NCBI GenBank assembly: GCA_963769425.1
Contig: CAVYLP010000003.1
Location: 319,911 to 383,910, forward strand
Source of the DNA: Candidatus Bathyarchaeota archaeon
GTDB taxonomy: Archaea > Thermoproteota > Bathyarchaeia > TCS64
Direction: 5' to 3'
Length of the DNA: 64,000 nt
In this document: positions 1-64,000 of the stretch, one piece after another
Position numbering within the stretch: the first letter of the stretch is position 1
How the letters are laid out: every line of letters begins with the position of its first letter
Program-made: the position numbers and the translations under genes
The notes under the pieces: model-generated
What the model was told of the DNA's origin: nothing
Database searches by the model: none
Seen by the model: only the letters and a program-made list of their open reading frames with translations

Positions 1-72
1 CTCTTCGTAGCAGGTCGATTCGTCTTTCCTTAAAACCTTGACTGATGCGTGGATTAGGTAAGGGTTTGTCAT
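1..72 (-). CDS. 5' part of a gene running off the window (MTNPYLIHASVKVLRKDESTCYEE...), coupled to the NTPase gene
   Basis: ATG at 72-70 overlaps the TGA of ORF 69..626 (ATGA overlap); open to the window edge. Confidence 0.55.
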   Translation of the reverse strand, partial: MTNPYLIHASVKVLRKDESTCYEE

Positions 73-626
73 AGTTGTATCACCATATCCATTTTCTCTG
101 CGAGGCTTAGAACCAGCTTCTTCTCACGAGTTGATAAGCCGGTCCCAAGGTCGTTTTTAAGTCTCTCCCCGAGGTATGCATTCACTACTGCTGTTTCAGC
201 TTTGGAGATTGTGGCTCTGAGAGTGTCTAACTCCCCTTTCTGCAAGTACATTGAGGCATCGTTTATGAACAGCACTTTGGTAGATACTTGGTTGAACTCC
301 TCGAGAACTTTTTCTATCCTGACTCTGTTAGAGTCCGCTATTGATAGGAGTTCGTCCGGGTTCTTAGCAGTAAGTCTCGGGGCCTTAATGCCCAGAGGGA
401 TTAGTTGTCGGACTCCCTTGACCGGCTTCTCCAGCAGTCTGCCTCCAATTGAACCGTTTTCGGTCAAGACCTTACCAGGAGCCATATCTATTAGTGTAAT
501 CTCCTCGTTTCCTCTTTCAAGTGCCTCGTTGAGGAGTTTCCTCGTAAGGGTAGTTTTCCCGGACCCGACCTCGCCTGTGATCAGGATACGTCTCCCGTGG
601 ACGGTGTCAAACGAAGTACTTGTCAA
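69..626 (-). CDS. P-loop NTPase, uncharacterised
   Basis: Walker A GEVGSGKT, hydrophobic-D strands (LIDMAP, LFIND); overlaps the end of thiW. Confidence 0.75.
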   Translation of the reverse strand: MTSTSFDTVHGRRILITGEVGSGKTTLTRKLLNEALERGNEEITLIDMAPGKVLTENGSIGGRLLEKPVKGVRQLIPLGIKAPRLTAKNPDELLSIADSNRVRIEKVLEEFNQVSTKVLFINDASMYLQKGELDTLRATISKAETAVVNAYLGERLKNDLGTGLSTREKKLVLSLAEKMDMVIQL

Positions 627-1191
627 GGCCCGATCTTCTCAGCAGTTTTATGATCATGAGTCCCAAGATTGAGCCGGGAATGCAGCTGGCGGCGAAGGCT
701 ATCCAGAAGAAGTAGAGTGTAGCTGATCCACCTATGAGGGGCGACACAATCAGCGCGCTTACAGTGGCGCCTATCACTACCGTTCCGAGTGGCTCCGCCA
801 ACGCAGCGTAGTCCGTCTTCCTAAGGTATCTGTAGACGATCCCGACTATCAATCCTCCAAAGACGCTTCCAGGGTACGCGTAGATTGTGCCAACGCCAAG
901 GCCAACACGGATCGTCGCCGTCATAAACGCCATCACAACGGCGTACCATGGACCAAGAAGTATACCGGCTATGGCGTTTATCATATGCTGTGACGGAGCC
1001 ACCTTCGTCACACCAATGGGGATGCTAAGTGATCCCAAGACAACGCTTAGAGCCGTAAGAACGGCGGCGAGTGCCAGCTTTCTGGTGGTAGATTGTTTAG
1101 GCCCCGCATTTGCGGTTGGTTCTTTAACTAAGTTCATTAAAAAGTTGACTAATTCCAACTTCTTACTGATTGGACTCGATCTGTTTTCCAT
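607..1191 (-). CDS. thiW: ECF transporter S component ThiW (thiazole/thiamine precursor uptake); true start may be the ATG at 1137
   Basis: ThiW-type motifs PSQHMINAIAGILLGPWY, AYPGSVFGG, EPLGT; TPP riboswitch directly upstream. Confidence 0.88.
   Translation of the reverse strand: MENRSSPISKKLELVNFLMNLVKEPTANAGPKQSTTRKLALAAVLTALSVVLGSLSIPIGVTKVAPSQHMINAIAGILLGPWYAVVMAFMTATIRVGLGVGTIYAYPGSVFGGLIVGIVYRYLRKTDYAALAEPLGTVVIGATVSALIVSPLIGGSATLYFFWIAFAASCIPGSILGLMIIKLLRRSGLDKYFV
1142..1161 (-). terminator. hairpin followed by a U-run between the riboswitch and the internal ATG of thiW (possible expression platform)
   Basis: minus strand AAGTTGG-AATTAG-TCAACTT-TTT then ATG at 1137. Confidence 0.35.
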
Positions 1192-1194
1192 TCT

Positions 1195-1282
1195 TCTTCC
1201 TCCGCCGGTATTATCCGGATCAGGTTCTAAGGGTCGACGTTTACCGTCCTCTCAGCCGGGATGATTCCCAGCTCCCCTTCCA
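1195..1282 (-). ncRNA. TPP riboswitch aptamer
   Basis: Minus strand reads GGGGagctggg..cccggCTGAGA..ACCC..AACCTGATccggaTAATACcggCGgAGGAAG, the TPP (RF00059-type) conserved core, upstream of thiW; P1 pairing is weak. Confidence 0.85.
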
Positions 1283-1341
1283 CCTTGAACCACACGCGGT
1301 ATTAGATAAGAATTACTAAAAAGTGGATAGTGCTGGTTTAG

Positions 1342-2355
1342 CTATTTTATCCTTCTCGAAAGACGCCTCGCGATCTCGGAGGCTGTCTGAGCTACTTCGA
1401 TTGGGTTTGTCCCGAAGATGAAGATCATCGGCTCCTTACCGATGCCTCCGAGATCATAGATAACGGTCGGCGGTTCTTTGCTTGTTGAGTGTGCTTTCCT
1501 GATTCCCCAAGGTATTGTCATTCCCTCGGTTGTTCTCACGTCTGGTGGCTCGTCTCTCCTGTCGAAGTGGGAGACAACGAGTCCAAGTTCTTCACATATA
1601 TTTACGGCTTCGGCGTCGTACTTTAGACTCAGAGAGGATCGTAGTGTGGGCTGGAGGGACATCATAGTGAGTGTTGCCCGGGCGACGTGTGATGACCCGC
1701 CGAACTCGGGTGGTCTGGAGGATCGTGGGTACCCTCCTATCGGGTGTATCCTGCCAGGGATCCCTACGATGTCTTCTATGCTGTCTGCGTTGTGCTTTCC
1801 GTAGGTTATATTCATACCAATTTCAGGTATTAATGAGGCTAGTTCCCTGCAGCCCTCTATTATTCTGACGGCTTGCCTCACCCCATCTATTATCTCTGCG
1901 TCTTCACGTGATCTCTGCTTGAACTTGGAGTAGTCCTCTATGCAGACAACGCAGTTGATTGGCAGTTCCCCGTAACCGTCGCGGTGGATTGCACAGATCG
2001 GTCCAGTGTTCCTCAGTTCTATGCATAATCCACAGACTCTTCTGATTGCTTCTGTTTCGGTGAGTCTGCTGCTCATCCAGTCCTCTGAAAGGTTCTTTGC
2101 AAGTTCATCTATCTTGGTGACTCCTCTTAGCTCAGATCTGGTTCGTGGTTGGCTGTGTAGGTAGCTTGAGACCGCTGGCTGGGTCACGCCGACGATCTTT
2201 GCGGCTTGTAGTTGGCTAACCCCTCGGTTGACAACTAGTTCCTCCACGAGGGCTTTCCTCATGAGTGGTAGCAGCTGCTCGGTGACGATCTCGCAGGGTA
2301 GTCTCAGCCTAACCTCGTCTCGTGAGGACCTCTTCGACTTCTCCAGCCCATCCAT
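1342..2355 (-). CDS. thiR: ThiR-like regulator: N-terminal HTH plus C-terminal ThiN-like (thiamine-phosphate synthase) domain
   Basis: PCE..SQLQAAKIVGVTQPAVSSYL HTH; LIPEIGMNI, IPGRI, FGGSSHVA, DLGGIGKEPMI ThiN motifs. Confidence 0.8.
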   Translation of the reverse strand: MDGLEKSKRSSRDEVRLRLPCEIVTEQLLPLMRKALVEELVVNRGVSQLQAAKIVGVTQPAVSSYLHSQPRTRSELRGVTKIDELAKNLSEDWMSSRLTETEAIRRVCGLCIELRNTGPICAIHRDGYGELPINCVVCIEDYSKFKQRSREDAEIIDGVRQAVRIIEGCRELASLIPEIGMNITYGKHNADSIEDIVGIPGRIHPIGGYPRSSRPPEFGGSSHVARATLTMMSLQPTLRSSLSLKYDAEAVNICEELGLVVSHFDRRDEPPDVRTTEGMTIPWGIRKAHSTSKEPPTVIYDLGGIGKEPMIFIFGTNPIEVAQTASEIARRLSRRIK

Positions 2356-2373
2356 GGCGTTCAATAAACGATG

Positions 2374-2390
2374 CTATAAGCTGCTTATAG
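2374..2390. promoter_or_regulatory. palindromic operator CTATAAG-CTG-CTTATAG upstream of the thiR-like gene
   Basis: perfect 7-bp arms, about 20-35 bp upstream of the ATG at 2355; same core recurs at 4843-4857. Confidence 0.6.
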
Positions 2391-2400
2391 TGCTTCGTTT

Positions 2401-3177
2401 TTATCTGACGAGTTCCTCGACATCTTCCCACCACTTTTTTCGGGTTCCAACTTGGCTCCTCTTCTCCCAGTTAGTCGACTTTGGTTCAGAATCGATCCTT
2501 GAGACTATTTCTCTGACCTTCGTTTTCAGCTCCGCAGGTTGTTCTATCTGGGTTTGCGGATCCTTTTCGACAAGTTTTGCTAGATTCTGATTTGCGTCGA
2601 ACCAGAAGCCCCAGTCGTCGGCTAGAACTGATGCTATCCTTGTGGTGTTTATTGATTCAGATGCATCCGTGTTAGTGAGGGGATGTTCTAGTATGAGTAC
2701 TCGGAGGTCCGTCAGGTCCTTCTCCTCCAGGTTGTGTATCTGAAGCTTGGACAAGATCAAGTCGGCAATAGTTAGCGTTGGGTAGTCTAACTCGATTCTA
2801 GGTGGCGCTCCTTCCGGTCTGAGGTTTATCAGGTGGTTGAAGTGTAGGTTTTCGAAGAAGATGTCCACCGTGTATTTGCCCTCTGGGTGGCGGAACATGA
2901 AGCGTGACTCGCCAAAGTATGCCATCACGTATCGGTCGGCGATGTAGCCTGCATCGGTGAATAGTTTGTTCACCCTGACTCTGTCCGACTTGTAGGTCAC
3001 CATATCGACGTCCTTCAGCACGTTTATTCCACGTTTTGGAGTACCTAGTCGATTGGTGTGGTTGTGGAGTTCGACGGCTGCGCCGCCAGTGAGCCTCAGC
3101 GGGATCTGCCTCCGCTTCGCCTCCTCGACTAGTCTAAAGGCGTCGTCGAGGATTGACTTGGAATCAGGGCTCGGCAT
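2401..3177 (-). CDS. uncharacterised nucleotidyltransferase-fold protein
   Basis: LRLTGGAAV...KDVDMV (GG + DxD, Pol-beta-like), VDIF, later LSKLQI..EKDLTD. Confidence 0.65.
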   Translation of the reverse strand: MPSPDSKSILDDAFRLVEEAKRRQIPLRLTGGAAVELHNHTNRLGTPKRGINVLKDVDMVTYKSDRVRVNKLFTDAGYIADRYVMAYFGESRFMFRHPEGKYTVDIFFENLHFNHLINLRPEGAPPRIELDYPTLTIADLILSKLQIHNLEEKDLTDLRVLILEHPLTNTDASESINTTRIASVLADDWGFWFDANQNLAKLVEKDPQTQIEQPAELKTKVREIVSRIDSEPKSTNWEKRSQVGTRKKWWEDVEELVR

Positions 3178-3187
3178 TTAACAAAAC

Positions 3188-4804
3188 CTATACTGGGGGT
3201 ATCTCTTTGAACGCGAGTTCTATATCGACTCCTTGTCGGGCTCTGATGTATCGTATTATCCAGTAGATAACAAAACCCACTATGATCATGCCGAAGTTGA
3301 GGAAGAGGGCATAGGGCGTCGAGATTCCGAATTGGGGGTTAGCGATGAATATGTAAGCGATTGCTACAACGAAGGATGCCTCAATTACTCCGAAGATCGT
3401 TATCAATGGGATCCCGAATAGCTCGCGCTTGATGGGTGATGCCTCGTAGATGTCCCTCCTCCTGTAGGGTAGGAGAGCTGCTGTTATTCCCGGGAGGAAC
3501 ATGCAGCTGAACGCGGGGCCGATTATAGTGGAGAATAGGAAGGTCCAGAAGGCATCCGGGAAGATGGCGACAACCACGAGGAAGGCTTCGCTGATCAGGA
3601 ATATTGCGAGGTTCGTGTAGGTCGGCGTGTGGAACCTAGGACTCACATCTGAGAGCTTACCCGGCATCAGTCTGTCCATTGACCAGGCGAATATGTTGCG
3701 ACTGATTTGGAGATAGATGACGACGGTGTAGATTAGTGTACCCGCGAGGGCCATTCCGAGGACGGCGAGGGCAGCGAGTATCGGGTTCTGTGTGACGAGT
3801 CCGAGGAATGCGGTTATCATCTCCAACGCGTTGCTCCACGGCAACCCCTGGGGGTTGTACGTTGCAAGGTAGCTGACCGAGGTCAGGAAGTTGTACCCGA
3901 TCGTCTTGAATGCGTAGTAGAAGAGGAGTCCGAGGAAGAGCAGGTTGAATAACCCTGCGCCGGCCATGGATATGAGGTTCCGCTTTACGGAGCCGGCCTC
4001 CTTCACCTCGCCTGCTATGTATGCTGAGTAGAACGTCCACCAGACCGCGTTAGTTGCCAGGGCCAGCAGGGGCCAGTCAAACGTGAATTTAGGTGTTGTA
4101 TATCCTCCCTGGTTGGCCGCGTCTATGATGGCTTGATATGGGTTCGCAGTTGTTCCGAATTGGCCACCGTAGCTGTGCATGAATGAGTTGAAGATTCCGA
4201 CGAATCCCTGATTGCCAACCAGTGCCATTGAGAGGAGGGCTACGGCTATGCCGACTATCATGATGAGCCAGATCGCGTTGTTTACGATCAGCATCCTCTT
4301 TGTGCCAGATAAGGCGAGAAGCGTGAAGATGACGTTCAGGACAGAGCCGACGAGGAAGGACACGAGGGGGGTCATTAGCGCCAGTCCTATGTTGATGATG
4401 CCTTGGTTTCCCAGTAAGTATCCGATTATATGGAGGCCGGGGCCGAGTCCGTAGAAGCTAATAAGGTAGAAGTTGAACGCGAGGAAGAATGTCTGCCAGA
4501 AGACGAGGCTGAAGTTGAAGCCGAACCCGAGTGATGGGTGGAGCACCCTACTGTTGAAGACGTAGTCGCCACCTGACCGTGGGAACGTTGAAACTAGCAT
4601 GGCGTAGACTATCGCGATCGAGAAGGCAAGGAGCACCAGCGGTAGTGCGGAGAGGATGTCTCCGCCGCTTGTGAATGTGACGGCGAATGCGTAGTTTCCA
4701 AGCACTCCGGCGAATGAGCTCGCGGATGAGTTATAGATGAATGTGTCTAGGAGGGATGCCTGGCGGATGAGTCCCGAGGTCTTTCTCGAGAAGGGACTGG
4801 ACAT
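3188..4804 (-). CDS. APC family permease
   Basis: FSRKTSGLIR start, PRSGGDYVFNSR, AGEVK, SRNIFAWSMDR; about 12 TM segments. Confidence 0.88.
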   Translation of the reverse strand: MSSPFSRKTSGLIRQASLLDTFIYNSSASSFAGVLGNYAFAVTFTSGGDILSALPLVLLAFSIAIVYAMLVSTFPRSGGDYVFNSRVLHPSLGFGFNFSLVFWQTFFLAFNFYLISFYGLGPGLHIIGYLLGNQGIINIGLALMTPLVSFLVGSVLNVIFTLLALSGTKRMLIVNNAIWLIMIVGIAVALLSMALVGNQGFVGIFNSFMHSYGGQFGTTANPYQAIIDAANQGGYTTPKFTFDWPLLALATNAVWWTFYSAYIAGEVKEAGSVKRNLISMAGAGLFNLLFLGLLFYYAFKTIGYNFLTSVSYLATYNPQGLPWSNALEMITAFLGLVTQNPILAALAVLGMALAGTLIYTVVIYLQISRNIFAWSMDRLMPGKLSDVSPRFHTPTYTNLAIFLISEAFLVVVAIFPDAFWTFLFSTIIGPAFSCMFLPGITAALLPYRRRDIYEASPIKRELFGIPLITIFGVIEASFVVAIAYIFIANPQFGISTPYALFLNFGMIIVGFVIYWIIRYIRARQGVDIELAFKEIPPV

Positions 4805-4842
4805 TGGGTTATTGGGTCAACGGTTGTAGTTATAAGTAATTA

Positions 4843-4857
4843 TATAAGTGACTTATA
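4843..4857. promoter_or_regulatory. palindromic operator TATAAG-TGA-CTTATA in the divergent APC/metallophosphoesterase promoter
   Basis: perfect 6-bp arms, same as 2375-2389; lies in a 66-bp divergent intergenic region. Confidence 0.55.
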
Positions 4858-4870
4858 ATGAGCTGAGGTT

Positions 4871-5821
4871 GTGGCTAGAACCAGACTCTACTTCGCGACG
4901 GATATACATGGCTCAGAGGCTTGTTTCCTAAAATTCCTCAACGCCTCGAGGGTCTACAAGGCCGATGTGATGGTTCTGGCGGGTGACCTCAGTGGGAAAC
5001 TCCTCATACCGATTGTTGAGCGTGGGGATGGGTCTTATGACTCGACATTCATGGGAGTCCGCCGGGTCGTCGCTGGTGAGGAGTTGGCTGAACTTGAACA
5101 ACTCATTAGTAGAGTTGGATCTTATCCATATGTTGTCAGCAAGTCTGAGTATAACGAACTGCTACACAGACCCGATCAGGTAAGTGAAATCTTCCAGGGC
5201 TTGATGAGGGAGAGACTTGAGAAGTGGGTCTCTCTAGCGGAGGAGAGGTTGAGGGGAGCCTCAGCGGAGTATTACATCTCAGGGGGAAACGACGACTTCC
5301 CATGGGTGGATGAAGTGCTGAGGAAGTCCCGAACCTTCGTCGATGGGGAGGGGAGCGTGATCCGGGTCATGGGAGGGCATGAAATGATCACGTGTGGGTG
5401 GTCAAATCCTACACCTTGGGGAACGCCGAGGGAGACAAGTGAGGAAGATTTAGCTGAGAGGATATCACGCATTGCGTCCATGGTTGAGGCGATGGATGGA
5501 TGCATCTTCAATCTTCATGCTCCGCCATTTAGCTCCGATTTAGATAATTGTCAGAGGCTGAATGACGAGCTCAAGCCAATATTTGTGGGTGGTCAGCCAG
5601 AATATTTTAGCGCAGGCAGCGAAGCTGTTCGCGGGTGCATCGATCGATTCAAGCCGATGCTTGGTCTTCATGGTCACATCCATGAGTCAAAGGGTATGAT
5701 GTCGATTGGGCGAACCATGTGCGTTAATCCCGGGAGCGAATACGCGGAGACTATTTTAAGGGGCGTAATTCTTGATATCGAGTCTAACCGTGTGAAGAGT
5801 CACGTCTTTACTTCGGGATGA
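4871..5821 (+). CDS. Icc-like metallophosphoesterase
   Basis: DIHGS, GDLSGK, GNDD, HAPP, HGHIHE, NPGS calcineurin-like motifs. Confidence 0.88.
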   Translation: MARTRLYFATDIHGSEACFLKFLNASRVYKADVMVLAGDLSGKLLIPIVERGDGSYDSTFMGVRRVVAGEELAELEQLISRVGSYPYVVSKSEYNELLHRPDQVSEIFQGLMRERLEKWVSLAEERLRGASAEYYISGGNDDFPWVDEVLRKSRTFVDGEGSVIRVMGGHEMITCGWSNPTPWGTPRETSEEDLAERISRIASMVEAMDGCIFNLHAPPFSSDLDNCQRLNDELKPIFVGGQPEYFSAGSEAVRGCIDRFKPMLGLHGHIHESKGMMSIGRTMCVNPGSEYAETILRGVILDIESNRVKSHVFTSG

Positions 5822-5837
5822 GGCTACGCGTAAGCGG

Positions 5838-6500
5838 TTGGAGGATAGGCTTCATAGAAGCGAGGTGGTCGCAGCGGTGGAGCAGATGGGTGCGACGGTT
5901 GCTCATAATCTTCGCGGTCCGCTGGGTCAGGTTGTTCAGGCTGTGAACATGATCAAGCAGGACCCCAGTTTGACTCCTCGGATGCTTCAGATTATTGAGG
6001 AGAACTCGGTGAGGTCGTTGAAGATGATTGCTGATTGGAGGTCGAGCACTCGGGAGATTGTACCACAGCCGACGAAGACCTCTCTTCGTGACTTGGTTAG
6101 GAGCGTGCTTGAAGGTTTGCCAGTCCCAATTAACGTGGATGCTCATACTTCTATTGGAGATGATCTTGACTCTCTATTGATTGATCAGATGATCATGCAC
6201 AGAGTGCTGGACAACTTGGTGAAGAACTCGGTCGAGGCGATGCCGAACGGTGGGAAGCTGGTGGTCAGCGCGGTGAAGGAGACTGATGACCTAGTAATCA
6301 GGGTTGCTGATACCGTTGTAGGTATACCCGAGGAGTCAAGGGAGCATATCTTCTCCCCTCTGTATACTACTAAGACGGGTGGAATGGGGCTAGGGCTAAC
6401 TTACTGCAGGAGGGTTATTGAGGCGATGGGTGGCTCAATCAACTTCGAATCCGAAGTTGGCGTTGGCACCACCTTCACAGTGATGCTGCCTCTGCAATAA
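5838..6500 (+). CDS. histidine kinase (HisKA + HATPase) lacking a sensor domain, probably 5'-truncated
   Basis: AHNLRGPL H-box, NLVKNS N-box, GMGLGL; G1 box degenerate (DTVVGI); preceded by TRKRLE linker remnant. Confidence 0.75.
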   Translation: MEDRLHRSEVVAAVEQMGATVAHNLRGPLGQVVQAVNMIKQDPSLTPRMLQIIEENSVRSLKMIADWRSSTREIVPQPTKTSLRDLVRSVLEGLPVPINVDAHTSIGDDLDSLLIDQMIMHRVLDNLVKNSVEAMPNGGKLVVSAVKETDDLVIRVADTVVGIPEESREHIFSPLYTTKTGGMGLGLTYCRRVIEAMGGSINFESEVGVGTTFTVMLPLQ

Positions 6501-7049
6501 GTAAACCCACTTCTAGTTTAAACCGACCAGATCAACCTGATCCTTGTGGATTAACGGAATGAGGATGCTTTGCGCATGTGAGTATAAAGTCTACTTCTCG
6601 TCGTATTCTGGATTACTAAAAAACGATTCCTCTGCTTCCTCCGTCAAAAAATAGATGCAGTGCTTACTATCCCAAGATCGAATAAACATGCGATCATCCT
6701 CCGCTGAACGCGGTTTAATAACAAAATATTTCTTGCCTACCTCCTCTTCGAAAAAGATGTCCCAATAATGTTGCGTCCATCCGCTTTCGAATGAAGAATG
6801 CTGGAAATAGATTTTTTTTAAATTCAGATTTACAAATTTCCTCTTCGTTATTCATATCGATCACACTTCATCCATCCCCTAACAATTTTAACCTAAATTA
6901 ATTTGATATCAGCATTTCAACGTCTTTATATGATATAGAGAAATCACCCCAAACGGGACTGGATATTCATGGTGTCAATTTTAGCGTGTTTTCATTCAAT
7001 TATTGGGATATATAAACCACGGATCCTTCAGCGTTCAATGGTGATTTGA

Positions 7050-7442
7050 ATGGGAATGGAGGAGAAGGAGAAGAAGATCGGCTTCATAATCGACGCGCTG
7101 GAGCAGCACATACCCCTGCTAATCCACAAGATAATCGACGAGTTCTACTCACCAGAGTCGGCGGGCAAGATCGGGAAGGGCCTGGCGGAGTTCTACAAGG
7201 CTCTCCGCGACGGAGGCGTTCCCGAAGGCGCAGCGGTGGAGATGGTGAAGGACTACGCCTCGAACCTGACCTTTAAGGGAATGGGGCACATGTATCGCCC
7301 AATGTCCCCAATGGGTGGGATGATGGGGGGTCACATGATGGGTGGTCCCATGGGTATGAATCCCATGATGATGAAGAAGTACATGAAGAAGATGTGGCAT
7401 GAGGGTAAAGAGGAAGAGCCAGAGGAAGAAGGAGAAGCATAA
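7050..7442 (+). CDS. hypothetical protein with Met/Gly-rich segment and acidic tail
   Basis: GGTGA RBS; MGHMYRPMSPMGGMMGGHMMGGPMGMNPMMM tract. Confidence 0.7.
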   Translation: MGMEEKEKKIGFIIDALEQHIPLLIHKIIDEFYSPESAGKIGKGLAEFYKALRDGGVPEGAAVEMVKDYASNLTFKGMGHMYRPMSPMGGMMGGHMMGGPMGMNPMMMKKYMKKMWHEGKEEEPEEEGEA

Positions 7443-7578
7443 TCCAAACCCTCAACGATCTATTTTTTAGAAACAATTCACTCGAAAAATTCTCCAAGGG
7501 AAAATCACGACTTTACGCCTCGCATGCTATTGTGGTCTGCCGGCGGGTGCTGGAGTACTGCAAGCCCACGACGCGCGC

Positions 7579-8840
7579 TGCCTTGTCCCTAAATTGATAT
7601 CCAAAACAAGACCCCAACCAAACACCCCACAGAACCCACTCATAAACCAAAAACCACTACAGAAAAACCTCCCCCAGCGAACAAAACACCAAACCACAGC
7701 CCAACAAACAAGAACACAAGCAGGAAACAACCTAGGAACCCCACTCACCACTAGACCACACTAGCCTCACACGTTGAAGAACGTCGGAGACACAGCCTTC
7801 TCCGGCCGACCCAGACACTCAGCGGCCTCCCTCACCAGCACGTGACAGAGAAGACTCAGCAACGCATACACCGACACATTTGATAAACGCCTCACGTTAT
7901 TCACCGTCAAGCCATACTGTGTCTTCAGGTAGCTGAACACCGACTCCACGAGAGGCCTCTTATGATACTCCCCAACCAACTCGGCGGGACCGTGAGTTCT
8001 GAACCTCCTATCCACCCTCAACACACCCTCACCCCTCTCCCTCGACATGTAGGGTATAGCCGAAGCCCCGACCATGGCTCTCAGCGCCTTACCACTATAC
8101 TGGCTGTCCGCCACCAGGCTCCGCAGCCGAGCCCCAACCCTACCCAGAACACTACGGGTCCTCTCCACAAGAGTCGGTGCGTGTTTCTTCTCGTTGTCGT
8201 TAGCCGGAGCCAGTAAGGTGGCGAGGGGCAGCATGGTTCTGTGGTCCACAGCTACGTGGAGCTTGTACCCTAGATCGTAGCCTCTTCCGTTCCTCCCCAC
8301 AAGCGCGTCCGGGTCTGAGTACGCGACTCGGCTGTCGTCGGGATGTCTTATGCTCCTAGCCTTGATGAAGCTCGCGTCCAGGAGCGCGTCTACCTCGGTG
8401 GCTCTGCTCCGCCTCAGCAACTTGATGACCTTCTCCTCGATGATCAGCTGAAGCGTCTCCGCTCCGACTCGTTTTGTGAAGCGGCTGATGACTGACCTGG
8501 GGTAGCCTCTCTCATTCTTCTTTATTAGGCAGAGTCTCCTGAGGCGCCGGTCGACGTCCAGGATCCGGGTGAGCTCCCGGAGGCTGCGGATGCCCTTCAA
8601 CCTCATGATGAGTAGGGCTCTGAAGATGCCGAGTGGGTTCCTCGGCTTCCTGCCGGGTCCGGTGGTGTGGTAGCAGCCGATGAGCTGCTGCTGGGCAATG
8701 CTTAAGTCGACGTTTCTGAAGAGTGTTTCAAGGGTCTCGTGTTCGTCCTGTCCTATGGATTGGAACTCCTCTGGTTCCCGCCATGGGTGACGAGACCCTT
8801 ACTGTCAAGATAAGTTTATCTCTAATTTAGGGACAGGGCA
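7579..8840 (-). mobile_element. IS4/IS5-type DDE insertion sequence with 17-bp TIRs, flanked by GCGCGC
   Basis: TIRs tgccttgtccctaaatt (7579-7595) and aatttagggacagggca (8824-8840), 16/17 complementary; GCGCGC at 7573-7578, and on the right after removing the IS110. Confidence 0.85.
7767..8606 (-). CDS. DDE transposase (DDE_Tnp_1-like); the frame stays open upstream to about 8795 (..GPGRKPRNPLGIFRALLI) without a standard start
   Basis: LLDASFI, GYKLHVAVD, VADSQY and Y-x2-R-x3-E-x6-K (YHKRPLVESVFSYLK) signature. Confidence 0.88.
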   Translation of the reverse strand: MRLKGIRSLRELTRILDVDRRLRRLCLIKKNERGYPRSVISRFTKRVGAETLQLIIEEKVIKLLRRSRATEVDALLDASFIKARSIRHPDDSRVAYSDPDALVGRNGRGYDLGYKLHVAVDHRTMLPLATLLAPANDNEKKHAPTLVERTRSVLGRVGARLRSLVADSQYSGKALRAMVGASAIPYMSRERGEGVLRVDRRFRTHGPAELVGEYHKRPLVESVFSYLKTQYGLTVNNVRRLSNVSVYALLSLLCHVLVREAAECLGRPEKAVSPTFFNV

Positions 8841-8884
8841 GACGGTATGAGAAACGTTTTCAGGAATAGACCGTGAGGGTGTCG

Positions 8885-9013
8885 CGGGTGGCCTAGGCCC
8901 GCCGCGCGCTTGGTCCCGATGAGACCCCTAGGGCAGACTGGGCCAGACCCGAGCGGCTACCCGACTGGTCCGAGGAGAGACCCGATAGGAGCGTGCCGCC
9001 CGCAGGCCACCCG
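8885..9013 (+). ncRNA. putative IS110 bridge RNA with target-binding and donor-binding loops
   Basis: outer stem 8885-8894/9004-9013; loop 1 closed by ggccc/gggcc with guides cgcgcgct (8903-8910) and agggcag (8930-8936); loop 2 closed by gcggc/gccgc with ccgact (8961-8966) and ataggag (8985-8991). Confidence 0.78.
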
Positions 9014-9015
9014 AG

Positions 9016-10101
9016 GTGACACCCGTGAAATACGTTGGAATAGACGTCCATAAAAAGATGTGTCAGGCAGCCGTCCTCGACGAGGACGGGACCCTACTCG
9101 ATGAACAGCGATTCCCCAACGACCCCGAGGGAATCGAGGAGTTCGCCGGAAAGCTAACCACCTTCCGCGTCGAGATCAGAGCGGTGGTTGAGTCAACTGG
9201 GAACCTCTGGATCCAGATCCATGACAGGCTCGAGACACACGGATTCGACGTGGCCCTATCAAACCCATCAAAGACAAGGCTCATCGCCGAGGCGAAGGTG
9301 AAGACCGACAAGGTCGACGCCAGGACCCTCGCGGGGCTGCTCAGAGCAGACATGCTGCCGACCTGCTACGTGCCCGGGGAGGAGCTCCGGAGCCGACGTG
9401 AGCTCCTGAGGCACCGGCTGAATCTGGTTAAGGTCCGCACCGCTGTCAGGAACAGGATCCATGGGCTGCTCGACAAGCATGGCCTCAGGATGCCGGAGGT
9501 GACCCACTTCAGCAAGGGCAACGTGGAGTGGCTGAAGGGGCTCAGCCTCGGCTTCATGGATGACGCCATACTGCGCAGCGACCTCGCGCTCCTCGAGACG
9601 GTGGACACTCAGGTCAATGTGATCGAGGAGAAGATCGCTGTTCTGGCTGCTGAGGATCCTAGGGTGCGGCTGCTGATGACGATGACTGGCGTCGGCTACT
9701 TCACCGCGATGATGGTGGTCTCGGAGGTCGGGGACATCGGTCGCTTCCGCGGTGAGAAGGAGTTCGCGTCGTGGATGGGGTTGGCTCCGTCGGTGCGTCA
9801 GTCGGGGGAGAAGACGAGGATGGGTGGTGTCTCTGGTCCCGGTAACAAGAGGCTGCAGTGGGCGTTGGTGGAGTCGGCTCAGACCGCGGTCAGGCACGAT
9901 GCTCGGCTCGGTGGATTGTATGAGAGGCTGTCTAGGAGGAAGGGATCGGGGTGCGCTGTAGTGGCTGTTGCGCATGAGATGGCTCGGATTATGTATTTCA
10001 TGTTGGTGAGGGGTGAGGCTTATCGGGGTGAGGATAGGGGGTTGACGGAGAGAAAGCTTAAGAACCTGGGTAAGAGAGCGTTTGATGGCCTGCGGAACTG
10101 A
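9016..10101 (+). CDS. IS110 family DEDD transposase/recombinase (start possibly GTG 9025)
   Basis: GIDVHK, VVESTG, KTDKVDA (DEDD) and GLAPSVRQSG catalytic Ser motif. Confidence 0.95.
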   Translation: MTPVKYVGIDVHKKMCQAAVLDEDGTLLDEQRFPNDPEGIEEFAGKLTTFRVEIRAVVESTGNLWIQIHDRLETHGFDVALSNPSKTRLIAEAKVKTDKVDARTLAGLLRADMLPTCYVPGEELRSRRELLRHRLNLVKVRTAVRNRIHGLLDKHGLRMPEVTHFSKGNVEWLKGLSLGFMDDAILRSDLALLETVDTQVNVIEEKIAVLAAEDPRVRLLMTMTGVGYFTAMMVVSEVGDIGRFRGEKEFASWMGLAPSVRQSGEKTRMGGVSGPGNKRLQWALVESAQTAVRHDARLGGLYERLSRRKGSGCAVVAVAHEMARIMYFMLVRGEAYRGEDRGLTERKLKNLGKRAFDGLRN

Positions 10102-10340
10102 GTGGGTGCTGCCCGGGCACCGTGTGCTCTGAAAACGTTCTCATAGGAGCGCGCGAAGAACACGGGCATTATGAGAATAATCCGGAGCATGAGGTTGAGA
10201 CGAGGCAACTGATGAATAAACTGATTGCTATGCCGGCTTCGGATTTATTCGAAATCACAACCAAGTGACTTATTGGCAATTCTAAGTCAAATAAGTAATT
10301 CGAATTCGAACGTTTTAATGAGATCGATGCACGTGAGCAC

Positions 10341-11024
10341 TCAAGTTGAAGCGCGCTCAACTCTAAGGATGGATGCGAGGAGGTTCTGACATCGTTCTGT
10401 GTTGAAGAAGTTGCATGTGCATTGGTGTGCAAGTTCAATTGAGGCCTCCAGTATGGTGAGGTGTCCCGTTCTCACCTCGCGTGTCATGTGGGCGACCAGG
10501 TATGGGGAGACCATGTGGTGGCCGCACATGGAGGTTATCTCGAGGATGCTTGTGTCCGGGAGTAGCTCTAGTCGTCCGTGGGTCCCAGCCGACATGTTGA
10601 CGGTGTGTGGTTCGATCCCGGCTGCCTCGCAGGCTGACCTGACACTTCCGAATAATCCGCTGACGACGACGCTTATCCCAAGCTCAGCCTCCTTAAGCTC
10701 TGCGACGACGGCGTCCACATCCTTCTCGTCGGAGTAGACTGCGCTTCCCCATTTGATGTCTCTGAGGTCTCCGATCTCCACGAGTGTGCTGTACGGTAGC
10801 TTGCCCGAGTTGCGGGTTTCCTCCCAGCCTCTGACGTATCTGTATCGTGTCGTCTTGTCTGCCTCCATTCTTCTGCAGGATAGGCAGACTGGGTTGTGTG
10901 CGGCTAGTATCTTCATGTAGCGCTCGTGTTTTCTCGGGTCGATGAGGCGGGTGTCAGTGTTGAATACAATCCAGTCGTGCAGGAGGGACTCCGCTGTGCC
11001 CAGTCGGTGGTTGCTGTGGGTCAT
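10341..11024 (-). CDS. conserved hypothetical Cys/His protein (MTHSNHRLG...) coupled to the ferredoxin-domain gene
   Basis: ATGA overlap at 11021-11024; GISVVVSG, SMCGHHMV, CTCNFFN motifs. Confidence 0.7.
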   Translation of the reverse strand: MTHSNHRLGTAESLLHDWIVFNTDTRLIDPRKHERYMKILAAHNPVCLSCRRMEADKTTRYRYVRGWEETRNSGKLPYSTLVEIGDLRDIKWGSAVYSDEKDVDAVVAELKEAELGISVVVSGLFGSVRSACEAAGIEPHTVNMSAGTHGRLELLPDTSILEITSMCGHHMVSPYLVAHMTREVRTGHLTILEASIELAHQCTCNFFNTERCQNLLASILRVERAST

Positions 11025-11746
11025 GACTGCTGCCTCCCGAGGCCGATGTTTGTTTTGCCGTTTGGGCGGACCTCGATCCCTGAGGCGTTGAGGATGGGTT
11101 GGACCTCTGGTACGCCGTCTCGGCATCGTGATATGATGTCGAGGGTGAAGACGGTATCGACGTCCCTCGCCGCTTCCATGATAGTCGAGTATATCTCTGG
11201 GGTTCTTTCCAGTGGTGCTTTGCATTCGACTATGCAGCTTAGGACACGTTCACCTCTCACTGAGGGATCTTTCAGGGCCCCGGTTCTGGTGTCGATGAGG
11301 TCAGTCCAGGGGCTTTCGGATTCGAAGCTGACGCCGAGGCTCGCGAGTCGAATGCTCACCTTCTCAGCATCGGCAAGTGATGAGCCTACTCCGGGGCGTC
11401 CCAGCTCGACTCCGATTCCTACCTCCCCCTCCCTGAAGCGGTTTGTGACGTCGTTTGTCTTCATCTCCTGTGTTCCTCGACCCGGCATCATGGTCTTTGG
11501 GAAGACGGCGATAGGGTCGCTCCACATCGCTCTCAGTATTCTTGGCCAGATTAGCTCAGGTTGGATGTGGGCATCTGTGGGGCAGACAGCGGACTTTTTG
11601 CACTCGCCGCACTCCACGCATCTGTCCTGGTCGATGTTGGCGACGAGCGGTGTTCTTCGGAGGCTGTGTGTGAGACTGATGGCGGCGACGGTACAGTAGG
11701 GTAGACATCTGCCGCATCCGGTGCACTTCTCCGCGTCGATCTTCAT
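11021..11746 (-). CDS. 4Fe-4S dicluster domain protein
   Basis: CTGCGRCLPYC and CVECGEC..CP; C-terminal PGRGTQEMKTNDV, ELGRPG. Confidence 0.85.
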   Translation of the reverse strand: MKIDAEKCTGCGRCLPYCTVAAISLTHSLRRTPLVANIDQDRCVECGECKKSAVCPTDAHIQPELIWPRILRAMWSDPIAVFPKTMMPGRGTQEMKTNDVTNRFREGEVGIGVELGRPGVGSSLADAEKVSIRLASLGVSFESESPWTDLIDTRTGALKDPSVRGERVLSCIVECKAPLERTPEIYSTIMEAARDVDTVFTLDIISRCRDGVPEVQPILNASGIEVRPNGKTNIGLGRQQS

Positions 11747-11911
11747 TAGCTAGATGTTGTCTTTAATGGTGATATAATATAGTGTGCGTTCTTAAGCTTC
11801 AGAAGTTGAGGGTAGTCCTGGTTGGATCATCATCGCGAGTGCGCACGTGCATTCGTGCGCCTGTGTGCGATTCCATTCAAGTTTTTAATTAAGCAAATCT
11901 AAAAATCCAAT

Positions 11912-13102
11912 ATGGAAAATTATGATTACCTCATTATTGGCGGGGGGATGACAAGCGATTCAGCCGTTCAGGGTATCCGTGAGCTTGACAGCCATGGGAG
12001 AATCGGCATCATATCCTCGGAGCCTGACCCGCCCTATGATCGCCCTCCACTCAGCAAGGACCTGTGGAATGGTAAAAAGGACCTTAAGGACATATGGAGA
12101 AAGACCAGCGATAGAGGTGTTGATCTATATCTCAAATGTATTGCACAGAGAGTGGATCCTAGTAACAAGCTAGTTTATGATGATGAAGGAAAAGCTTACC
12201 ATTATGAGAAGCTGCTGCTTGCCACTGGGGGTAACCCACGTCGGCTATCCTGGGACACTTCGGGCGTCATTTACTTCCGAACTGTTGAAACATACCGAAG
12301 ATTGAGAAAGTTAGCCGATGATAACACCGATTTCTGCGTGATTGGCGGAGGTTTCATAGGTAGCGAGATCGCGGCGGCGCTGACCATGAATCATAGAAAT
12401 GTCACGATGATCCTTCAAGGCAGCGGCATATGCAGACACGTGTTCCCGGAGAGCCTTTCACAGTTTGTCACATCCTTCTATAGAGAAAAGGGTGTAAAGA
12501 TACTATCCGGTGAAAGCCTATCTTCTATAGAAAAGAATGGGAACGGCTTTCGTATTCGAACCATCGGGGGACTCGACCTCAGATTTGACGTGGTTGTTGC
12601 GGGTATCGGGATTACTCCAAATACTGAGCTGGCGCTGAATGCGGGTCTGAAAGTTGAGAATGGTATCGTCGTGGATAGGTATCTCAGGACGTCAAATTAC
12701 GATATTTTTGCTGCCGGTGATGTCGCAAACTTCGAGAGCTCGTATTTGGATATGCGGATGCGGGTGGAGCATGAGGACAACGCTAACACCATGGGGATGA
12801 GAGCTGGTAGGAATATGGTGGGTGAGAATGTTGCATATGATTATCAGCCGTTTTTCTACTCGGATATGTTTGAGTTGGGGTACGAGGCCATAGGTGTTCT
12901 GGATTCCAAGCTTCAAACCGTTGTGGACTGGGGTGAAGAGTTCCGAAAAGGGGTGATATACTATTTGGATGAAGGCAGGATCAGGGGTGTCCTGCTTTGG
13001 AACATCTTCAAGCAGGTAGATAACGCCCGTGAGTTGATAGCCCAAAAGAAAAGGTATAGGTCGGAAGACTTGATTGGTTTATTGCCTAAACTCAAGAAAT
13101 AG
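11912..13102 (+). CDS. FAD/NAD(P)-dependent oxidoreductase (ferredoxin reductase/AIF-like)
   Basis: IIGGG, PYDRPPLSK, LATG, GGGFIGSE, AAGD, RVEH. Confidence 0.88.
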   Translation: MENYDYLIIGGGMTSDSAVQGIRELDSHGRIGIISSEPDPPYDRPPLSKDLWNGKKDLKDIWRKTSDRGVDLYLKCIAQRVDPSNKLVYDDEGKAYHYEKLLLATGGNPRRLSWDTSGVIYFRTVETYRRLRKLADDNTDFCVIGGGFIGSEIAAALTMNHRNVTMILQGSGICRHVFPESLSQFVTSFYREKGVKILSGESLSSIEKNGNGFRIRTIGGLDLRFDVVVAGIGITPNTELALNAGLKVENGIVVDRYLRTSNYDIFAAGDVANFESSYLDMRMRVEHEDNANTMGMRAGRNMVGENVAYDYQPFFYSDMFELGYEAIGVLDSKLQTVVDWGEEFRKGVIYYLDEGRIRGVLLWNIFKQVDNARELIAQKKRYRSEDLIGLLPKLKK

Positions 13103-13141
13103 AAATATTGTGATGAAGCCCCCGCGCGCGCTCGGTAAAGA

Positions 13142-14065
13142 TCAGCGGTAGTTCACTGTGGATCGAAGGAAGGTATATTCCTTGAAGTTTCTACGCCCAA
13201 TTATGTTTCCGGTGGGAGCGTTTGCGGAATGGTAGCCACTGCCTTCGAGAGAAATTGGCCTACGCTCGCCCTCAGCATTCAGAGAATCAATAAACACAGG
13301 AGAAATAGTTACTCTAAACTCGTCCACGAGTTTATCCAGAAAGAACTCATGAGATGTCCTAGGTCCACCCTCAAGGTCAGCTAAATCTACCCTATAGTTA
13401 ACCTTCAGCCTTCTCATTAACTCGTTAACGTCCACCTGGCTATCACCAAGGATCTCGAAGATGCAGGTGTCTAATGGGTTGTAGCGAGGTGAAAGCTTCT
13501 CAGCCTCGACCATCATAGCTCTGTAGCCCTTCTTTGATGTGGCTATGATCGTTCTAGGTTCATTGATGTTGAAGATGGGATACTTCAGTTCATCGGAGTT
13601 GAACCCATTCCGCGTTAGCAGTACCCTGATCGGAGGCAGCTCCTTTCCCAGTTCACTTTTCCGGTATTCATTCATATCTCTGTATGGGACATTGAAGGTT
13701 GCGTTTTGCTCGACGCGTAGGATGTTTGCTCCAGCGATTATAGCGTCTGACACAGTCCATCCGAAGCATAGGCACCTGCGGTCTGCGTCTGATCCTTCCG
13801 CCTCGGGTAGTTTTCCTTTCATGTTGCCTAGGGAGATTCCTCTTCCCCCCATGCCTACGCTGCTGTCGATGTTCTTATGTTCTAAGAAGGAGACGATTCC
13901 AGTCAGGCTCATTACGTAGATGTTCCATACGTAAGGTCTTTCTTTTGGTAGCTTGGCTTCATCTATTCGATAGAATTCCTTCAACTCATCTAATGGAATA
14001 GGGTCTTCGCTGAATGATTTGTTTATGGTGATCATGAAGTATCTAAATGAATACTTGAAACCCAT
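13142..14065 (-). CDS. RibD C-terminal / dihydrofolate-reductase-like protein
   Basis: RPYV..MSLTG, DAIIAGANILR, LEGGP, LVDEFRVTISP. Confidence 0.7.
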   Translation of the reverse strand: MGFKYSFRYFMITINKSFSEDPIPLDELKEFYRIDEAKLPKERPYVWNIYVMSLTGIVSFLEHKNIDSSVGMGGRGISLGNMKGKLPEAEGSDADRRCLCFGWTVSDAIIAGANILRVEQNATFNVPYRDMNEYRKSELGKELPPIRVLLTRNGFNSDELKYPIFNINEPRTIIATSKKGYRAMMVEAEKLSPRYNPLDTCIFEILGDSQVDVNELMRRLKVNYRVDLADLEGGPRTSHEFFLDKLVDEFRVTISPVFIDSLNAEGERRPISLEGSGYHSANAPTGNIIGRRNFKEYTFLRSTVNYR

Positions 14066-14627
14066 GAATTTACGTTTTAAATGATCGCGCTAAATGCAAC
14101 CTTCTTTTCATCGGTGAGTAACAATACGACCTCCTATCGCTTAAATCGCACTTATAATGCGGGCGCAGGCATACATTTCTTGAACTCTAGAATCCGGGAT
14201 ATGTATAATTCAACGAGTATGTAATAAAGCTCGTTGACAGCTATTAGTAACCAAAGGCGGTTTCGAGAAACTCACAAACTCTCCTATCCTTTCTCGGTAA
14301 AAAAAGTGCTCGTACCGTTCTGAAACAATATCCGGATTTGTTAATCGATGAGGCAGGAGCAACATTATGGAGTGACACGGCATCCCAAGTTGCTTACGCC
14401 CAGGCAAAAAGGGATTTACAGGATTGTGCAAATAGAGGTTCATTTAGAGCTAAGGAGGTACTCTTGCTATCTACAAGAGCCGAAGCCAATGGTTCCTTCG
14501 CTTTTCTTCGCTCACACCTGAGGGCGCGGCTTACAGCAGACTCGAAGCAAAGGCCGAATTTCGAATTAGAGAAGAGATTTATATTGAATGAGATGGAAAA
14601 ATGAAATGAAGAGTCTTCGCACGTGCA

Positions 14628-15929
14628 TCATTTTTCGATGCTGCGAGGGTCACGTATCTTGAAATATGCGTAAACGGCAACCGGCACCATACCAGCCGCC
14701 ATGATAAGAAAGGGTAGTTGGGGATTCGCCTCGTACAGGGTTCCTCCAATTATCTGAGCCACGGCTAAGGGTACGAAGAGGAGGGCGCCTCCACCCCATA
14801 TGTTCCCCTGTATGTCGATGAAGAAGCTCCCACTACCCACAGTAGACGTGACGCGACCCCGCCGGTTCTTCGGCGTATAATCAGCGAGCAGCGACTGAAA
14901 CCCGGGAAGGAGGAAGGAGTTGAACACGGCGACGACGGCCGCGAAGGCTAAAAGGGCGTAGCCGCCCTGCAGAAAAAGGAACAAGATGGGAAATAGAGGC
15001 GTTATCGCCAGTAAAGGCACGAGCAGCTTTTTCCGCCCGACCCTGTCCATGAGCCTGCCAGCCGGCACCGCCAGGAGCATATTCACTCCCCCCTGAAGGG
15101 CTGATGTTAACCCCCAGAAGATAACGCTCACGCCAATGAACGTGGTCGCGTAGACCACCCAGTAAGAGGAAGCCAGACCTATGAAGAAAATCTGCATGAG
15201 TTGTAGGATCGTCAGAGCCTTAACCTCGGGTGGCATCCACCTGATCGTCTCCACGAAGCTAACGTAGCCGTCCCTTAGAAAGCCCGCGAAGTCGCGGTAG
15301 TTGATCCTCTGAACCTGAGAAGAGTCCAAGGTCTCCTTCAGTGTAAAGATCCTCAGGAACGCCACGACTATACCTGCTATGAACCCCGCGAGGTAGATGA
15401 GGTTCATCGCTGGAATGATCCCCATCCTCTGCACCAGGTAGCCGCCGATGAACGGCGAGAACACACCCATCGCGGCTGGTATGCTGAGGGCGATTGCGAA
15501 GCCCTGTCCCCTCTTCCCCACCGGCATAGAGTCAGCCATGAGGACGGTGAGGATCGGCGAATAGAATAGGACGAGGTTCTGGAAGAAGCTGGCGAAGGCC
15601 AATGTCTGCCAATTGGGGGCATACGCATATGGCAGGAAGCTGAACGCGTAGACGAAGGTAGCAAGGCAGACGAGTCTCACCCGTCCCTGCTTGTCGGCGA
15701 TGTAGCCACCTAACGGATAGAGGAAAATACCCGCTAGGGCTCCCGCGGACTTCACTATCCCGATGTCGACGGGAGATCCTCCGAGCTTCCCAATGTAGAG
15801 GGGGAGGTAGGTCGTCGGGATGTTTGTTGTGAATTGCCATATACAGCTGCAGACTGTTAGCCAGAGGAGGTTCCCACGAAGGAGACCTATACCAAATTCC
15901 TTCTTCGCGGTTACTATTTCCCCTTCCAT
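14628..15929 (-). CDS. MFS transporter
   Basis: GGYIADKQGR and GRLMDRVGRK motif A copies; 12 TM. Confidence 0.9.
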   Translation of the reverse strand: MEGEIVTAKKEFGIGLLRGNLLWLTVCSCIWQFTTNIPTTYLPLYIGKLGGSPVDIGIVKSAGALAGIFLYPLGGYIADKQGRVRLVCLATFVYAFSFLPYAYAPNWQTLAFASFFQNLVLFYSPILTVLMADSMPVGKRGQGFAIALSIPAAMGVFSPFIGGYLVQRMGIIPAMNLIYLAGFIAGIVVAFLRIFTLKETLDSSQVQRINYRDFAGFLRDGYVSFVETIRWMPPEVKALTILQLMQIFFIGLASSYWVVYATTFIGVSVIFWGLTSALQGGVNMLLAVPAGRLMDRVGRKKLLVPLLAITPLFPILFLFLQGGYALLAFAAVVAVFNSFLLPGFQSLLADYTPKNRRGRVTSTVGSGSFFIDIQGNIWGGGALLFVPLAVAQIIGGTLYEANPQLPFLIMAAGMVPVAVYAYFKIRDPRSIEK

Positions 15930-16092
15930 CAATCCGCCTTCGTTTGCCTCTAAGGCGCGCATCGACTATTTTAAAACGATGTGCTTGACGTCACCTAATT
16001 TATCAATCAACCAAGAAAGGCCCGCACGCGTATTCAAACACATAAGGCCGTAAGAAACAAATCACGGCCAGCACCCCCCTTCCACAAATGAG

Positions 16093-16317
16093 GTGAACCG
16101 AGTGATAATATCCCCCTACACAATAGTCGGCATCCTTCTTATCTTACTGGGAGCAGTCTTCATCGCCGTTCCATACCTCGGCGGATCAATCGATCTCAAC
16201 AAGATACCTTGGTACATCTTATGGGTGTACAGAAGCGACGGGTTCACCTTCGCAACCAGCCCCATACTCCTAATAATATCTCTGGCATCCCTCATCCTGG
16301 CTTATCTACGACACTAA
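16093..16317 (+). CDS. small membrane protein
   Basis: two hydrophobic segments; FTFATSPILLI. Confidence 0.6.
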   Translation: MNRVIISPYTIVGILLILLGAVFIAVPYLGGSIDLNKIPWYILWVYRSDGFTFATSPILLIISLASLILAYLRH

Positions 16318-16636
16318 ACTTTAAACAAATGTCTCCCCCGGATTCTCAGAGAAACAGATCCGAAGTGAGCAAGACGCACAGCCACACACAATTTAAGGAA
16401 CCAAAACGCGCGGAGCCAGCCCGAGGTGAGAGATTACAGCTACCCGTAGAAGTAGGAAGCTTTCACGAACAGCTGCTGATCCTCCAGAAATCACCCCATG
16501 AGAAATAGTGCATCATTTCTAATTTTTAATTACTATAATGTGATAACCATCAACACAAACTAAGAATTCGCGTACGCAAAGTGCCCCTCGCGAAGGATAT
16601 TAATTATACGCTAAAGCACTTCATCATGGCGTTTCT

Positions 16637-18085
16637 ATGGAAGAGGAAAATTGGTCAAATTCCATACTCCCAATTCAAGAACATGACGCAGTGGTTGTGG
16701 GTATGGGTATGGCTGGTTTAGTAGCAGCGAATCGACTGAATGAATTAGGAGTCGACGTCTTAATCATAGATAAACAGCCAGATGGTTGGTGGATAGGCGG
16801 GGACGCCATCATAGCAGGTCAAGCTATCCACATATGTGGTCAAAGCCTAATGATGGAAGAGGACCAACTCTTAGAAATAATAAATAGACACACAGGCTCC
16901 AAGGCAATCCCCGAGCTAAGTACTGCTTTGGTTAAAAACAGCCACCGAGCCATGGATTGGTTGATCGAGAAAGGCGTAGAATTTGAGGAACCGCCAGGGC
17001 AGGAGAGAATAGTTAAGCCAAAAAAACCAGTTAGCGGGCCATGGGCATTAATCAAACCTGGCGCAATCTATGACTCCTCTAAATATGGCGGCTACAAGTC
17101 GATGAAGCTTCTCGAGTCGCACCTTAAGAAAAAAGGCGTAAAAATTCTATACGAAACTAAAGCTGAAAAGTTGCTGATTGATTCTAAGGGTGAAATCGTA
17201 GGAGTTTCGGCGAAGGGTAGGGACGGATTATTCAAGATCAAGGCCAGGGCTACGATACTTTGTACGGGGGGATTCCAGAGAAACAAGGAGATGCTGTTGA
17301 GGTACATTGGTCCTCACGTAGACCAGGTGCCAGTGTTCAGTGAACCTGGAGCCACTGGAGACGGTATTTTAATGGCTTTAGAGGTGGGGGCAGCGACCAG
17401 ATCCATGAATTACATGTCCTTCAACGCTTGGCCAGAAGCAGCTTGTACGAATGAGGATATTCAGTACCTAAACATCAATACCATTGGTGTGGAGGGTATT
17501 ATTGTTAACAAGAACGGTGAGAGGTTCTGCGACGAATCATTGGGATGTAATATGTATGGCAGCGTTATGGCCAAGCTTTCATTAGACACTGTTGGATTAA
17601 TGGTCATCGATGAGGAGATATATCGGCAGAAAGTGAAATCGGAGGTCGACTCTATCTCAGAATTTAAGGGAACAGTTTATTCTGCTAACACAGTTGAGGA
17701 ACTTGCTGAAAAGGCGGGTGTAAACCCATTTCTTGCTACTACTGTTGGCGAGTTCAATGAGGCAGTGGATGAGGGTAAGTGTTTGAAATTAAGGATCCCC
17801 AAGGCCGCGAACGTGAATAAAATAGCGTCGCCGCCTTTCTATGGTATCCCATTTACCTTGGGTCAGGTATCCACTCATGGTGGACTTCTTGTGAACGCGA
17901 AAGGTGAGGTTCTGGATAGAGACTTGAAAACGATTCCAGGGTTGTATGCTGCTGGCGCAGTTATGCAAGGAAGTCTTAGCGGTGGAAGTGAGAATAGGTA
18001 CGCTTCCTATGTTGGCCATCTAGCTACCTGTTTAGTCTTTGGCATTTTAAGCGCCGAAAACGTGTGTGAGCGGTTAAAGATATGA
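16637..18085 (+). CDS. FAD-binding oxidoreductase of the fumarate reductase/succinate dehydrogenase flavoprotein (FAD_binding_2) family
   Basis: VGMGMAG, LCTGGF, ATGDG, NKNGERFCDE, THGGL, PGLYAAG. Confidence 0.85.
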   Translation: MEEENWSNSILPIQEHDAVVVGMGMAGLVAANRLNELGVDVLIIDKQPDGWWIGGDAIIAGQAIHICGQSLMMEEDQLLEIINRHTGSKAIPELSTALVKNSHRAMDWLIEKGVEFEEPPGQERIVKPKKPVSGPWALIKPGAIYDSSKYGGYKSMKLLESHLKKKGVKILYETKAEKLLIDSKGEIVGVSAKGRDGLFKIKARATILCTGGFQRNKEMLLRYIGPHVDQVPVFSEPGATGDGILMALEVGAATRSMNYMSFNAWPEAACTNEDIQYLNINTIGVEGIIVNKNGERFCDESLGCNMYGSVMAKLSLDTVGLMVIDEEIYRQKVKSEVDSISEFKGTVYSANTVEELAEKAGVNPFLATTVGEFNEAVDEGKCLKLRIPKAANVNKIASPPFYGIPFTLGQVSTHGGLLVNAKGEVLDRDLKTIPGLYAAGAVMQGSLSGGSENRYASYVGHLATCLVFGILSAENVCERLKI

Positions 18086-18316
18086 GAATAAAAGTGAAGG
18101 TGCTAACTAGTCACGTGCACATATCGCGCGCACATTTTTTTTAGCCAGAGCCTACGGATTCAGAAACAAGACAACAATACGCGTGAAATTCTTAATCTAG
18201 AATTTTTAGGTTATTGAAAGCTCCTTGATGGCCTCACCTTCGCTCGGCAAATGTGTTTTCTTGAAGATTTATGCGATGGTCGGGCGATGTCAAGAGTCTT
18301 GTAGGACGCGCGCGCC

Positions 18317-18836
18317 TGCCGGGGCTCAAGGTGGCGGCCTCAATGGCGTTTGGTTTCCTCCTCGTCTTCGTCGTCGTTGGCATCGTCCCCTTGCTGCTCC
18401 TATACGAGTTCCTCAAATGGGTCTGGGTTCTGGAGCCGACGATCGGCGTCATTCTGATAGTCCTGGGTTTGTTGGCGGGTTGAACGAGAGCAATGGAGCG
18501 ATTACCTAGCATCGCCTTTGATGACAAGCAAGCGTGTCATTCCTATGCTATGGAGTGGTGTACGGGTTCGCCTCGCTGGGGTGCAGCCTCTCGATTTTCC
18601 TGCTAGTGGTCCTCCAAGGCGCAGTCGCGACCGAGATAGGCGAAATATTCACCCTCTTCGCCGCATATAGCGCGGGTGCCGCCGTCCTCATCGTACCGTT
18701 CACAATCTCGCTCTCCCTCGCCATGGGGCTCATACACGAACAACTCGTCAAAATCCTGCTCCACACCAAGAAAATAAACGGACTCGTCCTCATCCTAGCC
18801 GGGGCCTACATGCTCTACGCGGGGCTAACTCGTTAG
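18317..18836 (+). pseudogene. cytochrome c biogenesis CcdA-like gene, 5'-truncated and interrupted
   Basis: YGVVYGFASLGCSLSIF and GLVLILAGAYM motifs; stop at 18481-18483; N-terminal Cys half missing, begins after the GCGCGCGC tract. Confidence 0.6.
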
Positions 18837-18868
18837 TTTTATCACCTATGCTGCCCCAAGGTGAGGCA

Positions 18869-20161
18869 ATGGGGAAGCGGATAGTACTCGTGGGGGCGGG
18901 GAGCGCCGTCTTCGGCTACGACTCCGTCCTCGACGCCGTCAACCTCCCCGGGCTAAAGGGCTCGAACCTCGTCCTCCACGACATCGACGAGGCGCGCTTA
19001 GCCTCGATGACTAGCCTAGCCCTGATGATGAACGAGGAGACTGGGGCTAACCTGGAGATAGAGGAGACGATGGATAGGGAGGAGGCCTTGGACGGCGCGG
19101 ACTTCGTGGTTCTCAGCATCGCGCTGGAAAGGATGCGGCGCTGGAGGATGGACTGGGAGATTCCATTCAAGCACGGGATCAAGCAGGTGATCGGGGAGAA
19201 CGGCGGCCCCGGCGGCCTCTTCCACACGATGCGGATGGTCCCGCCCGTGCTCAAGGTCTGCCACGACATGGAGCTATACTGCCCCGACGCTCTCCTGCTC
19301 AACTACACGAACCCAGTCCCAAGGGTCTGCCTCGCCATAAACAGATACACGAGTATAAGGTCCGTGGGGCTCTGCCACGAGGTGGAGCAGCAGATGAGAC
19401 GCCTCGCCCCAATAATCGGCGTCCCCACCCTACTCCTCGACGCCACAAGCGCTGGCCTCAACCACTTCAGCTGGTTCACCGAGCTCAGCCTGAAGAACGG
19501 CGACGATGCCTATCCCCTCCTCGACAAGGGGCTGAGGAACGTGAAGGGCTTCCAGCCACTTTGCAGGGCTCTCTACAGAAAGTTCGGCCTCTACCCTAGC
19601 ACGGATGATAATCATGCTGGGGAGTACCTCGCCTACGCGTGGGAGTCATGCCATCCCGAAGACAGGGGGCTAAACTGGATCGACCGGATGGAGACCGAGG
19701 GGGAGGAGGCGTGGGTCAAGATGACCCGCCTCAAGGAAGGAAGGGACAAGCTCGACGCGAAGGGCAAGCTATCCGGCGAGGGGGCCATGAGGATCATTGA
19801 GGGGATCATCACCAACTCGGGCCACACGGAAATGCAGGTGAACCTCCCCAACGAGGGGCAGTTATCAAATCTGCTCCCCGACGCCGTCGTCGAGACCCCC
19901 GCCGTCGTCAACAGGAGCGGCGTCCACCCCATACACGTCGGCTTCCTACCACCTGGCCTCGCGGCTATCTGCAACATTCAGATCTTAGTACAGGGGTTAG
20001 TCGTGGACGCGGCGGTAAACGGCGATGTGAAGAAGGCGATGCAGGCTATGCTCGCCGACCCCGTCGTGCAAGACAACTTAGCGGCGGAGAAGGCCTTCAG
20101 GGAACTGTTCGCTGCCCACAGGGACCTGCTCCCGCAGTTCGCCCAAGAACTCAATAGCTAG
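18869..20161 (+). CDS. family 4 glycosyl hydrolase (alpha-galactosidase-like)
   Basis: GAGSAVF, GENGGPGG, LNYTNP, GLCHE, GLNHF. Confidence 0.92.
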   Translation: MGKRIVLVGAGSAVFGYDSVLDAVNLPGLKGSNLVLHDIDEARLASMTSLALMMNEETGANLEIEETMDREEALDGADFVVLSIALERMRRWRMDWEIPFKHGIKQVIGENGGPGGLFHTMRMVPPVLKVCHDMELYCPDALLLNYTNPVPRVCLAINRYTSIRSVGLCHEVEQQMRRLAPIIGVPTLLLDATSAGLNHFSWFTELSLKNGDDAYPLLDKGLRNVKGFQPLCRALYRKFGLYPSTDDNHAGEYLAYAWESCHPEDRGLNWIDRMETEGEEAWVKMTRLKEGRDKLDAKGKLSGEGAMRIIEGIITNSGHTEMQVNLPNEGQLSNLLPDAVVETPAVVNRSGVHPIHVGFLPPGLAAICNIQILVQGLVVDAAVNGDVKKAMQAMLADPVVQDNLAAEKAFRELFAAHRDLLPQFAQELNS

Positions 20162-20241
20162 TCCCCGTATCTTAAGGTTCACAGACTCCAACTAGACAAG
20201 TCTTTTACGGATAAGCCCCGTATTCTTCAGCGGTCACCGAT

Positions 20242-21114
20242 TTGTCGGGAATGGATACGATGGTTCAACTAAGGGAGGGCGGAGGGTTAAGGAAGCCCAC
20301 CGGCCTGCCCAAGATAGACTACCACTGCCACATCAGTATAACCGAGTACACGGACCCCGCACACCCAACGATAATCTCGGTCAGCGTCGAGGAGTTCCTC
20401 GCCGACCTCGACGAGGCGGGGATAGAGAAGGCCGTCGTCCTCAGCGACATGCGCACGACGCCGCAGCAAGTCGCCGCTTTCGTCAAGCAGGCGCCGGATA
20501 GGCTCATGGGCTTCGGATACGTCAACCCAATCCTCCGCGGCGCTGCGAAGGAGCTACGGAGGCAGCGTGAGGAACTCGGGCTGTTCGGCCTGAAGCTCTA
20601 CCCGTGCACGGACAGTTACAGCCCCGACGACCCCAACGCCTTCGAGGTCTACGACGTGGCGCAGGAGCTAAGCATGCCTGTACTCATCCACCATGCGGGG
20701 ATGCCAGAGGCACACGACCTCCTCACCCACACCGACCCAGCCCAGATAGATGTCGTCGCAAAGAATTTCCCTAAGATGAGGATGATCCTCGCACACCTCG
20801 GCTACCCACGCGTCGACGAGACCCTATATGTCCTGAGGAAGCACAAGAACGTCTACGCTGACATCAGTTGGCCCTACGGAAATATCAACCACCCGAGCTA
20901 TCTCTGGCTCCTCTGGAGGGACCTACTCACAGCATTGAACATGGGGGTACTGCAGAAGTTGGTCTTCGGCACCGACTACCCGGGCATCAGACAGAAGCCC
21001 TACCTCGACATGCTCATGTCGGTTAACCGGTACGCGCCCCATAGAGATCTCCAGATCCCAGCGGAGAGGCTATGGGCGATGCTGGACGAGAACGTCCAGC
21101 CCCTGCTTCCCTAG
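20242..21114 (+). CDS. amidohydrolase_2 family protein
   Basis: IDYHCH, GLKLYP, IHHAG, LAHLG, FGTDYP. Confidence 0.88.
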   Translation: MSGMDTMVQLREGGGLRKPTGLPKIDYHCHISITEYTDPAHPTIISVSVEEFLADLDEAGIEKAVVLSDMRTTPQQVAAFVKQAPDRLMGFGYVNPILRGAAKELRRQREELGLFGLKLYPCTDSYSPDDPNAFEVYDVAQELSMPVLIHHAGMPEAHDLLTHTDPAQIDVVAKNFPKMRMILAHLGYPRVDETLYVLRKHKNVYADISWPYGNINHPSYLWLLWRDLLTALNMGVLQKLVFGTDYPGIRQKPYLDMLMSVNRYAPHRDLQIPAERLWAMLDENVQPLLP

Positions 21115-22631
21115 ACGAGCCTCATCTTCCCGTCGACTGCGTCCTCAACCACGTAAGGTATGTAAGGGATGAGGTCCTGAGCCTCTATGTGGTACCCCTT
21201 ATCTGAGTAGACGGCGTCTCCGGCCGCCCCGTTTATGAAGGCCCCCGCGCACGCAGCCTGCATCGGAGAAGAGCCTTGGGCGATATAACCCGCTGTTATA
21301 CCAGAAAGCACATCACCTGTCCCGCCCACCGTCATCCCCGGGTTCCCCGTCCAGTTAAAGCGGGTGTGGATTCCATCGCTAACTACATCGACTGACCCTT
21401 TGAGGAGAATGACCGAGCCGAGCCTTTTCGCCTCCTCTTCGACGATTATTCCCTTCTCTCTCCAATCCCCCTCGGCCTTCCGGCCGGTGAGCACTTCGAA
21501 CTCTCTACTGTGGGGTGTGAAGACGGCCGGCACCTTGAGCCTACGTCTCCTCTCACCGAAGGCCTTGAGGCCGTCGGCGTCTACGAGCATGGGTAGCGAC
21601 CTCGCCTCGGCTGCTTTGATGAGCTTGAGCGTCGCATTTTTTGTCTCCTCGTGGAGGCCGAGGCCGGGTCCGAGGGCGACGGCGTCAACTTTTTCGAGGA
21701 AGGGCTCGAGCTGAGTGAGGTTCTTCGAAGTTAGCCTCTCGCCCTTTAGCTTCACGACTATCATGCTGGGCGAGGATGCGGCGACGGCCTCGGCTGCGGT
21801 CTCCGGGACGGCAGTGTAGACGAGGTCCACTCCGGTGGCCTGTGCCCCCATCGAGGTCAGAGCGGGGGCGCCGTGGTAGGTCTCACTCCCGCCGACGACG
21901 AGTAACCTCCCGAACATCCCCTTGTGGCTCTCCGCGTCACGTCTCCGGTGGACAAGGAGGACGTCGCCGGGTCCCGTGAAGAGCTCCGCCTCCGGGGGTA
22001 GCCCAAGCCTCACAACAATAAGCTTGCCCAGTTGCGGCGGCTTCCCCTTGAATCCGATCTTCGGTTTGTGGAACGTGACCGTGACGTCTGCTTCGACGCA
22101 CTCCTCCGGGGCCTCGCCTGTGTCGACGACAAGCCCGGTGGGAGTGTCGACGGATACCGTGTATGCAGGGGAGGCATTTATAGCGCGTATCATGGCGACG
22201 TTGACAGGACTCAGTCCTCCACGGTACGTGTAGCCGATCAGGGCGTCCACGATGGCATCCGCCTCGATGGGTCTCACTTGCGAGGAGTCATCGACGACCT
22301 GGAGAGAGAGGCCCCCGCCCATGAGTTGGGCGACCTCGTAGTTGTGACGCGTCTCATCGGAGCGGATCGAGCTCGGGCACCCGACCAGCGCCGCTTCGAC
22401 CTTGTAGCCTCTCCCCGCAAGGTGACGTGCGGCGACGAAGCCATCTCCCCCGTTCCCGCCGAGGCCACAGGCGACGAAAACCCGACTACCGGGTTTCACC
22501 TTCGCGGCGACAGCGTCCGCAACAGCGCCCCCAGCGCTTTCCATAAGCAGAAGGTTCGAGACGCCAAGGTAGTTCGCGTTGTACTCAGCGGCCTGTATCT
22601 CACGCATCGTCAGGTAGTCGTCGAGGATCAT
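21111..22631 (-). CDS. nnr: bifunctional NAD(P)H-hydrate epimerase/dehydratase
   Basis: LMESAG, GGNGGDG, DTPTG, HKG, GPGLG, DADGL, TPH, GGTGD. Confidence 0.93.
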   Translation of the reverse strand: MILDDYLTMREIQAAEYNANYLGVSNLLLMESAGGAVADAVAAKVKPGSRVFVACGLGGNGGDGFVAARHLAGRGYKVEAALVGCPSSIRSDETRHNYEVAQLMGGGLSLQVVDDSSQVRPIEADAIVDALIGYTYRGGLSPVNVAMIRAINASPAYTVSVDTPTGLVVDTGEAPEECVEADVTVTFHKPKIGFKGKPPQLGKLIVVRLGLPPEAELFTGPGDVLLVHRRRDAESHKGMFGRLLVVGGSETYHGAPALTSMGAQATGVDLVYTAVPETAAEAVAASSPSMIVVKLKGERLTSKNLTQLEPFLEKVDAVALGPGLGLHEETKNATLKLIKAAEARSLPMLVDADGLKAFGERRRRLKVPAVFTPHSREFEVLTGRKAEGDWREKGIIVEEEAKRLGSVILLKGSVDVVSDGIHTRFNWTGNPGMTVGGTGDVLSGITAGYIAQGSSPMQAACAGAFINGAAGDAVYSDKGYHIEAQDLIPYIPYVVEDAVDGKMRLV

Positions 22632-22671
22632 AGCAGCTCTGATCCTCCTATGATTCTTGAGGTTTTAAGAC

Positions 22672-23409
22672 TCACGGGTGTGCTGCGAGGTCGGCGACAG
22701 ATGAGAGGCGGTGAACGCCTCGGGTTTTCTCCACATTAGCTGGTCCCACGATTATAGAGGAAGGAAAACCGGCTGCCTCCGCAGCCTCAGCATCCACTGA
22801 CTGATCCCCGACGTAGACCGCTTCCGACGGACTGAATCCAGCTTTCTTACATGCTACGAGGAGGAGGTCCGGCGAGGGCTTAGGATTAAGGGTGTCCTCC
22901 GAGCCGGCCACGACCCCAAACAAGTCTCTGATCTTCAGTATCTTGAGCAGCTCCTCGGTGATGACGGTTGACCCATTCGTGGCTATTCCGAGTGAGAATC
23001 CGGCCTCCCTGACTCGACGTAAACCCGCCTCTGTTCCGGGGAATAATCGGGGGGTGTAATCCCTCATCTGGATTGTGTCAGCGTCGGTATATGCTAACTC
23101 GGCCAGTTTCCTAGCCTCGTGCCAACCATGCCCAATAGTGTAGATAGCTGCCGCAGCGATGGCCATGTCCTCCCTCCGCGCGGCCTTCGCGATCGCGCCT
23201 GTCATGTCGATGACCTTCTTCTTCGGGTCGTATCCACCGAGCGGCGCCCAGACCTCAGCGGCGGCGCGGCCCGCCCTCGCGACGAGGGCATCGAACCGAA
23301 GGGCCGCGAGGCTCTTGTATCGGTCCGCATCGTCCACAAGCGTTCCGTCAACATCGAACAGAACTAGCTTGACCCTGAGCTCATCACCATCGACCACAAG
23401 CGCCAGCAT
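22672..23409 (-). CDS. HAD family hydrolase
   Basis: LFDVDGTLVD, IATN, KPSPD, VGDQSVD. Confidence 0.9.
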   Translation of the reverse strand: MLALVVDGDELRVKLVLFDVDGTLVDDADRYKSLAALRFDALVARAGRAAAEVWAPLGGYDPKKKVIDMTGAIAKAARREDMAIAAAAIYTIGHGWHEARKLAELAYTDADTIQMRDYTPRLFPGTEAGLRRVREAGFSLGIATNGSTVITEELLKILKIRDLFGVVAGSEDTLNPKPSPDLLLVACKKAGFSPSEAVYVGDQSVDAEAAEAAGFPSSIIVGPANVEKTRGVHRLSSVADLAAHP

Positions 23410-23502
23410 ATGTCAACCACTCGTCCAAGGACTTGCTGATCTAGCTCACAACTGGTAACTTTTAAGTACCTTCGTCCCTAAGCTGTATCTGGGAACACAG
23501 TA

Positions 23503-23730
23503 ATGGCAACGGCATTCGTGTTGATAAACGCGGAGATCGGCGCGGAGACCGAGGTGCTGAAGGGGCTCAAGGACATCAAAGAGGTCAGAGAAGCCCACAT
23601 GGTCTACGGAGTCTACGACATCATCGCACGCATCGAGACAGACACGATGCAGGAGCTCAAAGACATCATAAGCTGGAAGATCAGGCGCCTCGACAAGGTG
23701 CGCAGCACGCTGACGATGATTGTGGTCTGA
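23503..23730 (+). CDS. stand-alone Lrp/AsnC ligand-binding domain protein
   Basis: AFVLIN..VYGVYDIIA..IRRLDKVRSTLTMIV. Confidence 0.88.
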   Translation: MATAFVLINAEIGAETEVLKGLKDIKEVREAHMVYGVYDIIARIETDTMQELKDIISWKIRRLDKVRSTLTMIVV

Positions 23731-23931
23731 TACAATACACGACGATTAACATTTTTATGTTAACCCATTCACTTAATTAGGGTATTTCTACTCGGTGGGT
23801 GTTCTCCCTTAGGCGATGTATATATGAATAAAACTAATATAATGGGACTAATTGTTTCAATTTAGTCGAACATCCCCATAAAAACCGAATAAGCTATTAA
23901 ACCTCGGTGTGGAATTTATCCTGAATAGATA

Positions 23932-24282
23932 ATGGCTAAGGAAATAGTGTCTGGAAACCTCGAGGGTCAGAAATTAAGATTACAAGTCTATAAACATGAA
24001 GATTTGAGTCCGATCTATGCAGATGGTGCATTCATAAAACCCGCTAATGGAAGAGCTCTCATTCTAGACTTTTTTTCAGGCGAATACCCTTACGTCGATC
24101 AGACCGGGAGGTTAAAAGCAGATGGAACGGGGGATGCAATTGTAAATGAAGTTCCAGAAGAATTTATCTATATTAGAACGATCCATTCATCAATAGTGTT
24201 AACACTTGAAAATGCAGAAGTATTAAAAAATCAATTAGAAGAAAATATAAAGGCTTTAAAAGCACAAATTAAGGTTGATTAA
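23932..24282 (+). CDS. hypothetical protein (DUF3467-like), AT-rich
   Basis: PIYADGA..LDFF..IVLTLENAEVLKNQL pattern. Confidence 0.55.
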   Translation: MAKEIVSGNLEGQKLRLQVYKHEDLSPIYADGAFIKPANGRALILDFFSGEYPYVDQTGRLKADGTGDAIVNEVPEEFIYIRTIHSSIVLTLENAEVLKNQLEENIKALKAQIKVD

Positions 24283-24284
24283 AA

Positions 24285-24635
24285 TTGGAACAATTTATAT
24301 CTTTAGATAATCAGCGTGGAGTAGAAGTTCCTACTAAGATTCCGAAACCATATACATTTGATGAGAAGTTAAGCGTTTTTCAAAAAGTTGTAATTGAGAA
24401 CATGGTTAATCCGAATTTATCTCAGCAAACATATTTCAACATAAAATTAATTACTTTAAGACCAGAGTTCTTTAATAAAAACTTGATAATGCCGGTGCAA
24501 AATGCAATAAAAGGGCTGGAAAGTGAAGATATTCTTAACATGGTTCAATGTGTTTCAATTAAATCATTAAAATCATTAGTTGAAAAGGATAATGACATTT
24601 ATTCGGAAGAGGATGTTAAGGCAAGATATGTATGA
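24285..24635 (+). CDS. putative antitoxin
   Basis: acidic C-terminus SLVEKDNDIYSEEDVKARY; ATGA overlap with the downstream toxin. Confidence 0.5.
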   Translation: MEQFISLDNQRGVEVPTKIPKPYTFDEKLSVFQKVVIENMVNPNLSQQTYFNIKLITLRPEFFNKNLIMPVQNAIKGLESEDILNMVQCVSIKSLKSLVEKDNDIYSEEDVKARYV

Positions 24636-24967
24636 AAGGAGATATTATATTACTACAGTTTCCATATACGGATGATCTAAGTAAATATAAAATAAGACCT
24701 TCGTTAGTTTTATATGATAATGGACTTGATGTTACTGCTGCTTATATTAGTTCAAAAGAAGAAAAATATGATCCAAAATGTCATTTATTAATCGAACAAA
24801 CTCATGCAGAATATCCAATGACTGGTTTAAAAGAAGATTCCATTATTAGGCTTGATAAAATATTTACCTTGGATCATTCTTACATTAAAGGGTGGAGGGG
24901 TAAGCTAGGAACATCTATAAAAACAGAGTTTAATAGACTTTTTTCCCACTTGTATTACATACCCTAA
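24632..24967 (+). CDS. PemK/MazF family toxin
   Basis: KGDIILLQFPYTD..KIRPSLVL..YISS..TGLKEDSIIRLDKIFTL. Confidence 0.85.
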   Translation: MKGDIILLQFPYTDDLSKYKIRPSLVLYDNGLDVTAAYISSKEEKYDPKCHLLIEQTHAEYPMTGLKEDSIIRLDKIFTLDHSYIKGWRGKLGTSIKTEFNRLFSHLYYIP

Positions 24968-24994
24968 ATCAATCTAATTGCATTATCTTTAATA

Positions 24995-25248
24995 TATTCA
25001 CCTCCAGCTCGTTTACAGATTGAACAAAAGCCTACTCTTTTGTTTGCTTCGTTGTGCTTGTCTTACTGGCTTTTAATTGATGCTGGGCTTCTGTCCTTGA
25101 GTGCTGCTATCTTACCCATCGAGATCTTGTCGTTGAGGTAGAGCTTCAGGATCTCAACATGCTCCTCATCTCCGATGGTATTGAAGGCTCCCCTCTCCTC
25201 ACAATACTTGAGCTCCCTAGTCTTGATGATTTTATCCAGTTGCTTCAA
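24995..25248 (-). pseudogene. HTH/Cys protein remnant with an in-frame stop, likely MGE-derived
   Basis: ISMGKIAALKDRSPASIKSQ*DKHNEANKRVGFCSICKRAGGEY continues past the TAA. Confidence 0.45.
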
Positions 25249-25348
25249 AAGACATGTGCTGAAAAACTACCATGAATAGCATAATCTAGTGATCCCTTCT
25301 TTGGCCCTCTGCGTGTTTTGCTATTGATCAAGGTCTAGTTCTCGTAGC

Positions 25349-25600
25349 TCATCTGTTTTCATCTTCTAGGGGCGCGTCGGGTTTTGGCGTAGCCACGTCG
25401 GTTATGAATAATGGAAGTAGGCTATCGATCGCTTTCTCTTTCTCAGTGTAGGCTACCTTATCAGCCCACTCTAGGAGGACGTTAACAAGGCTCCGGTATG
25501 GTTGAGTTACTCCCCTGATCTTTATCTCAAGAACCTCATGGAGTAGCGTCTCCATGGCGTCCTCTGGATCCTTATCATAGACTAGGATTAGTACAATTGA
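25349..25600 (-). pseudogene. gene fragment (..ILVYDKDPEDAMETLLHEVLE..), zincin-like, likely MGE-derived
   Basis: TLLHEVLE motif; frame open upstream of the annotated Met without a clear start. Confidence 0.4.
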
Positions 25601-25654
25601 TATGATAGTCGTCTAAAACCGCTACTTTTCAGCTGGCCTTTTTAGGTCGGCTTC

Positions 25655-26137
25655 TTAGAGCTTAAAACTCATTTTAAGACCCATTACTTCATCGTTCTCC
25701 ATTACTAGGCGTTCTTTCCCGAAGCTCCAGCGGGGGAAATGGCTGAGGACATCCATACCTAGTAGACTGAAGACGAGTTCCTTGGGGAGGGGCGCATAGT
25801 TGGGCCCCGGGGGGAGGACGGCGAGGTTCTCCATCGGGAATGTCACGTAAGCGCGCTTGTTATCCAAGAGACCAACCTGGACGGGGAGAACTACCTCCGC
25901 ATTATGGATGACCTTGAGGTTAACGGGACCATTAGCAGTTACTATGGTCTTCGTGACTGTTTGGAGGTCTCCATGCTCGATTCTGAGCCTCATGACGTCA
26001 TCGGGTAGTATGCATGAGTTACTGCATCCTGTGTCTACGAGGAAGGTGATGGGTTGGTTGATGTGATTCGGCGAATACCTGATATACCCCTCGACTCGGG
26101 CTTGCTTTAGCTTGTCTATGCGCCCTATGAGTCTCAT
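25655..26137 (-). CDS. retropepsin-like (clan AA) aspartyl protease
   Basis: ITFLVDTGCS, VTANG, SLLGMDVL. Confidence 0.8.
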   Translation of the reverse strand: MRLIGRIDKLKQARVEGYIRYSPNHINQPITFLVDTGCSNSCILPDDVMRLRIEHGDLQTVTKTIVTANGPVNLKVIHNAEVVLPVQVGLLDNKRAYVTFPMENLAVLPPGPNYAPLPKELVFSLLGMDVLSHFPRWSFGKERLVMENDEVMGLKMSFKL

Positions 26138-26636
26138 AGCACCCGTAAATTTATTACTAACAACCTTATAGAACTTTTTATTATCACAATACCAGATTAT
26201 AATGAAAAACACCATATGTATGATATATAATATCTCATCTAATGATCCGCTCAGTATCATTGTGCGAAAATTTCATCACAGAACTCATCAAATGGACTTT
26301 TTCACAAGATCATCTCTTCAAATCCAGATAAACTATCATTAATTACTCCCTAAAGATTAACCTACATAAAGACTATAATATTAAAAATGAATTCTCAGGT
26401 AAAACACTCAAACCACATTAAACCTAGGCTAAATTAGTCGCGGCAATATTAATTTTAGGAATATCTGCAGGTTATATGTATTTTAACAAACAGACTCAAT
26501 CGGTGAACACGGGTCAAGAAGGGAACTCGTTGCTCAATTTTTAGAGGAGTTTCATAAGATGAGGGGCTTACAAGTTACATTATTTGAAAAAGATATGGTT
26601 TAAAAGAGCTTCAATCATCAATCGAAGCGAACCCTG

Positions 26637-27953
26637 TTGCTGCTCCACATCGGAATCGATGACACCGACTCCCCCGAGGGCGGCTGCACGACCTATATCG
26701 CTGCGCTCTTAGTAGAGCAGCTAGAGGATATGGGGTGTAGGTTTATCGATTACCCGAACCTTCTGAGGCTAAACCCCAACGCGCCCTGGAAGACGAGGGG
26801 AAACGGGGCGATCTGTCTCCGCTTGGAGGCCCCCGAGGGAAGGGAATCCGAGATCAAAAAAGCAGTCATAGATGTGGTCGAGGCAAACGCTGAGTTTCGG
26901 TGTGATAACACGAACCCTGGCGTCGTCTTCCACGTTGGCGAAGTCCCAGCCGAGTTGAAGGAATTCTACATAGATGTCGTCCAAACTATAGTCCATCTCG
27001 AGGACGCGGAGCGTCTGATTACTGAATACTCCGCGTCCGCGGTGGCGTGGAAGAATAGGAGGGGTCTCATCGGCGCGCTGGCCGCGGTCGGGGGCACGTT
27101 AGAGGGGGATCACACGTATGAGCTGCTCACCTACAGGGTGGCGGAAAACAGAGGCACAACGAGAGTTATTGACGGCGACTCGGTGAGGAGAATCGAGGCG
27201 ACCAAAGGAGACACGTTCAATAGCGTTGACCCCGAGACGGGGCAAGTGCTTATCGCCCCCCGTGGCCCAGACCCGGTTCTCTATGGCGTAAGGGGGGAGA
27301 CCAGTTCATCAGTCCTCTCGGCTATGAGGGGGATAATCGTCGGGGAACCTGTCGAGAGGTGGGTTATCTTCCGAACCAACCAGGGTACCGACGCTCACCT
27401 TGCACGAGCATACCGGATATCTGAGCTAAAGCCACGCTACCCATCCATCGTTACGGGCATCGTCGAGGGAGGATGCAGGATCATCGAGGGGGGCCACGTC
27501 ATCTTCACCATAGGGGATGGCTCCGGGAGCCTGGATTGCGCGGCCTATGAGCCATCCGGGGGCTTCAGGGAAGTGTCCATGAGGCTCAGGGCCGGTGACG
27601 AGATCAGGGTGGCTGGCGGCGTCAGGGAGACCGTTTTTGGGATCACGCTCAATTTAGAGAGGCTTGAGGTCCTGACCATGGAATCCGAGCAGAGGTTTGT
27701 TAATCCCCGCTGCCCAGAGTGCGGGGGACCCACAGAGTCCATGGGGAAGGGGCAAGGGCTCCGGTGCAAGATGTGTGGCTACAGGGGAGCTGATCTGGTG
27801 AGGGTATCCCAGGAGGTTCCGCGGGAGATCAAGCCGGGGCTCTACCTCCCACCACCCAGGGCAGAGAGACATCTTACCAAGCCCCTGAAGAGGTATGGTA
27901 AAGAAAAGAAGGGAGTCACGACCCGAATCGAGGCCCCCTGGCACGGAGAGTAA
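26637..27953 (+). CDS. tiaS: tRNA(Ile2) agmatinylcytidine synthase
   Basis: GIDDTDS..GGCTT, RLNPNAPWKTRGNG, PVLYGVRG, TNQGTD, OB fold, CPECG..CKMCG, RHLTKP. Confidence 0.95.
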   Translation: MLLHIGIDDTDSPEGGCTTYIAALLVEQLEDMGCRFIDYPNLLRLNPNAPWKTRGNGAICLRLEAPEGRESEIKKAVIDVVEANAEFRCDNTNPGVVFHVGEVPAELKEFYIDVVQTIVHLEDAERLITEYSASAVAWKNRRGLIGALAAVGGTLEGDHTYELLTYRVAENRGTTRVIDGDSVRRIEATKGDTFNSVDPETGQVLIAPRGPDPVLYGVRGETSSSVLSAMRGIIVGEPVERWVIFRTNQGTDAHLARAYRISELKPRYPSIVTGIVEGGCRIIEGGHVIFTIGDGSGSLDCAAYEPSGGFREVSMRLRAGDEIRVAGGVRETVFGITLNLERLEVLTMESEQRFVNPRCPECGGPTESMGKGQGLRCKMCGYRGADLVRVSQEVPREIKPGLYLPPPRAERHLTKPLKRYGKEKKGVTTRIEAPWHGE

Positions 27954-28063
27954 TTATACTTCTTATGGTGTCGCGACCATGCTCGACGATTATCATGAAA
28001 ATTGAACTAAGACGCATTACATTCTGGATCAGGCTTTAATTTTCCAGAACCTTCTCCACCTAT

Positions 28064-28231
28064 ATGCAGAAACCAAAGTGCCCAAAATGCGGCTCCGAGG
28101 ACCTCGAAGACGACATGATAACCATATACGGGATCTGGGGGGAGCTCGTGGACACGGAGCAAGTTAAGAAGTGTAAGAGGTGCGGGGAAGTGATCAGGGA
28201 GGGTGAGAAGCATGAAGACGAGTCTACCTAA
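28064..28231 (+). CDS. small CPxCG zinc-ribbon protein (55 aa, not in the ORF track)
   Basis: MQKPKCPKCGS...KKCKRCGEVI..; overlaps the next gene start. Confidence 0.65.
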   Translation: MQKPKCPKCGSEDLEDDMITIYGIWGELVDTEQVKKCKRCGEVIREGEKHEDEST

Positions 28232-28313
28232 GGAGAGGTACAGCCAGGCCGGACCGATAGCGCCAACCGTGATGGTTACCTGCGTTGAATTATCTGGGAA
28301 GGCGAATATAATC
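28212..28313 (+). pseudogene. N-terminal fragment of a flavin reductase
   Basis: MKTSLPKERYSQAGPIAPTVMVTC..GKANII aligns with the start of 28435..28968, then similarity is lost. Confidence 0.7.
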
Positions 28314-28434
28314 AGATTCTGTTTTTATAGATTCCGAAAATCACTTTTCAGATATAATTTGTATCCAAAAGATCAGGCATCTAGATTCGGCTTCTGAGCT
28401 AATATTTTTAATCTGTTAGATCCACGAACATCTC

Positions 28435-28968
28435 ATGTCCAAGGTTGAGTTGCGTAAGGATAAGATGCTGCAGGCTGGACCTGCAGGGAACATCGTAATG
28501 GTAACGTGTTGCGATAAAAACGGTCGAGCAAACATCATCACGGCTGGCATGTATATGCCAATCAGTAGCAACCCGCCTCAAGTATGCATAGGCATCGCGC
28601 CTGAGAGATATAGCCACAACTTGATTCTAGAACAGGGAGAGTTTGTAGTCAACTCACCAAGTATTACGTTGAAAGAGAAGATGCATTTATGCGGAATCAA
28701 GTCGGGGAGAGACATTGACAAGTTCAAGGAGTTCGGGTTGACTCCGATCCCCGCGAGAAAGGTCAGGCCTCCACTAATCAAGGAGTGCTTTGGACATATC
28801 GAGTGTGAAGTAGTCAACCGCGTTATCTGCGGCGACCATACGCTCTTTGTTGGACAGGTTGTATCAGCCACAGCAGACAAGGAAGTGTTAGATGGCGGGA
28901 ACCTTGATGTTTTGAAGGCTCAGCCGATAATTCAGAAGAATCACTTGTATTATACGATAAAGTCTTAA
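28435..28968 (+). CDS. flavin reductase family (flavoredoxin-like) protein
   Basis: VMVTC..ANIIT, ERYSH, GEFVVN, CGIKSGRDIDK, GDHTLFVG. Confidence 0.9.
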   Translation: MSKVELRKDKMLQAGPAGNIVMVTCCDKNGRANIITAGMYMPISSNPPQVCIGIAPERYSHNLILEQGEFVVNSPSITLKEKMHLCGIKSGRDIDKFKEFGLTPIPARKVRPPLIKECFGHIECEVVNRVICGDHTLFVGQVVSATADKEVLDGGNLDVLKAQPIIQKNHLYYTIKS

Positions 28969-29064
28969 CAGTTCATTAAAATGGGGTAAAAAGGCAGGAA
29001 GTTGGGTACCAACCCGCAATCCTGTGCAAATACTCGCGAACACTTATGGGTAGAGCAGGAAAAA

Positions 29065-29289
29065 TTACCCCTCATATTCATCAGGCAACTGTCTGGAAAG
29101 GTCACCGATATCGTCATTTGGACCATAACTTCTCGCATGGAATTGTAATGGTCTTGATCTCTCAACAATGTGACCACATGAGGGACATCTCCACCTCATC
29201 GTGTCCTCTCCAGTCCAATTGATTCCTACAAATATCCGATTTTCTTGATGCGACCACGTAGTTTTACATTGCCTGCAGATGACCTTCAT
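29065..29289 (-). CDS. small zinc-ribbon protein
   Basis: CRQC...RCPSCG. Confidence 0.55.
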   Translation of the reverse strand: MKVICRQCKTTWSHQENRIFVGINWTGEDTMRWRCPSCGHIVERSRPLQFHARSYGPNDDIGDLSRQLPDEYEG

Positions 29290-29407
29290 CTAATCACAGT
29301 TATAGTTAGTATGATGTGATAATAAGATTTCTCTACTTTACCTAAAAATACATCTCTCGGATACAAGAGTTGGAAAAACTTGATGAAGAGTAAATAATTA
29401 TGCGCGC

Positions 29408-29910
29408 CGCCTCGTCTCTTTATTGATTAATACCGGTTCTAAACGGTCATAACCCTCATCTTCATGGCTGAGAGGACTCCCTGAACGTCCTCCCTGAGGC
29501 TCACTTCCCCCCGCTTGCCACGATGTTTCCCCATAAGTGGTAACCACTAATAAGGTGTTTCCACGTGGACACCCTTCACACCGATGAATGAACACATCCA
29601 AACCGGGTTACGCCTCCGATTGAACGGCGTCCACTCAACCCGCCTCTATTCACATCGTTCAATGAACCGCGATCCACGCCCTTCAATGGGTGTTGAAGGC
29701 ACACGGAATGCAACGGTTTTCAATAGATATTCAACGGTTTTCAACGCGTTTCAGATGGTTCCGGCGACGCGTCCCCGACGACTCCGCTATATATAGCTGA
29801 ATATATGGAACAGGATCTCGATGAAAGAAGGGTCCATTTTAGTGTCTTATTTAGCGTAATTGTGTTTAGGATAATTTTAGACCGTCTATTATCAATCTAG
29901 GGACAAGGCA
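29408..29910. mobile_element. MITE-like non-autonomous relative of the 7579-8840 IS
   Basis: 29891-29916 matches the reverse complement of the IS left end plus flank at 25/26; degenerate left TIR 29408-29427; GCGCGC on both sides; no transposase. Confidence 0.65.
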
Positions 29911-29971
29911 GCGCGCACTCGAAGGACTCTATTTATTTGCACGGGTTTCACCATGTTACCTCATAGCATCC

Positions 29972-30574
29972 ATGTTGGGTCTCTCAAGCATCTGGCGTGC
30001 TCTCAAACGGGCGAGACCGGCGATCCTCTCGATCGCCGTTTTATACGTTCTGTCTCTCCTCGTCGGCGCCGTCATGGTGCAGACCGGGTACCAGCCGTCG
30101 CTGGCATACAGGGATTACATCGTCTCTAGAGCCCAGAGCGACCCGACGCTGATAGCGTTGAACAGCGGCGACAGGCTCGGCGCGGCGTTGAGGGACTTTT
30201 ACGGGAACCTTGTCCTCGGGGCTGTGCCGAATACCCTCGGCGGACTCGGCGTCGTCTTCCCTTACCCCCTCGTTGCGTATCAGGGTTGGATCGGTGGCAT
30301 AGTCTCGGTGAACAGCGCCCACGTCAGCAGGCTGGCCACTTTCTCTGGAGGCTTTTACTACCTCGCGACCCTCGTGCTCCAACTCGTGCCCTACTCCCTG
30401 GCTGCGGGCGCCGGGGTCAATCTCGGGTTATCTCTTTGGCGTAAACAAACGTATTACGAGGGGGAGCGCTGGCTTGGTTTCCCGAGGGAGGCCGTGCTAG
30501 ATGTTCTTAGGATATACGCGCTAGTCGTCCCCCTGTTCCTGGTCGCCTCCCTCTGGGAGTTCCTAGCAGTGTAA
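29972..30574 (+). CDS. SpoIIM-like membrane protein
   Basis: hydrophobic; QLVPYSLAAGAG, VPLFLVASLWEF. Confidence 0.65.
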   Translation: MLGLSSIWRALKRARPAILSIAVLYVLSLLVGAVMVQTGYQPSLAYRDYIVSRAQSDPTLIALNSGDRLGAALRDFYGNLVLGAVPNTLGGLGVVFPYPLVAYQGWIGGIVSVNSAHVSRLATFSGGFYYLATLVLQLVPYSLAAGAGVNLGLSLWRKQTYYEGERWLGFPREAVLDVLRIYALVVPLFLVASLWEFLAV

Positions 30575-30606
30575 AAATAAGGCACGAAAAAGGGGTTAGT
30601 TGCGCA

Positions 30607-30972
30607 TCAGGGAGCAGGGAGAGTTCGTCGTCAATTCTCCCGGCATTGGGATTTGCGGATAAGATGCACGTCTGCGGGGTGAAGTCGGGGAAGGACGTCG
30701 ATAAGTGGAGGGAAGCAGGGCCGACGCCATTCCCGCGCAAGAAGGTGAGGCCGCTACTCATCGAAGAGTGCTAAGGGCACATCGAGTGTGAGGTCGTGAA
30801 CATGGTTACCTGCGGAGACCACACACTTTTTGTTGGGGAAGTTGTGGCCGCTAGAATAGACGAAGACTGTCTAAAGGCTGGTAAGCAAGACCTCGAGAAG
30901 GCTAAGCCTATGGCCAAGAAGAACTGGGATTACCACACTCTGAGAAAACAGCCTCTCACCAACCTCAAATAA
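30607..30972 (+). pseudogene. C-terminal remnant of a flavin reductase with an internal stop
   Basis: IREQGEFVVNSPG..KMHVCGVKSGKDVDK..EC*GHIECEV..GDHTLFVGE matches the intact paralog. Confidence 0.75.
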
Positions 30973-30991
30973 GCAGAAACCCCGTCTAACC

Positions 30992-31876
30992 TTGATCGAA
31001 TTGGGTAACCCATTCTTTATCGTAGACGTCTTCGCGGAAGCGAAGCTGGAGGGCAACCAGCTGGCTGTGGTCGTCGAGGGGGAGGGTTGGTCGACGGAGA
31101 AGATGCAGAGGTTCGCTAAGGAGATGAACTTCAGCGAGTCGACCTTCATCACCGGGTCGGATCTAGTTAAGAGGGTCTTCAAGGTCCGAATCTTTACACC
31201 CGTTGGGGAGCTCCCGTTCGCGGGTCACCCGACACTAGGCACAGCCTACGTGGCGGCTAAGGAGTTATTGAAGAGAGACGTATCCGACCTCACCCTGGAC
31301 ATGAAGGCGGGGATGATACCTGTAACGTTCCAGATGGCTTCAGACGGGCAGCCGCTTCTGTGGATGAAGCAGCTCAACCCTGAGTTCGGGGCTACCCATA
31401 AAGCGGAGGACATCGCCCCCCTGTTCCACCTAAACACCAATGACATTGATACTCGATTCCCCATCCAAGAGGTCTCCACGGGGGTCTGGTTCTACATGGT
31501 CCCGCTCAAGACCCGGGAGGCGCTGAAGAGGATCAAGCTCGAGGCCGAGAAGTTCAAGGCGTACTCGTCAGACAAGAAAGCGAAGTGGCCTCTCCTATTC
31601 TGCGCCGAACCCGAGGCGAAGGGCAATCACCTGAAGGCGCGGATGGTCACCGACTGGACGGAGGACCCGGCGACGGGAAGCGCCAACGGGTGTCTCGCCG
31701 GGTACCTCGTGAAGCATAGGTACTTCGGCACATCGAAGATCGATATCCGCGTCGAGCAAGGCGCCGAGATAGGCCGCCCAAGCTTGCTCTACCTCAGGGC
31801 TGAGGAGGTGAAGGGGGGCGTAGACGTCAGGGTCGGGGGTAAAGTTGCGATGGTCACCCGGGGAGAATTAGTTTAA
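30992..31876 (+). CDS. PhzF family epimerase-like protein
   Basis: VDVF..GNQLAV, NFSESTF, RIFTP..ELPFAGHPTLG, EDPATGSA, EQG..GRPS. Confidence 0.92.
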   Translation: MIELGNPFFIVDVFAEAKLEGNQLAVVVEGEGWSTEKMQRFAKEMNFSESTFITGSDLVKRVFKVRIFTPVGELPFAGHPTLGTAYVAAKELLKRDVSDLTLDMKAGMIPVTFQMASDGQPLLWMKQLNPEFGATHKAEDIAPLFHLNTNDIDTRFPIQEVSTGVWFYMVPLKTREALKRIKLEAEKFKAYSSDKKAKWPLLFCAEPEAKGNHLKARMVTDWTEDPATGSANGCLAGYLVKHRYFGTSKIDIRVEQGAEIGRPSLLYLRAEEVKGGVDVRVGGKVAMVTRGELV

Positions 31877-31900
31877 CAGCTGACTATCTCATAATTCTGA

Positions 31901-32716
31901 TTAATACCAGCCGAGTGTTCCTTCACGCTTTGAGCGGTTGACTCCCCACCAGAAGACTTTGTACCCTAGGGGGAGGATGACGATGGCGAAGACCGTTCCT
32001 TTTAGGAATTCTATTATGATCGTTGGATCAGTCATCGAGGGGTTGGTTAGCATCGCGACCCTCCAGAGGTGGTAGACCCAAGTCTGGGGTAGGAACCATG
32101 AGATAGTCGAGGCCCCGGGGAAGAGGATGCTGTCTAGGTAGATGACTGGGAAGGCTACTCCAGCGAATAGGCTCTGCATGACGTTCAGGGCCCATGTGAC
32201 TGGGTCCATCGACTTTGTCAGTATTCTGAGCCCCGTGGAGATCATGGCGAGCCCCATCATTATCGCCGCGGAGATGATGAAGGCGAGGACGACGGCGATC
32301 ATGTTCGCGTTTATGGAAGCGTGGAAGAAGGAAGTGCCGATTATAAGGTATGGGATGAAGCTGATTATTGAGAATATGTAGGTCCACATTATGTTGCCGA
32401 GGACGAAGATCGGTGTGCTGACTCCGGTCATCAGGATCGTCTCCAGAGTCCAGGGGTTGAGCTGGTTCTGTATCCCCTGCATGAGGGGGAGGATGAGGTT
32501 GCTCACGGCGACGCCGACGAGGAGAAAGCTGATGTAGTCGCTCCCGTACATCTCCTGGACGGGTCTCTGGACGTAGGCGGCGCCTACTCCCCAGGCGAAG
32601 ACGGCGATGAAAATACCAACTAGCTGGGTAGCCGCGGCGGTACGGTATGTGGCCCAGCTGAAGAAGTCCCTTTTCGTAAAGGCGATGATTTGCTTTAGGG
32701 CGATTGGTATCTCCAT
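31901..32716 (-). CDS. ABC-2 type exporter permease
   Basis: TLETILMT, AGVAFP, C-terminal REGTLGWY. Confidence 0.85.
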   Translation of the reverse strand: MEIPIALKQIIAFTKRDFFSWATYRTAAATQLVGIFIAVFAWGVGAAYVQRPVQEMYGSDYISFLLVGVAVSNLILPLMQGIQNQLNPWTLETILMTGVSTPIFVLGNIMWTYIFSIISFIPYLIIGTSFFHASINANMIAVVLAFIISAAIMMGLAMISTGLRILTKSMDPVTWALNVMQSLFAGVAFPVIYLDSILFPGASTISWFLPQTWVYHLWRVAMLTNPSMTDPTIIIEFLKGTVFAIVILPLGYKVFWWGVNRSKREGTLGWY

Positions 32717-33825
32717 TAGAAGCCTCCAGCCATCCGCCTCTGTCCCCGCCGCTCGTCTCGTCCCGTGATCAGGTTGAAGGCTTCCTCGAGGGTCGGCTCC
32801 TCGGTGTTCACCGACCTGATAACGAGGCCGCTACCGCTTAGAAGCCTGAGGACATCGGTTAGATCAAGTTCCTTATCGACCCTCATCGAGAGTGACTGAA
32901 GGTCCCCGGTGGTTCCAAGCTCGGATGAGACATTGTGCACCCCCTTATTCGCCTCAAGGTCCCTGATCAGGCTCTCCTGAGAGTCCGATGTAGCTCCAGA
33001 GACCGCAACCTTGAGCATCCGGTCCTCGATAACTAAGTGTCTGACGTTGTCGGGTGTGTCTGAGGCTATTATCTTCCCTCGCTCCATGATGGCTATCCGG
33101 TCACATAGCTCCTGGGCTTCCTGGAGGTTGTGGGTGCTGAGTAGGACCGTCTTCCCCTCTTCCTTGGCGAGTCTATCGATAATCATTCTCCGGAATTCCA
33201 AGGCGGATGCAGGGTCGAGGCCCGATGTGGGCTCGTCGAATACTATTATCGGAGTATCCCGTAGCAGAGCCCTGCAGAGGAGTAGCCTACGTTGCATACC
33301 AGTGGAGTAGCGCTGTATTCCATCGTCGGCCCTCGCCGTGAGGCCCGTGAAGTCTAGGAGATAGTTGACTCTCTCCCTCGCCTCTGAGTCGCTGAGGCCG
33401 TAGAGGAGGGCGTAGAACTCGAGGTTCTGCTTCCCTGTGAGACGCCAGTTGAATCCCCTGCTCTCGGGGAGCACGGCTTGCAGGTTCTTCAGGACCTCTC
33501 CGACCTCTTTCCGAGGGTCGTGGCCGTTGACGTAGACCTCGCCTTCGTCGTAGAGGACTAGGGTGCAGAGTATCTTGATGAGTGTCGTTTTTCCGGCGCC
33601 GTTTGGACCGAGGATTCCAAATATCTCACCCGTCTTGATCCTGAGTGTTATTCCCTTCAAAGCCTCGATGAATGGGCCTCTCGAGCCTTTGACGGCGTCG
33701 ATTATGGCTCCGATTCCCCCAACGTTACCGCGGGCCGCTGGTCCACGCGGCATCCCAGCTGTCGCTAGTCTCGAACTTGTAGGGTATCTCTTCACGAGGT
33801 TAATGGTCTCTATGGCGTACTCCAC
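32716..33825 (-). CDS. ABC transporter ATP-binding protein
   Basis: GPNGAGKTT, YSTGMQ, FDEPTSGLD. Confidence 0.92.
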   Translation of the reverse strand: MEYAIETINLVKRYPTSSRLATAGMPRGPAARGNVGGIGAIIDAVKGSRGPFIEALKGITLRIKTGEIFGILGPNGAGKTTLIKILCTLVLYDEGEVYVNGHDPRKEVGEVLKNLQAVLPESRGFNWRLTGKQNLEFYALLYGLSDSEARERVNYLLDFTGLTARADDGIQRYSTGMQRRLLLCRALLRDTPIIVFDEPTSGLDPASALEFRRMIIDRLAKEEGKTVLLSTHNLQEAQELCDRIAIMERGKIIASDTPDNVRHLVIEDRMLKVAVSGATSDSQESLIRDLEANKGVHNVSSELGTTGDLQSLSMRVDKELDLTDVLRLLSGSGLVIRSVNTEEPTLEEAFNLITGRDERRGQRRMAGGF

Positions 33826-33942
33826 ATCGATCAGGCTTCTAGGGTGACTATAGTGAGGTAGAAACGCATCTGCTGAGGTTAAACATTACCGGCTAGATGC
33901 TGCGACTGGTAGCCGATAAATACACCACGCGTTGATAATCGA

Positions 33943-35388
33943 TTGTTTGACCTAAGGGTGAATGAATTGAAGATCCTCTTCATCGAACCTCCGAAGGATT
34001 ACTGGTTCGTCATGGGCGAGTACCTACCGCCGCCCACAGCATGCATACAGCTTGCCGCTTACCTCGAGTCGAAGCATCCGGAGTACGAGATAGACGTCAT
34101 CGATTGCCAGGCTGAGAGACTGGATTGGGATGGGCTTGAGAAGAGGATCACCAACTTGAAACCCGACGTTGTGGCAGTTAGTAGCCTTGCCACGTGCAAT
34201 ACTTACACAGTTGTGAGGGCCCTAGAGGTAGCGAAAAAGGCGATATCAGGGGTCGTTACGATCACCGGCGGGCAGCACTTCACGGCCCTCGCGGAGCCCA
34301 GCTTGAGAGAGTACCCTGTAATCGACGCCATCGCCAGGGGAGAGGGCGAGGATACACTCCTAGAGTTCGTGGAGACTGTGGAAGCCCATGGGAGCTTCGC
34401 CAAGATCAAGGGGCTCACCTTCCGCCACGGTGAGAATATTGTGTCTAATCCACCGAGGCCTTTGATCGAGAACCTCGACGATCTTCCGTTGCCCGGTTAC
34501 CACTTCGTTGAGAAGAATCTTGATGCTTACCACTTCAAGATGATGGCGGAGGGGAAGCGCTACATGATAATAGAGGGGAGTAGGGGTTGTGACCACAACT
34601 GCACATTCTGTAGCCAGTGCGCCTTCTGGGGGAACAAGTGGCGCACTAAGTCTGGGAAGCGGATAGCCGACGAGATGGAACTCTGTAGGGATAAGTTCGG
34701 AGGTGAATTTATCTGGCTCACTGACGACAATTTCACCTTCAACACCCGGTCTAGGGATTTCATCGAGGAGATGAACAGGAGGAGGCTTGGCGACTCGATC
34801 CTTTGGTTCGTTCAGGCGAGGGTTGACGATGTTGTTAAGAACATAGAGTCTATCCCATCGCTTAGGAAGTCAGGTAATCAGTGGGTCCTCCTAGGAGTTG
34901 AGAGCGGTGACCCGGAGACACTCGCCTCATACAGAAAGGGGATCGAGCCCGGCCAGGCAGGGAACGCGATACGAGCGCTGGAAGCAAACGACATCTTTGC
35001 ACAGGCTACCATGATTATTGGTAGTAGAAAGGATACTCATGCCTCGATTGAGGGGTTGCGCGGGTATATTGACGCCCTCAACCCCGGGATCGCCATCTTT
35101 ATGATACTCACTCCGTTTCCCGGCACCGGCTTCTACGCTGAGGCTGAGGCAAACGGCTGGATAATGGATAGGAACTGGTCTCACTACGACATGATCCACG
35201 CAGTAATGCCCACTGAGACCCTGAGCACTAAGGAGGTTCAGGAGGAGCTCTTCATGTGCTACAGGAGCTTCTTCGGTAAGTGGGGGCGGAGGATCGAGGG
35301 CATACTATCCAGCAATAAGTTCAAGAGGGGTACCTATAGATACATGGCCAGTCAAGGCCTCGTGAGGCAACTTCAGAGCCTCATCTAG
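33943..35388 (+). CDS. B12-binding radical SAM protein
   Basis: GGQHFT, RGEGE, SRGCDHNCTFC, DDNF, GVESG, TPFPGT. Confidence 0.92.
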   Translation: MFDLRVNELKILFIEPPKDYWFVMGEYLPPPTACIQLAAYLESKHPEYEIDVIDCQAERLDWDGLEKRITNLKPDVVAVSSLATCNTYTVVRALEVAKKAISGVVTITGGQHFTALAEPSLREYPVIDAIARGEGEDTLLEFVETVEAHGSFAKIKGLTFRHGENIVSNPPRPLIENLDDLPLPGYHFVEKNLDAYHFKMMAEGKRYMIIEGSRGCDHNCTFCSQCAFWGNKWRTKSGKRIADEMELCRDKFGGEFIWLTDDNFTFNTRSRDFIEEMNRRRLGDSILWFVQARVDDVVKNIESIPSLRKSGNQWVLLGVESGDPETLASYRKGIEPGQAGNAIRALEANDIFAQATMIIGSRKDTHASIEGLRGYIDALNPGIAIFMILTPFPGTGFYAEAEANGWIMDRNWSHYDMIHAVMPTETLSTKEVQEELFMCYRSFFGKWGRRIEGILSSNKFKRGTYRYMASQGLVRQLQSLI

Positions 35389-35424
35389 AAACACTCTTAT
35401 CATCTGTCTCCTCCGATTCTCCTC

Positions 35425-35928
35425 ATGAAGCAGAAGATCGACTTCGAGATACGGGAAGCCGTCGAGGCAGACATCCCTGTCGTCATGGACCTCGCCCAGC
35501 AGCTCGCCGTCTACGAGAGGTCCCCAGACAGCTTCGTAGCCACCCCCGAGAATTATCGCAGGTGGGGCTGGGGGAAGGACGCCATATTCAGTGTGCTTCT
35601 AGCCGAGAACAAGGGGAGAGAGGGGCCGAGACAGTTGGGTTTAGCCCTTTATTATTTCACCTTCAGCACCTGGACTGGAAGTCCGACCCTCTGGCTTGAG
35701 GATCTCTTCGTCCCGGAGGAGCTTCGGGGCAACGGAATAGGCTCCGCGCTACTCAGGAGGCTCGCGAAGATCGCTCTCGACAAGGGGTGTGGGCGGATGG
35801 AGTGGACAGTGCTAGACTGGAATGAGCCGTCCCGCAAGTTCTACTACTCCCTCGGGGCCAAGTCGATGGATGAGTGGACGACCTTCAGGCTCACACCGAA
35901 GGAGCTCCTAGAATTAGTGGGAAATTAG
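35425..35928 (+). CDS. GNAT acetyltransferase (SSAT-like)
   Basis: FSTWTG, LWLEDLFV..RGNGIG, WTVLDWN. Confidence 0.9.
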   Translation: MKQKIDFEIREAVEADIPVVMDLAQQLAVYERSPDSFVATPENYRRWGWGKDAIFSVLLAENKGREGPRQLGLALYYFTFSTWTGSPTLWLEDLFVPEELRGNGIGSALLRRLAKIALDKGCGRMEWTVLDWNEPSRKFYYSLGAKSMDEWTTFRLTPKELLELVGN

Positions 35929-36016
35929 TTCCTTTTTCCAAGCTTTTTTCAATTGGAGCAGCGTGAGAAGTTTAAATACCCCCCACTCAAACGATTAGCA
36001 GACAAGGGACTGCAAG

Positions 36017-36718
36017 ATGTCACGTGGAAGGGAGTACGACGAGGCAATCACAATATTCTCCCCCGAGGGACGCATCTACCAGGTAGAGTACGCCCTCGAG
36101 TTAGTCAAACGCGGTGCACCAGTCTCAGGCGTCCTCACAAAGGAGGGCGTCGTACTCGCAGCCGTCGAGACGCTCCAGAGCAGCCTAGAGGATAGACGAT
36201 TCAGCAAGAAACTCTTCGAGTTCGACACACACGTCGCAGCTGTTATCGCTGGTAACAGCCCAGATGCTAGGGTCCTAGTACGCGAGGCACGCTACGCTTG
36301 CCAAGGCAACAGGATGACCTACGATGAACCCATCGGAATCGAGAGCCTCGTCGCCAGCATAGGCGAGATCCTCCAGCAGTACACCCAGAACGCGGGAGTA
36401 CGCCCCTTCGGCGTCAGCATGATAATCGCCGGTGTCGATGCAGGTGGGCCACGCCTCCTCACTACCGACCCGAGCGGTAGCTATAGAGGCTACAAAGCAG
36501 CGGCCCTCGGTATGAACAGCGAAAAGGCACGCGAACTACTCGAGAAGAAGTACAAAGATGACATCTCCCTCGAAGACTCCATCACAATTGCCATAGACGC
36601 CCTCAAAGCTGCGTACTCCAACGGCCTCAAGCCCGAGAACGTCAACGCTGCTGTCATCACTGTAGAGTCGAAGAGCTTCAGAAGGCTCACAGAGGAAGAG
36701 GTCAAGAAGCACTTCTAA
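36017..36718 (+). CDS. psmA: proteasome alpha subunit
   Basis: YDEAITIFSPEGRIYQVEYA, YTQNAGVRPFGVS, TDPSG. Confidence 0.92.
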   Translation: MSRGREYDEAITIFSPEGRIYQVEYALELVKRGAPVSGVLTKEGVVLAAVETLQSSLEDRRFSKKLFEFDTHVAAVIAGNSPDARVLVREARYACQGNRMTYDEPIGIESLVASIGEILQQYTQNAGVRPFGVSMIIAGVDAGGPRLLTTDPSGSYRGYKAAALGMNSEKARELLEKKYKDDISLEDSITIAIDALKAAYSNGLKPENVNAAVITVESKSFRRLTEEEVKKHF

Positions 36719-36784
36719 TCTCCGTCCCACTTTTCGCAACATACAATTTTCATTGGGATAAGCGTTAAACCGGCCCCTTCCCGT

Positions 36785-37813
36785 TTGGTTACTATGGAAA
36801 CCCGATACCAGGTTAAGATTGACGAGGAGACTGCTCGCTGTATAATTTGCCCGAGGATGTGCACATTAAAGCCTGGCCAGCGGGGTTTCTGCAGTACGAA
36901 GGAGAACCAGGGCGGGAAGATAATCAATCTCACATACGGGCTCCTCAGCGCCATAGCAGTAGACCCCATCGAGAAGAAGCCCCTCGCGCACTTCTACCCA
37001 GGCAGCCTAAGTCTCAGCATAAGTAGCGTCGGATGCAGCTTTACGTGTCCCTGGTGTCAGAACTGGCACCTCTCCACCGCCAAGCCTGGAGGCGGTCTGA
37101 AAAAGGTTCCCCCTGACTACGTCGTCGACATGGCTCACCGTCAGAACTGCACTAGCATCAGCTACACGTACAATGAACCGCTGATTAATCTTGACTATGT
37201 GGAGGACGTGGCAAGGATAGCGAATAAGGAGGGGGTGAAGAACGTCCTCGTTACGAACGGCTACGTGAGTTTGGAGGCATTGAGTAGGGTCGTGGACGTG
37301 ATAGACGCTGCGAACGTTGATTGGAAGGGGTTTACTGAGGAGTTCTACCAGAAGCAATGCTCAGCTGACCTTCAGAGCGTACTCGACGCTACTGTGGAGA
37401 TGCATAAAAAGGGGGTCCACGTGGAGATAACATTCCTCATAATCCCAGAGACGAATGACAGCGTAGACGAGGCTAGGAGGCTGTCGAGGTACCTTGTCGA
37501 TAAGATGGGGCCAGATGTTCCACTCCACCTGAGCAGGTTCTACCCCCAGTACAAGTTCAGCCACCTACCACCGACGCCCGTCGAGACACTCCTGCGGGCT
37601 AGGGACGTCGCCAAGGAGGAGGGGGTCCACTACGTTTACGTCGGGAACGTCCCCGGTAAGGGGTACGAGGACACGGTCTGCCCGAAGTGTGGGGAGACCG
37701 TCATCGCCCGCGTAGGTTACGAGATAACCGACTGGCGCCTCGATGACTCCAACCACTGCAGGCACTGCGGGGAACCCATCCCCGTTATCGGACACCGCGA
37801 GGACCACCTCTAA
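36785..37813 (+). CDS. amrS: AmmeMemoRadiSam system radical SAM enzyme
   Basis: DPIEKKPL, GCSFTCPWCQNW, YTYNEP, PLHLSRFYP, YVYVGNV. Confidence 0.9.
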   Translation: MVTMETRYQVKIDEETARCIICPRMCTLKPGQRGFCSTKENQGGKIINLTYGLLSAIAVDPIEKKPLAHFYPGSLSLSISSVGCSFTCPWCQNWHLSTAKPGGGLKKVPPDYVVDMAHRQNCTSISYTYNEPLINLDYVEDVARIANKEGVKNVLVTNGYVSLEALSRVVDVIDAANVDWKGFTEEFYQKQCSADLQSVLDATVEMHKKGVHVEITFLIIPETNDSVDEARRLSRYLVDKMGPDVPLHLSRFYPQYKFSHLPPTPVETLLRARDVAKEEGVHYVYVGNVPGKGYEDTVCPKCGETVIARVGYEITDWRLDDSNHCRHCGEPIPVIGHREDHL

Positions 37814-37864
37814 CCATTTATAATACCTGTCGCCGATCCTTCAACCAAGATTCTGTGATCCAAA

Positions 37865-38476
37865 ATGAGCACCAGAAGAACTACAATCATATTCGAGAAG
37901 GGCGGCGAGGAGCACACCGCCGATACCTTGAGGATCGCTATGGAGGGGGCGAAGGAGAGGAAGATAGACACCGTCCTCATCTCCACCTCAACCGGCGAGA
38001 CCGGGCTCAAGGCCGTCGAGGTCTTCAAGGGGAGCGGTATCAAGCTGATCTTCGTCAGGCACCAGACTGGTTACCCGTCGAAGGGGAAGCAGATGATGCC
38101 CCCTGAGGTCAAGGAGAGGCTGGAGAAGGCGGGTAAGATAGTCACGTGCACGGATGTGCTAACGGGGGGAGTCGAGGTCGGCGTTGGTCGACAGAGGCCC
38201 GAGAAGGAGCAGCCTCTTGAGGCGGGCCTCCCCTTCATAGTACCGCCGGTCAACGTCGTCGTCGCCAACACTCTCCGACTTTTCAGTCAGGGGACGAAGG
38301 TCTGCGCGGAGATCGCAATGATGGCCGCGGACTGCGACGCGGTGGGCATAGACAAGTCCGTCGTCGCCGTCGCGGGGAGCCACGCGGGCGCGGATACTGC
38401 CATCGTCGTCACCCCTGCAGCATCAAACCGGATCAGGGACTTGAAGCTGCACGAGTTCCTGGCCAAGCCGCTGTAG
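37865..38476 (+). CDS. pyruvate kinase alpha/beta domain protein (MTH1675-like)
   Basis: STSTGETG, LRLFSQGTKVCAEIAMMAAD, GADTA. Confidence 0.8.
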   Translation: MSTRRTTIIFEKGGEEHTADTLRIAMEGAKERKIDTVLISTSTGETGLKAVEVFKGSGIKLIFVRHQTGYPSKGKQMMPPEVKERLEKAGKIVTCTDVLTGGVEVGVGRQRPEKEQPLEAGLPFIVPPVNVVVANTLRLFSQGTKVCAEIAMMAADCDAVGIDKSVVAVAGSHAGADTAIVVTPAASNRIRDLKLHEFLAKPL

Positions 38477-38513
38477 CCAAACCCTTTTCCCCTCGCCTCG
38501 CAGGAGTTCCTTG

Positions 38514-38681
38514 ATGGCCGACGTTACTCCCTTCATCATCGCCTTCATTCTGACGGCCGTGGTCGTGGTTGTTGACCGAAACAGGCTCCCGAGATGGACC
38601 AGATTCACACTCATAGCTTTCTTGGAGATCATAGTCTTCTTCGCGACAGCTACAGCCATACTCAGGCGGGTTGGTAACTGA
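38514..38681 (+). CDS. small two-TM membrane protein (55 aa, not in the ORF track)
   Basis: AGGAG RBS; MADVTPFIIAFILTAVVVVV..; TGATG overlap with the next gene. Confidence 0.6.
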   Translation: MADVTPFIIAFILTAVVVVVDRNRLPRWTRFTLIAFLEIIVFFATATAILRRVGN

Positions 38682-39346
38682 TGGAGCGTAGGGCAATTCT
38701 CACTATCGCGGGCGTCTCGGCAACCGCCCTCGTTTCCGGTTACCTCCTTCTGCTTCTTTTCACCGACACGTCGCGGGTCGAGGCGATGGGGCTCGGGGGA
38801 ATCTTCATCGTCACCCTTCTCAGCCACTCGACCATGGTCGCGAGGGACATATTCATCCCCCTCTTCCTCGCACTGACCCCGTTCTATAACCCGGTCCTAC
38901 TAGGTGTGGCCGCTGGCGTCGGTGGAGCGATCGGGGACATCGTGCCGTATCTCCTCGGTCTGGGTGTAGCTGAGTCGGTCGAGCGTGGGGGAGGTAAGGC
39001 TGAGGACCTCGTTGGAAGGTGGCTGAAGAAGTATGGTCTCTGGGCCGTCCTTGTAGTGGCGATGACTCCGCTGCCCGATCTCCCCGTCGTGATGCTCGCC
39101 GGGACGAGGAGACTACCTCTCCAAAAGCTGCTCATCGTCGAGGTCTTTGGCAAGTCAGCGCTCTACGTATTGGGTGCGTGGGTGGGAGGGGGGATATTCA
39201 GCCTACTGATCGGCGCCGTCGGCAGCACGATCGCGAGCGTCGGCATGGTCGTGGTCAGCATAGTATTCTCTATAGCCCTGACGTGGCCGCCGAGCAGGGA
39301 CTGGCTCTTCAGGTTGCTTGATCGCTTCATCCCCGGCGGAGCCTGA
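38681..39346 (+). CDS. DedA/VTT family membrane protein
   Basis: GGAIGDIVPYLLG, MTPLPD, GK motif. Confidence 0.8.
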   Translation: MERRAILTIAGVSATALVSGYLLLLLFTDTSRVEAMGLGGIFIVTLLSHSTMVARDIFIPLFLALTPFYNPVLLGVAAGVGGAIGDIVPYLLGLGVAESVERGGGKAEDLVGRWLKKYGLWAVLVVAMTPLPDLPVVMLAGTRRLPLQKLLIVEVFGKSALYVLGAWVGGGIFSLLIGAVGSTIASVGMVVVSIVFSIALTWPPSRDWLFRLLDRFIPGGA

Positions 39347-41041
39347 GAAGCTCCATAACTGGTCGGGTATTTGCCACATCGTTGGCGGTTAGCCAAGCGC
39401 GCCGCGCCACCGAGACTCCAAGGGGGAGGAACTCCATCTGGTTTAGGGCGTGGGCGTCCGTCCCGATAGTCATCGTGACCCCAGCCTCCATCGCCTTCCT
39501 GCTGGAAACGTCGTCGAGGTCTAGCCTCTCGGGGTAGGCGTTTATCTCCATGGCGACGCGCTGCTTCGCCGCCTCCTCCAAGACCCTGTCGAGGTTGATG
39601 GTGTAGGGCTTCCGCTTCTGTATAATGCGCCCGGTTGGGTGACCGATTGTGGAGACGTAGTCATTGTGCATCGCGGCTATCATGCGGTTCGTCATCGTCT
39701 CCTCGTCATTCTTGAAGCCGCTATGGATGCTGGCGACAACAAAGTCGAGGTCCCGCAGGCTCGAGTCGGGGAGGTCCATTGAGCCGTCGGCTTTGATGTC
39801 GCACTCTATCCCCTTGAGAAGAGTGATGCCCTTGACCTCCTTGTTTACGGCGTCTATCTCCTTCCCCTGCTCCTTCAGGCGCTTCTCGTCGAGGCCACGC
39901 GCAATGCCGAGGCTCTTCGAGTGGTCCGTGATGGCGACGTACTCGAGGCCGAGGCCCAGCGCCTTCTCGGCGACCTCCTTGATGGTCATGGTGCCCTCGC
40001 TCCACTTGCTGTGGCAGTGGAGATCCCCCTTCATCTCGCCCAGCTCGACGAGCTTCGGCAGCTTGTGCTCCATCGCCGTCTCTATCTCTCCCCTGTTCTC
40101 TCGCATCTCGGGGGGATCCAGCTCATCCCCAGCTTCGCGTATATCTCCTCCTCCGTCTCCGAGGCGATGAGGACGTCTCCCTCCCTCTTGAATAATCCAT
40201 ACTCGTTGAGTTTGTAGCCAAGTTTGACACCGATGGTTCGTAGCTTGACGTTATGGTCTTTGGATCCTGTGAAGTACTGGAGGGCTGCACCGTAGGCCTC
40301 GGGTGGGACGACTCTACAGTCGACCTGCATATGGCCTTTCAGGAAGACCGTACTCTTCGTTGCCCCGTGACTTACAACGCGGTCGACTGGGGGCATCTCG
40401 ACGAATCGCTGTGAGGCCGCGTCGGGGTCGTTTGAGGCGACTAGTAGGTCTAGGTCGCCGATCGTTTCCCTCTTTCTTCGGTAGGAACCTGCGACCTCAG
40501 CCATTAGGACAGCGGGGGACTCCTTCATCCATGCAAGCATGTCGTCGACGACGGGCAGCACTGCTCCGAGGAGGAACCGCGTCTGCTTGTTCCGATAGTC
40601 CCCGATGCTCTGGAGGATGTTTTGCTCCTTCTTTTCGCCGAAGCCCTTTAGCTCACGTAGCTTTCCCTCCTTCGCGGCTTTCTCGAGATCATCGATCGAT
40701 CCGATTTTTAGCTCGTCGACGAGTCGCATCGCGTTCTTTGGACCGATACCCTCGAGTTCCATGAGTTGTCGGACCCCGGGGGGAAGGGATTCTTGTAGTT
40801 CTTCGAGAACTTTGGACTCCCCAGTGTCCAGGATCTCGGTGATAGTGGTTGCGATGCTCTTCCCGACGCCTGGTATCTGGTCTAGCTCCCCGCGTTCCTT
40901 CACCTTTCGAATGTCCTCTGTGAGGCTCGTTATCCGCTGGGCGGCTAGGAGGTAGGCTCGGCTCCTGAATCTGTCGTCCTTGATTGTTAGTATCTCCCCT
41001 ATCTCGTATAGGATAGCGGCTACGTCTGCGTTGGCGCTCAC
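39327..41041 (-). CDS. polX: DNA polymerase X / PHP exonuclease, frameshifted near 40110
   Basis: GSYRRKRETIGDLD, YFTGSKDHN in 40082..41041; DLHCHS, TDHS, GHPTGR, GTDAH in 39327..40106; one base missing in a G-run (IPPEMRENRGE). Confidence 0.88.
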
Positions 41042-41119
41042 AGTTTAGAGGTAGGGTTTCTCTTCTTATAGCCTGAGCGCTGCGTGATTAGGAAAATTAG
41101 TTATTAGACACTTCAGAGG

Positions 41120-41788
41120 ATGTCAAGTCGTATGCCGTTCTGTCCATTCTGCGGGACGCCCGTTAAGGAGAATCACAAGTTTTGCCCAAACTGCGGAAAT
41201 ACGCTTGAGCCAGTGACTCAGAAGCCAACCTCTGCGCCTCAGGCAGTTTCTACACCACCTACAGAGCAGCCGCTATCCCCAGTTCTTGTTCCTCAACCTG
41301 TAGCGGCTCCACAAAAACAAGCCTCCATGCAAAACCAAGGGGAAACAATGAGGGTGATAATTCCCAATCTGATGGTCTCCAAGAGCTTCGGCAGGAGTGA
41401 CACCTTCAATCTTATAGTAACTGAGCGAAGGAGCATCTTCGCGAAGCTGACGGGTGAGATCATGAACGAGACCGTGAAGAGGAGGCGGGCGAAGGCTGAG
41501 GCAGAGGGGAAGGGTTTCTTCGGGAAGTGGAAGGCCCAGATGCAGGGCTTTAACACTTACACGGATTGGTATGCTGATAAGACGCCCGATTATGCCCTAA
41601 CAGAGACACCTGGCAATTACTCCGTCGAAAACTCCGCCATCAGGAATGTAAAGGTGAACGAGGACAGCGATGATGAGGGAGGCATGACCTTGTACTACAT
41701 CGAGATTATGACCACGACGGGCAATCTGAATTTCAAGATGCAGTATGACCCTAGGAAGCTCTTCCAGGCGGCTTATGGGGGCGCGTAG
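41120..41788 (+). CDS. zinc-ribbon domain protein
   Basis: FCPFCG..FCPNCG, Pro/Gln linker, PH-like C-terminal part. Confidence 0.75.
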   Translation: MSSRMPFCPFCGTPVKENHKFCPNCGNTLEPVTQKPTSAPQAVSTPPTEQPLSPVLVPQPVAAPQKQASMQNQGETMRVIIPNLMVSKSFGRSDTFNLIVTERRSIFAKLTGEIMNETVKRRRAKAEAEGKGFFGKWKAQMQGFNTYTDWYADKTPDYALTETPGNYSVENSAIRNVKVNEDSDDEGGMTLYYIEIMTTTGNLNFKMQYDPRKLFQAAYGGA

Positions 41789-41791
41789 CCT

Positions 41792-43278
41792 TTGGGGTCG
41801 ACGCAGGGCAGGAAGAGGTTCATCATCCTACACTCGAATGATATGCATGGTGACTTCCTCGCGGAGTTAAAGGGTGGTGAGGGAAAGCTCATCGGTGGCC
41901 TCGCCCTGCTATCCGGCTACATCAACAAGGTGCGGCGCGAGGAAGAGAACGTCCTCTACTTCATCGCGGGGGACATGGTGCAGGGCTCTCTAATCGACTC
42001 AGAGTACAAGGGCATCAGCACGATGGCGATAATGAACTACCTCGCCCCAGACGCCGTCGCGCTCGGCAACCACGAGTTCGACTACGGCCTCCCCCACCTC
42101 CTCTTCCTCGAGAAGGTCGCAAACTTCCCCATCGTCAACGCGAACCTCTACGTCAAGGGCTTCAACAAGAGGCTGATGCGCCCCTACGTCATCCTGAAGA
42201 AGGCGGGGTTCGACATCCTCGTCACCGGCATCATCACCGAGAAGGTGATGGACAGCATCAAGGGGGACAGCCTCATCGGGAGCTTCGTCAGCGCTCGAGG
42301 AGGCGAGCGCCGAGGTCGGGAAGATAACGAACGCCTACAAGAACGACGACATCGACCTCACTATCCTGCTCACCCACATCGGCTACGACTCGGACCTGGA
42401 GCTGGCGGATATGCTGAAGCCGGAGTGGGGTGTCGACCTGATAATCGGCGGCCACAGCCACACCGATCCTCGAGAAGCCGGGGGAGAGGAACGGCGTACT
42501 CAATCGCCCAGGCGGGCGTAGGCACTGACCAGATAGGCCGATTCGACGTCGTCGTGGACGACGACACGAACAGCATCGTCGAGTACAAGTGGCAGCTCAT
42601 CCCCATCGACAGCTCGATTGCTGAGCCCGACAGGGACCTTGAGAAGTACATCGAGTCATTCCAGGAGGAGGTCGACCACAAGTACAGCAGCGTCCTCTGC
42701 AGGCTCGACGGGCGTCGCATACGCACCCGAGCAGGCTCGTCGAGACGAGCCTCGGTGACCTCTTCGCAGACGCAGTGGCAGAGGTGACTGAGAGCGATGT
42801 CGCCTTCATCGCGAGCGGCTCCATTAGGTCGAAGGAGCTCGGTCCAGTTGTGACTCTGAAGGACTTTCTCACCTGCTTCCCATACAACGACATGCTGACT
42901 AGGTACACGGTCACAGGAGGGCAGCTGAGTGGCATCTTCAGTCACATAATGCGTCAAGGAGAATCGAAACAGTGAGGGCGAGTGCTATCAGGTCAACGGC
43001 AGCGTCAGGGCGACCTACAATGAAAAGGAGGCAAGGCTCCAGAGTCTCAAGATGAACGGCGAGGAGGTAAAGGACGAGGATAGATTCACCATCTGTACTC
43101 CAAGGATATCACGCGAGGAGCAGCAAGGCCTACCTCGGCATAACACAGGATGAGTTGACGGCGATCAAGAGCTAAGGTTGTGGCGACATCGGTCCAGGAA
43201 GTTTTAGAGGAGTGGCTTAGAAACCACCAGAACGCGGGAAGGGCCGTCGAAGGGAGGCGATGTATTATTCACCCCTAG
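41792..43278 (+). pseudogene. bifunctional metallophosphatase/5'-nucleotidase with several frameshifts
   Basis: HSNDMHG, AGDMVQG, GNHEFDYG, then LLTHIG, GGHSH, SGSIR, FPY in shifted frames. Confidence 0.8.
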
Positions 43279-43470
43279 TCAAGCAGTCACCAGTGCTAAT
43301 TTTGGTCGATACAGCTCAGATACTAGAATAGTCAAGTGGTCGAGTGCAGCAGATATTTTTAGTCAAGACTTCTAGGTCCCTGAGTTAGTGAAGATCAGTA
43401 TAGGGTTCGTATGTTCAATCTGACTCCTAAAGCCTAAATGTGCAGAGTGGGCCCCCAATACTGAACTCTC

Positions 43471-44694
43471 ATGAATGTGCTTGACTACCTGAAGAGGGAG
43501 GAGATTGTAGAGCTTGGCTGCGACCTCATCCGGCAGCCGAGCCTGACGCGGCAAGAGGGACCCGCCGTTAAGTTCGCAAAGGACTGGTTCGAAGACAAGG
43601 GCTTCGACGAGGTGACGCTGCAGGAGGTTGAGCCGGGGCGGAACCAGGTCATCGCTCGCCTCAAGGGGGACGGTAAGGGGAAGAGTATGATGTTCAACGG
43701 TCACCTCGATATCGACCCCATCACGGCCTCCTGGGAGTGGGACCCGTTTGAACCGAAGGTGGAGGAGAACAGGCTCTGGGGTGCGGGTATCCATAACATG
43801 AAGAGTGGCGACGCGGCGATGATGTGCGCTGCGTTGGCGATCAAGAGGAGCAAGGTGAAGCTCCACGGTGATCTCGTAGTCGAATGCGTCGTCGGTGAGC
43901 TTCAGGGAGGCGTCGGTACCGTCCACGCCCTCAAGGAGGGTGTCTGGGCGGATATGGCGATTGTTCCCGAGCCCTACAGCGTCGACAACATACTCACTAA
44001 ATGCGTTGGAGTGCACGACTTCGCCATCCATACCATTGGGCGAAGCGAGCACATCAGTCGAATGGAGGAGAGCATAAACGCCATCACAAAGATGCGGAAG
44101 GTCCTTGACAGGCTCGACGAGATGAGGTTCGAGGCCCGTGATCCAGATCTCCCCGGTGCGCCTCGCTGGGTCGCCGGCAGTATCATTGGTGGACGCAACC
44201 GCGACTACGACCTCGCTGGCCCCTACAACATCCCCGACTTCTGCACAATCATCGTCGACTTCCGCTACCCGCCCGGTTACGAGATCGAGGAGATAAACGA
44301 GAGAATGAAGGCGATGCTTGAGGAGATCAAGGCGGAGGACCCCGAGTTCAAATATGAGTTCGAGTACCCCATCGATCCTAAGTGGCGCGTTGGAGGCATG
44401 GTGATGCCCCCTATGGGCGTTAGCCCAAACAGCGAAGTCGTGAAACTCCTTAAGGAGAACCATAAGAAGGTCACTGGGGAGTACCCGAAGAAGGTCGGCG
44501 CAGTCCCGCCTAGGAGCTACTGCGGTAACGACACCGCCCACTTAGCCAAGGCAGGGGTCGAGTGTTGCCTATATGGTCCACGTGGCTACCCGGACGAAGT
44601 GGAGAAGCACGTCCGCATCGACGAGATGGTTACCTGCTCCAAAGCAATGTGTCTAACCGGCTTCGAGGTAGTCACGAAAGAGAAAAAGAATTGA
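43471..44694 (+). CDS. M20 (ArgE/DapE-like) metallopeptidase
   Basis: FNGHLD, GAGIHNMKSG, VVGEL, VPEP; some metal ligands divergent. Confidence 0.85.
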   Translation: MNVLDYLKREEIVELGCDLIRQPSLTRQEGPAVKFAKDWFEDKGFDEVTLQEVEPGRNQVIARLKGDGKGKSMMFNGHLDIDPITASWEWDPFEPKVEENRLWGAGIHNMKSGDAAMMCAALAIKRSKVKLHGDLVVECVVGELQGGVGTVHALKEGVWADMAIVPEPYSVDNILTKCVGVHDFAIHTIGRSEHISRMEESINAITKMRKVLDRLDEMRFEARDPDLPGAPRWVAGSIIGGRNRDYDLAGPYNIPDFCTIIVDFRYPPGYEIEEINERMKAMLEEIKAEDPEFKYEFEYPIDPKWRVGGMVMPPMGVSPNSEVVKLLKENHKKVTGEYPKKVGAVPPRSYCGNDTAHLAKAGVECCLYGPRGYPDEVEKHVRIDEMVTCSKAMCLTGFEVVTKEKKN

Positions 44695-44754
44695 TCGGAT
44701 ATTATTTTCTCGATTTAATCAAGCATCGTCATTAAAGGTTTGTTGAAGGCGGAA

Positions 44755-46068
44755 TTAGCTAGAATGAGATGGATTTGTAGAAATTCGATTATGGTCTAGT
44801 ATCTGTAGTATAAATGCGGTCAATGTTAAGACGGCGATTGCGGTGGCAGCCGCGGCCGCCCAAGAGGCTCCTAAATTTGATACTTCATTGGCGGATGTAT
44901 ATTTCAGGAGGAGTACCTGCGAGTTTTGGTCTGCGCCAGTCGTTATTCCCGTTACGTATATGTCGTTGCCATCTACGGCCACTGAGTGGGCTACATCAGT
45001 TGATTTGTCGCCATAGGTAACGTTCCAGATGGGTGTTCCATTTAGTGCGAACTTTACGAGAAGGGTGTCGAAGCTGATGCTTGTTTTGTTGTAGATGTGT
45101 CCAGTGAGGTAGATGTAATTGTTTGACCTAGTGACGCCCCATGCGTACTCTTCTTCAGTTTTCCCCCAAGTGACGTTGAATCTCAGATTACCTGAGGTAT
45201 CGTAATTCAATAAGACGGCATCGGAGTTATTCGACCCGTCACTCGTGGTGCCCGCCTGGTAGATGTTATCTCCATCGACCGAGATGGACCAGCAATAGTT
45301 TATGGGGGTGTTCCCCCATTGGCGACTCCAGAGGATGGAGCCATCCTCGTTGAACTTCGTCAAGAACATCTTCGACTCGTATAGGTTGTTCACGGTTGTT
45401 TCGTTCGTACCGTCCACGTAGACTCCGTTACCTACGCCTACAGCAAATGCGTTAACTCCCACCCCTCCGAAGGTCGTGTTCCAGATGAGTTTCCCCGCTT
45501 GATCATACCTTAGTAGGAACGATTTGGTCGTAGTCGTTGTTCCCCTAAAGTAGCCTGCGACGTACACTGCACCATCCCCATCGACGGTAACCCCTCTAGC
45601 CACGGCGTCCTCATCGCCTCCCCACGTCCTTGACCAGATTAAATTTCCATCAGAGTCAAATTTGAGGAGGGCGGTGTTTGCGTTTAGGTTTCCAACTGCG
45701 TAGGTGAAACCAGCTACGTAGATTCCTTCATTGTCCGCGGCTGTGGCCCAGCATCCATCGAAGGATACTCCTCCCCATGTCTTGTTCCATGCTAGATCCC
45801 CGTTAGGGTCATATTTCAGGAGGAAAATATCGGAGAGGCCGGCTCCGTAACTCCTAGTCGTCCCAGCGACGTAGATGTTTCCACTGTTTACAGCTACCGA
45901 CTTTGCGTTATCGTAGTCAGTTCCTCCCCATGTTGTCACCCAGTCTAGGTGATTTGAATACGGCTCACTCTCAGCCGCTCTCCACTCCGATTGATTGAGG
46001 TAGATTAGGCCAGCTTCCACTAACAAAACTAGAGTGATGGTTGAGAGGACTCGCATGGAGATCTTCAT
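44755..46068 (-). CDS. secreted/membrane-anchored beta-propeller (SBBP-repeat) protein
   Basis: repeated W..TWGG..D / IYVAG / LLKYD..GNL.W units; N-terminal signal and C-terminal TM. Confidence 0.8.
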   Translation of the reverse strand: MKISMRVLSTITLVLLVEAGLIYLNQSEWRAAESEPYSNHLDWVTTWGGTDYDNAKSVAVNSGNIYVAGTTRSYGAGLSDIFLLKYDPNGDLAWNKTWGGVSFDGCWATAADNEGIYVAGFTYAVGNLNANTALLKFDSDGNLIWSRTWGGDEDAVARGVTVDGDGAVYVAGYFRGTTTTTKSFLLRYDQAGKLIWNTTFGGVGVNAFAVGVGNGVYVDGTNETTVNNLYESKMFLTKFNEDGSILWSRQWGNTPINYCWSISVDGDNIYQAGTTSDGSNNSDAVLLNYDTSGNLRFNVTWGKTEEEYAWGVTRSNNYIYLTGHIYNKTSISFDTLLVKFALNGTPIWNVTYGDKSTDVAHSVAVDGNDIYVTGITTGADQNSQVLLLKYTSANEVSNLGASWAAAAATAIAVLTLTAFILQILDHNRISTNPSHSS

Positions 46069-46308
46069 AGGTCACCCTCCTCTGAGACCTCATTTTCCAT
46101 GGATTTGATTACACTCTTCAGTGTAAAGTAAGCGCGCGATTTTAGGGTATTTAGGAATTGTACCCGGAGGGGTATTATCTGAATACTAATTGTAACTGCT
46201 CCGAGTTCTCAGTGAGGATAAAATTTTTTAGGTGATTTTCTGAAATATGAGATTGACTGAAAACTTCTATAGAAGGTTTACCAGTTCTAAGATAGGTGAC
46301 TATCTGGA

Positions 46309-47169
46309 TTGGAGAATCTAATTATTACAGCTGCTGTCACTGGCGGTGAGTACGTTTCGAGGATTGAGACTCCTTACGTCCCCAAAACCGTCGATGAAGT
46401 AGTGGAAGAGGTTGTGAGAAGCGTGGAGGCGGGGGCATCCATCGTGCATCTGCACGCTAAAAACCCTGAGACGGGGGAGGCGTACTCGGGTGATCCTAAC
46501 CCCGTCCTCAAGGAATACATTGAGAGGATTCGCGAGAAAATCGACGTCGTGATCAACGTTACTACCGGTGGCGGCAGGGTGGGGAATCCCCCGGAGGTGT
46601 GGGATCGCCTCGTGAAGGAGAAGTGCTACCTCGGGCAGGAGATGATGAGCCTCAACATGGGGACCATCAACAGGTGGGCTGACCACCCCACCGGTGATGT
46701 TTTCCTAAACACTGTACCGATGATTGAGCGATGGTCCGGTTATATGCGGGAGGCGGGTGTGAAGCCCGAGCACGAGGTTTACGACACGGGCATGATTAAT
46801 ACCTGCAGGCAGATCGCTGAGAAGAAGATCGTTCCTGAACCTCTTCATATCCAGTTTGTGATGGTGGGGAGGACAGGCTTCTTGCCGACTATGAAGAGTC
46901 TAGTTTACAGCCTCGACCAGATACCCTCGACCTGGACCTGGAGCGTCTGTGCCCTGGGTAGGAATGAGATACCGATGTGTACCGCCGCTATGATTCAAGG
47001 TGGCCACGTCCGAGTCGGCTTCGAGGATAACATCTTTCTGCGAAAGGGAGAGCTCGCGAGGAGCAACGTGGATCTCGTTAAAAAGATGGTTAACATCTCG
47101 AAGGAACTTGACAGACCCATCGCCGACCCCAGTGAAACGAGGAAGATCCTCGGACTGAGAAAACGCTGA
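46309..47169 (+). CDS. beta-keto acid cleavage enzyme (BKACE, 3-keto-5-aminohexanoate cleavage family)
   Basis: IITAAVTG, IVHLH, NVTTGGG, SLNMGT, KPEHEVYD, RVGFEDN. Confidence 0.92.
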   Translation: MENLIITAAVTGGEYVSRIETPYVPKTVDEVVEEVVRSVEAGASIVHLHAKNPETGEAYSGDPNPVLKEYIERIREKIDVVINVTTGGGRVGNPPEVWDRLVKEKCYLGQEMMSLNMGTINRWADHPTGDVFLNTVPMIERWSGYMREAGVKPEHEVYDTGMINTCRQIAEKKIVPEPLHIQFVMVGRTGFLPTMKSLVYSLDQIPSTWTWSVCALGRNEIPMCTAAMIQGGHVRVGFEDNIFLRKGELARSNVDLVKKMVNISKELDRPIADPSETRKILGLRKR

Positions 47170-47193
47170 TCGTCCTCAGGGGCATGAGCTAAT

Positions 47194-48150
47194 TTGATCG
47201 AAGGAGTCAAGCGGGTCGCCTGCATCGGAAGCGGACTCGTAGGTCAAGGCTGGGCAAGCCTCTTCTCACTCGCAGGCTACCAGGTAACCCTTGTCGACGT
47301 GAATGAGAAGACCCTGGACGATGCCCTAGAGCGAGTTGGGGTAAAGATTCGGTTCCTCGAGGAGGCGGGAATAGCTAAGGGCGCCGAGAAGGCCCTCAAA
47401 AGGCTGAGCAGGACGATTAACCTAGGCGAGGCGGTGGGGGGAGCCGACTTTGTGCAGGAATCTGTGTTTGAGAGCTACGCAGCTAAGAAGGAGGTCTACG
47501 GTAAGATGGATGAGGCCGCGGGTCAGCGCGTCATCCTTTCGAGCAGCACTTCTGGCCTCATGATGTCGGAGATTCAGAAGGCCGCCAAACGTTACCCAGA
47601 GCGATGCATAGTCGCTCACCCTTGGAACCCATCCTACCTTGTACCCCTCGTGGAGCTCTCCCCAGGTGACCGCACGTCCCCTGAGACCATCAAGAAGACC
47701 TACGAGCTCATGGAGGACATCGGCAAGGTACCTGTCGTGCTTAGGAAAGAGGTCCCCGGCTTCATCGCCAACAGGTTATCAGCGGCTCTCTGGCGCGAGG
47801 CTCTTAACCTCGTGGACACTGGCGTCGCGTCGGTCGAGGACGTAGACAAGGCTGTGGTCAACGGGCCCGGCCTCAGGTGGGCTATCATGGGCCCCTACCT
47901 CACGTATCACCTAGGGGGAGGGAAGGGTGGCATCGAGTACCTGATGAGGCACATCGACGTCTCGAAGGCGAAGTGGCTTGAGACGATGGCGAAGTGGACG
48001 GAGACCCCCGAGTCAGCGGTGGAGAAGGCCGTCAAAGGTGTACATGAATTAGATGTGGTGAAGAATCACGGCTTCGATGAGCTCGAGGAGTGGCGGGACA
48101 ATCTTATGGTCGACATACTAAAGTCCCGCAGGGAACATGGGGGTTCATGA
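47194..48150 (+). CDS. 3-hydroxyacyl-CoA dehydrogenase family, carnitine/gulonate 3-dehydrogenase-like
   Basis: GSGLVG, QESVFE, SSTSG, HPWNP, ALWREA, GPGLRWAIMGP..YHLGGG. Confidence 0.8.
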   Translation: MIEGVKRVACIGSGLVGQGWASLFSLAGYQVTLVDVNEKTLDDALERVGVKIRFLEEAGIAKGAEKALKRLSRTINLGEAVGGADFVQESVFESYAAKKEVYGKMDEAAGQRVILSSSTSGLMMSEIQKAAKRYPERCIVAHPWNPSYLVPLVELSPGDRTSPETIKKTYELMEDIGKVPVVLRKEVPGFIANRLSAALWREALNLVDTGVASVEDVDKAVVNGPGLRWAIMGPYLTYHLGGGKGGIEYLMRHIDVSKAKWLETMAKWTETPESAVEKAVKGVHELDVVKNHGFDELEEWRDNLMVDILKSRREHGGS

Positions 48151-48161
48151 GCCTACACTAG

Positions 48162-49058
48162 CTATGGTTCGAGCCAGCCGGGCTCCAGGTACGCTGGATT
48201 CGGGTACGAGTAGAAGCCTCGACCCGTCTTTACTCCAAGTTCTCCCCTCTCGATCTTATCGAGGAGGAGTCTGGGCGGCGAGTCCCCGGGGTCATTGGAT
48301 TCTCCGTAGTATATGTTCTCGATATCCCTGACAACGTCGAGACCGACACGATCCATCAACCCGAAGGGCCCGATCTTGGTACCATAGAAGCTCATCCATG
48401 CCCTGTCGACGTCCTCGAAGGATGCTACTCCATCGTCAACGAGGTGGAGACACTCCCTCTTCACTGAGCGCCACACCCTGTTGAGAATGAAGCCCGTACT
48501 CTCCTTTTGAACCACTAGAGGGAGCACTCCTATGGATCTCATGAAGTCCCCGACGCGGGTCATCGTTTCGTCGGAGGTCTTGCTTCCCTTCATCAACTCG
48601 ACGATTCGACTTCTCCAGGGATTCGAGTAAAAGTGTGTATTGAGGACCCTATCCATGCGCCGGGTGGCGTCCTCGATCAGTGAAACGCGGATTGATGAGC
48701 TGTTGGTGGATATGATCGTGTCGGCGTCGCATAAGTCGTCTAGCTTCTCGAAGACCTTTCTCTTCAAATCGACCTTCTCCGGCACAGCTTCGATGACCAA
48801 ATCAACACCCGCAACTGCCTTGATTGGGTCTGATTCGAACTTTATTCGTTTAACCGTGGATTCTTTCGCTTCTTTCGAGATTTCTCCTGCTTCTACCCAT
48901 GATTGAAGCTCATTCGAGATATTCCACTCAGCGTTTTTGAGGGCTTCTGGAAACAGATCGTAGAGATTCACCGGGTAGGTGTGATTCGCGCATTGTAGGG
49001 CGATTTGCCAACCGAGGGTACCAGCCCCATAGACGCAGACGTGCTCTATCTTATCCAT
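48162..49058 (-). CDS. 3-hydroxyacyl-CoA dehydrogenase family protein
   Basis: GAGTLG, IEAVPE, TNSSS, GFILNR, GPFGLMD, GVKTGRGFY. Confidence 0.88.
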   Translation of the reverse strand: MDKIEHVCVYGAGTLGWQIALQCANHTYPVNLYDLFPEALKNAEWNISNELQSWVEAGEISKEAKESTVKRIKFESDPIKAVAGVDLVIEAVPEKVDLKRKVFEKLDDLCDADTIISTNSSSIRVSLIEDATRRMDRVLNTHFYSNPWRSRIVELMKGSKTSDETMTRVGDFMRSIGVLPLVVQKESTGFILNRVWRSVKRECLHLVDDGVASFEDVDRAWMSFYGTKIGPFGLMDRVGLDVVRDIENIYYGESNDPGDSPPRLLLDKIERGELGVKTGRGFYSYPNPAYLEPGWLEP

Positions 49059-49202
49059 AGTTAATCTGATGTGTAGCTAAATTAATAAGCGCACGCACAT
49101 TCATGAGAAAAACCTTCTATAAATTATTTGTATCATATGCAATGATAGTTGAGCCTGAAATAATTAGAAAGATGACTTATTAATAATGCCCGCACATGTT
49201 TG

Positions 49203-49658
49203 TTAGCTTTTTAGGAAGTCAAACGCACCTTTTCTCAAATTGATACCGTATTCGAGGTAGGCTTTGAGGCAGGCGAGGAAGTTAGTCCACCCCTCGGTGT
49301 TTCCAATCAGCCACTTGATTCCCGCCTCATCGTTCTCCCTACCCTTCTCGGTGATAGTCACGACTGTGCTGTTACTGTCTCTGGGGGTGAGAGTCATTTC
49401 CACAAGCAGTTCTTTGCCGTCGACTTCCCAGTAATAGGATACGTATTTGTCCCTCTCTATCTTGCCGACTCGGATGGGGAACTCCGTGTCAAACTCGGGG
49501 AAACGCCATTTAATTTGTTTGCCTTCCTCCATTCTCCCGCTGCTCTTTGAGATGAAGTAGTTTGACATTTTCTCAGGGTTGACTATTGCTTCGAAGACCT
49601 CTTGTGCGGGTTTCTGGATTTGGATTGCTACCTTGATCTCTAATCGTTGGTTTTTCAT
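49203..49658 (-). CDS. SRPBCC/AHSA1 domain protein
   Basis: EVFEAIVNPEKMSNYF, EGWTNFLACLKAYLEYGINLR. Confidence 0.85.
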   Translation of the reverse strand: MKNQRLEIKVAIQIQKPAQEVFEAIVNPEKMSNYFISKSSGRMEEGKQIKWRFPEFDTEFPIRVGKIERDKYVSYYWEVDGKELLVEMTLTPRDSNSTVVTITEKGRENDEAGIKWLIGNTEGWTNFLACLKAYLEYGINLRKGAFDFLKS

Positions 49659-49804
49659 GTCACCGACCTCGGTTGGTTTTAATTGATTAATTGTAAAATA
49701 TATTAGTTCGGGACTCACTTTTCACCAACGTTTTCGTGGATTACATGTCTTAAACTAGCATTAGCTAAATTAGCTTTTATTCTAGATACGAGCATCACCG
49801 TCAA

Positions 49805-51052
49805 GTGAGCCGCTTGGAGAAACAAAGACGGATCGGCTTCTTCATACTCGCGACCATCAGCATCACATATCTCATAGAGAACTTCCTCAGAAACGCTGCA
49901 TCAGCGCTCACCCCCGTTCTAATCAATGAGCTAAGTATCACCCGGGGGGCGATGGGCTTCCTAATTACCGGTTACTTCCTGATATACGGTGTCATGCAAT
50001 TCCCAGCGGGGTTCCTTGCCAACATCCTCGGGTCACGGAAATCAATCGTCGGCTTCACCGCCCTGACCTGCATTGGAAGCGTCCTCTTCTGGGCGAGCTA
50101 TAGATACGAGCTCCTCTTCGCGGCGCAGTTCATCATGGGGGTGGGTACGAGTGTCTTCTACATTAACGCGGTCACGCTAATCAGTCGGTGGTTCCCAGTT
50201 AACCGTAGGGCCACAGCGATCGGTGTCCTCAGTGCGAGCAGCGGCGTGGGCGCTTTTGCGAGCTATATGGGGTTACCACTCGCGGTGACCCTCTGGGGCG
50301 ATTGGAGGATCCTCTACCTCGTGATGATTGTTGTCCTGGTCGTGAACTGGGGGATGAACTTCTTCATCCTCAAGGATGGCCCCCCAGATCTCGAAGCATC
50401 TCCGAAGATCAGATTAAACATCAAGAGGTCCATCGGTGAGGTTCTTCATACGCGTGATTTCTATCCGCCCCTCCTCGGTTTCACGATGACGGGCTTCGCC
50501 TTCGTCCTGTATAACTGGATTAACCAATTCATGATCGAGGGCAAGGGCCTGACCTACATCGAGGCTGGGACCGTAAGCAGCCTCGGGACTGTAGCAGGTT
50601 TCATCGGTTGCTTACTGGTGGGTGTGATCAGTGATAGGCTCAAGCGAAGGAAATTGCCTGTTCTCTTTTTCCTCGGGGTTAATCTACTACTATTATGCGT
50701 ACTCATCTTCCTTCCACCAGGGTTACCAGTTGCAGTCTACACCACGGTCTGGTTCGCTATGGGTATCTGCGGAAGCATCTGGGTTTTATTCTTCAGCATA
50801 GTTAGTGAGGTGTTGCCGACGGAGATCGCTGGCATAGGTTTGGGGGTTATGAATGGGTTGAGCACGATCCTCTCGAGTCTGGCGACTCCCGTCTATGGTA
50901 GCCTTGTGGATATTACGGGTAGCTACCTAATGCCCAACCTCATATCGCTGGGGCTAGGAATCATCACCGTCGTGGCGCTGGTCTTAATCATGAAGGAGAC
51001 TTATGGTGTTTCTCCTCTTCGCTCGAAGCCATCGCCTGAGCAAATAACATAA
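49805..51052 (+). CDS. MFS transporter
   Basis: MQFPAG, SRWFP..RATA, GVISDRLKRRK. Confidence 0.9.
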   Translation: MSRLEKQRRIGFFILATISITYLIENFLRNAASALTPVLINELSITRGAMGFLITGYFLIYGVMQFPAGFLANILGSRKSIVGFTALTCIGSVLFWASYRYELLFAAQFIMGVGTSVFYINAVTLISRWFPVNRRATAIGVLSASSGVGAFASYMGLPLAVTLWGDWRILYLVMIVVLVVNWGMNFFILKDGPPDLEASPKIRLNIKRSIGEVLHTRDFYPPLLGFTMTGFAFVLYNWINQFMIEGKGLTYIEAGTVSSLGTVAGFIGCLLVGVISDRLKRRKLPVLFFLGVNLLLLCVLIFLPPGLPVAVYTTVWFAMGICGSIWVLFFSIVSEVLPTEIAGIGLGVMNGLSTILSSLATPVYGSLVDITGSYLMPNLISLGLGIITVVALVLIMKETYGVSPLRSKPSPEQIT

Positions 51053-51137
51053 TTCAAAAGTGTTTGCTTCTACGCACCAATCGAGGTATTCCAGTTTTTG
51101 AGGGGAACCTTCTAAATAGGAGGGACCTTTAGTTGAG

Positions 51138-52114
51138 ATGAAACTCATGAATTCCTCAGAGATAAAAGCCTTAGCGGATGGGACGCCAGTCGAGGCGTTC
51201 CTACAGGTGAGAACCAAGTCCCTTAGAGTAATCGCAACTGGGAGGGGGGAGATATTCGCCGGTGATCTCGGCGACAACTCCGGCGAGATCAAGTTCGTCG
51301 CCTTCAGTGGCTCAACTATCAACTGCAAGGAGCTCGACGACACGATTGAGCTCGGCGCAGTCGTACAAGTTAAAGGGATGAAGAACACCCATCAGGGCTT
51401 TCCGCAGATTGTGGTCAGCAGCAGGGATGGAGGCTCGATGCGCCCGGCGCTCCCCGGGGAGTACGACCTATCCAACTTCGTTCCTAAGACGAACCAAGAC
51501 GTCGAGGCGATGTGGAGCTACGTTATAGGACTACTCGCCTCCATCAAGGATCCCTCACTCAAGGTCCTCGTGGAGTCGTTCACATCGGACGCTGGCTTCG
51601 TGGGCAAGTTCAAGCTCTTCTACGCGGCCCGGATGTTCCACCACGCAGCTGCCGGTGGACTGCTCGAGCACACCTGGGAGGTGCTCCAATACTGCGAGCT
51701 GGCATGCAAGATACATCCTTCACTCGATAGGGACCTCGTCTACGCCGGGGGCCTTCCTCCACGACGTCGGGGTTCTCAGGGAGAACTCTGAGCCACTCGG
51801 AATGTGCTGAGAGTAAGGAGGGATTCATGCTGGGCCACGTCTACCTATCTTCTGACGTCGTTTCCAGCAGGATCTCAACGATCTCCGGATTCCCCGAGAC
51901 TACTAAAGTAAAACTGCTGAACATCATCCTGAGCCACATGGAGAGGGAGAGGCAAGAGTCGGAGTTCTACCAGAGGACCCCCGAGTCAGTGGTCGTGGCA
52001 TGCGCCGATGTCTTCGGTGTCAAAGTCTCTCAGTATATTAGGGTGAAAAAGGATTCGACTGGGTCAGACTGGAGAGCCCAGAGGGCTCCGATCGGTGGAG
52101 TCTACACCGAGTAG
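51138..52114 (+). CDS. YhaM-like OB-fold + HD-domain nuclease, frameshifted near 51750
   Basis: HHAAAGGLLEHT, YAGAFLHDVG restored by removing one G, LGHV, IILSH, D. Confidence 0.8.
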
Positions 52115-52391
52115 CCTGATCGTTTAGGTTAGTTTTTTTATTCCTTCTTTAAGAATTGCGGACGCTGGGGTATTAGCGCGTTCCATTGTACCTATGCTAT
52201 CGAGACTTCTTCCAACTGCTATTTTTAGTCTTTAAAGCGTGTATCAGCCAATAACGAGGTAAGACCTGAATGCACTGATTTGTTGCGTTTGATGCAGTGA
52301 AATCAGAGCTCTTTCTGTTGCTGAATTTGCTATCCCTTGAGAGGCTTATCTCATAGCTTTTACGACGAATCTGACACGCTTGCAAATAGAC

Positions 52392-53573
52392 TTAGGCTCT
52401 CAGATCTTTGACTGCTTTCTCGAGTCTCTCAAGGGCCTGCTTCAGAGTACTCCTCGGGCAAGCGATGTTCACCCTCATGAACATGGATCCACCGGAGCCG
52501 AACATGGTACCCTCGTCGAACCAGAGCTTCGCCTTCTTCAACATGAACTCCTTGAGCGCCTCGTCATCCATCCCCAGGGAGGTGCAATCCACCCACGCCA
52601 GGTAAGTACCCTCAAGCGGGTACACCTTGAGTCCGGGGATCTTCTCCTTAATGAACCCCTCAAGGTACTTGAGGTTCCCCCTCAGATACACGAGAAGCTC
52701 ATCCAGCCAAGCCTCACCCTTCGCGTAAGCAGCCTCCTGCGCGACCATCCCGAAGATGTTGGCGAAGTGAATGCCGTGGCTCTCCGTCACATTCAGGAAC
52801 GCGTCTCTAAGCTTTTTATTCGGTATGATGGCGCTCGAATTAGATAACCCAGCGATGTTGAAAGTCTTACTCGGGGCGACTAGGGTCACCGTCCTCTGCA
52901 TCGCCTCCTCAGAGAGTGTCGCGGTGCAGGTGTGCTTTATCTTGCCGAGTATGAGGTCAAAGTGGATTTCATCAGACACGATCAAGATGTCCTTCCTCTC
53001 GCAGACCTCAACTAACTGCTCAAGCTCTGACTTGGTCCAGACCCGCCCCACGGGGTTATGGGGGCTACAGAGGATGATCATCTTGGTCCTTCCATCGATC
53101 TTCTTCTCGAGATCCTCGTAGTCCATCACGTACCTTCCCTTCACGAGTTTGAGGGGGTTATCGACGAGCTGTCTCCCGTTGTTAAGTATCGCGTTCTTCA
53201 TGGGGTAGTAAACCGGCGGCTGAATGATCACCTTGTCTCCGGGATGCGAATAGGCCTGAATCGCAAAGTTGAAGCCTGCGACGACGCCGGGTGAGAAGCA
53301 TATCCAGTCGCGCTGGATCCCGCTCCACTCGTGGCGCTTATTCATCCATTTGATAAGCCCGTTGTAGTACCCGTCGCTACTCGCTGTGTAACCGTAGATA
53401 GGGTGGGCCGCCCGTTCCTTGATCGCCTTTACAACCTCTGGTGGGCTCGAGAAATCCATGTCCGCAACCCACATGGGTAGAACGTCCTCCACACCGGTAA
53501 GCTCCTTACGAAGACACCACTTAGCGGAGTTCGTAGCTAGTCTATCGATCTCTGTATCAAAGTCATACACCAA
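52392..53573 (-). CDS. MalY/PatB family PLP-dependent cystathionine beta-lyase/aminotransferase
   Basis: PMWVADMDF, CSPHNPVGR, SDEIH, APSKTFNIAG, RVNIACP. Confidence 0.93.
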   Translation of the reverse strand: MVYDFDTEIDRLATNSAKWCLRKELTGVEDVLPMWVADMDFSSPPEVVKAIKERAAHPIYGYTASSDGYYNGLIKWMNKRHEWSGIQRDWICFSPGVVAGFNFAIQAYSHPGDKVIIQPPVYYPMKNAILNNGRQLVDNPLKLVKGRYVMDYEDLEKKIDGRTKMIILCSPHNPVGRVWTKSELEQLVEVCERKDILIVSDEIHFDLILGKIKHTCTATLSEEAMQRTVTLVAPSKTFNIAGLSNSSAIIPNKKLRDAFLNVTESHGIHFANIFGMVAQEAAYAKGEAWLDELLVYLRGNLKYLEGFIKEKIPGLKVYPLEGTYLAWVDCTSLGMDDEALKEFMLKKAKLWFDEGTMFGSGGSMFMRVNIACPRSTLKQALERLEKAVKDLRA

Positions 53574-53729
53574 ATCAATTCAACCCAGTAAACAATAACC
53601 ATCCTTACCCCATTAAATTTGGGGTTTGAGCGCACACGATGCGGGTCAGGATTGAGTGCATGCTGACTAGCAACACTTTTTATAACTTCAAACCATCAAC
53701 ATCCAAATGGCATCTTTTTGCCCTACTAC

Positions 53730-53793
53730 ACTGAGTCGGACCCAGAAACGCTAACATGATCGTCTTCCTCCACGGTGGCAGTGTAAGTGGTTG
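53730..53793 (+). pseudogene. alpha/beta hydrolase N-terminal remnant
   Basis: GPRNANMIVFLHGGSVSG, truncated where the AT-rich segment starts. Confidence 0.45.
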
Positions 53794-54236
53794 TGTAGAG
53801 TAATGTGTAATTATAGTTCTGACTCAAATGTCCCTAAGAAAATCACGAATCCGAAATCTGAGGGACATACTAAATCAGTTAAGAGTTAAATTTTATTGCC
53901 TTTCTTCCTTGAATAACGACTGAACTAAGGGGCTGCGCCCCTTCCGAATCCCATGTTCTGAACGTTTTTAGGTACTCTTAGGGAACCGAATGTCAGGGCA
54001 GGAAAAAGACTAGCGCAATCAGATTGTCTTCTGACGAGTAAGACTAGTAATAGTACGTACGTACCCCTTTTTCCTAGGAATTCTGAGTACTACTACTATT
54101 AGATACGTACGTAAAAGAGGGTGAGAAAGCATAAAACACAAATAAACCAAAAATCTTTATGTAATCAGATAAATATGGTCCGCAAGCCTTATAAATTAAA
54201 AGGTCCCTTTCCCCGAATTTTGATGCGGTTCTAACG

Positions 54237-54476
54237 ATGTTAAGGAAAAAGGGTTATCAACAAGACCCTTTATTGGCGGAGCAAAAAGGCACCTTCACTA
54301 ATATGGTAAAACCCTTACCTAATGGTAGTAGAATTCATGTTCAAGTTAGAAAGGGGTCTAAAAAAATACAAATTGAATCACACATCGATGAGTATGACCC
54401 AGTTAGAAATCCTATCGGACATTTGTTAGAAGACCGAAAAAGGCATTCTATAACAAAAATAAAGAAAGGAAAATGA
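54237..54476 (+). CDS. small basic hypothetical protein in an AT-rich insert
   Basis: 79 aa, RIHVQV..ESHIDEYDP..HL. Confidence 0.55.
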   Translation: MLRKKGYQQDPLLAEQKGTFTNMVKPLPNGSRIHVQVRKGSKKIQIESHIDEYDPVRNPIGHLLEDRKRHSITKIKKGK

Positions 54477-54481
54477 AGTGG

Positions 54482-55143
54482 TCATTTTTTAATAGCTTCA
54501 CAAATCTCGTTTTGTCTACAGATAATTGTGGCTTTCTCTAAATTGATTGTTTCAATTAGAATGTTACGAGCTTTAAAATAACCAAAAACAGTGATGATAG
54601 TAAATATAAGTGTAATCAAAATTATTTTTATATCAGAATCAAATATATTTATTAAAATTGTGCTGAGTTCAGATAATGATGCGATACTTGAATAATTTAA
54701 TTAGTAATATTAAAGGTAACCTAACCACGATAAATTAACCAGCAGCAAAAAATTTTGTCTAGAGTAGAAATAGATAAAGTGATACCATATAATGAATTCT
54801 ATATCTTAAAGATGTCTGGATAATTTATCATAATGGTAAAAATATTATATTAACGAGCGTGGTTCAATAGAATATTTTAGATTCTTTTAATGTCTCTTTA
54901 CTAAACTTATTTATCATTGAATCTATTCCCTTTTTATATTCATTTTTAAAAATTGGGAAAAAGAAATCAATTGGAGCTGCATATAATATTAAACCACTTA
55001 CAATGATTAGTGTTGTTAAACCAATTACATTTAGTTGTGAAGAGAAATTCGGAAATGATTACCAAAGGAAAAACAAAGAATAATCCATGTAAAAATAATC
55101 TTAGTATTTCGATTGCAGAAAAGTTTTGAAATATTTCTGACAT
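54482..55143 (-). pseudogene. decayed AT-rich membrane-protein gene
   Basis: MSEIFQNFSAIEILRLFLHGLFFVFLW*SFPNF.. hydrophobic frame broken by stops and shifts. Confidence 0.4.
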
Positions 55144-55274
55144 GTTGTTATTAATTATTTCACCTTAAAATAAACTTTGGCTTAGTACTCAACACAATAA
55201 TAATCAAGGAATAGGAATCTTAGGAATCCACTCAGCCTTCTTTCCCTTTTAAATTTGATACCTAGATGAGGGTG

Positions 55275-56810
55275 CTAATCGTTTTGGAGCTCGTAATCCT
55301 CGTGGATGTTATCTAATGTGTTGGATAGCGTCTCGGCGTCTGGTTTATTTTTGTTTAATTTATCGGATGGCTGGTCTTTGCAGATCTCTTCGTAGCCTCT
55401 GGTCTTAAAAAATAGGGCGTACCACGGGGAGATAGCATCCGCGGCCAGTCCGGTCAATACACCCTTGATCAGGCTAAGTATTCCTCGTTTAGTCTTGGTG
55501 TATCCGTTGTGGAGCTCGAGGCCGATCAGGTAGCCGTTCAGCATGGACCACCAGACTAGCCCTGTGAAGACTCCGCTGAGCACGGGGATGAATCCTCCAC
55601 TCGGGTAGATCAGATTGAATGCGGTTACGCCTATGCTGGGCAGCGCGGAGAGCCAGGAGAAGGCGCTGTACATTATGGGGGCCTTCGCTCGGAGGGGGAC
55701 GTCGCGCCTTCTGAGGATCTCGAAGCTACCCGTGATCCAGCGACGCCTCTGCTTCAGGTGGTCCCTGAATGTGAGCGGGGGCTTCTCGTAGGCGAAGCCC
55801 TTCATCGCCCTGATGCAGGATCCGTAGCTCTGGCTGAGCTTGACGCTGAATAGCAGATCCTCTGATCGGACTTTTCCGTAGTCCCACCCCAGGTTTGCCT
55901 CGACGTCGCTTCGGATTAGGATGTGGGATCCGTGGTAGCCGAAGAACACCCGCCCCCAGGCATTCATCTGGCCTAGGGCGCACAGGTCCGCTGAGGATCG
56001 GGCCGTCTCCTGGACGCTGGTGAAGCCTTCACCCCATCCCTGGGGGTATAGGATGACGCCGGAGCCAGCCATCGTGGTGTCGTCGGCGCTGAGAACGAAG
56101 TCGAGGTTCCCTAGGACTGTATCCTCGCCTATCTGTGTCTCGGTATCCTGGTGGTAGACCCAGTCGGTTGGTGTGTCGAGCCCAAGGTCTCTCCGTAGTT
56201 CGGCGGTGTATTGGAGGGCTCGGGTCTTGTACATGCTCTGGTTCCGGGTCTCGTATGAGGTGGGGACGGCGATGACGGTTGCACCCTTCTCCTCGAGTCG
56301 GGAGTAGAAGCCGGCGTTTGATGCGTAGTTGCTTTCCTCGGTGACGACCCACACCTCGGAGTCGAACCAGAGGTCGTGTCGGTGCTTCACCGACTCCGTC
56401 CATTTGATGGTTGAGTCGACGGTGTCCTCGAGTGTGGAGAGGTTCTCCCCCTTCGTGGTTATGGTGTAGATTATTCTCGTCCCTGTTAGGTCGGTGCGTC
56501 TCTCTCTGAGGGCTTCGAGGTCTATGATTAGGCCGTTGGTTAAGCCGGTGTGGAATCCTATTGTTTGGAGTATGAAGTAGGGGATTGGGAGTAGCCAGCT
56601 TACCTTCGCGATGTTGGCTGCTAGATCTAGTGTGTTGAGGATCTTCGGCCACTCGAACGTGAACAGTGACATGGTGGTGGTTATGGCGAGGAGGGAGCCG
56701 TTACGTAGGTTCTTCTTGTCTAGTTGCCCCTTTATGGCCGTGTTATATCGTTGCAGGGATAGTTGAGGATACAGTGGTTTTGCTTTAGTTGCCCTAGGTG
56801 GTCCGTGCAT
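55275..56810 (-). CDS. glycosyltransferase family 2 (egghead/beta-1,4-mannosyltransferase-like); true start probably downstream of 56810
   Basis: YKTRALQY, HQDTET, SEDL, QRRRW, flanking TMs. Confidence 0.82.
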   Translation of the reverse strand: MHGPPRATKAKPLYPQLSLQRYNTAIKGQLDKKNLRNGSLLAITTTMSLFTFEWPKILNTLDLAANIAKVSWLLPIPYFILQTIGFHTGLTNGLIIDLEALRERRTDLTGTRIIYTITTKGENLSTLEDTVDSTIKWTESVKHRHDLWFDSEVWVVTEESNYASNAGFYSRLEEKGATVIAVPTSYETRNQSMYKTRALQYTAELRRDLGLDTPTDWVYHQDTETQIGEDTVLGNLDFVLSADDTTMAGSGVILYPQGWGEGFTSVQETARSSADLCALGQMNAWGRVFFGYHGSHILIRSDVEANLGWDYGKVRSEDLLFSVKLSQSYGSCIRAMKGFAYEKPPLTFRDHLKQRRRWITGSFEILRRRDVPLRAKAPIMYSAFSWLSALPSIGVTAFNLIYPSGGFIPVLSGVFTGLVWWSMLNGYLIGLELHNGYTKTKRGILSLIKGVLTGLAADAISPWYALFFKTRGYEEICKDQPSDKLNKNKPDAETLSNTLDNIHEDYELQND

Positions 56811-56963
56811 GCATATGTGGCTTGGTGCATCGATGATTAACCTATATTTGCGAACAGTTGTTCGGGAAGTAGAACGTCGAATTCAACACAATTGATTATC
56901 AGAACGCTCAATGAGCATCCACAGAAGGTTGAGGTTTTTATAAAATGACGAGAAAAGAGAGAT

Positions 56964-57494
56964 TTAACTGGGTTTTCCGGGGCTCCGCTCGTCTAGCTTG
57001 AAGATCTGTCTAGCCATAACGTCCCTGATCAAGTTGGCGACTCGCATAGGATCCTTCACCATAACCATTCTCTTGGTGTAATCTTTCTCGCTCTGGGTCT
57101 TGATTATGATGTTCCCCGTTTTGAATATTCTGCCGCTTATCGATCTGATGACCTCGAGGTCCGAGAATCCCGTCGGGACGATCACGGAGGTCTTTGTGGT
57201 CAGTAATCCAGTCTTGATCTCGAGGCTATCCGCCCTCAGGATGTAGAGGTGGGTGGATCTCAAGACTAGCATGTTGAATATCACTAGAATCCATATAACG
57301 AAGAACGCGAGCAGGGTCCAAACCATAACCAGCGACCCAAAAGCAGGCACGTATAGGTAGCCCATGGATATTTCAAGGAACAATGCGGCGACGGCGAAGA
57401 TTGCCACCACAATCGTTCTCACACCGGCATAGGGAACTATCCAAGGTCTACCCCTCCAGATCTCCTGATCAGAATCCTTAGTGGAAGCGGTCAT
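56964..57494 (-). CDS. bacterial-PH (YdbS-like) domain membrane protein
   Basis: IWRGRP, two TMs, LEIKTGLL, GRIFKTGNIII. Confidence 0.75.
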   Translation of the reverse strand: MTASTKDSDQEIWRGRPWIVPYAGVRTIVVAIFAVAALFLEISMGYLYVPAFGSLVMVWTLLAFFVIWILVIFNMLVLRSTHLYILRADSLEIKTGLLTTKTSVIVPTGFSDLEVIRSISGRIFKTGNIIIKTQSEKDYTKRMVMVKDPMRVANLIRDVMARQIFKLDERSPGKPS

Positions 57495-57600
57495 TTTCGT
57501 GATCAGATAACAAATACTTTGATTTGTATTAAACCTGTGCTGCTACCCAATTTGAGCGAGATCCAGCGTCTCATCGATTACGGTTAAGTGTTGATGATTG

Positions 57601-57773
57601 TGAAAAGGAGCTGTTTTCAAGTCTCCCTTATGAACGTAGCAGGTCATATTTGAAAAAAAAATTCATTCTCAGATACAAACTCGAACCGTCTTTCCATATC
57701 AAGTTTAGATATGTATGAAAAGGGACTATTTCCAAGTCACCCTTATGAACGTAGCTAGTCATAATTGAAAAAA
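57601..57773. repeat. two imperfect ~58-bp direct repeats (period 115 bp)
   Basis: 57601-57658 vs 57716-57773, core cccttatgaacgtagc identical. Confidence 0.75.
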
Positions 57774-57963
57774 TTTCAGCTTCACAATTAATAACTGGCC
57801 AGTAGTGAAACGCTTGCCATGCCAGGTCGAACCCATGATTTCCAATGACTCCACTTCAAGGAGATTAAAGGTCTCAGCATTAGATGACCCACAGTGTAAT
57901 GGTTTATTGATTAGTCACGTGGATGTTTTCTATAGTCGACCCATTAGGAGATTTCCTTTAATT

Positions 57964-58755
57964 TTGTCTCAAAGGCTTAACGTCGAGCAGAAGCGTCGAC
58001 TGGATCGATTCTTGGAGATAGAACGCTCTCTGAAACAATATATAACCGATACAAATAGCACCCCTCTAAGATTCAACCAGCCCTACGTTAGGGCCAGCGA
58101 GATCGCGGAGCAGTACTACTGTGAGAGGAAGGTGGAGATGACTCACCTTCACGGGAAGGTCGAGACGGAGACCAAGAGGCAGGGCAGCGAGGGGCATGAG
58201 TCACTCATGGCGGAGTCGGTTGAGGTTGAGCGCATGGAGGTGCTTGAGGAGATATTCTCCGGAACACCCGTCATAGTGCACGAGCTGCCCCTGATGGCGG
58301 AGCATCGTGGTGTTGTCCTCGCGGGTCAGCCTGACGCAGTCATATTCAGGGGTGGGTTACCTGTGGCCCTCCTCGAGGTCAAGTTCAGCAATTCTCCATA
58401 CCCCTACAGGAGTTACCATGCTCAGGCTAGGGTCTATGGTAGAATCCTCGATGGTGCTGGATTCGACACCAGTGATCTATTTTACGTGATAGCGGTTGCC
58501 CCGAGGGAGAGCCGAGGCGACGGTGGGTTGTTTGGAAGCGTGATCGAGGCCTTAAAGGAATGTGGTTCTGGCGAGGTCTCTTTTGAAGTGAATGGGATAC
58601 ACGTCTACGTCTATGAGTACAATCATATGGAGGCGTTAAGGGACCTCGACTGGGCCCTAGAGTTCTGGAGAGGGTCAAGGGCTGTGGAGCCTGTGGATAA
58701 CCAGGCGAAGTGTAGGAACTGCGAATATCAACAAAAATGCATAGCATGTGCATAG
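57964..58755 (+). CDS. solo Cas4-like PD-(D/E)xK nuclease with four Fe-S cysteines
   Basis: ASEIAEQYYCERK, GQPD, LEVK, QARVY, KCRNCEYQQKC; the longer ORF starts at 57805. Confidence 0.8.
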   Translation: MSQRLNVEQKRRLDRFLEIERSLKQYITDTNSTPLRFNQPYVRASEIAEQYYCERKVEMTHLHGKVETETKRQGSEGHESLMAESVEVERMEVLEEIFSGTPVIVHELPLMAEHRGVVLAGQPDAVIFRGGLPVALLEVKFSNSPYPYRSYHAQARVYGRILDGAGFDTSDLFYVIAVAPRESRGDGGLFGSVIEALKECGSGEVSFEVNGIHVYVYEYNHMEALRDLDWALEFWRGSRAVEPVDNQAKCRNCEYQQKCIACA

Positions 58756-58857
58756 TTTTCTCGTCGTTCTATACTCCTGTCTCCAGTCATTTCATCAGCC
58801 TTCTTCTCTCGCCCTCCGTGAATAGATATTTCCTCATAGAAACATCCCGCGTGGATG

Positions 58858-59088
58858 CCTGCCACTAGGAACCGGATTCCTACTAGGGTGGTATGGCTCG
58901 CACCTGTGGCTAGGAATCCGATTCCTAGTAGGGTGGAATCGCGGAGTGCTCACCACGACCCCCTGATACCTGCCACTAGGAATCAGATTCCTAGTAGGGT
59001 GGTATGGCTCACTGGCTGGTTGGGTGTGGATTCCTAGTAGGGTGGTATCCCGGAAATTCATCACTTTTTGCACCTGCCAATAGGAATC
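58858..59088. repeat. cluster of ~37-bp palindromic repeats
   Basis: cctgccaCTAGGAATcnGATTCCTAGtagggtggtat at 58858, 58903, 58969; partial copies at 59029 and 59073. Confidence 0.85.
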
Positions 59089-59345
59089 GTCTTCGCCGCG
59101 TCCCTGTTTCACCAGTGGAATGAAGCCTTGGACTAGGAGAGAGCTGAAAGGGTTTTTCAGGCTCAGGGATAGACGTTCCAGCCCATAATTTGCGTTCCAA
59201 ACTTCCTTCTCCCGACACTTATTGAATACTTTGCTTGTGCTGCATAATCGTTTGTTCTAAATTGGGTTTAGGGAGAAAGGATACCGCGAACCTCGCATCG
59301 GTTGGAGAAATACTCTCTATAACCTGGCTGCATCCTTTAGCTGAC

Positions 59346-60716
59346 TCATTGACTTTCCCTCATAAGAGTGCCTATATCTTCTATCTTCTCTAGACCCATT
59401 ATCATACTCATCGACTTCTCGATCCTGTCTCCCGTTACGCCTCCCCACTCAGCGCATTCCCTGTACTTGTCGAGGAGCTCCTTCTCCGTCATTGGGTTCT
59501 CCGGCGTCCCCTTCGGTGGGAAGTAGATGGTGTCGAAGGATCGCCCACTCCTCGTCTTCAAGATCATCCTGACCTTTGAGGAGGGGTACTCCATCTCCGG
59601 GTCGGGAACGAGCTTCACCCTCTTCACCAGCTCCCTGGACCGCGGGTCATTGACCTTCTCATCGGTGAACTGCCGCAGCCCCAGCCTCCTGTCGAGTATC
59701 GCCCTCGCCATCCAGTACTCCATGCTGAACTTGGCCTCAAGCCCCGTCACCGGGTCGTGGTACATGAGTAACTCGGAGTACTTCGGCCTGAGGTGACACT
59801 CGACGCTCTCTACGTCCTCGGGCCTCAGGTCATGCTCCTTAACGAGGGAGAGTATCCCCTCGACGCTGCCCACCCCTCCCCCGCAGACGGGATACATCTT
59901 CAGGTTGATCCCCCTCGCCACTGTAGGCTCCATGATCCCCCAGGGCTCCCCGAAGCCACCCACCTTCCCCAAGTCGTACCTGTCCGTGGAGACCTTCAGG
60001 TACCCGAGCCTCCCGTCGAGCGCCGTCCTCGAGCTCGTGAACCCCTCCTTCGCCAGGAGGGCGGCGTTTACTCCGTTCTCGTTAGCCCTACCGGCGTGGA
60101 AGGACTTGCAGTGGGTTCCGAACTGCTCCTGGAACCCACCAGCCTCCGAGGCCGCTATCCCCAGAGCGTTAGTCATCTGATCCACGTCGAGGCCGAGCAG
60201 CTTCCCTGCGGCCGCCGCGGCTCCTAGGGTCCCAATCGTCCCTGTGGAGTGCCACCCCTTAGCGTAGTGGTTCCCCGACGTCACCAAAGCGTCACCGAGC
60301 TTCCACTGGACTTCGGTCCCAACCATGTACGCCGTCAACGCATCCTCCCCTGATAACCGAACGGCCTCACCTAGGGCGAGAATCGCGGGGAGGATCACCA
60401 CGGTGCCGTGCCCCACGAACATCTGGTTAGTGTCATCGTAATCGAGGACGTGGCCGAACACCCCGTTAGCAAACGCGGCTTGTGGCACCGAGGCCTTGAC
60501 GCCGAGGCCGATTACCGTTGCCTCTTCCTTCCCTTGGACTCTCCTGAGGTACCCCTCAATAGGTTTCTTTATCGACTCCGCGGAACCAGCAAGGGTAACC
60601 CCGAAGCAATCTAAAATGCACTGCTTCGCCTTGGTTTTCGCCTTCTCTGGTATGTTCGTGTACTCGACGCTGCAGATGAATTCAGCGAGTTTCTCTGTAA
60701 GCGTAATTTCGCCCAT
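59346..60716 (-). CDS. MmgE/PrpD family protein
   Basis: AAFANG..HVLDYDD, GWHSTG, KSFHAG, LKMYPVC, AKFS, GTPENP. Confidence 0.92.
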   Translation of the reverse strand: MGEITLTEKLAEFICSVEYTNIPEKAKTKAKQCILDCFGVTLAGSAESIKKPIEGYLRRVQGKEEATVIGLGVKASVPQAAFANGVFGHVLDYDDTNQMFVGHGTVVILPAILALGEAVRLSGEDALTAYMVGTEVQWKLGDALVTSGNHYAKGWHSTGTIGTLGAAAAAGKLLGLDVDQMTNALGIAASEAGGFQEQFGTHCKSFHAGRANENGVNAALLAKEGFTSSRTALDGRLGYLKVSTDRYDLGKVGGFGEPWGIMEPTVARGINLKMYPVCGGGVGSVEGILSLVKEHDLRPEDVESVECHLRPKYSELLMYHDPVTGLEAKFSMEYWMARAILDRRLGLRQFTDEKVNDPRSRELVKRVKLVPDPEMEYPSSKVRMILKTRSGRSFDTIYFPPKGTPENPMTEKELLDKYRECAEWGGVTGDRIEKSMSMIMGLEKIEDIGTLMRESQ

Positions 60717-60899
60717 TGTGACTCTCCGACGGGTAATTAATTGTGATGTACTCTCGTAAAACCTTGCATTAAAACAGACATTGTTATGCACTTCTGAGCT
60801 GAAAACCTACGGCGTCCTAACTTTTTTGAGCCTTTGTACGGTGTTCAGATTATTAGGAGCATAAGCGAAAAACATATTTAAATTCATAAAACTTTAGCA

Positions 60900-61289
60900 T
60901 TGATCGATATGAATAAGGCCGAGAAACCCCTGGAGAGGCTTGTCTCCTGCGGAAGATGTGGCTGCTCAAATGTGAAGGAATACGCGGAGCAACTTAGAAA
61001 TTTGGCTACGCAGAAGGCAAACAGGGAGGAGGCGAAGAAGAGGGGCAGATTCTTCAAGGCCTTTGGCGACGAGACAAGGCAGAGGATACTCAGCCTCCTA
61101 GTGGAGAGGGAGATGTGCGTATGTGAGTTAACGACTGCCCTCGAAATGACCCAGCCTACGACGAGTCACCACTTGAAGATTCTAGAGGACGCCGGCGTTA
61201 TTCAGAGTGTTAAGAAGGGTACATGGGTATTCTATAGTGTCAAGGATAAGCCTCGGATTGCATCACTGATTAAAACATCCACCGAATAA
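60900..61289 (+). CDS. arsR: ArsR/SmtB family regulator
   Basis: FKAFGDETR, EMCVCEL, QPTTSHHL. Confidence 0.88.
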   Translation: MIDMNKAEKPLERLVSCGRCGCSNVKEYAEQLRNLATQKANREEAKKRGRFFKAFGDETRQRILSLLVEREMCVCELTTALEMTQPTTSHHLKILEDAGVIQSVKKGTWVFYSVKDKPRIASLIKTSTE

Positions 61290-61294
61290 CAACA

Positions 61295-61699
61295 TCATAT
61301 AGACGATTTATCATCCAACTCCTTAATCAACGCCTTCACCTTGAGCTGGATCTCATCTCGGATCATTCTAACCGTCTCAAGAGGTTTACCATGCGGGTCT
61401 TCAAGATCCCAATCTCGCAGTTCATTAGGTACAACTGGACAGGCATCCTCACCGCAGCCCATTGTTATAGCTAGATCGGCTTCCAAAATCATTTCTTTCC
61501 TTAGCTTCTTGGGCTTATTGCCACCGATGTCGATGCCGACCTCCCGCATCGCTTCCACCGCAACTGGATTAACGGCGTCTGCAGGGTTACTTCCAGCGCT
61601 GATTCCTCTGTGACGCCCCTCAGACATCTTATTGAAGAACGCTTCAGCCATCTGGCTTCGACCAGCGTTATGGATGCAGATGAAGAGTACTGTGACCAT
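61295..61699 (-). CDS. arsC: thioredoxin-type (LMW-PTP fold) arsenate reductase
   Basis: CIHNAGRSQMAE, TMGCGEDACP, WDLEDP. Confidence 0.9.
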   Translation of the reverse strand: MVTVLFICIHNAGRSQMAEAFFNKMSEGRHRGISAGSNPADAVNPVAVEAMREVGIDIGGNKPKKLRKEMILEADLAITMGCGEDACPVVPNELRDWDLEDPHGKPLETVRMIRDEIQLKVKALIKELDDKSSI

Positions 61700-61777
61700 C
61701 TAATCAGCCCATAGCTTATGTATATATTTAAATACTTGGATATAAAGTTAGCAGGTAATCGGAAAGGAAGACTAGCA

Positions 61778-62810
61778 TTGACTGATAGCGAGGCGAAACT
61801 TGGCTGGATCGAGAAGCTACTAGCACTATGGATTGGATTATGCATCGTCATAGGTCTAGCGATGGGGAAATACTTACCGGACTTTAGCAATAACCTGAGC
61901 CTAGGCATACCGATCGGCCTATTCCTAATGATATACCCCGCGATGACCAAGAATCGAGCTCGGCGAACTAAGGGAGGCCCTGAAGAGCAAGAGACAGGTC
62001 GCCGTCATCGCTTTCTTCAACTACGCCGTCAATCCATTCCTACTATACGCACTCGGCTGGGCCTTCTTCGAGAAAATCCTCCCCTACTTCGGATTAATCA
62101 CCCCAGATACAGCACGCTTCCTCTGGACCGGCCTGATCCTACTAGGCGTAGCCCCCTGCATCGCAATGGTCCTCGTGTGGACAGATCTTGCCAAGGGAAA
62201 CGGCGCACTCGGGATCGTCCTCATGGCATGGAACTCCATAATCCAGGTGATAACAACTCCACTCTACATCGCTCTCCTCGTCGGCACCTACATCTCTATA
62301 GACATTACCCTGATCGGGCAGAGCGTCCTGCTATACCTCGGACTACCGCTCTTCTTCGGAGTCTTAACCCGGCGACAAGTGATAAAGAGGAAGGGTGAGG
62401 AATGGCTCAAACATAGACTCATACCCTACTTCAACAAGATGCAGCTCCTCGCCCTGCTCTTCACTATGGTCGTGATGTTCTCCCTCAAGGGCGGTGTCAT
62501 AATCGATAACCCGAATCTGATCTGGCAGATGGCGATTCCGATCGTCCTCTTTTTCTTCATCCTCTTCAACCTGGTCTATTTCGTAACGCGTAGGATGGGA
62601 TATAATTACGAGGATAGCGTCACAATGGGTTTCCACTGCACGGGGAGAAACTTTGAGTTAGCGATTGCTATCGCTTTGACAGCGTTTGCATCACTGCCTA
62701 TGGTTGCGGTCTCAACCGTGGTGGGACCGCTCATCGAGATACCCGTCATGCTTACTCTCGTGTGGCTCGCGCTACGCAGGAGAGACAAGATAAGAATAAA
62801 GGAGGGTTAA
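61778..62810 (+). CDS. acr3: Acr3 arsenite efflux transporter, frameshifted near 61952
   Basis: MIYPAM, GVAPCIAMVLVW restored by removing one A, NFELAIA, GPLIEIP. Confidence 0.88.
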
Positions 62811-62813
62811 TAG

Positions 62814-63266
62814 ATGGAACAAGAATTTTATGAATTTAAGGCTGACAAATTCGTCTTCAAGGTCAAGAAGGGACTCTACTACTCCAGAGATGAGACGTGG
62901 GCCAAGGTCGAGGGAGACCGTATTCGTGTGGGTGTCACCGACTTCGCCCAGAGGCGAGCCGGAGATATCGTATTCGCTGAGGCCACGAAGATCGGGGACC
63001 CCGTTAAGCGAGGTGAACTCATCGGCTCCTACGAGACCATAAAGATGGTTCAGGACATACTGAGCCCAGTTGACGGCGAGATAACGGAGATCAACCCGCT
63101 CATCGACTCTAAGCCGGAGGTCATTAACATGGACCCCTACGGAGAAGGCTGGGTAGTAGTCATCAAACCAACTTCAAGCCTCAGTGGACTCCTCTCAGCA
63201 GAGGAGTACTTCGAGCAGATGAAAGTCAAGGTCGCTGACGAGTTGAAGAAGATCAAGGGGCTATAA
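62814..63266 (+). CDS. glycine cleavage H-protein-like lipoyl carrier
   Basis: W..VEG..RVGVTDFAQ..GDI, YETIKM (lipoyl-Lys position), INMDPYGEGW. Confidence 0.85.
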   Translation: MEQEFYEFKADKFVFKVKKGLYYSRDETWAKVEGDRIRVGVTDFAQRRAGDIVFAEATKIGDPVKRGELIGSYETIKMVQDILSPVDGEITEINPLIDSKPEVINMDPYGEGWVVVIKPTSSLSGLLSAEEYFEQMKVKVADELKKIKGL

Positions 63267-63267
63267 A

Positions 63268-63672
63268 ATGAAGAAACCAATACTTATTCTCCCATGCAGC
63301 GGAATCGGAAAGTCCTTCGGATCAATCGCACGCGACGCCACCTTCCGCGTCTGCGACGAGCTACGGCCAGGTAAGGCAGATACTCTCTGCCTCTCCCTAC
63401 TCGTAATGGGCGACGAAGAGGCCCGTAACAGAGTTGCTTCCAGCCGTTGTATCGTGGTGGATGGTTGTCCCATGGCTTGCTCAAGGAACAACGTTGAGCG
63501 AAGCGAGGGCAATGTCGTCGCCGAGTTCAAGGTCATGGATCTCCTCCGGGAGAATCGAGGCCTCAAGCCGAGGGCGGTCACCTTCCTCGATGAGGATGGC
63601 GAAAAGTTGTCCAAGGCACTTGCTGATAAGATGGCCGCGAAGGTGGATGAGCTCATGGAGGAACCTGAATGA
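63268..63672 (+). CDS. DGC domain putative zinc-binding protein
   Basis: PCSGIG, LCL, VDGCPMAC. Confidence 0.85.
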   Translation: MKKPILILPCSGIGKSFGSIARDATFRVCDELRPGKADTLCLSLLVMGDEEARNRVASSRCIVVDGCPMACSRNNVERSEGNVVAEFKVMDLLRENRGLKPRAVTFLDEDGEKLSKALADKMAAKVDELMEEPE

Positions 63673-64000
63673 AGATAAAGCCCAAGATTGGGGTCGTGTC
63701 CTGCAGCGGGGAATGCTGTGGCCTGGGTACATTCAGCCGAGTTGCGACGCGCATGGTGTTCGAGGAGCTACGCTACGATCAGACCGTCACGATATGCCTA
63801 CCACTCTTCCTCGCCGGTGAGACTCAGGAGCATCGGTTGGACAGGAGTTACCCGACAATCGCCGTTGACGGCTGCAACAAGCACTGCGCCTACAAGGCAA
63901 TTACGAAATACAGCAAGGAACCTGCGGCCGGCTTCGACGTGGAGGCACTCCTGAAGGAGTGGGGCGTCGAACCCCCAAAGATGAGAAGGGTCTTAGACGA
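63669..64000 (+). CDS. second DGC domain protein, runs off the window
   Basis: MKIKPKIGVVSCSGECCGLG..TICLP..VDGCNKHCA; ATGA overlap. Confidence 0.82.
   Translation, partial: MKIKPKIGVVSCSGECCGLGTFSRVATRMVFEELRYDQTVTICLPLFLAGETQEHRLDRSYPTIAVDGCNKHCAYKAITKYSKEPAAGFDVEALLKEWGVEPPKMRRVLD

Follow-up and report, generated by a model that had tools for sequence, protein, structure and literature searches.

An IS1111-type element of Bathyarchaeia with a predicted guide RNA matching the terminus of another insertion sequence

Background

The bacterial elements IS4321 and IS5075 of the IS1111 family reportedly take the terminal inverted repeats (TIRs) of another mobile element, one of DDE type, as their targets, as Partridge and Hall are said to have described in 2003; their site lies in the 38-bp repeat of the Tn21 family.

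For IS621 and ISCro4, the account of Durrant et al. 2024 (PMC11208160; PDB 8wt6, 9t56) gives a bispecific RNA with two loops, target loop first, that lies ahead of the gene, with guides of 7-9 nt that each include a 2-bp core (CT on one strand). One donor guide is discontinuous, with 9 RNA letters set against fewer DNA bases. The protein carries the DEDD and serine residues, and a long left end stands opposite a short right end. The element presented here shares these characters and a homologous protein. Unlike it, IS621 is described there with subterminal repeats of only 2-3 bp and with REP elements as targets. In the passages of Siddiquee et al. 2024 (PMC11187229) that deal with guide order, seekRNAs of the IS1111 family have their guides in the reverse order of the IS110 type. 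The IS1111 elements treated there (ISEc11, ISPa11 and ISKpn4) have, like ours, a DEDD transposase, subterminal repeats and short terminal extensions.

In the present study we analysed an element of the IS110 family located in the window, a 64,000-nt stretch of DNA from a genome of Bathyarchaeia. Positions 8842-10149 very probably hold an IS1111-type element whose RNA guides insertion at the terminus of another insertion sequence (IS). The element adds one more clear case to an RNA-guided mechanism that is already known, so the gain is one of breadth and not of principle. Titles and abstracts on archaeal bridge RNAs named neither a Bathyarchaeia element nor such a target, while the tables in which Durrant et al. 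predict bridge RNAs for ISfinder elements, and Supplementary Fig. 2 of Siddiquee et al., may include archaeal relatives.

Results and discussion

The element and the site that it occupies

The following features define the locus.

7578-8841, minus strand: IS5/IS1182-like DDE IS of 1264 bp, recognised by Pfam DDE_Tnp_1, its TIRs and other genomic copies
7578-7595, plus strand: left TIR of the DDE IS, beginning CTGCCTTGTCCC, preceded by CGCGCG, with no IS110-type element there
8824-8841, plus strand: right TIR of the DDE IS, with ...GGGACAGGGCAG at its end; the final AGGGCAG (7 nt, 8835-8841) forms the left target half plus core
8842-10149, plus strand: IS110-family (IS1111-like) element of 1308 bp, delimited by its sequence ends and the repeated AG core
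8846-8863, plus strand: left subterminal inverted repeat with the sequence TATGAGAAACGTTTTCAG, set in from the element end by 4 nt
9016-10101, plus strand: gene of the DEDD recombinase, assigned by Pfam, NCBIfam and PDB relatives; 361 aa with GTG 9016 as start
10129-10145, plus strand: right subterminal inverted repeat, with GG and then the AG core after it
10150-10155, plus strand: right target half CGCGCG, complementary to the 5' guide of the target loop

The element is wedged precisely between the final base of the right TIR of the DDE IS and the CGCG flank of that IS. The left junction (8841/8842) reads ...GGGACAGGGC-AG before the break and ACGGTATG after it, and the right junction (10149/10150) reads ...CATAGG-AG before and CGCGCG after. 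AG stands at both (8840-8841 and 10148-10149), the adjoining bases differ and there is no classical duplication. The element lacks terminal inverted repeats and has a short core at both ends, the pattern by which the IS110 family is recognised. The CGCGCG that ends the left flank of the DDE IS (7572-7577) is mirrored by the one at 10150-10155. Compared with the Tn21-directed elements, the cut falls here at the final TIR base of an archaeal IS5/IS1182-like IS, and the site continues into the outside CGCG.

An earlier sequence-only reading had placed the element in this same position, and all of its coordinates agreed with our recheck. It had also proposed that the recognised site is a junction of TIR and target site. 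The interrupted site is indeed the terminus of the other IS. For the CGCG as a target-site duplication of the DDE IS no support was obtained. No empty site was found: the right flank (10150-10900), searched in the genomes of 40 relatives, gave only a 116-nt match in one of them (G012). By this match, an FmdE-like gene has its 3' end in 10154-10269, whereas the likeness of the left flank is weak and confined to the N-terminal part of that gene. About 70 codons of the gene are thus absent between the flanks, which do not form one continuous sequence in the window. The CGCG could be a target-site duplication, the last 4 bp of the IS itself, or the trace of a pre-existing CGCG preference.

The subterminal repeats agree exactly over 11 nt (8853-8863 with 10129-10139) and can be extended by eye to 18 and 17 nt with a single 1-nt indel; those of IS1111 elements are described as about 11-13 bp. 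As terminal extensions, ACGG (4 nt) stands outside the left repeat and GG (2 nt) outside the right one; with the 2-bp core added this makes 6+2 or 4+4 depending on where the core is placed, against 7+3 or 6+3 in the IS1111 examples of PMC11187229. The non-coding ends measure 174 nt upstream of the gene on the left and 48 nt downstream on the right, whereas in IS1111 the non-coding region usually lies downstream, as stated in the same source. As an exception, ISMtsp17 is named there as the one close IS1111 relative with a long non-coding region upstream, like that of our element, a likeness drawn from its description only (Siddiquee et al., PMC11187229).

The recombinase contains PF01548 (E 1.1e-29; N-terminal, DEDD/RuvC-like) and PF02371 (E 2.2e-24; C-terminal, Transposase_20), and it scores 270 bits with the NCBIfam model NF033542, 'IS110 family RNA-guided transposase', for a cut-off of 140. 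Its PDB relatives are the transposases of ISCro4 (E 5.8e-18) and IS621 (E 4e-15). Alignment with ISCro4 recovers the catalytic set, with D10 in GIDV, E59 in vvEst, D98 and D101 in KTDkvDA, and S263 in GLxP....SG; the roles of these residues are taken from the literature. An alternative start, GTG 9025, follows a Shine-Dalgarno-like GGTGA at 9014-9018. All 18 relatives found on genome contigs belong to metagenome-assembled genomes of Bathyarchaeia or Bathyarchaeota, which together with the profiles bears out the earlier assignment to an archaeal IS110.

The transposase frame of the DDE IS (7767-8798, minus strand) has 343 open codons, and its protein matches Pfam DDE_Tnp_1 (E 9e-19) and, weakly, DUF772. 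Every score with the NCBIfam IS1182 and IS5 models was under the respective cut-off. The TIRs of 18 nt are 94% complementary.

The predicted RNA and its guides

The upstream non-coding end contains the following predicted parts.

8885-9013, plus strand: bridge/seek RNA core, predicted from an outer stem round both loops and an RNAalifold consensus of 72 sequences
8896-8944, plus strand: target-binding loop, basal stem 8896-8900/8940-8944, distal hairpin 8912-8915/8923-8926
8903-8910, plus strand: target-loop 5' guide CGCGCGCT, CGCGCG-CT, the reverse complement of AG+CGCGCG
8930-8936, plus strand: target-loop 3' guide AGGGCAG, identical to the left flank AGGGC plus the AG core
8950-9002, plus strand: donor-binding loop, basal stem 8950-8951 and 8953-8957 with 8995-8999 and 9001-9002, hairpin 8967-8970/8979-8982
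8958-8966, plus strand: donor-loop 5' guide TACCCGACT, TACCCGA-CT, pairing discontinuously with the left end
8985-8991, plus strand: donor-loop 3' guide ATAGGAG, an exact match to the right end of the element

The outer stem (8885-8894/9004-9013) is a perfect 10-bp complement and closes both loops. RNAalifold, applied to the 72 sequences of relatives, recovered all six helices, with 97.4% of cells paired, compared with 29.8-47.5% in slid-partner controls. Compensatory changes occur in 5 of 29 pairs, among them CG to UA exchanges, in either direction, at three outer-stem pairs, and none of 500 shuffles reached the observed covariation score. Most stem pairs are invariant, thus the structural covariation rests on these five. 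The outer stem and the two loops with GGTC/GACC hairpins, as drawn in the sequence-only reading, came out of the alignment again. Minimum free energy structures of the single sequence were discarded in favour of the alignment-based fold. They had paired guides, and their energies were no better than those of shuffles (z -0.01 for 8842-9020 and -0.95 for 8880-9018), for which reason the structure rests on comparative data. Rfam 15 gave no match at E <= 1 over 7400-10400.

Both guides of the first loop match the halves of the interrupted site exactly, and the second loop matches the junction of a circularised element, with ATAGGAG exact and CCGACT (8961-8966) agreeing in 5 of 6 letters with the complement of AG+ACGG; contiguously, the donor 5' guide matches no more than these 5 of 6 in the window. 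The words were found where the earlier reading had put them. In dinucleotide-preserving shuffles of the 64 kb, both strands, the three exact guide words are expected 1.43, 9.2 and 10.4 times. The chance of meeting all three on one strand of 174 nt is then about 0.002 x 0.012 x 0.014, or about 1e-7 by our own arithmetic, a figure set before their symmetric placement in two loops is required.

In both loops it is the 5' guide that complements the top strand, read in the direction of the gene, and the order is the same in all relatives read. The core therefore reads CT only on the strand opposite to the gene. This order is opposite to that described for IS621 (PMC11208160) and equals that of IS1111 seekRNAs, so the IS621-type label given by the earlier reading had to be replaced. 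The idea that the element is inverted relative to IS621 was dropped in view of the IS1111-type guide order published in PMC11187229. By its sequence the element is a mixture of types, combining IS1111-type guide order and long subterminal repeats with an RNA upstream of the gene. Its likeness to IS1111 is one of guide order and repeats, and its host is archaeal.

On this basis, the upstream end would give rise to an RNA of about 130 nt, folded into the outer stem and the two hairpin-bearing loops. The target loop would recognise a 13-bp site on both of its strands, with the 5' guide pairing to the top strand of AG+CGCGCG, and the donor loop would read the joined ends of the circle, with ATAGG-AG for the right end and TACCCGA-CT for the left one. 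Held by this RNA, the DEDD recombinase would swap strands at the shared 2-bp core (AG; CT on the opposite strand), which would leave the element between the last base of the TIR and the adjacent CGCG. Transcription, binding of the RNA by the protein, the circular intermediate and the strand exchange are expected from homology with IS621, ISCro4 and ISEc11. Among the RNA runs listed, none contained 8700-10300.

Instead of guiding on DNA, the upstream RNA might chiefly regulate the recombinase mRNA in cis, or be an antisense RNA to the DDE IS. The possible start codons lie 2-11 nt beyond the end of the outer stem's 3' strand, and this strand overlaps the GGTGA, so its folding could affect translation. 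A regulator of either kind would not need loop letters that follow both insertion flanks and both element ends, and with homologous proteins RNAs of this kind serve as guides to DNA; we give this reading very little credence.

Guides and flanks among relatives

The relatives support a DNA guide. In about 70 of them, from Bathyarchaeia and metagenomes, the scaffold is conserved and the guides of loop 1 vary in step with the flanks. The alignment of flanks, as the earlier reading had suggested, was read by hand over 68 non-redundant loci and confirmed the covariation. The 5 nt of the 3' guide beside the core agree with the left flank in all five positions at 32 loci, in four at 10 and in three at 14; two positions agree at 3 loci and one at 4. 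The remaining 5 (L025, L040, L047, L052, L070) have no guide-flank match beyond the core. The 32 full matches span at least 17 different 5-mers. At the right flank most loci combine a CGCGCG 5' guide with CGCG(CG). Ten classes with other 5' guides (L010, L053/59/61, L071, L073, L078, L088, L090, L091-94, L099/100 and L008) match their own flank over at least 5-8 contiguous nt, or in 7 of 8 in the case of L008. The 5' guide mismatches the flank in L055, L067 and L080. Each such failure implies insertion off target, subsequent exchange among copies, or decay. Guide extents are 5+2 nt for the 3' guide and 6-8+2 nt for the 5' guide, with an optional 1-nt spacer before the hairpin.

The donor loop behaves likewise, its 3' guide covarying with the right-end sequence and its 5' guide with the left-end sequence. 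ATAGAAG occurs with the right end CATAGAAG (L038, L088, L093, L094), ATGGAAG with CATGGAAG (L091, L092, L095), and TACAT accompanies an altered left end, ATATGTA (L099). Taken together, the sequence evidence shows the insertion point, conservation of the fold, covariation of the guides with flanks and with element ends, and the catalytic motifs. Natural reprogramming among relatives is also described for IS1111 elements in PMC11187229.

An IS or MITE terminus of the kind seen in the window, with the form AATTT....ACA..C.AG, adjoins 45 of the 68 loci, about two thirds. The upstream ORFs at L003, L009, L011 and L094 are host genes and not DDE transposases, which indicates that many targets are MITE-like or solo termini instead of full ISs. 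The target at L003 is a 470-bp element with both ends; for the terminus at L011 a partner end was sought and none was found.

Copies in the genome

In its own genome the TIR type of the DDE IS has 11 exact ends. Both ends reading CTGCCCT, the perfect guide match, are occupied, and all nine reading CTGCCTT are empty; CGCG, the first 4 nt of the right target half, adjoins 7 of these nine. The second element copy (C4:252649-253671) is 98.9% identical, 3'-truncated and frameshifted, and adjoins the same kind of TIR end.

The element and the DDE IS might have travelled or been duplicated jointly as a composite block, copied through homologous recombination or through the action of the DDE transposase; the RNA would then not choose the site and the loop matches would be incidental. 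The second copy indeed has an identical junction, and the final 220 bp or so of the two occupied DDE ISs, about 97% alike by eye, are far closer to each other than the remainder, so this copy may have arisen by duplication of a block of IS end plus element. The occupied DDE ISs are only 84.6% identical over 656 nt while the element copies agree to 98.9%, which we counted for independent insertions. Relatives, in turn, stand beside a wide variety of IS and MITE copies whose more distant sequence is unrelated. The DDE IS and its MITEs also have copies that are not occupied, and relatives at quite different sites have correspondingly different guides. With the low chance of the three guide words in addition, joint travel as the general explanation is most improbable.

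The guided-insertion reading itself leaves room for a fossil, in which the guides are relics of an earlier insertion, the present copy being immobile. This is rather unlikely in our estimate. The 2.55-Mb genome holds one intact and one broken copy, which means that the element may be inactive now, and the scaffold occurs in 16 of 301 genomes of the class with 1-3 copies in each. Deleted-loop variants are found in relatives L006 and L036. Contigs from four DNA runs, compared with 8600-10400, contained fragmentary relatives and no excision or circle joints, a result uninformative on circles and empty sites. Against immobility, the window copy has an open frame of 361 codons with its catalytic motifs, together with intact stems and with guides that fit both target and donor; moreover, the 98.9% identity of the two copies points to recent spread.

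Termini as landing sites

By analogy with IS4321 and IS5075 in Tn21 repeats, IS and MITE termini may serve as multi-copy, neutral and horizontally travelling landing sites. A wider proposal, possible but less likely than not, is that this Bathyarchaeia lineage of RNA-guided recombinases is a transposon parasite whose target loop is re-written along the termini of IS5-like ISs and MITEs, the site of TIR plus CGCG being made by the CGCG-specific insertion of the host IS. If so, re-writing would keep pace with variation in the termini, with shifts to adjacent positions and even with reversal of orientation, spread of the DDE IS would supply the parasite with new landing sites, and occupation of a terminus may alter the mobility of the DDE IS. 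Examples of such re-writing would be ...AGCC-AG, ...AGGC-AG and ...GCCT-AG, L071, inserted 5 bp deeper in the terminus, and L078 and L091, which occupy one repeat in opposite orientations. The guided insertion itself extends the targeting of transposon inverted repeats from bacterial Tn21-type elements to archaeal ISs and MITEs. About 70 close relatives with one scaffold of about 130 nt and many target guides beside their own sites amount to a natural reprogramming experiment, useful for learning how the guides of an archaeal bridge/seek-RNA recombinase pair and which mismatches it tolerates.

By eye, no GGTCC...GAGACCC scaffold was seen in the 250 nt upstream of ISHvo9 (pHV4). ISHvo9 and other haloarchaeal IS110-family transposases were the best named tblastn matches in a plasmid collection (39-44% identity), and this archaeal element, like ours, has a non-coding stretch before its gene.

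The IS110-type element and its insertion site

In the window, we find an IS110-type element inserted at the right end of a neighbouring insertion sequence (DDE IS), which is bounded by terminal inverted repeats (TIRs). The element carries a predicted bridge/seek RNA (8885-9013), with loop 1 as the target-binding and loop 2 as the donor-binding loop.

7578-8841, DDE IS, 1264 bp
7578-7595 and 8824-8841, TIRs of the DDE IS, 18 nt, 94% complementary
8842-10149, IS110-type element, 1308 bp
29409-29911, MITE-like element, ~500 bp, with terminus CTGCCTTGTCCC at 29900-29911 (minus strand); left end degenerate

All coordinates of the sequence-only reading were correct when checked against the window. 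The element directly follows the last base of the right TIR (...GGGACAGGGC-AG) and is itself followed by CGCGCG, with the 2-bp core AG at both junctions; CGCGCG also precedes the left end of the DDE IS. A perfect 10-bp complement forms the outer stem (8885-8894/9004-9013), and the guides stand where they had been placed: CGCGCGCT at 8903-8910, AGGGCAG at 8930-8936 and ATAGGAG at 8985-8991. The corresponding DNA sites are 10148-10155 (minus strand), 8835-8841 and 10143-10149, respectively. For all three words to fall within 174 nt of a single strand, the expectation is ~1e-7 (arithmetic from sequence shuffles).

The 361-codon frame of the element contains DEDD_Tnp_IS110 and Transposase_20 domains and passes the NCBIfam model NF033542 'IS110 family RNA-guided transposase' (270 bits, cut-off 140). 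Its relatives in PDB are the ISCro4 (E 5.8e-18) and IS621 (E 4e-15) transposases, with which the motifs GIDV, E, KTDxxDA and GLxP....SG could be aligned (D10, E59, D98, D101, S263). In the searched genome contigs all 18 relatives of the recombinase come from Bathyarchaeia/Bathyarchaeota MAGs. Among annotated proteins, the best relatives are haloarchaeal IS110-family transposases, e.g. ISHvo9, of 39-44% identity.

Guides follow the flanks and the element's own ends

Loci of relatives (L-numbers) were collected from genomes (18) and metagenomes (best 80 of 206). Loop-1 guides and flanks were compared by hand reading; the loop-1 3' guide was defined as the letters directly before A(C/T/A)TGGG, and its contiguous matches to the left flank were counted from the AG core in 68 non-redundant loci.

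Contiguous matches between loop-1 3' guide and left flank (loci of 68)
5 or more: 32
4: 10
3: 14
2: 3
1: 4
0: 5

Matches hardly ever exceed five, therefore we take this guide to be 5+2 nt long. The 32 fully matching loci use 17 different 5-mers: AGGGC, AAGGC, AAGCC, GAGCC, AGCCT, GACCT, ACCCT, CATGT, TAAAC, ACTTC, AGTAC, GCTTA, CTTTA, GCGTA, TCGTA, CTTAA and ATTTA. The loop-1 5' guide is CGCGCG-CT in most loci, with a right flank beginning CGCG(CG). Other 5' guides occur in ten lineages, in each of which the right flank matches its own guide; the guide fails against the right flank in L055, L067 and L080.

Matches between loop-1 5' guide and right flank
L073: 7+2
L078: 8+2
L088: 8+2
L090: at least 8+2
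L091-L093: 8+2
L094: 6+2
L071: 6+2
L010: 5+2
L053/59/61: 5-7+2
L099/L100: 6-7, core mismatch
L008: 7/8

Guide-target covariation among homologs is thus present, the loop-1 guides changing with the flanks, and on the compared sequences we consider this tracking the decisive point for the bridge-RNA reading.

Loop 2, likewise read by hand, tracks the element's own ends as loop 1 tracks the flanks. In most loci its 3' guide is ATAGGAG and the right end CATAGGAG; ATAGAAG is combined with CATAGAAG in L038, L088, L093 and L094, and ATGGAAG with CATGGAAG in L091, L092 and L095; L003 is the exception, by one letter. The 5' guide of the window, TACCCGACT, pairs discontinuously with the left end (TACC:GGTA and G..CT:AG.C), and in L099 a C-to-A change in this guide is accompanied by G-to-T in the left end.

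Comparative evidence for the RNA fold

Single-sequence folding of the non-coding end gave no support for the two-loop structure, and no Rfam model matches the element region. An alignment was made of the 140 nt preceding the gene in the window and in 71 loci; the remaining 27 loci were duplicates, truncated or had lost a loop. It has a mean column identity of 74%, and its variable columns coincide almost exactly with the two loop-1 guide segments and the hairpin tips. From this alignment RNAalifold recovered the architecture proposed from the single sequence, i.e. an outer stem, and a basal stem with a hairpin for each loop. Five of 29 pairs are doubly changed yet still pairing, e.g. columns 13/158 (CG 40, UA 15); columns 22/150 have CG 43 and UA 14. 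Paired cells amount to 97.4%, against 29.8-47.5% with partners slid by 1-3 columns. None of 500 shuffles reached the observed covariation score or the doubly-changed-cell count, while 18 of 500 reached the number of pairs with a double change. As judged from the alignment, structural covariation is good but not overwhelming, because most pairs never vary.

RNA variants with loop deletions were noticed in the upstream region of two loci. One of them, L006, joins the 5' half of loop 1 via a single hairpin to the 3' half of loop 2, apparently because the two GGTCC...GAGACCC hairpins recombined; the other, L036, has a truncated loop-2 hairpin.

Relation to the IS1111 and IS110 families

According to passages of PMC11208160, elements of the IS110 type (IS621) have subterminal repeats of 2-3 bp and the RNA in the left end. 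In those of Siddiquee et al. (PMC11187229), IS1111-family seekRNAs place the top-strand complement first, the IS110 type being reversed; IS1111 subterminal repeats are 11-13 bp, and the non-coding region is usually downstream, with exceptions including ISMtsp17 (upstream) and archaeal ISHvo10 (both). Like IS621, the window's element has its RNA in the left end, but its guides come in the opposite order, and the core is AG in gene orientation, CT on the other strand. With the IS1111 family it shares guide order and long subterminal repeats (11 nt exact, 17-18 nt with one indel), whereas its RNA lies upstream. Because of the guide order and the 11-nt repeat, we would describe the element as IS1111-like in guide logic and ends, with the RNA upstream; it combines features of IS1111 and IS110 in an instructive way.

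Ends of mobile elements as targets

In the window's own genome (2.55 Mb, 6 contigs), the terminus type CTG(C/G)C(C/T)TGTCCC has 11 exact occurrences. Both CTGCCCT termini, perfect complements of the window's 3' guide, are occupied (the window copy and contig C4:252637); all nine CTGCCTT termini are empty, and CGCG abuts seven of them. A genome search found no uninterrupted perfect 13-bp target left, and six one-mismatch versions, of which three lie at such termini. Identity is 84.6% over 656 nt between the two occupied DDE IS copies and 98.9% between the two element copies, a comparison that speaks for two insertions. The second occupied copy may instead have arisen by block duplication of the IS end together with the element, the last ~220 bp of the two DDE IS copies being ~97% alike by eye.

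Several termini bound ~470-620 bp elements without a DDE gene (L003 1859-2327, three pairs in the window's genome, window 29409-29911), which look like MITEs. The one at 29409-29911 has CGCG on both sides, no evident DDE gene, and an unoccupied terminus with a one-letter mismatch to the guide.

Among the relatives, 45 of 68 abut an AATTT....ACA..C.AG terminus (28 of GGGACA type, 16 of CTAAACA type); L071 is inserted 5 bp deeper inside a CTAAACA-type terminus, with both guides shifted to fit. A distant clade sits on another repeat (...CATCACCGCTTAA...; (G)GGGCGCATCACCGCTTAA...) in both orientations, in the left flanks of L078 and L099 and the right flanks of L091-L093, L096 and L084; the repeat probably marks the end of a further mobile element. 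The termini abutted in most relatives, taken with the repeat of the distant clade, argue that targeting the ends of other mobile elements is a habit of the whole lineage. In L063 the element lies between two termini, tail-to-head: ...ACAAGCC-AG, the element, CGCGCG, then immediately CTGGCTTGTCCC of the next IS/MITE.

Of 301 genomes sampled from the class, 16 carry the 140-nt scaffold, including the window's own, with 1-3 matches per genome (13 of 70 same-family genomes, two genomes of other families); because many sampled genomes are incomplete, 'not found' does not equal absence. Published work already covers bridge/seek RNAs, how they are reprogrammed in nature, and elements that target the inverted repeats of another transposon, and a count in Vaysset et al. 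gives 662 archaeal IS110-family recombinases. The Bathyarchaeia lineage, its scaffold and its IS-terminus targets are not described in the literature searched, though supplements may list them; the relatives form an unusually rich natural guide series.

The DDE IS and the status of CGCG

The minus-strand transposase of the DDE IS matches Pfam DDE_Tnp_1 (E 9e-19) and resembles the IS5 and IS1182 NCBIfam models, with scores under their cut-offs. A second full copy (contig C3:52075-53338, protein 85% identical) and several fragments occur in the genome. CGCG forms the four letters outside the TIR at both ends of both full copies, of the DDE IS copy in L020 and of the window's MITE-like element; letters 5-6 are variable. 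The pattern is consistent with duplication of a 4-bp CGCG target and, equally well, with CGCG as the last 4 bp of the DDE IS. Elements of the IS5 group usually have palindromic 4-bp targets. No empty site without the DDE IS was found when the right flank was searched in 40 relatives' genomes, and the window flanks of the two IS correspond to two parts of an FmdE-like gene that are not adjacent. For these two reasons the proposed 'TIR + target-site junction' is plausible, though unproven; what holds is the weaker claim that the 13-bp site exists only where such a terminus adjoins CGCG.

The right flank (10154-10269) matches, at 79% identity, the 3' end of an ORF of 157 codons in a same-genus genome (L102 1142-1615), and the left flank (7500-7577) resembles that ORF's N-terminal part only weakly, ~70 codons missing. 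The DDE transposase frame (7767-8798, minus strand) is open for 343 codons, without in-frame ATG, GTG or TTG before codon 65; an ATG at ~8785, the start of the homologous gene in L020, appears out of frame in the window (counted by hand). In L020, an IS110-type gene fragment is followed, a few hundred bases after its start, by a complete, CGCG-flanked DDE IS belonging to the family of the window's copy; the two kinds of element may insert into each other. Contig C2:119938-122340 of the window's genome, which may be an IS graveyard, contains a left-end DDE IS fragment (77% identity) and, ~1.8 kb away, a fragment of a second, distant gene of the IS110 family (47% identity over residues 52-152). 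Finally, window 7050-7442 holds a 130-codon ORF that has a striking Met/Gly/Pro-rich stretch (many M and G at residues 80-115) and an acidic tail.
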